Assembly: GCA_002794465.1 (NCBI GenBank)
Contig: MTSL01000057.1
Location: forward strand, 473 to 12,277
From: Paramicrosporidium saccamoebae KSL3
Lineage: Eukaryota; Fungi; Cryptomycota
Length of the DNA stretch: 11,805 nucleotides
Reading direction: 5' to 3'
Shown: positions 1 through 11,805 of the stretch, piece by piece
Position numbering within the stretch: position 1 is the first letter of the stretch
How the letters are laid out: each line of letters starts with the position of its first letter
Translations under genes and position numbers: made by a program
Notes under the pieces: generated by a model
The model's input: the letters and a program-made list of their open reading frames with translations, nothing else
Databases searched by the model: none
Told to the model about the DNA's origin: nothing

Positions 1-234
1 CGGCATATAAACTGCCCCTTTCAACACACCGGATTATAGGATAGCCATCAGTATTCCCCATCATGAGTGGATGCTATCTACCAGATCATTTTAGCGCGCA
101 AAAGTACATCTTTATTAAAACATATGGCACATGGACTACCATAATCAACACAGAATAAGACTACAGGATTGCCAATCATCAGTGTTCATTAGTAAAGGTT
201 GCCGTAAAGATTTGGTTTGAATTTTCCGTTGTTA

Positions 235-870
235 ATGATGACAAAGCCATTGGGCCTGTGTGAGATTGAACTTCCAAGGGCCGTTATTCTGAGGAAAATC
301 AAGCTTGCCGTTATCTCCCCACCAGTTGTCATAATAGTGTAGGTTGAAGGAAAACCAGTTCAGAAGGAAGCCAAACTGGCCCTGACCAAGGCCTGCACCG
401 TCTTTCTCTCATACCTCACCACCCAGTAACCGTCTAAACTTTGCTAATACATAGCGCCCTCGATGAGACACTTGAGGTACGCAATCCCAAACTGCTGAAT
501 GGCAGCCATGTGACGGAAGCACTTCGAAAAATGGGCTTTGCCTTTCTCCTCGATGACATCTACGAGTGCATTCAGAGTATATATTGCACACAACTAACAC
601 ATAGAGCATCGATCCTATATGCGCGAACGGGCCGACCATAAGGCAGCCAATGCGAATGCGCCCTCTGAGCCAGATTCTGATGGCGTGGAAGATGAGGATG
701 AGACACCTGAGACTCCCTTTGTAGAAATAGAGCCCACTACTCTTGCGGGATCCTCTATAGCTGCAACCTCTGGTGAAAACGATAACCAGGATGACGTGAT
801 CATTTTGGAAAATATCGAGCCGCCACATCCAGAAAAAGGAGAGAGTTGGCCTGTAGAACACACTGCATGA
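235..870 (+). CDS. DPB4: H2B-like histone-fold protein, DNA polymerase epsilon subunit D / CHRAC17 (DPB4/POLE3-like), 4 exons, ~181 aa
   Basis: Exons 235-309, 343-425, 455-576 and 605-870 total 546 nt and splice in frame to MMTKPLGLCEIELPRAVILRKIKLA-VEGKPVQKEAKLALTKACTVFLSYLTTH-ALDETLEVRNPKLLNGSHVTEALRKMGF..., followed by an acidic tail (EPDSDGVEDEDE). The LPxAxIxR...KEAxxAxxKAxTVFxSYLT pattern matches POLE3/Dpb4 and lacks the NF-YB LPIANV signature. Confidence 0.82.
310..342 (+). other. Spliceosomal intron, 33 nt, phase 0 (DPB4 intron 1)
   Basis: GTTATC...GTGTAG. Removal joins KLA|VEGK within the histone fold; the terminal TAG is an in-frame stop if retained. Confidence 0.8.
426..454 (+). 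other. Spliceosomal intron, 29 nt (DPB4 intron 2)
   Basis: GTAACC...GCTAAT-ACATAG, with a branch-like CTAAT just before the acceptor; removal restores the frame. Confidence 0.88.
577..604 (+). other. Spliceosomal intron, 28 nt (DPB4 intron 3)
   Basis: GTATAT...ACTAAC-ACATAG; removal joins the 441-641 frame to the 619-870 frame. Confidence 0.88.
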
Positions 871-910
871 CAAAGACTAATTGTTTTATTATTAAATCCA
901 GCTTGTATCA

Positions 911-2467
911 ATGGATGAAGACCAACAGCACTCGAGAGACATCCAGTCCTCAAGAGACTTTCAATCTTCGAGAGAAAGTCAACAACAGTACTCAAGGGAG
1001 AGTCAGCACCATCACTCGAGAGAGAGTCAACAACAACACTCGCGCGAGCAATCTTCGGGAGACGCGCGCCTCACTGACACTCTTCGCAACATGACCCGAC
1101 GAAACCGCGCGGCTATTCTTCGTACTATAGTGCACCATCTGGATTCAAGCGACGCACATTTCCTCCTAGAGCTAGTAAAACGCAAACTGAGCTGCGACCC
1201 ACTGCACGAACTCCCGCCGGAGCTTGCCGCACTGGTGCTAAGTAGGATGGCAGATGCGACAGGACTACTGTGGATGGCACGGGTGTGTCGAGAATGGCGG
1301 ACACAGGTGCTGGGCGATGTTGTATTATGGAGGCATCATTTAAAAAGTATGCCATTAAGCCGACCAGCAAGAGGACGACTCGAACAAGCTCAAACTGTTT
1401 CTGACTATGTAAATGTGCTAAAATATGAAACTCTACTGAGACGGAACTGGCAGAGCGACAATAGTTCTTCGAGGATGACCATTCCCGCACTGGGAGTTGG
1501 CGTGATTACCTGTCTCCAATTGGATGAGGAGCAGGGATGGCTGATCAGTGGTGCTGATAACGGAAATATTGGGATCTGGAATGTAAATAGCGGCGAATGC
1601 AGTGCCCTCCCGGCAGGACATCAGGGCGGAGTGTGGACCTTGAAGGCTACAAAGGATGGAATTCTGGTCACTGGCTCCACAGACCGAACTTTAATTGTTT
1701 GGGACATGAAAAGTGGTGCTCGGATAGCAGACCTGATCGGACATTCCTCTACAGTGCGATGTGTGGAAATTATTGGAAATTATATTGTCAGCGGATCGCG
1801 AGATGGCACCTTGAGAGTATGGTGTCGTCGGAGCGGGTTCACATGCTTGCATATTCTGACGGGTCACACCGGCTCAGTGAGGTGCATTGTGCCCTTTGGG
1901 GAAAGATACATAGTCTCGGGATCATATGACCATACTCTGCGAGTTTGGGATTTGAACACTGGTCGATGTGTGGCGACTTGTGCTGGCCACGACGGCAAAG
2001 TATACTCACTAGCGGCATCTGACGAGTACATCTTTTCCGGTGGAATTGATGCCAAGATTCGGGTGTGGAGGCCCTTGACAGGCGAATGTGTCGATGTGTT
2101 TTCAGACCATGGAGCCTTGGTGGGTTTGTTAGAGATCCACGGAGATTACTTGGTTGCGGGCAGTACTGACGGCTCCTTGAGTTTGTGGAATGCACGCACT
2201 CTCCATCGTCTCCGTTTCCTCGAACTCGCCCATCGCTCCTCCATCACCGCCCTTGGAATCAATCGCTACGCCATCATCTCGGGCTCAGAACGCGCTTTGC
2301 GTCTTTGGTCATTGGTGGAGATGTGCTCTGATGAGCCTCCCGAGCCGCTGACTCTTTCAGACAAGGCTGACGTTGTATGGCGGGTAGTGGCAGGCGAGAC
2401 TACGGCTGTAGTGGCCTACCAACAGACGGGAATTACTCGCATCGAACTAATCAACTTTGCACCATAG
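911..2467 (+). CDS. CDC4: F-box/WD40 SCF substrate receptor, Cdc4/FBXW7-like, 518 aa
   Basis: Uninterrupted ORF with a helical D-domain-like segment, an F-box (DPLHELPPELAALVLSRM...ARVCREWR...LWRH) and 7-8 WD40 repeats. GVITCLQ, GHQGGVWTL, GSTDRTLIVWD, GHSSTVRC and VSGSYDHTLRVWD match the Cdc4/Fbw7/SEL-10 subfamily. Confidence 0.85.
   Translation: MDEDQQHSRDIQSSRDFQSSRESQQQYSRESQHHHSRESQQQHSREQSSGDARLTDTLRNMTRRNRAAILRTIVHHLDSSDAHFLLELVKRKLSCDPLHELPPELAALVLSRMADATGLLWMARVCREWRTQVLGDVVLWRHHLKSMPLSRPARGRLEQAQTVSDYVNVLKYETLLRRNWQSDNSSSRMTIPALGVGVITCLQLDEEQGWLISGADNGNIGIWNVNSGECSALPAGHQGGVWTLKATKDGILVTGSTDRTLIVWDMKSGARIADLIGHSSTVRCVEIIGNYIVSGSRDGTLRVWCRRSGFTCLHILTGHTGSVRCIVPFGERYIVSGSYDHTLRVWDLNTGRCVATCAGHDGKVYSLAASDEYIFSGGIDAKIRVWRPLTGECVDVFSDHGALVGLLEIHGDYLVAGSTDGSLSLWNARTLHRLRFLELAHRSSITALGINRYAIISGSERALRLWSLVEMCSDEPPEPLTLSDKADVVWRVVAGETTAVVAYQQTGITRIELINFAP
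923..1063 (+). repeat. Degenerate coding tandem repeat (18-nt and 24-nt units) encoding six SR[D/E] units in the Cdc4 N-terminal tail
   Basis: QQHSRD-IQSSRD-FQSSRE-SQQQYSRE-SQHHHSRE-SQQQHSRE-QSSGD; the DNA units differ at synonymous positions (tcg/tca, aga/agg/cgc). Confidence 0.85.
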
Positions 2468-2475
2468 AATACAAT

Positions 2476-2716
2476 TTATGTTTCGGAACTATTTGCAGTG
2501 AATAGGAGCGACTCGATGATAGCCTCCTCGCGCTGCAGTCTGGATATTTGTCCCAAAAGGCTTGCCTTAATCTCGTCCAGCGACTTTTCCCGTAATTGCA
2601 CCCTCAACTGCAGCTCTGACAAAGTCTTTCTAAGCAATAAACAGCATGACCCAACTGTGTTACGTGGTTGTTCGTATTCCATCCTCGGATGGCGTCGATT
2701 CTATCGACAGCGGCAT
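2476..2716 (-). CDS. Small hypothetical coiled-coil protein, ~68 aa; start and first exon uncertain
   Basis: The C-terminal part KTLSELQLRVQLREKSLDEIKASLLGQISRLQREEAIIESLL is amphipathic and heptad-like. Preferred model: exons 2716-2664 and 2629-2476 with a 34-nt GTAACA...CTTAG intron, giving MPLSIESTPSEDGIRTTTKTLSEL... Alternative: unspliced ORF from ATG 2682. It fills the gap between two well-supported genes in a window with almost no intergenic DNA. Confidence 0.55.
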
Positions 2717-2763
2717 CCACCCCGGAATTACCACGAGCCTGTTCCTCTAATCAGAAATACCGT

Positions 2764-5700
2764 TTATTTGGGACATGTGTGGGAGCGAAAGAAATGTGAC
2801 AGTCCCCAAAGCGCAGGAATTAGGGTGAGAATAAAGTCGTTAGTCTCTGCGGCCAGTTCTGTCCAGTCGAGAACAAAGGACAACTCCATCTCGTGTTTGT
2901 CCCTAATATCCTGAAACAATCCCGTGGTCACATTATGGCCAGTATACTCGGTAACCTGTATGATCGTAACCTGGAGGCGCTGCAGCAAGGAGATGGGAAT
3001 AGAGTTGAGTTGTGGATGCTGCTCAAGGAACCTAGTGATGGCGCGAATATTTCCAAAACCATACTTTTCCCCGCGACTGCATCGAACCATTACATGGTCG
3101 CACTCCCTGAATTTTGGAGCTAGCCGGAGGTTGACTATAGGAGTATCAGCATGTTCCACTCTTTCGACTACTCCTCTTTTGATGAGTTCCTTGACGTCAG
3201 TGGACGTGTCGGCCGTCATGTCCATGTCCACCGATTTCGCAGAGGACAGAACAAATCTGTAATCGCGACCATTGCTTTCCCTTCCTTTTACGTCAATATT
3301 CATCCATCGAAGCGGCCTGTATCTCATCCTCGTAAACTGTAATTGGTCGTCGTAAATGATCTGAAATTCAGAGTTTCCGTTGGCCGCCGAATTGAATAGC
3401 GCCAAAGATACCGCGTAGCCGGATAACCGGCCAGTACTGATCATTCCAATCTTTGCCAAGAATGACAGTACCACAGACTCGTCGCTGACAAATGGCTCAA
3501 AGGAACTATTCATGGCAGCGAGAGTGCTCTTTTTTTTAACCACGGGCTTTGTGTGTTTTGGTTCTTCATTCTCGTCGGGCTCTATGCGCAGGCTATCCAC
3601 TGGCGCGGGCTCAATTGGACTCTTTTCTTCTGCTTTGGCAAAATCCAAATCGACTCCAGCGCTCCTTCTCTTGAAATACTGCTCGGTCGAGGAATCACCC
3701 AGTGCTTTGTAGCCAAGTCGAAGCGCCTCTTGCACTCGATTGACAGTTGCCGACGTTCCATCCTCAAGGAAGAGTCGTGGAAGATTAGTTACATACAAAT
3801 TTCCAAACTTGATCGCAGCCTTGATTATCCCAAACTCTTCAGATCCCATCCTTCTGGCGAGATCTAACTGACGATAAGCATGACTGAAAAACTCTTGATA
3901 AAGAAATCCCTTTAGGCACAGCGGATCGAGCTTGTCAAAACTCTGCAGTACCGGAACGTAACACTGAGCATCAAAGTGCTGTGGTCTCCTACTCCCATGA
4001 TGCATATCAAAGTTGATGGAATCCATTTTCGTTTTACTGTCATCAAACAGCAGGGTACTGGATCCTTCCAGAAACACCGATGCGGCTAATCCATGTCTTC
4101 TTACTAGTCTAGGCCTCTTGCTTCTAAGTGCTAGCTCCATCTCTACATCAGGGGAATGCGATACTTCCCATAAGCTGGAAATGTTTAATGTCTGGGCTAG
4201 CAACTGATATGCCTGGAAAGAGTACTCTCTCAGATGCACGACTCCATTCTTACCCACATGAATATCGCTGGATAATCCTCTCCTAATTGTCTCCTCACTC
4301 TCAAATGCAAAGTGGTGTAAAATTTTCAGCACGCATTCTCCCAAGTCGCGGACTTTGTGTTCCTCAAAGGACCCCAAGCTCTTGGCATGCTCATTGACAT
4401 GGGAAATTTCTGCAGAAATGTTTTCAAAGCTGGGCGCGGCAGCATCAGGAATGGCTAGTCCGCCAATATCCAATGCACAGAGGGCAAGCGATAGGGAAGA
4501 CATCTTTCCGCTATGCCGGGTACTTGATCGTACCAAGGTCTGCGCACGGGCCCACCTTAGTAGGACAAGAACAATTGCCAAGTTTCCCGGATCCATTATC
4601 GTCATTTTACAGAGTCTTAGCGCTGGCAAATGCCAATCAATATTACGGAATATGGTAAAGACATAGGGCGAACCACGATGTTCCAATGTACTGGGGTGTT
4701 TGACCATCGGGAATGTGCTATTTAAAGCAGTGTAAACTTGCCCAAAGAGAACCTCTTCAGAAACGTCCATGTAAACATTGATATCTGAACCGGCTCTGTT
4801 TGCCAGTCCGATAGTTGAGCCAGAGAGTTCGATGCAGACGTTATCGCCAACGATCGTTTTTAATAGTTCCTTGAGGAGATTGAAAAAATTTCGGCATTCC
4901 ACCAAATTTCCGCTTACCTCATGCTTGATACAGTCTTGCGCCCATTGAACGACTTGCTGGCCTAGTATCCCCACTGCATCGGCACGCATGGCAATGGTGC
5001 CATTTTTCTCGCGTGCTTCAATCAAGTAATCAGTGACAATCCATGGAAAGCTTAACACTGGCTCAACCAAGCCTCTTGGCTTGATGGGCTCATGATAGGT
5101 TACGTAGTACCAAGCAGAGGCCTTAGCTGGTAGCTCTTCCTTGGGGACATTTGCACAAAAATTACTCCGATAAAGTGCACAAGTCTCCTTCAGTTTGGTA
5201 CTGACAATCTACAAAATGAGACTAAACTGAACGACTGACGTACTTCCATGATCCTGCGAGATTCGTCTATACCCATCATTTCAGGCTCTAGTCTGGAACC
5301 CGAGAACACTTGAGCTTCCGATCCAAACCCGTACAACCGCAGAACTCCATTCAGGCAATCGCAATAGTCTCGATACGAGTCTCTTGCTGATGGCAGATAT
5401 TTTTCGTAGCCAGCAACCAGAAATGCACTGTCCGGTTTGATCTCACGATGACCAGTGGCTGAATAAAAAATGCTCTTTGCCTTTCTGTACATTTGTCCAG
5501 TCACTTTTTGTGAGACATGGGTTGTCATTCCTTGTTTTTGCATAAAATCAGGCCAGCTGATGGGTCGATGTTCCTTTGGAAAGTCTGGAAGAATTCCAGT
5601 CTTGGGGAAATCGACTGCAAGTGAGCAGAGGTAGGCAAGATGGACGCACACCGGATCCCTTACGCCGTCAGGCTTGACATCGGCATGGGCAATATGTGCA

Positions 5701-8700
5701 TTCGAGATTGGTCCAAGCTGATCAACAGAAATGAATTTGACGAGAAACTCTCGAATATCTGCAGTGGTAACTTGCTCTGTGACCACTTTTGCCGGCGGGG
5801 CTGCATAATCCATAGGCTCAACACTGGTGGGCAAAAGTAGTGCCGGATCCCAAGTTACAAAATACAAGTCACCGTCAAGGTCAGACCCAGAACACATGTC
5901 AGTGAGTGGACGAGGACCTTTACGAGGAAACACGACGCAATCAAAGTGGAATCTTTGCAAAAGTTCATTATCGACTGCCCGCAGCCTTCTGGCATCACCA
6001 GGATGCATGCAAGGATTCTTTGCCATTGACACTTCAGAGACTACCTTCCAGCATCCCTCTCTTCCAGGCCTTAAAATCCCCAGACGTACCGCTTCCTCAT
6101 CCGATGGCTGCTTACTAATCTGCACAAAAACTTCATTCTCCTTCAAGGTTCCCGTTTCATCGATGACACCCATGATAATCCTCCCCATCGGGACAAAAAC
6201 TCGGGATCGCGTCAATAAATCGACAAGTCGACGTCTGTAGACTGTAATCAGCAACGAGCGAAAAAATGGCTCAGAATCAAGACTCCAGGATTGGATAACC
6301 TTGGAAGATAGTGGAGAGAGAACCCTGAGATTGCTTTCTAGCCAACTGGAGGATTCTGTCGAGTTGAGCAGCATATTCGGCATGCTCTTTAGCATTTGGT
6401 CTTGCAGATTCATGAATGCTTCGTCAGGGACGCCCAGACTGCTGAAAATTACTAAAACTTGCCGATTCAAATAGCATGGAATGTAAGCAGACCAATTGAG
6501 GACCTCCAGGGTGCGGTGAGATGATTCAAACTTTTGCATGGACGGACGAAACCAAATTCTTTTGTCTTCGCTAGCAGTCGTGGAATCGGGACGGATCGCT
6601 AGCACGCCCTTGAAGCCCGCAAATCTTATTTGGAATGCAGTTGGAATGGTCGAAAATCCCATGCGATCAGAAATGGCCTTTGCAAGTCCATATGTTATCA
6701 TTCCAATTCCATCAGAATAGGTATATGTCCTGTCAATTCCGTCGACCGTTGTGGTTACTTCATAATCCGGAACTATTGTAGAATCATGGAGTTCAATTTC
6801 TGCAACGTCAATAGACGCCGACAGGCTGTGGCCAAGACGTGCCACGTACTTTGCAACATTTTTGATCGAAGAAAAATCGCCACACCAACGGCGAATATAA
6901 TCGGCATCAACGTGAACATCTTGAACAGAACCCCCCTCTCCAGGAACCCGGATTAAATGCGGGGCAACAAACCAACATCCATGATCACGTAACTGACTGG
7001 ATGACATTGCCAGGAATTCATACCTACGATCCCCAATCGCAGTTCCCTCGCACAGAAAATTCGAAATGCGATTATGAACATTTTTGATGCTTGCGCCAGT
7101 CTTTGCCATGCTCAGCTTCTGCATGTCCTCATCCCTGAAATGGACTCGAAGAAAATAGTCCGAATCAAATGCACGCAAAATTCGGTTCCGAGTAATCTTT
7201 TTGGGGTGCTGGAATACAAGTCGAGTGGGTGTCAAGATTACGAACCGCACTAGAGCAGTGTTGTGAGCCTTGTCATATTGAATATTTGAAGACTCGTACA
7301 ACAGATTCGTCTGAGTCTGGATCATTTCATGCGTGAGCGACGCTAGTGAGGCATGTGCAGTGAGCATGACATTGGCAAATCGACAATTTTGCAATCTCAA
7401 AATCATATCCATCATTAAACGATGTCTCAATTCCGGGCGGACACTTGTCAAAAAGCTCAAGAACAAGGCACTTGGGGTCCGGTACAGCAATGATTCCATG
7501 CAAGTGGACATTAGCACATGAACATCGCACTTGAATTCAAAATTGTCTACGGTAGTTGAGAGCTGAAACAGATCATGAGCGCAAAGATCTCCCTGTCGGG
7601 GCTCAAGGGTGCTGAACCGTCCGTAAACGACATGCAGGCCACGAATCTCAATCTTCCTCAGAGTATTGACAAGATGATCACGAACATTGTTAGTGAGGAA
7701 CATGTCAATCTTGTACACTGACACTTCTTCAATATTGATAAACTCGGCAATCTCTGCAGAGGAAGCTCTGTACCATTCGAATCGATCAATGGTCACCAGC
7801 TTCACCTCCATGGTGGAATCAGTGTGAGCATAATAATACATTGCTGGTGACTTGAGAGACAGGTACATTGACGTTGCCTTTTCATCACTCCCCAAGTCGA
7901 TTGCAATAAAGTTGTCAAGGATGGTGAAGCAAAAATCAATTCGGAAGACGCGGTCACTGGACACCATGAATACTTGGATCTCCTCCATCCCAACATTAAA
8001 CACCACCTTGACAGTCGATGGTAAGGATCGCAGACAGACAAATTCGCATGGAGTCGCAAAAGTCCCCAGATCAATGTTCTCTCCAACCAACATTATCTGG
8101 TCAGCAATTCGAGAAAACGACCTTTCCGTCTTGAATGACATTAAAATGTGATCCTCTGAAAGCAGTTCACTCGTACTGCAGACAAGCTTGGCAATCTCAG
8201 GAATCCTGAAAGCCGAGTTGCTAGACGGCTCTGCATTAAGACGCATGAGCATTTTCCCAGAAAATACAGGGTCTTCCTCAACAACAGACACAAAGTTCTT
8301 CAAGGGCAGCTCTGACAAAAATGGGAACGAATCAAGCGTCCAATTGGACACTTCTCCCACGAGATTGTGGAATCGCATCTGAATGGTTCTGAATCTTTTC
8401 CGGACGTCTTCTGAGGAATTGCTGTCTGCGCCGAGAGAAAGCTCATAATCAGACCTGGTCCAATTAAGCGCAAGACTGGCCTGAATGTTCAATTGCAGAG
8501 TGGTGAGGGCGGAGATGGACCGAGTAGTCTTCTCGGCAGCCATATGTTGGAGAATGACGTGATGCATAGTCTTTTCTGATGCAATTAATTCTTGGTAGGA
8601 GATTCTTTCCGCTTCACTACAAATCAAAACATAGCGACTGTCATTGGCTCTAGCGCGACCCCGGGATTGAATAAAACTCGTCAGGGTCCACGACTGATCA

Positions 8701-10530
8701 AATAATATGACGTTATTGCAGACAGGGACATCGATTCCCTCCTGCAGAACACTGGTTGAAATTAGCAACTTGTGTTCGCCAGTGCGAAACTTTTGCAAAA
8801 CTGGCGACTGGTGATCAGCCCACGACATGCCGTCAAGCTGTCCTGCGCTTTGACCAACAAAAAAGGTAGGCTTCCATTTTGTATCAATCCCTTCATGGTC
8901 GACCAAAACACGACAGAGGTACCGAGCAGTCTTTTTAGTTTGTACAAATACAATGGCTCTCGTCGTGTCATTCACCTCGATACTCGAGAGCACGGAAAAA
9001 AGAGTGGATACTTTATCGGAGAGAGAATCGGCGCCCTTGATCGTCTGCAAAAACGTAGATGCTGTCTCGGAAGAGTTTGCTGACAGCAACTCTTGAATAT
9101 AGATGCGAGCATATTTGGGACCCAGAATGCTGTTCAACTCTTCGGCAGTGAATATCTGTTGGATCTGTAAAAGCAGTCCTACGGCGTCATTGTTCTTTGA
9201 ATCGTGTGCCTTGGCTATGAGCGATCTCAAAAGACCGCGAGCCTGGCCTGTTCCATCTAGTTTGTCAATGCCTACTGTCCACGGCAACTCCATTTTTTCC
9301 CGAATCGTTTTTATAAGACCTTTACAATAGTCCAAAATTGCGCTGGCCATCTCACGACATTCGTCGGTAGTCTCCACAGTGTGGAATGTAATAGACGGCC
9401 TATTGATTGTCTCCATCAAATCTTTCCAAAAAATAAAAGGCATAAAGATCTGGGCTTCCATCAGGTCACACAAGATTCCCAATCCAACATTCATCGAAAC
9501 TGGGTCGCCTGAAACTGGAGATGCCGACAGACCGAGAAGAAGAGGTCGATACTTGACATCGGTGGTCCTGTAGCATCGATTAACGAGCACAGAATATGGA
9601 TGGTTCTTGACAGTATGGTGCACTTCATCCAAAACAAGCAGACTGACATCTTCCAGTCTAAGATATTTACCCTGAATCCAATTGATGAGAACTTGCGCAG
9701 TCACGACAATGGCATCGTGATCTCGAAGCTTCTTTAACGAAATCTCATCACTGTTCTCTCCTACAACAATGAGGTCTTTAATGGGCAGTACCACACGCAA
9801 TAAGCACGCTCAAGCTAGTCTGCTCGCTGAAATATTGGCCTTGCTGGAATGCCAACGGCACTCGTTCTACAACAAAAAGGACGATTTTTGCGGGATTGAG
9901 GCGATGCATAAAGCTTGCCAGCATTGCAGCAATCAGAGTCTTACCAGCACCAGTTGGTAGATACACAACAGTGTTCCGTTGTGCGGCATTCACAAAACAC
10001 TCGATCTGATACGGCCTCGGCTTATCGCGCGCCAACTCGCGCAGAACAACCTGGGCAAGGTCGGGGATAGTTGGAATGTAAACCGGCGTTGCATGTGTCG
10101 CAAGGTCATACACCTCACCCTTTCCAAGAGTTTCTGAATAGCCTCTTTCTATAATCCCAGGCACAAAACGCTTGACGGTAGCCCATTTTCCCGCAAACTC
10201 TCGGTCACCTTGTCTTAGGGTGGTCACGGTGCTCCGAAAGCAACACGTATTCTCTCGTCGAAACCCTATGACGTTCATACTGCCAATAATTTCCTGGCAG
10301 ACTACACATCCGACTTCATGAGACGATATGGGCCGCCTTTTTTCATCAGATTGTGGGGCCAGGAAGACTGGGGAGCTTGGCTCGGAGAAAAATGCATCTT
10401 GGCATTCAAGCCGTATACAAAGATTCAACCCATTGCCTTGATTACTGAAGAAACAGAGCATGTCCGCCGTAATCAATGTGGACCGACATTTGTTACAAAC
10501 AAGATGCGTGCTGTGGGGCTCTACATTCAT
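2764..10530 (-). CDS. Multidomain RNAi protein, ~2566 aa: Zn domain + RIG-I/Dicer-family DExH helicase + eukaryotic RNA-dependent RNA polymerase + nucleotidyltransferase-like domain + C-terminal beta-rich domain
   Basis: Exons 10530-9792 (739 nt), 9760-5244 (4517 nt) and 5208-2764 (2445 nt) total 7701 nt, or 2566 aa plus stop. Junction 1 gives SVLIAC-G-ENSDEI inside the first RecA lobe. Junction 2 gives RRIME|IVSTKLK...AKASAWYYVTYH...VLSFPWI, the conserved C-terminal head motif of cellular RdRPs, in frame with the 768-aa ORF. Confidence 0.9.
4170..4910 (-). other. Pol-beta-superfamily nucleotidyltransferase of Cid1/TUTase/Trf4 type plus PAP-associated-like helices, probably catalytically degenerate
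   Basis: CIELSGS-x10-DIN (GS at 4816-4821, DIN at 4777-4785) parallels the family motif FGS-x10-DxD. IVLVLLRWARAQTL...GKMSSLSLALCAL parallels LxxxxKxWAkxxgl...GxLSSYxLxLM. DLGECVLKILHHFAF parallels SLGxLLxxFFxYY. Confidence 0.7.
5040..8395 (-). other. Full-length eukaryotic RNAi RdRP (RDR/QDE-1/EGO-1 family) with N-terminal accessory region, catalytic core and head
   Basis: LTPTRL...NRILR...FLRVHFRDED; YEFLAMSSSQLRDHGCWF; KYVARLGHSLS; YSDGIGMI; AFQIRFAGFKGVL; RPSMQKF; LNRQ; MGVIDETGTL; KNPCMHPGD; catalytic CSGSDLDGDLYFVTWD (DLDGD at 5868-5882); AVDFPKTG; KASAWY; LSFPW. Confidence 0.97.
5209..5243 (-). other. Spliceosomal intron, 35 nt, phase 0 (RdRP-fusion intron 2)
   Basis: GTACGT...CTCATTTTGTAG; removal restores the conserved RdRP head motif and links to the nucleotidyltransferase exon. 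Confidence 0.92.
8560..10026 (-). other. SF2 DExH helicase of the RIG-I/Dicer/DRH family, with insertion domain
   Basis: Q motif PRPYQ; motif I LPTGAGKT (~9937-9960); Ia VERVPLAFQQ; Ib VVTAQVL; II DEVHH (9615-9629); KNHPY; III GLSASP; IV AIVFVQTKKTA; V STSVLQEGIDVPVCN; VI FIQSRGRAR (~8648-8675). All motifs are intact. Confidence 0.95.
9761..9791 (-). other. Spliceosomal intron, 31 nt, phase 1 (RdRP-fusion intron 1)
   Basis: GTACTG...CTCATTGTTGTAG; removal joins helicase motifs Q/I/Ia to Ib/II. Confidence 0.92.
10165..10509 (-). other. N-terminal Zn-binding domain, RLR-CTR/Yippee/CULT-like fold
   Basis: Two CxxC pairs (HLVCNKCRSTLI at C12/C15; HEVGCVVCQEIIG at C75/C78) separated by beta-type segments, ending in GKWATV. 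This recalls RIG-I CTD LLCRKC...IFC..NC..DWG...SKWKDF. Recognised by eye only. Confidence 0.6.
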
Positions 10531-10897
10531 TGATCAAGGAGAGATCGTTTGACAGCCCATGTCATCTTTTAAAAGAATTAAAGAATCATTTATTAGCAAG
10601 CCACTATATGAGGCAATCTAGTTTATGTAGAACAGTATCCACTGTTCATTGGTGATCCCAACCCTGTGGTGATAGCATTGTCACCTAGTGAGGAAGATGC
10701 TAAAACATGGCTACAGTGTCAATCTGTTCACTTCTCCGCCTCTGAATCTTCTTTTCATGTTTGATCTGCCACGTATCACCACGTTAATCTACGGTTCTTT
10801 AGCCTTTTACTCAACAGTTTGCATATTCAGAAACCTCGGTCAGATGGATACAAATGATGGCTTAATCAGCGTCTTGGATATGCCAGCTTGGGTATCG

Positions 10898-10906
10898 AAA
10901 ACAAAA
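10898..10906 (-). terminator. Pol III terminator (TTTTGTTTT)
   Basis: Two T4 runs at and immediately after the 5S 3' end. Confidence 0.75.
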
Positions 10907-11022
10907 CTACGACACGAGGTATTCCCGCGTGGTCTCCCACCGCAGTACTAACCTCGCCATTGCATGCTTAACTTCCGGGATCGGACGAGACCGGGTGCTT
11001 TCATACATGTATGGCCGTAGCT
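10904..11022 (-). rRNA. 5S rRNA: 5S rRNA gene, single dispersed copy, 119 nt
   Basis: AGCTACGGCCATAC...CCCGGTCTCGTCCGATCCCGGAAGTTAAGC...GGTTAGTACTGCGGTGGGAGACCACGCGGGAATACCTCGTGTCGTAGTTT. Helices I, II (with bulged A63), IV (GAGA tetraloop) and V all pair when checked by hand. Confidence 0.97.
10926..10973 (-). promoter_or_regulatory. Pol III type 1 internal control region (box A, intermediate element, box C) of the 5S gene
   Basis: AGTTAAGC at +50 and GGTGGGAGACC at about +82 to +92, the canonical ICR positions. Confidence 0.75.
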
Positions 11023-11095
11023 GACAATACATATGTGAATAGTTTACATTCAATTCCTAAATAGTTGTTACAGCTGATGAACTTTGGACTCGCAA

Positions 11096-11652
11096 ATGAC
11101 CCAGGCGTTCGGTCAACACTTACTTCGCTCGTCCGAGATATTTTTCCGCTCTGCACTGTCCGTCGGCTTTGTCAACCTAAAGCCCATCCTTCCGGGACGT
11201 ATTATTGATGTTAAGACTAAGAGTAGATGTCCTGGTAATACCACGGAGGGTGGTGCACAGATTCACCGATTTGACACCAGAGGAAGTATCGGACCTCTTT
11301 GTCTCTGCCCAGCGGATAGCTCGTGTGGTTGAGCGTGAATATGGGGGAAGTTCATTGACTATTGCCATCCAAGACGGTCCTGAGGCCGGACAATCGGTCC
11401 ACGTATGCTCTGCTGAGTTTTTTAAATTCTAGCACGTACATGTCCACATATTGCCACGAAAGAAGGGCGATTTTGCTAAAAACGACGACATTTATGACGA
11501 GGTATCCAATCACCTACTGGCGCTGACAATAGCTAAATTCATGGAACAAGTTGGATAACGATGCGAGGAAACCCAGGACGCAGGAAGAAATGTCCCGTGA
11601 GGCGTCACATCTCTATCGTCATTTCCAAACCGATCAGGATTTAAAGAAATGA
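11096..11652 (+). CDS. FHIT: Fhit/Hnt2 bis(5'-adenosyl)-triphosphatase (HIT family), 4 exons, ~155 aa
   Basis: Exons 11096-11198, 11227-11402, 11433-11501 and 11533-11652 give [19 protein letters not shown]...[17 protein letters not shown]...[36 protein letters not shown]...RKPRTQEEM. The HxHxH triad and the Fhit-specific [12 protein letters not shown] and ND.IY.EL motifs are present. Confidence 0.95.
11199..11226 (+). other. Spliceosomal intron, 28 nt (FHIT intron 1)
   Basis: GTATTA...ACTAAG-AGTAG; removal restores PG-H-VLV. Confidence 0.92.
11403..11432 (+). other. Spliceosomal intron, 30 nt, phase 0 (FHIT intron 2)
   Basis: GTATGC...TTCTAG; removal restores QSVH|HVHVHIL, and the terminal TAG is an in-frame stop if retained. 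Confidence 0.92.
11502..11532 (+). other. Spliceosomal intron, 31 nt, phase 0 (FHIT intron 3)
   Basis: GTATCC...GCTGAC-AATAG; removal gives IYDE|[10 protein letters not shown]. Confidence 0.85.
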
Positions 11653-11805
11653 AGAGTCTGTAACAAGGGTAAAGGGCCTCAGATTTATATATGTATGTAT
11701 GAGATCCGTAATAAGGCCCTTTATTAGAATCCTTGAGCCGTAGCTATACTGTCCCACCATTTGCGTGTGGGTTAGTAATAAGACCCTTTTGGATTTTTGG
11801 ACTTT

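Follow-up and report, generated by a model that had tools for sequence, protein, structure and literature searches.

Helicase–RdRP fusions are described, in PMC3661229 (citing Martens 2002) and PMC4791657, for Dictyostelium RrpA/RrpB/RrpC, for the RDRs of Phytophthora and Plasmopara and for those of Hydra and Nematostella, and an earlier note on this DNA had likewise cited the Dictyostelium Rrp proteins as known fusions. As in the Paramicrosporidium saccamoebae protein analysed here, an N-terminal DExD/H helicase and a Helicase_C domain precede a eukaryotic RdRP on one chain. The literature that we searched on this helicase–RdRP family describes only these two modules. Elsewhere, an RdRP, an SF2 helicase and a Pol-beta-type nucleotidyltransferase (NTase) are associated as separate subunits, namely Rdp1, Hrr1 and Cid12 in the S. 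pombe RDRC, and the same three activities come together in Tetrahymena (Rdr1 with Rdn1/Rdn2) and in C. elegans (EGO-1/RRF-1 with DRH-3 and RDE-3). Hrr1 is, however, a member of a different helicase family. Compared with these systems, Paramicrosporidium has a single chain, an additional tunnel-like domain and an NTase that is probably inactive.

The window (the whole stretch of 11,805 nucleotides that was analysed) contains three minus-strand ORFs, at 10530..9778, 9800..5190 and 5070..2764. Excision of 9761–9791 and 5209–5243, both of which are GT–AG introns, yields a single open frame of 2566 codons followed by a stop, and an in-frame TGA (10536–10534) lies upstream of the ATG at 10530. The resulting gene model is as follows.

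2764..10530, minus strand: whole gene, three exons and two introns, 2566 codons plus stop
9792..10530, minus strand: exon 1, aa 1–246 and the first base of codon 247
9761..9791, minus strand: intron 1, 31 nt, phase 1, GTACTG...TTGTAG: GTACTGCCCATTAAAGACCTCATTGTTGTAG
5244..9760, minus strand: exon 2, up to aa 1752
5209..5243, minus strand: intron 2, 35 nt, phase 0, GTACGT...TTGTAG: GTACGTCAGTCGTTCAGTTTAGTCTCATTTTGTAG
2764..5208, minus strand: exon 3, aa 1753–2566 and the stop

The in-frame joining of the three ORFs by introns of 31 and 35 nt, as the earlier note had proposed, is borne out by homologues that are continuous across both junctions, and goes far beyond chance. At junction 1 (aa 246/247) it restores GAGKT and the motifs downstream, which match nine homologues in every alignment column (‘LIACG|ENSD’, compared with ‘LMACGETAD’ and ‘LLACGEQNN’), and at junction 2 (aa 1752/1753) it restores ‘IME|IVSTKLK’ (compared with ‘MQIVSTLVK’ and ‘MEIVGAQFK’). 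Moreover, each junction is crossed by one HMMER stretch, the first by an ancestral Dicer helicase on query residues 29–509 and the second by residues 383–1116 of Arabidopsis RDR2 on residues ~1086–1820, so that both fall within conserved units, again as had been claimed. The stops that break up the frames could also be read as marking separate genes, or the remnants of a frameshifted pseudogene, in which the introns would be coincidental. This is hardly credible: the junctions lie inside single conserved domains through which the homologues read, and no catalytic motif of the helicase or the RdRP is damaged across 7.7 kb. The homologous gene of a related genome (L001) has introns at both equivalent codon positions and in the same phases (‘ACG|G’, phase 1; ‘AID|VV’, phase 0), each of 41 nt. 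In addition, the motif CTCATT(N0–3)TGTAG occurs only twice in the window, both strands considered, and these two occurrences are the 3′ ends of introns 1 and 2, while the adjacent HIT gene requires three introns of like size and signals (28, 30 and 31 nt; all GTA...TAG) for the restoration of its HxHxH motif. Homology and splice signals, the basis on which splicing is assigned here, thus confirm that exons 10530–9792, 9760–5244 and 5208–2764 form one RNA-silencing polymerase gene of this amoeba parasite, encoding 2566 aa. The NCBI annotation already presents the same gene as a single RdRP family protein of 2414 aa, but this fusion of the ORFs uses the wrong splice sites and loses the Walker A motif.

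The modules follow one another in the order RIG-I-CTD-like zinc domain, helicase, a region of ~445 aa, RdRP with its head, NTase fold and tunnel-like barrel; the first and the last are additional to the three domains named in the earlier note.

10126..10530, minus strand: N-terminal zinc domain (aa 1–135), with CNKC at 12–15, CVVC at 75–78 and the conserved Trp116
8580..10038, minus strand: Dicer/RIG-I-type DExD/H helicase (aa ~165–640), from Pfam and PDB matches, with intron 1 inside
7245..8579, minus strand: region between helicase and RdRP core, ~445 aa (aa 641–1085), conserved in homologues
5005..7244, minus strand: RdRP core and head domain (aa 1086–1820), from Pfam and RDR2 matches, with intron 2 inside
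5868..5882, minus strand: RdRP catalytic motif DLDGD, intact (aa 1540–1544)
4165..4977, minus strand: Cid1/GLD-2/Trf4-type NTase-like domain, catalytically degenerate (aa ~1830–2100)
4777..4824, minus strand: degenerate NTase motif SGSTIGLANRAGSDIN (aa 1881–1896), hGS retained, DxD replaced by DxN
2767..4149, minus strand: C-terminal beta-rich domain (aa 2106–2566) with a predicted triphosphate-tunnel (TTM/Cet1/RESC1-2-like) fold, from Foldseek

The N-terminal domain is predicted to adopt a beta-tent fold (AF2 model, pLDDT 83.5) that is closest to the RNA-end-binding CTD of DRH-1, DRH-3, LGP2 and RIG-I. Foldseek matches DRH-1 at 9.6e-6, the DRH-3 CTD at 2e-5 and LGP2 and RIG-I at 1e-4 to 5e-4 (TM 0.55–0.67), with only slightly weaker scores for the beta-tent domains of Mis18, Yippee and cereblon; the family profile matches the DRH CTD with an E-value of 0.004, and Pfam RIG-I_C-RD and Yippee-Mis18 give weak matches on a chytrid orthologue. 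The helicase (GAGKT at 194–198, DEVH at 291–294, Helicase_C at 497–616) has an intact Walker A motif and DEVH box, and its PDB matches include DCL1 (6e-50), AncD1D2 (3e-48), RIG-I (4e-40) and LGP2 (7e-34). Together, the helicase and the CTD-like domain resemble DRH-3, whose CTD binds 5′-ppp RNA (PDB entry 6m6s, a top match), except that in Paramicrosporidium the CTD-like domain stands upstream of the helicase and not downstream. Pfam and PDB sequence searches with aa 641–1085 returned no match.

The polymerase part matches the Pfam RdRP family with an E-value of 3e-166 and RDR2 with one of 5.5e-127 in one unbroken stretch, and PF26253 (RdRP_head) is detected on homologues. Arabidopsis RDR2 (PDB entries 7eu0 and 7roz) is its best solved relative, sharing the DxDGD motif and the head domain; RDR2 lacks the helicase, the NTase and the tunnel domain, and no alignment is obtained for the N-terminal region of RDR2. 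The GxGKT, DExH and DLDGD motifs are all present in each of the 14 proteins checked.

The order helicase, RdRP, TUTase-like domain on one polypeptide, which the earlier note had put forward, holds: a profile of the C-terminal region matches GLD-2, TUT7, Trf4 and Cid1 (E-values of 1.7e-15 to 1e-6), and Foldseek with the AlphaFold model of the Paramicrosporidium protein finds GLD-2, Cid1, URT1 and TUT7. The suggestion that this module engages and tails the 3′ end here is not supported, as other residues stand in for two of the three catalytic carboxylates, both in this protein and in all of its close relatives. The Paramicrosporidium protein has DIN for DxD and a threonine for the third aspartate; it and nine relatives carry DxN or NxN, with T, V, S, Q or I at the third position, so that each of the ten rozellid-clade members examined has lost two of the three metal-binding carboxylates, whereas every outgroup has DxD plus D (DxD being present in P0007, P0008, P0010, P0036, P0056, P0065 and P0180). 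The clade thus also differs from the Rrp/RDR fusions in its degenerate active site. Because DxN stands for DxD and the third aspartate is absent, the rozellid NTase is probably inactive. Activity of Pol-beta-type nucleotidyltransferases is abolished by mutation of the catalytic aspartates, which counts against an NTase that still tails RNA in Paramicrosporidium and would make the protein a complete one-chain RDRC. That reading is improbable, all the more so as the Pfam search with PF22600, a family above its cut-off in orthologues, does not detect the domain in the Paramicrosporidium protein. Nevertheless, the hGS motif, the first aspartate and the WAR...GKMSS motif of the central domain are conserved, and the asparagine that takes the place of the second carboxylate is not random but conserved across the clade, which suggests selection at the site; with the nucleotide-binding motif WAR...GxxSS surviving as well, the domain may retain a residual or altered activity. 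A comparable case is the inactive N-terminal module of TUT4/TUT7, likewise a Cid1-type fold without catalytic residues and with a role in binding (TUT7 residues 292–472 align with the NTase family profile), although its protein context differs and a binding role in Paramicrosporidium is a prediction.

Judged at the level of the fold only, aa 2106–2566 probably form a triphosphate-tunnel-like barrel of ~460 aa. The domain is carried by 308 cluster representatives, with FxEGS, IKFGxxY, NLPRLF, SSFEP, PLRW, DxR, VxEY and ExE as conserved features. With a model containing it, Foldseek finds RESC1/RESC2 in the PDB at 5e-10 to 6e-8 and giant-virus mRNA 5′-phosphatases, capping enzymes and CYTH in BFVD at 4e-5 to 6e-3, these matches being placed on the domain by inference from an output without aligned query residues. 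RESC1/RESC2, Cet1p and the giant-virus RNA triphosphatases, all of the TTM fold, are thus the best structural matches; RESC1–RESC2 themselves resemble the RNA triphosphatases of mimivirus and Cet1p, and RESC2 binds 5′-triphosphate RNA ends without catalysis (PMC10201420). The Paramicrosporidium domain differs from RESC1/RESC2 and Cet1p in being fused to an RdRP, in undetectable sequence similarity and in showing no evident motif A glutamates. We consider it somewhat unlikely that these residues form a structural, oligomerization or partner-binding domain that merely resembles such a barrel. No Pfam family or PDB chain matches them at the sequence level, they show no evident canonical ExExK motif and the superpositions have a high rmsd, all of which would suit such a domain; yet the top PDB matches and the top viral matches independently fall in one fold class, and charged i, i+2 residues are conserved on predicted strands (DxR, ExE, KFG, RW), as expected of residues lining a tunnel. 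The block-mean pLDDT of ~70–94 over model residues 520–767 also speaks for the barrel, the mean for the whole model being 69, with lower values in the N-terminal third of the domain and a disordered stretch below 50 at 454–514.

We regard it as probable that the locus holds a single cellular RdRP gene of an old fusion family, with a degenerate NTase, whose product would work as follows. Acting together as a DRH-3/RIG-I-like module whose order is permuted, the zinc domain and the helicase would recognize an RNA end or a duplex and load or clear the template using ATP, and the RdRP would copy this template, supplying a silencing pathway with complementary RNA. The NTase would tail a 3′ end in most lineages, a task that falls to the separate proteins Cid12, RDE-3 and Rdn1 in other systems; in Paramicrosporidium it would most likely be just a scaffold that binds RNA or nucleotide, like the TUT4/TUT7 module. 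Finally, the C-terminal tunnel could hold or trim the 5′-triphosphate of the de novo initiated product. The resemblance of the N-terminal domain and helicase to innate-immune RNA sensors, together with a genome paper that does not mention RNAi, might instead point to an enzyme outside canonical Dicer/Argonaute RNAi, for example a stand-alone sensor and effector against the parasite's RNA viruses, or a factor in RNA quality control. This is quite unlikely, considering that the genetically studied members of the family act in small-RNA silencing, Dictyostelium RrpC having a role in DIRS-1 siRNAs and in the spreading of the silencing signal (PMC3950715, PMC3661229), and that many microsporidia retain Dicer and Argonaute (PMC7017984).

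The gene is a member of an old family of helicase–RdRP fusions, spread across eukaryotes, in which the Dictyostelium Rrp proteins and the oomycete RDR also belong. The proteins of Acytostelium, Heterostelium and Plasmopara show full-length collinear homology, including the zinc domain, NTase and C-terminal barrel. Outside Paramicrosporidium, our search found the full architecture in proteins of ~2200–3400 aa from Amoebozoa (dictyostelids, Cavostelium and the Archamoebae Mastigamoeba and Pelomyxa), oomycetes, a dinoflagellate, chytrids, a liverwort, Mesotaenium and Bradysia flies, so that a collinear arrangement is common to Amoebozoa, fungi, insects, oomycetes, a dinoflagellate and streptophytes. 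The genomes of most carriers are of ordinary size or large. The architecture, which the earlier note had thought possibly undescribed and linked to a reduced genome, is widespread, and hence it is not new and has no tie to genome reduction. In Cavostelium, a transcriptome contig carries the whole protein, of 2433 aa, on one mRNA.

Three large ORFs on the minus strand of the window together make up the helicase–RdRP gene, which lies between a WD40 gene and a HIT-family gene.

Features of the window (coordinates, strand, description)
10530..9778, minus strand: large ORF
9800..5190, minus strand: large ORF
5070..2764, minus strand: large ORF
11096-11652, plus strand: FHIT-like HIT-family gene, divergent from the RdRP gene (Pfam HIT, E = 1.4e-27 after splicing)
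11199-11226 (28 nt), 11403-11432 (30 nt) and 11502-11532 (31 nt), plus strand: introns of the HIT gene, all GTA...TAG
911-2467, plus strand: WD40 beta-propeller protein of 518 aa, convergent with the RdRP gene and 297 bp from its stop
about 235-600, plus strand: fragments of a histone-fold-like protein, split over frames, of the NF-YB, Dpb4 or NC2-beta kind as judged by eye

Excision of 9761-9791 (31 nt, junction 1) and 5209-5243 (35 nt, junction 2) leaves a single open frame of 2566 codons, with an in-frame TGA preceding the ATG at 10530. Five independent lines of sequence evidence indicate that the join of the ORFs is real, as the earlier note had observed, with coordinates and intron sizes that prove to be exact. 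A full-length homologue search returned proteins 2200-3041 aa long, which span 97-99% of the spliced protein (97-99% query coverage for the homologues P0002-P0004), and the alignment with these proteins is seamless at both junctions: splicing at junction 1 brings back GAGKT together with the conserved helicase motifs that follow, and splicing at junction 2 makes whole a helix that is conserved in the RdRP head. Unbroken alignments to solved structures, namely an ancestral Dicer helicase and Arabidopsis RDR2, also span the two junctions. The first bases of both introns are GTAC and the last are CTCATT(G/T)TTGTAG, a 3′ motif that is absent from the rest of the window on both strands. At the corresponding locus of a related genome (L001; GCA_020047435.1, JAHZTN010003247.1), where positions 2042-13060 keep the gene order HIT, helicase–RdRP gene, WD40, the orthologue is interrupted by two 41-nt GT-AG introns that agree with those of the window gene in both codon position and phase; it carries one extra (third) intron in the FKGVVA stretch of the RdRP, between FKG and VVA, and has been cut into four ORFs by the gene caller. 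Finally, the three introns of the HIT gene are needed to recover its HxHxH histidine triad and FHIT-like C-terminus. Tiny introns thus appear to be normal in the P. saccamoebae genome.

The top match of the window protein is P0001, the public NCBI model of the same gene (97% identity), a 2414-aa ‘RNA dependent RNA polymerase family protein’ from Paramicrosporidium saccamoebae. This model already unites the three ORFs, so that the fusion itself is not new. P0001 begins at Met85 and thus lacks the first 84 residues, its first intron is too long, at the cost of 50 conserved residues, among them the Walker A lysine (GKT), and its second junction is mis-spliced, with the conserved head-domain helix replaced by intron-derived residues. 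We rejected the NCBI splice model on account of these 50 residues and of the substituted helix; the splice model of the earlier note is the better one. For the P. saccamoebae genome, this corrects a mis-spliced public model and regains the ATP-binding motif of the helicase and the first 84 residues.

In the spliced protein, Pfam places ResIII/DEAD at aa 170-328, Helicase_C at aa 497-616 and the RDR-family RdRP (PF05183; E = 3.2e-166, model positions 1-581 of 582) at aa 1089-1673, with the catalytic motif DLDGD intact at aa 1540-1544. The helicase, with GAGKT at aa 194 and DEVH at aa 291, is N-terminal to the RdRP in the same spliced frame, and the Walker A, DExH and Helicase_C elements that define the helicase–RdRP fusion family are all present ahead of the polymerase. 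Homology to the Dictyostelium Rrp/oomycete RDR type is collinear and full-length, and the C-terminal profiles match the C-termini of the Acytostelium, Heterostelium and Plasmopara proteins. GxGKT, DExH and DLDGD are kept in all 14 family members examined. Among PDB entries, the helicase matches DCL1 (6e-50), AncD1D2 (3e-48, in one stretch over query residues 29-509), RIG-I (4e-40) and LGP2 (7e-34), the matches to RIG-I, LGP2 and MDA5 ranging from 1e-40 to 1e-26. By its sequence, the helicase is of the Dicer/RIG-I type, with a predicted Hel1-Hel2i-Hel2 core related to those of Dicer and RLR helicases. Helicase-bearing RDRs have been placed in the gamma subgroup (PMC4791657), whereas the polymerase and head domain of the window protein are nearest to RDR2 among solved structures (E = 5.5e-127).

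Upstream of the helicase, aa 1-135 contain two CxxC pairs and an invariant tryptophan. The best PDB match of the family profile of this domain is the C-terminal domain of a C. elegans Dicer-related helicase (E = 0.004), followed by Mis18, MsrB and LGP2. Its AlphaFold model, a confident one (pLDDT 83.5), finds the C-terminal domains of DRH-1, DRH-3, LGP2, RIG-I and MDA5 at the top of the Foldseek matches (E from 1e-5 to 1e-3, TM 0.5-0.67) and the beta-tent domains of Mis18 and cereblon next; the chytrid orthologue gives weak Pfam matches to RIG-I_C-RD and Yippee-Mis18. With moderate confidence, we consider this region to be an RLR-CTD-like domain that would bind RNA ends. The RLR architecture, in which the zinc CTD follows the helicase, is not found in the window protein: the order is permuted and the CTD-like domain precedes the helicase.

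Downstream of the RdRP head, a profile built from nine homologues matches GLD-2, TUT7, Trf4, CutA, Cid1, URT1 and Tailor over about 230 positions (E from 1.7e-15 to 1e-4). Pfam detects the family PF22600 in five of the nine profile members and not in the window protein, which, searched alone, gives no Pfam family past aa 1673; here the nucleotidyltransferase (NTase) domain is detected by the family profile and the structure model only. The model of the window protein matches the structures of GLD-2, Cid1, URT1 and TUT7 in Foldseek (target-normalized TM of about 0.55), and these matches, with those of the profile, support the ‘TUTase-like domain’ named in the earlier note. The fold is that of non-canonical poly(A)/poly(U) polymerases (a Pol-beta palm with a PAP-associated central domain), with SGS at aa 1881-1883 for hG[GS] and the central-domain motif WAR...GKMSS. 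The catalytic triad DxD...D is not found in the window protein, which has DIN at aa 1894-1896 and a threonine at the third position. DxN is shared with nine close relatives (NxN in one), the third Asp position being occupied by T, V, S, Q or I; hGS...DxD and the third Asp are present in the chytrid, dictyostelid, oomycete, Bradysia and Mesotaenium proteins. This nucleotidyltransferase superfamily works by a two-metal mechanism and, because the catalytic carboxylates are replaced, the NTase is most likely inactive in the rozellid clade, that is, the window protein and its DxN relatives. The retained WAR...GxxSS suggests that binding by the domain may persist. In P0006, a homologue of 2219 aa, the NTase motif seems to have been lost altogether, and the helicase, the RdRP and part of the C-terminal barrel are kept.

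The last 460 residues of the window protein form a separate, beta-rich and well conserved domain. The barrel profile gave nothing meaningful in Pfam or in PDB sequence searches, even at E up to 10, and membership of the triphosphate tunnel metalloenzymes (Cet1/CYTH) is not seen at the sequence level. The canonical ExExK is absent, and the first strand has FxEGS only, with one Glu that is not invariant. Towards the C-terminus there is an ExE-like strand in which one Glu is invariant, and the conserved charged residues follow i, i+2 patterns (DxR, ExE, KFG and RW), as residues lining a tunnel do. In Foldseek searches with a model of aa 1800-2566 (m27e80b044eab), which is of moderate quality and for which the tool does not report the aligned query range, the top PDB matches are trypanosome RESC1/RESC2 (E from 5e-10 to 6e-8), and among viral models giant-virus mRNA 5′-phosphatases, capping enzymes and a CYTH protein rank highest. 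We tentatively assign the barrel as triphosphate-tunnel-like at the fold level only. RESC1/2 resemble Cet1p and mimivirus RNA triphosphatases, and RESC2 binds the 5′-triphosphate of guide RNA without catalysis (PMC10201420). The matches hint that this guide-RNA 5′-end binder and the C-terminal domain of the RdRP may be distantly related. RESC1/RESC2 have been reported to be without sequence relatives outside kinetoplastids.

With the C-terminal profile, a word-indexed search brought up no more than four relatives, all with split ORFs, and it took an exhaustive search of representatives with the barrel profile to see the distribution. The latter gave 308 cluster representatives (178 below 1e-10), with the barrel at the C-terminus of about 35 proteins of 2200-3400 aa. 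Members are found in Amoebozoa (Heterostelium, Acytostelium, Synstelium, Cavostelium, where one transcriptome contig encodes the protein, Mastigamoeba and Pelomyxa) and also in Plasmopara, Pythium, the dinoflagellate Effrenium, the liverwort Riccia, Mesotaenium, the chytrid Phlyctochytrium and two Bradysia flies. Pfam finds the helicase and the RdRP in all seven long members searched and the NTase above the cut-off in four, namely those that do not belong to the DxN clade or are no more than distant relatives of the window protein. Helicase–RdRP fusions have been reported in Dictyostelium, peronosporomycete oomycetes, Hydra and Nematostella, with the helicase and RdRP domains alone described (PMC3661229, PMC4791657). 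The architecture is complete in P0124 (Riccia sorocarpa), P0065 (the streptophyte alga Mesotaenium) and P0135 (Effrenium voratum), and the family is therefore wider than the groups listed in the literature. The proteins of the two flies (P0009 from Bradysia odoriphaga and P0036 from B. coprophila) are full-length, with the zinc domain, helicase, RdRP, an intact DxD NTase and the barrel. Contamination was rejected, the genes lying on contigs of 2.4 Mb and 6.3 Mb in two species, and they look like real insect genes.

The interpretation offered in the earlier note thus holds in part. The fusion with a TUTase-like domain stands, but the architecture, which had been thought possibly new, is widespread from amoebae to liverworts and flies, and the proposed link with genome reduction is not borne out. 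A literature search that stopped short of the likeliest source (Burroughs, Ando and Aravind 2014) found no paper on an RdRP–helicase–nucleotidyltransferase fusion or on the other modules, and the Paramicrosporidium genome paper makes no mention of introns or RNAi. What our analysis adds is the corrected gene model, two unannotated modules (the N-terminal CTD-like domain and the C-terminal barrel) and the clade-specific loss of the tailing active site.

The architecture and the set of intact active sites are shown by the analysis; the way in which the modules work together can be outlined conditionally. The zinc domain and the helicase would together act, in permuted order, as an end sensor and translocase of the DRH-3/RIG-I kind, by which templates are selected or cleared; on these the RdRP, a predicted polymerase, would make complementary RNA. 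The NTase would tail 3′ ends in most lineages and may serve as a binding scaffold in Paramicrosporidium, and the tunnel domain could hold or trim the 5′-triphosphate of products initiated de novo. The earlier note's analogy with RDRC and EGO-1/DRH-3/RDE-3 is reasonable for the activities, but does not extend to membership of those complexes. We put forward tentatively, with rather more doubt than conviction, that the whole helicase–RdRP family is a pan-eukaryotic, possibly LECA-age, one-chain silencing amplifier with an RLR-type end-sensing domain before the helicase, a Cid1-type tailing enzyme and a 5′-triphosphate tunnel (modules absent from the papers that could be searched), that its closest solved tunnel relatives, RESC1/RESC2, hint at derivation from the same module, and that the rozellid tailing enzyme has turned into a pseudo-enzyme. 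If this were true, the RIG-I/DRH pair of sensor modules would have existed in an RdRP context long before animals.

For the field, the known helicase–RdRP proteins would be larger machines than so far described, with end-sensing, tailing and triphosphate-tunnel modules that amoebae, liverworts and flies have in common. In Dictyostelium, which is amenable to genetics, each module is open to point mutation, and the loss of the tailing active site throughout the rozellid clade offers a natural experiment that bears on whether the RdRP depends on tailing for its function. The general view of RNA silencing stays as it was and the value of these results is moderate.

Two minor observations concern the other genes of the window. 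When the first two fragments of the histone-fold-like protein are joined, they give no Pfam match; this gene likely has a 29-nt intron, GTAACC...ATAG, near 426-454. The WD40 protein opens with a low-complexity SRE/SQQ repeat and has a motif resembling an F-box in its N-terminal part.

Follow-up and report, generated by a model that had tools for sequence, protein, structure and literature searches.

The window analysed here is a stretch of 11,805 nucleotides from contig MTSL01000057.1 of Paramicrosporidium saccamoebae KSL3. On its minus strand, the ATG at position 10530 is the start of a gene that encodes a zinc domain, a helicase and an RdRP. The gene is divided into three exons by two mini-introns of 31 and 35 nt, and the spliced protein comprises 2566 residues. 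From the N-terminus, the domain order is: a CTD-like domain, a Dicer/RLR-type helicase, a middle region, the RdRP and an NTase-like tail (Table 1).

Table 1. Features of the gene, with positions in the window
Feature	Positions	Strand	Basis
N-terminal beta-tent C4-zinc domain, predicted RLR/DRH-CTD-like, residues 8-136	10123..10509	-	AF2, Foldseek, hhalign, family profile
First zinc knuckle, C12-N-K-C15, turn between strands 8-12 and 18-21	10486..10497	-	aligns with RIG-I C810/C813
Basic loop K64-R65-R66-P67, between strands 55-59 and 69-75 (beta5-beta6 position)	10330..10341	-	conservation, topology
Second zinc knuckle, C75-V-V-C78, between strands 69-75 and 81-88, then invariant G83	10297..10308	-	aligns with RIG-I C864/C869 and G874
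K115-W116, corresponding to the KWK motif of RLR/DRH proteins	10183..10188	-	aligns with RIG-I K907/W908
I126-I-E-R129 (I-E-x-R motif), domain end; model strand 127-129	10144..10155	-	family conservation
Linker, residues 137-165	10036..10122	-	pLDDT 57-61 beyond residue 130; length differs among homologues
Dicer/RLR-type SF2 helicase, residues ~166-650, split by intron 1	8550..10035	-	Pfam, phmmer vs PDB
Intron 1, 31 nt, GTACTG...TTGTAG	9761..9791	-	excision fuses frames: ...LIACG|ENSDE...
Eukaryotic cellular RdRP, residues 1089-1673	5481..7235	-	Pfam PF05183, E 1.6e-166, profile positions 1-581 of 582
Intron 2, 35 nt, GTACGT...TTGTAG	5209..5243	-	P0157 tblastn alignments; spliced ORF continuous
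Exon 3: RdRP end (...AWYYVTY) and C-terminal region of ~780-800 residues	2764..5208	-	homology to relatives' C-termini
NTase-like G-S...S-D-I-N motif, residues 1882-1896	4777-4821	-	motif alignment

Gene structure and catalytic domains

Without removal of intron 1, the helicase is read as two overlapping ORFs, which could be taken for a frameshift or a pseudogene. This was rejected in favour of splicing because L001 has a 31-nt intron at the equivalent place, with a sequence unlike that of the window, and because the homologue P0003 lacks the intron and reads ...PICGENSTE... across the junction. At intron 2, the tblastn alignments of P0157 meet at positions 5241 and 5208 and are in different frames. 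The first-pass annotation had put the RdRP at the C-terminus of the protein. Instead, the 35-nt intron links the RdRP to a further NTase-like region of ~800 residues, which completes the full-length protein.

The RdRP retains an intact catalytic DLDGD (residues 1540-1544). The C-terminal region encoded by exon 3 has homologues at the C-terminal ends of P0120, P0136 and P0157 (E down to 7e-71) and, at the equivalent position, P0128 and P0131 have a Pfam match to the MTPAP-like palm. The middle and C-terminal regions of the window protein gave no match in Pfam. In the clade to which this protein belongs, the NTase-like motif is D-x-N and not D-x-D, and the domain may therefore be inactive.

The helicase begins ~30 residues after the zinc domain and its motif I, PTGAGKT, spans residues 192-198. 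Pfam identifies DEAD, ResIII and Helicase_C in this region. When phmmer was used against the PDB, the matches included Arabidopsis DCL1 (4.7e-50), the ancestral Dicer helicase AncD1D2 (3.3e-48, query 20-500), duck RIG-I (3.8e-40) and LGP2 (6e-34, query 22-491, nearly end to end). These matches cover both RecA lobes as well as the insertion, and by sequence they assign the helicase to the Dicer/RLR family. The zinc domain, residues 8-136, lies ahead of motif I, and the order first proposed, with this domain N-terminal to a RIG-I-family helicase, is correct. This is the reverse of the RLR arrangement: in RLRs the CTD comes after Hel2 and the pincer, whereas in the window protein it comes before the helicase, to which a short, flexible linker joins it.

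Sequence and distribution of the zinc domain

The domain was originally delimited at 10165-10509, which corresponds to residues 8-122. The conserved region continues to approximately residue 136 (position 10123), and this extension holds a conserved I-E-x-R...F-Y-G segment. The CxxC...CxxC pattern and the KW motif noted earlier are present (C12/C15, C75/C78 and K115-W116), with a spacing like that of RLR CTDs: the KW lies 37 residues past C78 here and 38 past C869 in human RIG-I.

When 1.84 billion proteins were searched exhaustively with a domain profile, 47 of them matched at E<=1e-3, so that the zinc-domain pattern is not due to chance. One of these, P0121, was a false positive driven by repeats and was dropped. 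Word-indexed homologue searching with the N-terminus had returned only one fragment; the relatives came from a longer query and the profile search.

In 39 aligned members, the zinc ligands are retained almost throughout (C12 in 37, C15 in 35, C75 in 38 and C78 in 37), G83 is present in all 39 and W116 in 38 (97%). Basic residues are conserved at R40, K64-R66, K115 and R129. Here, the K64-P67 columns are K/R in 74, 72, 69 and 59% of members, K115 in 69% and R129 in 92%, and I126 is kept in 30/39. The first-pass annotation had proposed a triphosphate pocket made of K14, R16, R91, R92, R99 and K115. K115 belongs to the conserved set, but the other five positions are K/R in only 18-31% of the 39 members. 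Compared with the consensus of the family, the window copy carries the changes H36N, P41L and P90F, and the third position of its KWK motif is A. The family also has motifs that are missing from RLR CTDs, namely F-Y, H-L-x-V-K-P-E, G-P, I-E-x-R and F-Y-G.

Almost all relatives carry the domain at the N-terminus, ahead of the same helicase, and those genes that were checked, whether complete or reconstructed, continue into an RdRP. The same architecture is found in Phlyctochytrium (a chytrid), in Mesotaenium and in several environmental eukaryotes, with GC contents from 28 to 64%, and is thus conserved across diverse eukaryotes. The Mesostigma protein P0138 consists of the domain and the helicase only. 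For the AT-rich homologue L004, a variant genetic code was considered and rejected, as its three in-frame stops cluster within an apparent in-frame intron. A scan of residues 1-1752 of the two-exon, 1769-aa model found no second copy of the domain. In literature searches, neither this domain in RdRP proteins nor such an arrangement was found to have been described.

Relatives of the domain by sequence and by predicted fold

Searches of Pfam and the PDB with residues 1-163 as a single sequence returned nothing significant, and the window's own domain matches neither the RIG-I_C-RD (PF11648) nor the Yippee-Mis18 (PF03226) model of Pfam. Across the family, each of the two models is matched by 25 of the 39 members at E<=1. 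Among ten members scored individually, P0132 is the sole one above the RIG-I_C-RD cut-off (30.4 bits, cut-off 25.6), with P0131 under it at 23.7 bits, and P0123 is the sole one above that of Yippee-Mis18 (29.1 bits, cut-off 26.6). When PDB sequences were searched with the family profile, the best match was S. pombe Mis18 (E 1.2e-3), with Mis18-alpha at 0.04 and RIG-I at 0.12; MsrB and cereblon isoform 4 were among the weak matches (E 0.1-1.8). For scale, the accepted DRH-3 CTD reaches no better than E 0.16 against the CTD of MDA5 and 1.1 against that of LGP2. By these scores the family is equally close to Yippee/Mis18 and to RIG-I_C-RD, and the Yippee/Mis18 alternative raised in the first-pass annotation is compatible with the sequence.

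Like the Yippee domain of Mis18, a beta-tent of this type would be a protein-protein or oligomerisation module, one that dimerises the enzyme or recruits partners, with no RNA binding. The Mis18 profile matches and the score of P0123 favour this reading, but the extent of the alignments does not. Matches to RIG-I_C-RD usually cover profile positions 2-115 of 117, whereas those to Yippee-Mis18 mostly end at positions 70-102 of 108, and stop short of the conserved KW / IExR tail. Likewise, hhalign aligned the family to the RIG-I/MDA5/LGP2 CTDs end to end over 110 columns (Prob 91.4%, E 8.9e-7; 98-110 columns across the RLR CTD comparisons) versus 40 columns in the second half, with a Prob of 5%, for the Yippee domain of Mis18-alpha. 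In every comparison, K115-W116 aligns with RIG-I K907-W908. The KRR loop aligns with the PHPKPK segment at RIG-I 849-851, although the match to K849-K861 shifts by ~2 residues between runs. Several of the RIG-I residues that contact the triphosphate lack a counterpart in the alignment; neither K888, which stands opposite C97, nor K858, which lies within a RIG-I-specific insertion, has a basic partner there.

The AF2 model of the domain has a pLDDT of 90 and a pTM of 0.81. In it, the CxxC knuckles fall at beta1-2 and beta6-7, with the KRR loop between beta5 and beta6. Knuckles at these positions with a basic beta5-beta6 loop are the layout of the CTDs in DRH-3 and in RLRs (PMC8464030). Foldseek against the PDB placed CTDs of DRH-1, DRH-3, LGP2, RIG-I and MDA5 at ranks 1-17 (E 1e-5 to 4e-4), so that the likeness to the saddle-shaped, two-sheet fold of these CTDs, that of RIG-I among them, was borne out and the best hit was not an unrelated zinc finger. 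Mis18 first appeared at rank 18. With an independent model of P0123, which by Pfam is the most Yippee-like member, ranks 1-30 were taken by RLR/DRH CTDs and rank 31 by Mis18. For both models, the RLR/DRH CTD matches have E 1e-5 to 6e-4 and TM normalised to target of 0.5-0.67; TM-scores of ~0.5-0.65 are moderate, and count against the RLR-CTD reading. The Mis18 structures are also significant, with TM normalised to target of ~0.7, but cover less of the query (TMq 0.45-0.49 versus 0.50-0.62 for the RLR/DRH CTDs). The BFVD viral structure library, used as a negative control, gave no structural match for the domain.

The domain is thus predicted to be a C4-zinc beta-tent with the RLR/DRH C-terminal domains as its nearest structural relatives. 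It shares with them the four zinc ligands in two knuckles, the strand order, a probable counterpart of the basic beta5-beta6 loop, a KW(K) equally far from the second knuckle and a physical link to a Dicer/RLR-type helicase. With Yippee/Mis18, CULT and MsrB it shares CxxC knuckles ~50-60 residues apart, pseudo-symmetric beta-hairpins and comparable profile scores, but the Yippee/Mis18 domains are shorter, lack the KW / IExR tail and rank lower by structure. In addition, no Yippee/Mis18 domain is known to be fused to a helicase, and RNA binding better accounts for the KKRR loop that the family conserves, for the KW and for the fusion to a Dicer/RLR helicase. A module of the Yippee/Mis18 kind is therefore unlikely, in our judgement. 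A beta-tent of the CULT or MsrB kind that binds a small molecule or a modified residue is highly improbable: MsrB and cereblon isoform 4 do recur among the weak sequence and structure matches (the latter at rank 37, E 7.8e-4), but both are below the RLR CTDs and Mis18 in every test, and the three-Trp cage of CULT, which the first-pass annotation had offered as another fold, is absent since W116 is the only conserved tryptophan.

Proposed function and origin

The reading that we favour, and consider reasonably probable, is that residues 8-136 are a non-animal counterpart of the RLR/DRH CTD, which heads a one-chain, RDRC-like amplifier of silencing, and we infer that the domain binds RNA. Here, the conserved basic beta5-beta6 loop (K64-R66) and K115-W116 would hold an RNA end or backbone beside the helicase. 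In this way the helicase-RdRP would stay attached either to its template or to the 5'-triphosphate end of the duplex that it has itself made de novo, the part proposed for the DRH-3 CTD in the nematode RdRP module. In DRH-3 and RIG-I, it is the beta5-beta6 loop that binds 5'ppp; the KWK motif of DRH-3 makes contact with the RNA backbone, and the DRH-3 CTD prefers 5'ppp dsRNA that resembles RdRP products (PMC8464030). A preference of the window domain for 5'ppp would be the least secure step of this explanation.

The domain might instead be an autoinhibitory or regulatory lid that docks on the helicase or RdRP and is released by ligand, with RNA-end recognition secondary or absent. The RIG-I CTD has a 'repressor domain' role, and RLR CTDs serve as regulatory domains besides sensing. 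ATPase activation by the RD is among the findings cited in Lupas et al. 2015 (PMC4287342). The flexible linker of ~30 residues and low pLDDT, which connects the domain to Hel1, would also suit a lid. Such a lid is compatible with RNA binding and not opposed to it. We give the separate explanation only a small chance.

The favoured reading, a CTD counterpart at the head of a silencing amplifier, can be placed beside known systems. The C. elegans RdRP module is made up of the DRH-3 helicase, with its 5'ppp-binding CTD, and RRF-1/EGO-1, and the RDRC of fission yeast consists of Rdp1, the helicase Hrr1 and the NTase Cid12. Taken together, these systems contain the elements of the window protein: a CTD-like domain alongside a helicase, an RdRP and an NTase-like domain. 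Unlike them, the window protein has all of these on one polypeptide, has no CARD-like domain and has D-x-N as its NTase-like motif. By analogy, we read the fusion as a 'Rosetta stone' for the C. elegans RdRP module and RDRC. In Dictyostelium RrpA-C and oomycete RDR1, a PF05183 RdRP is preceded by a Dicer-like helicase, and by this general description the window protein resembles them; no mention of an N-terminal beta-tent domain in either was found in the literature.

RIG-I's regulatory domain is reported to be detectable in animals only (Lupas et al. 2015, PMC4287342). In contrast to the RLR/DRH CTDs, the present family is found in non-animal eukaryotes, with the window copy under the detection of Pfam. 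As a non-animal RNA-silencing polymerase starts with a predicted RLR-CTD-like fold, the model suggests that the sensor module is older than animals. A wider and more tentative proposal, which we think possible but doubtful, is that the Dicer/RLR helicase with a CTD-like sensor originated outside animals, as an ancient module of eukaryotes with RdRP amplification of small RNAs as its first role. The RLRs and DRHs would then descend from it via loss of the RdRP and relocation of the sensor to the other end of the helicase, and the family would be a sequence bridge from the RIG-I RD to Yippee/Mis18, as the beta-tent literature anticipated. A family that scores equally on RIG-I_C-RD and Yippee/Mis18 may link those two beta-tent families.

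A predicted RLR-CTD-like domain is combined with a Dicer/RLR helicase, an RdRP and an NTase-like tail in chytrids, streptophyte algae and many uncultured eukaryotes. The combination would provide a single-chain model for the cooperation of helicase, end sensor, polymerase and NTase in RDRC-type complexes, and opens the question of where the sensor module came from to phylogeny and biochemistry.

Gene structure and protein architecture

The zinc-domain gene lies on the minus strand, in an ORF with an ATG at 10530 that overlaps a 1536-codon ORF in a different frame, the latter ending at 5190. Three observations argue that intron 1 is real: an intron that is likewise 31 nt long but differs in sequence occupies the corresponding position in a metagenomic fragment that is 70–80% identical (L001), an intron-less homologue (P0003) is continuous through ...PICGENSTE..., and many gene calls for environmental homologues stop just past ...ACG. 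The alignments of long homologues extend beyond the apparent stop into the following ORF and abut at 5241/5208 in different frames, where intron 2 joins the two. Both mini-introns have the pattern GTAC...TTGTAG and their removal merges three ORFs into one protein, comparable in length to its homologues (2391–2667 residues). Very short introns are clearly in use in this genome.

Among solved structures, the helicase best matches Arabidopsis DCL1 (4.7e-50) and a reconstructed ancestral Dicer helicase (3.3e-48), followed by DCL4, duck RIG-I (3.8e-40) and LGP2 (6e-34), almost end to end. These matches place it in the Dicer/RLR family, slightly closer to Dicer. The catalytic DLDGD of the RdRP is intact. 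This RdRP is not C-terminal, as the first-pass annotation had it, because splicing of intron 2 adds approximately 800 residues beyond it. The added region is homologous to the C-termini of the related proteins P0120, P0136 and P0157, and its counterpart in P0128 and P0131 matches an MTPAP-like nucleotidyltransferase (NTase) palm domain. Here, the canonical D-x-D (S-D-I/V-D) of P0128 and P0131 is D-x-N in the window protein, P0120 and P0157, and N-x-N in P0136. These substitutions may mean that the nucleotidyltransferase of the window protein's clade is catalytically inactive.

The divergent upstream HIT-family gene is common to the window and the homologous loci L002 and L003, indicating that these close homologues are orthologous loci. 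In the window, this gene is interrupted by short introns, one of approximately 30 nt. The product of the plus-strand ORF near the start of the window looks like an F-box/WD40 (Cdc4/FBXW7-like) protein.

Features of the window and of homologous loci
Feature	Position	Strand	Residues	Remark
Exons, full model	10530-9792, 9760-5244, 5208-2764	minus		2566 residues encoded
Intron 1	9791-9761	minus		31 nt, GTACTG...TTGTAG; splicing gives ...LIACG/ENSDE...
Intron 2	5243-5209	minus		35 nt, GTACGT...TTGTAG; joins RdRP ORF to next ORF
Zinc-domain motifs	10165-10509	minus	8-122	C12xxC15, C75xxC78, K115-W116
N36, L41, F90	10423-10425, 10408-10410, 10261-10263	minus	36, 41, 90	Conserved positions replaced in window copy
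DEAD/ResIII/Helicase_C		minus	170-616	Pfam
Helicase-to-RdRP region	~7236-8549	minus	~650-1088	~440 residues; no Pfam match, no second zinc domain
Eukaryotic RdRP PF05183		minus	1089-1673	Pfam, E 1.6e-166
NTase-like motif	4777-4821	minus	1882-1896	G-S-T-I-G-L-A-N-R-A-G-S-D-I-N; motif alignment
HIT/FHIT-like gene	~11102-11576	plus		HVHVHILPR; divergent, upstream of RdRP gene
HIT/FHIT-like gene, L002	9329-9742			Divergent, upstream of RdRP gene
HIT/FHIT-like gene, L003	2278-2751			Divergent, upstream of RdRP gene
518-residue ORF	911-2467	plus		WD40 beta-propeller, N-terminal SRE(S/F)QQQ-type repeats

Fold of the N-terminal domain

All the zinc-domain motifs listed by the first-pass annotation are present. 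An AlphaFold2 model of residues 1–149, built from a 39-sequence alignment (pLDDT 90, pTM 0.81), shows a zinc-knuckle beta-tent domain of RLR-CTD topology, with knuckles at β1-2 and β6-7; in the protein it sits approximately 30 residues ahead of the Dicer/RLR helicase. Foldseek against the PDB bore out the RIG-I-CTD-like proposal: ranks 1–17 were RLR/DRH CTDs (headed by DRH-1, E 1e-5, and continuing with the DRH-3 CTD, LGP2 RD, RIG-I CTD and MDA5). The first Mis18 structure came at rank 18, while cereblon isoform 4 stood at rank 37. As a control for a ranking specific to one sequence, P0123, the most Yippee-like member by Pfam, was also modeled (pLDDT 89); ranks 1–30 were again RLR/DRH CTDs (MDA5 at 1.3e-5), with Mis18 from rank 31. 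A viral structure library gave no match to the modeled domain.

The rival reading, that the domain is a Yippee/Mis18-like oligomerization module, holds its own in sequence and falls behind in fold. RIG-I_C-RD and Yippee-Mis18 are each matched by 25 of the 39 members, the Pfam cut-off being passed by P0132 for the former and P0123 for the latter, and the best PDB sequence match of the family profile is Mis18 (1.2e-3, versus 0.12 for RIG-I and 0.13 for MDA5). By sequence, then, the two families are not separable. The profile was also compared with the human RIG-I, MDA5 and LGP2 CTDs, whose sequences had been confirmed against PDB chains. It matched the three-CTD alignment end to end over 110 columns (Prob 91.4%, E 8.9e-7) and the single CTDs of MDA5 (E 1.1e-4, 105 columns), LGP2 (E 5.8e-4, 106 columns) and RIG-I (E 0.023, 98 columns), versus only 40 columns of the Mis18-alpha Yippee domain (E 7e-3). 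As a yardstick, the DRH-3 CTD, which is accepted as such, reaches only E 0.16 against the CTD of MDA5 and 1.1 against that of LGP2. We read the family as a beta-tent zinc domain whose sequence is intermediate between those of RIG-I_C-RD and Yippee/Mis18, with the fold, full-length correspondence and C-terminal KW segment of the RLR/DRH CTD type. This fold assignment is very likely correct.

Distribution and conservation of the family

A profile of the N-terminal domains of the window protein and two homologues, searched against 1.84 billion representative proteins, gave 47 matches at E<=1e-3. One, P0121, was dropped as a repeat-driven false positive. Nearly all the others begin with the domain, and PRxYQ...LPTGxGKT comes next. 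All complete proteins checked (P0120, P0128, P0131, P0136 and P0157, with an additional NTase in P0128 and P0131) have the order domain–helicase–RdRP, as do the loci L003, L004 and L005 after joining split gene calls. The GC content of the host loci spans 28% to 64%. Three lineages are represented among the named members: the chytrid Phlyctochytrium planicorne and the streptophyte algae Mesotaenium and Mesostigma. In the Mesostigma protein (P0138, 677 aa), only the domain and helicase N-lobe are visible.

The Phlyctochytrium protein, P0128 (KAJ3108457.1, 2667 aa; domain, helicase, RdRP and NTase), is labeled “Interferon-induced helicase C domain-containing protein 1” (MDA5) at NCBI, a name that mirrors helicase similarity only. 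The very AT-rich L004 (8264-15846, 28% GC) retains the entire architecture in one frame; a variant genetic code was rejected here, as the three stops within its frame lie close together, at codons 323–336, consistent with an in-frame intron instead. In P0133 (321 aa), P0137 (185 aa), P0139 and P0150 the domain is present and a helicase is not detectable. What follows the domain is an acidic low-complexity tail in P0133 and a hydrophobic C-terminus in P0137. Such proteins may represent stand-alone forms of the domain, or their gene calls may be truncated.

Across the 39 aligned members, C12, C75 and C78 are conserved at 95–97%, C15 at 90%, G83 at 100% and W116 at 97%. Lysine or arginine occupies R40 in 90%, K64 in 74%, R65 in 72%, R66 in 69%, position 67 in 59%, K115 in 69% and R129 in 92%. 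The window copy retains the zinc ligands, basic loop, KW and R129, and is off consensus at N36 (family H, 35/39), L41 (P, 25/39) and F90 (P, 35/39). These replacements may explain why the window protein matches neither Pfam model. In the profile alignment, C12 and C15 correspond to RIG-I C810 and C813, C75 and C78 to C864 and C869, G83 to G874, and K115-W116 to K907-W908.

The RIG-I regulatory domain was described as detectable in animals only, with new beta-tent families expected from poorly explored lineages (Lupas et al. 2015, PMC4287342). A literature search of incomplete coverage found no account of this zinc domain in RdRP proteins; Pfam thresholds are already passed by a few of its members.

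Possible role in RNA binding

The β5-β6 loop of DRH-3, RIG-I and LGP2 is where the 5'-triphosphate binds, with the KWK motif in contact with the backbone (PMC8464030). The K64-R65-R66 loop of the window model, between β5 and β6, corresponds in position to that loop, its register against RIG-I shifting by approximately two residues from one alignment to another. RIG-I K888 aligns to C97, and K858 lies within a RIG-I-specific insertion. The triphosphate pocket proposed in the first-pass annotation fares poorly, five of its six residues being weakly conserved (K/R at K14 in 28%, R16 in 31%, R91 in 31%, R92 in 18% and R99 in 26%). By analogy with the CTDs, the domain probably binds RNA; a specific 5'ppp preference is rather doubtful. 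Alternatively, the domain could be a purely regulatory lid. A CULT/MsrB-like ligand pocket, CULT having been another first-pass alternative, is disfavored, as the family lacks a conserved aromatic cage.

The helicase is fused with an RdRP as well as an NTase-like region, an arrangement conserved across distant eukaryotes. Fission-yeast RDRC, which consists of Rdp1, Hrr1 and Cid12, has the same set of activities but on separate chains. The nearest functional precedent for the domain is nematode DRH-3, which partners RRF-1/EGO-1 and whose CTD favors 5'ppp duplexes like RdRP products (PMC8464030). As an RNA-binding module, the domain would grip an RNA end or backbone through its basic β5-β6 loop and KW, and this grip would place the helicase–RdRP on its substrate.
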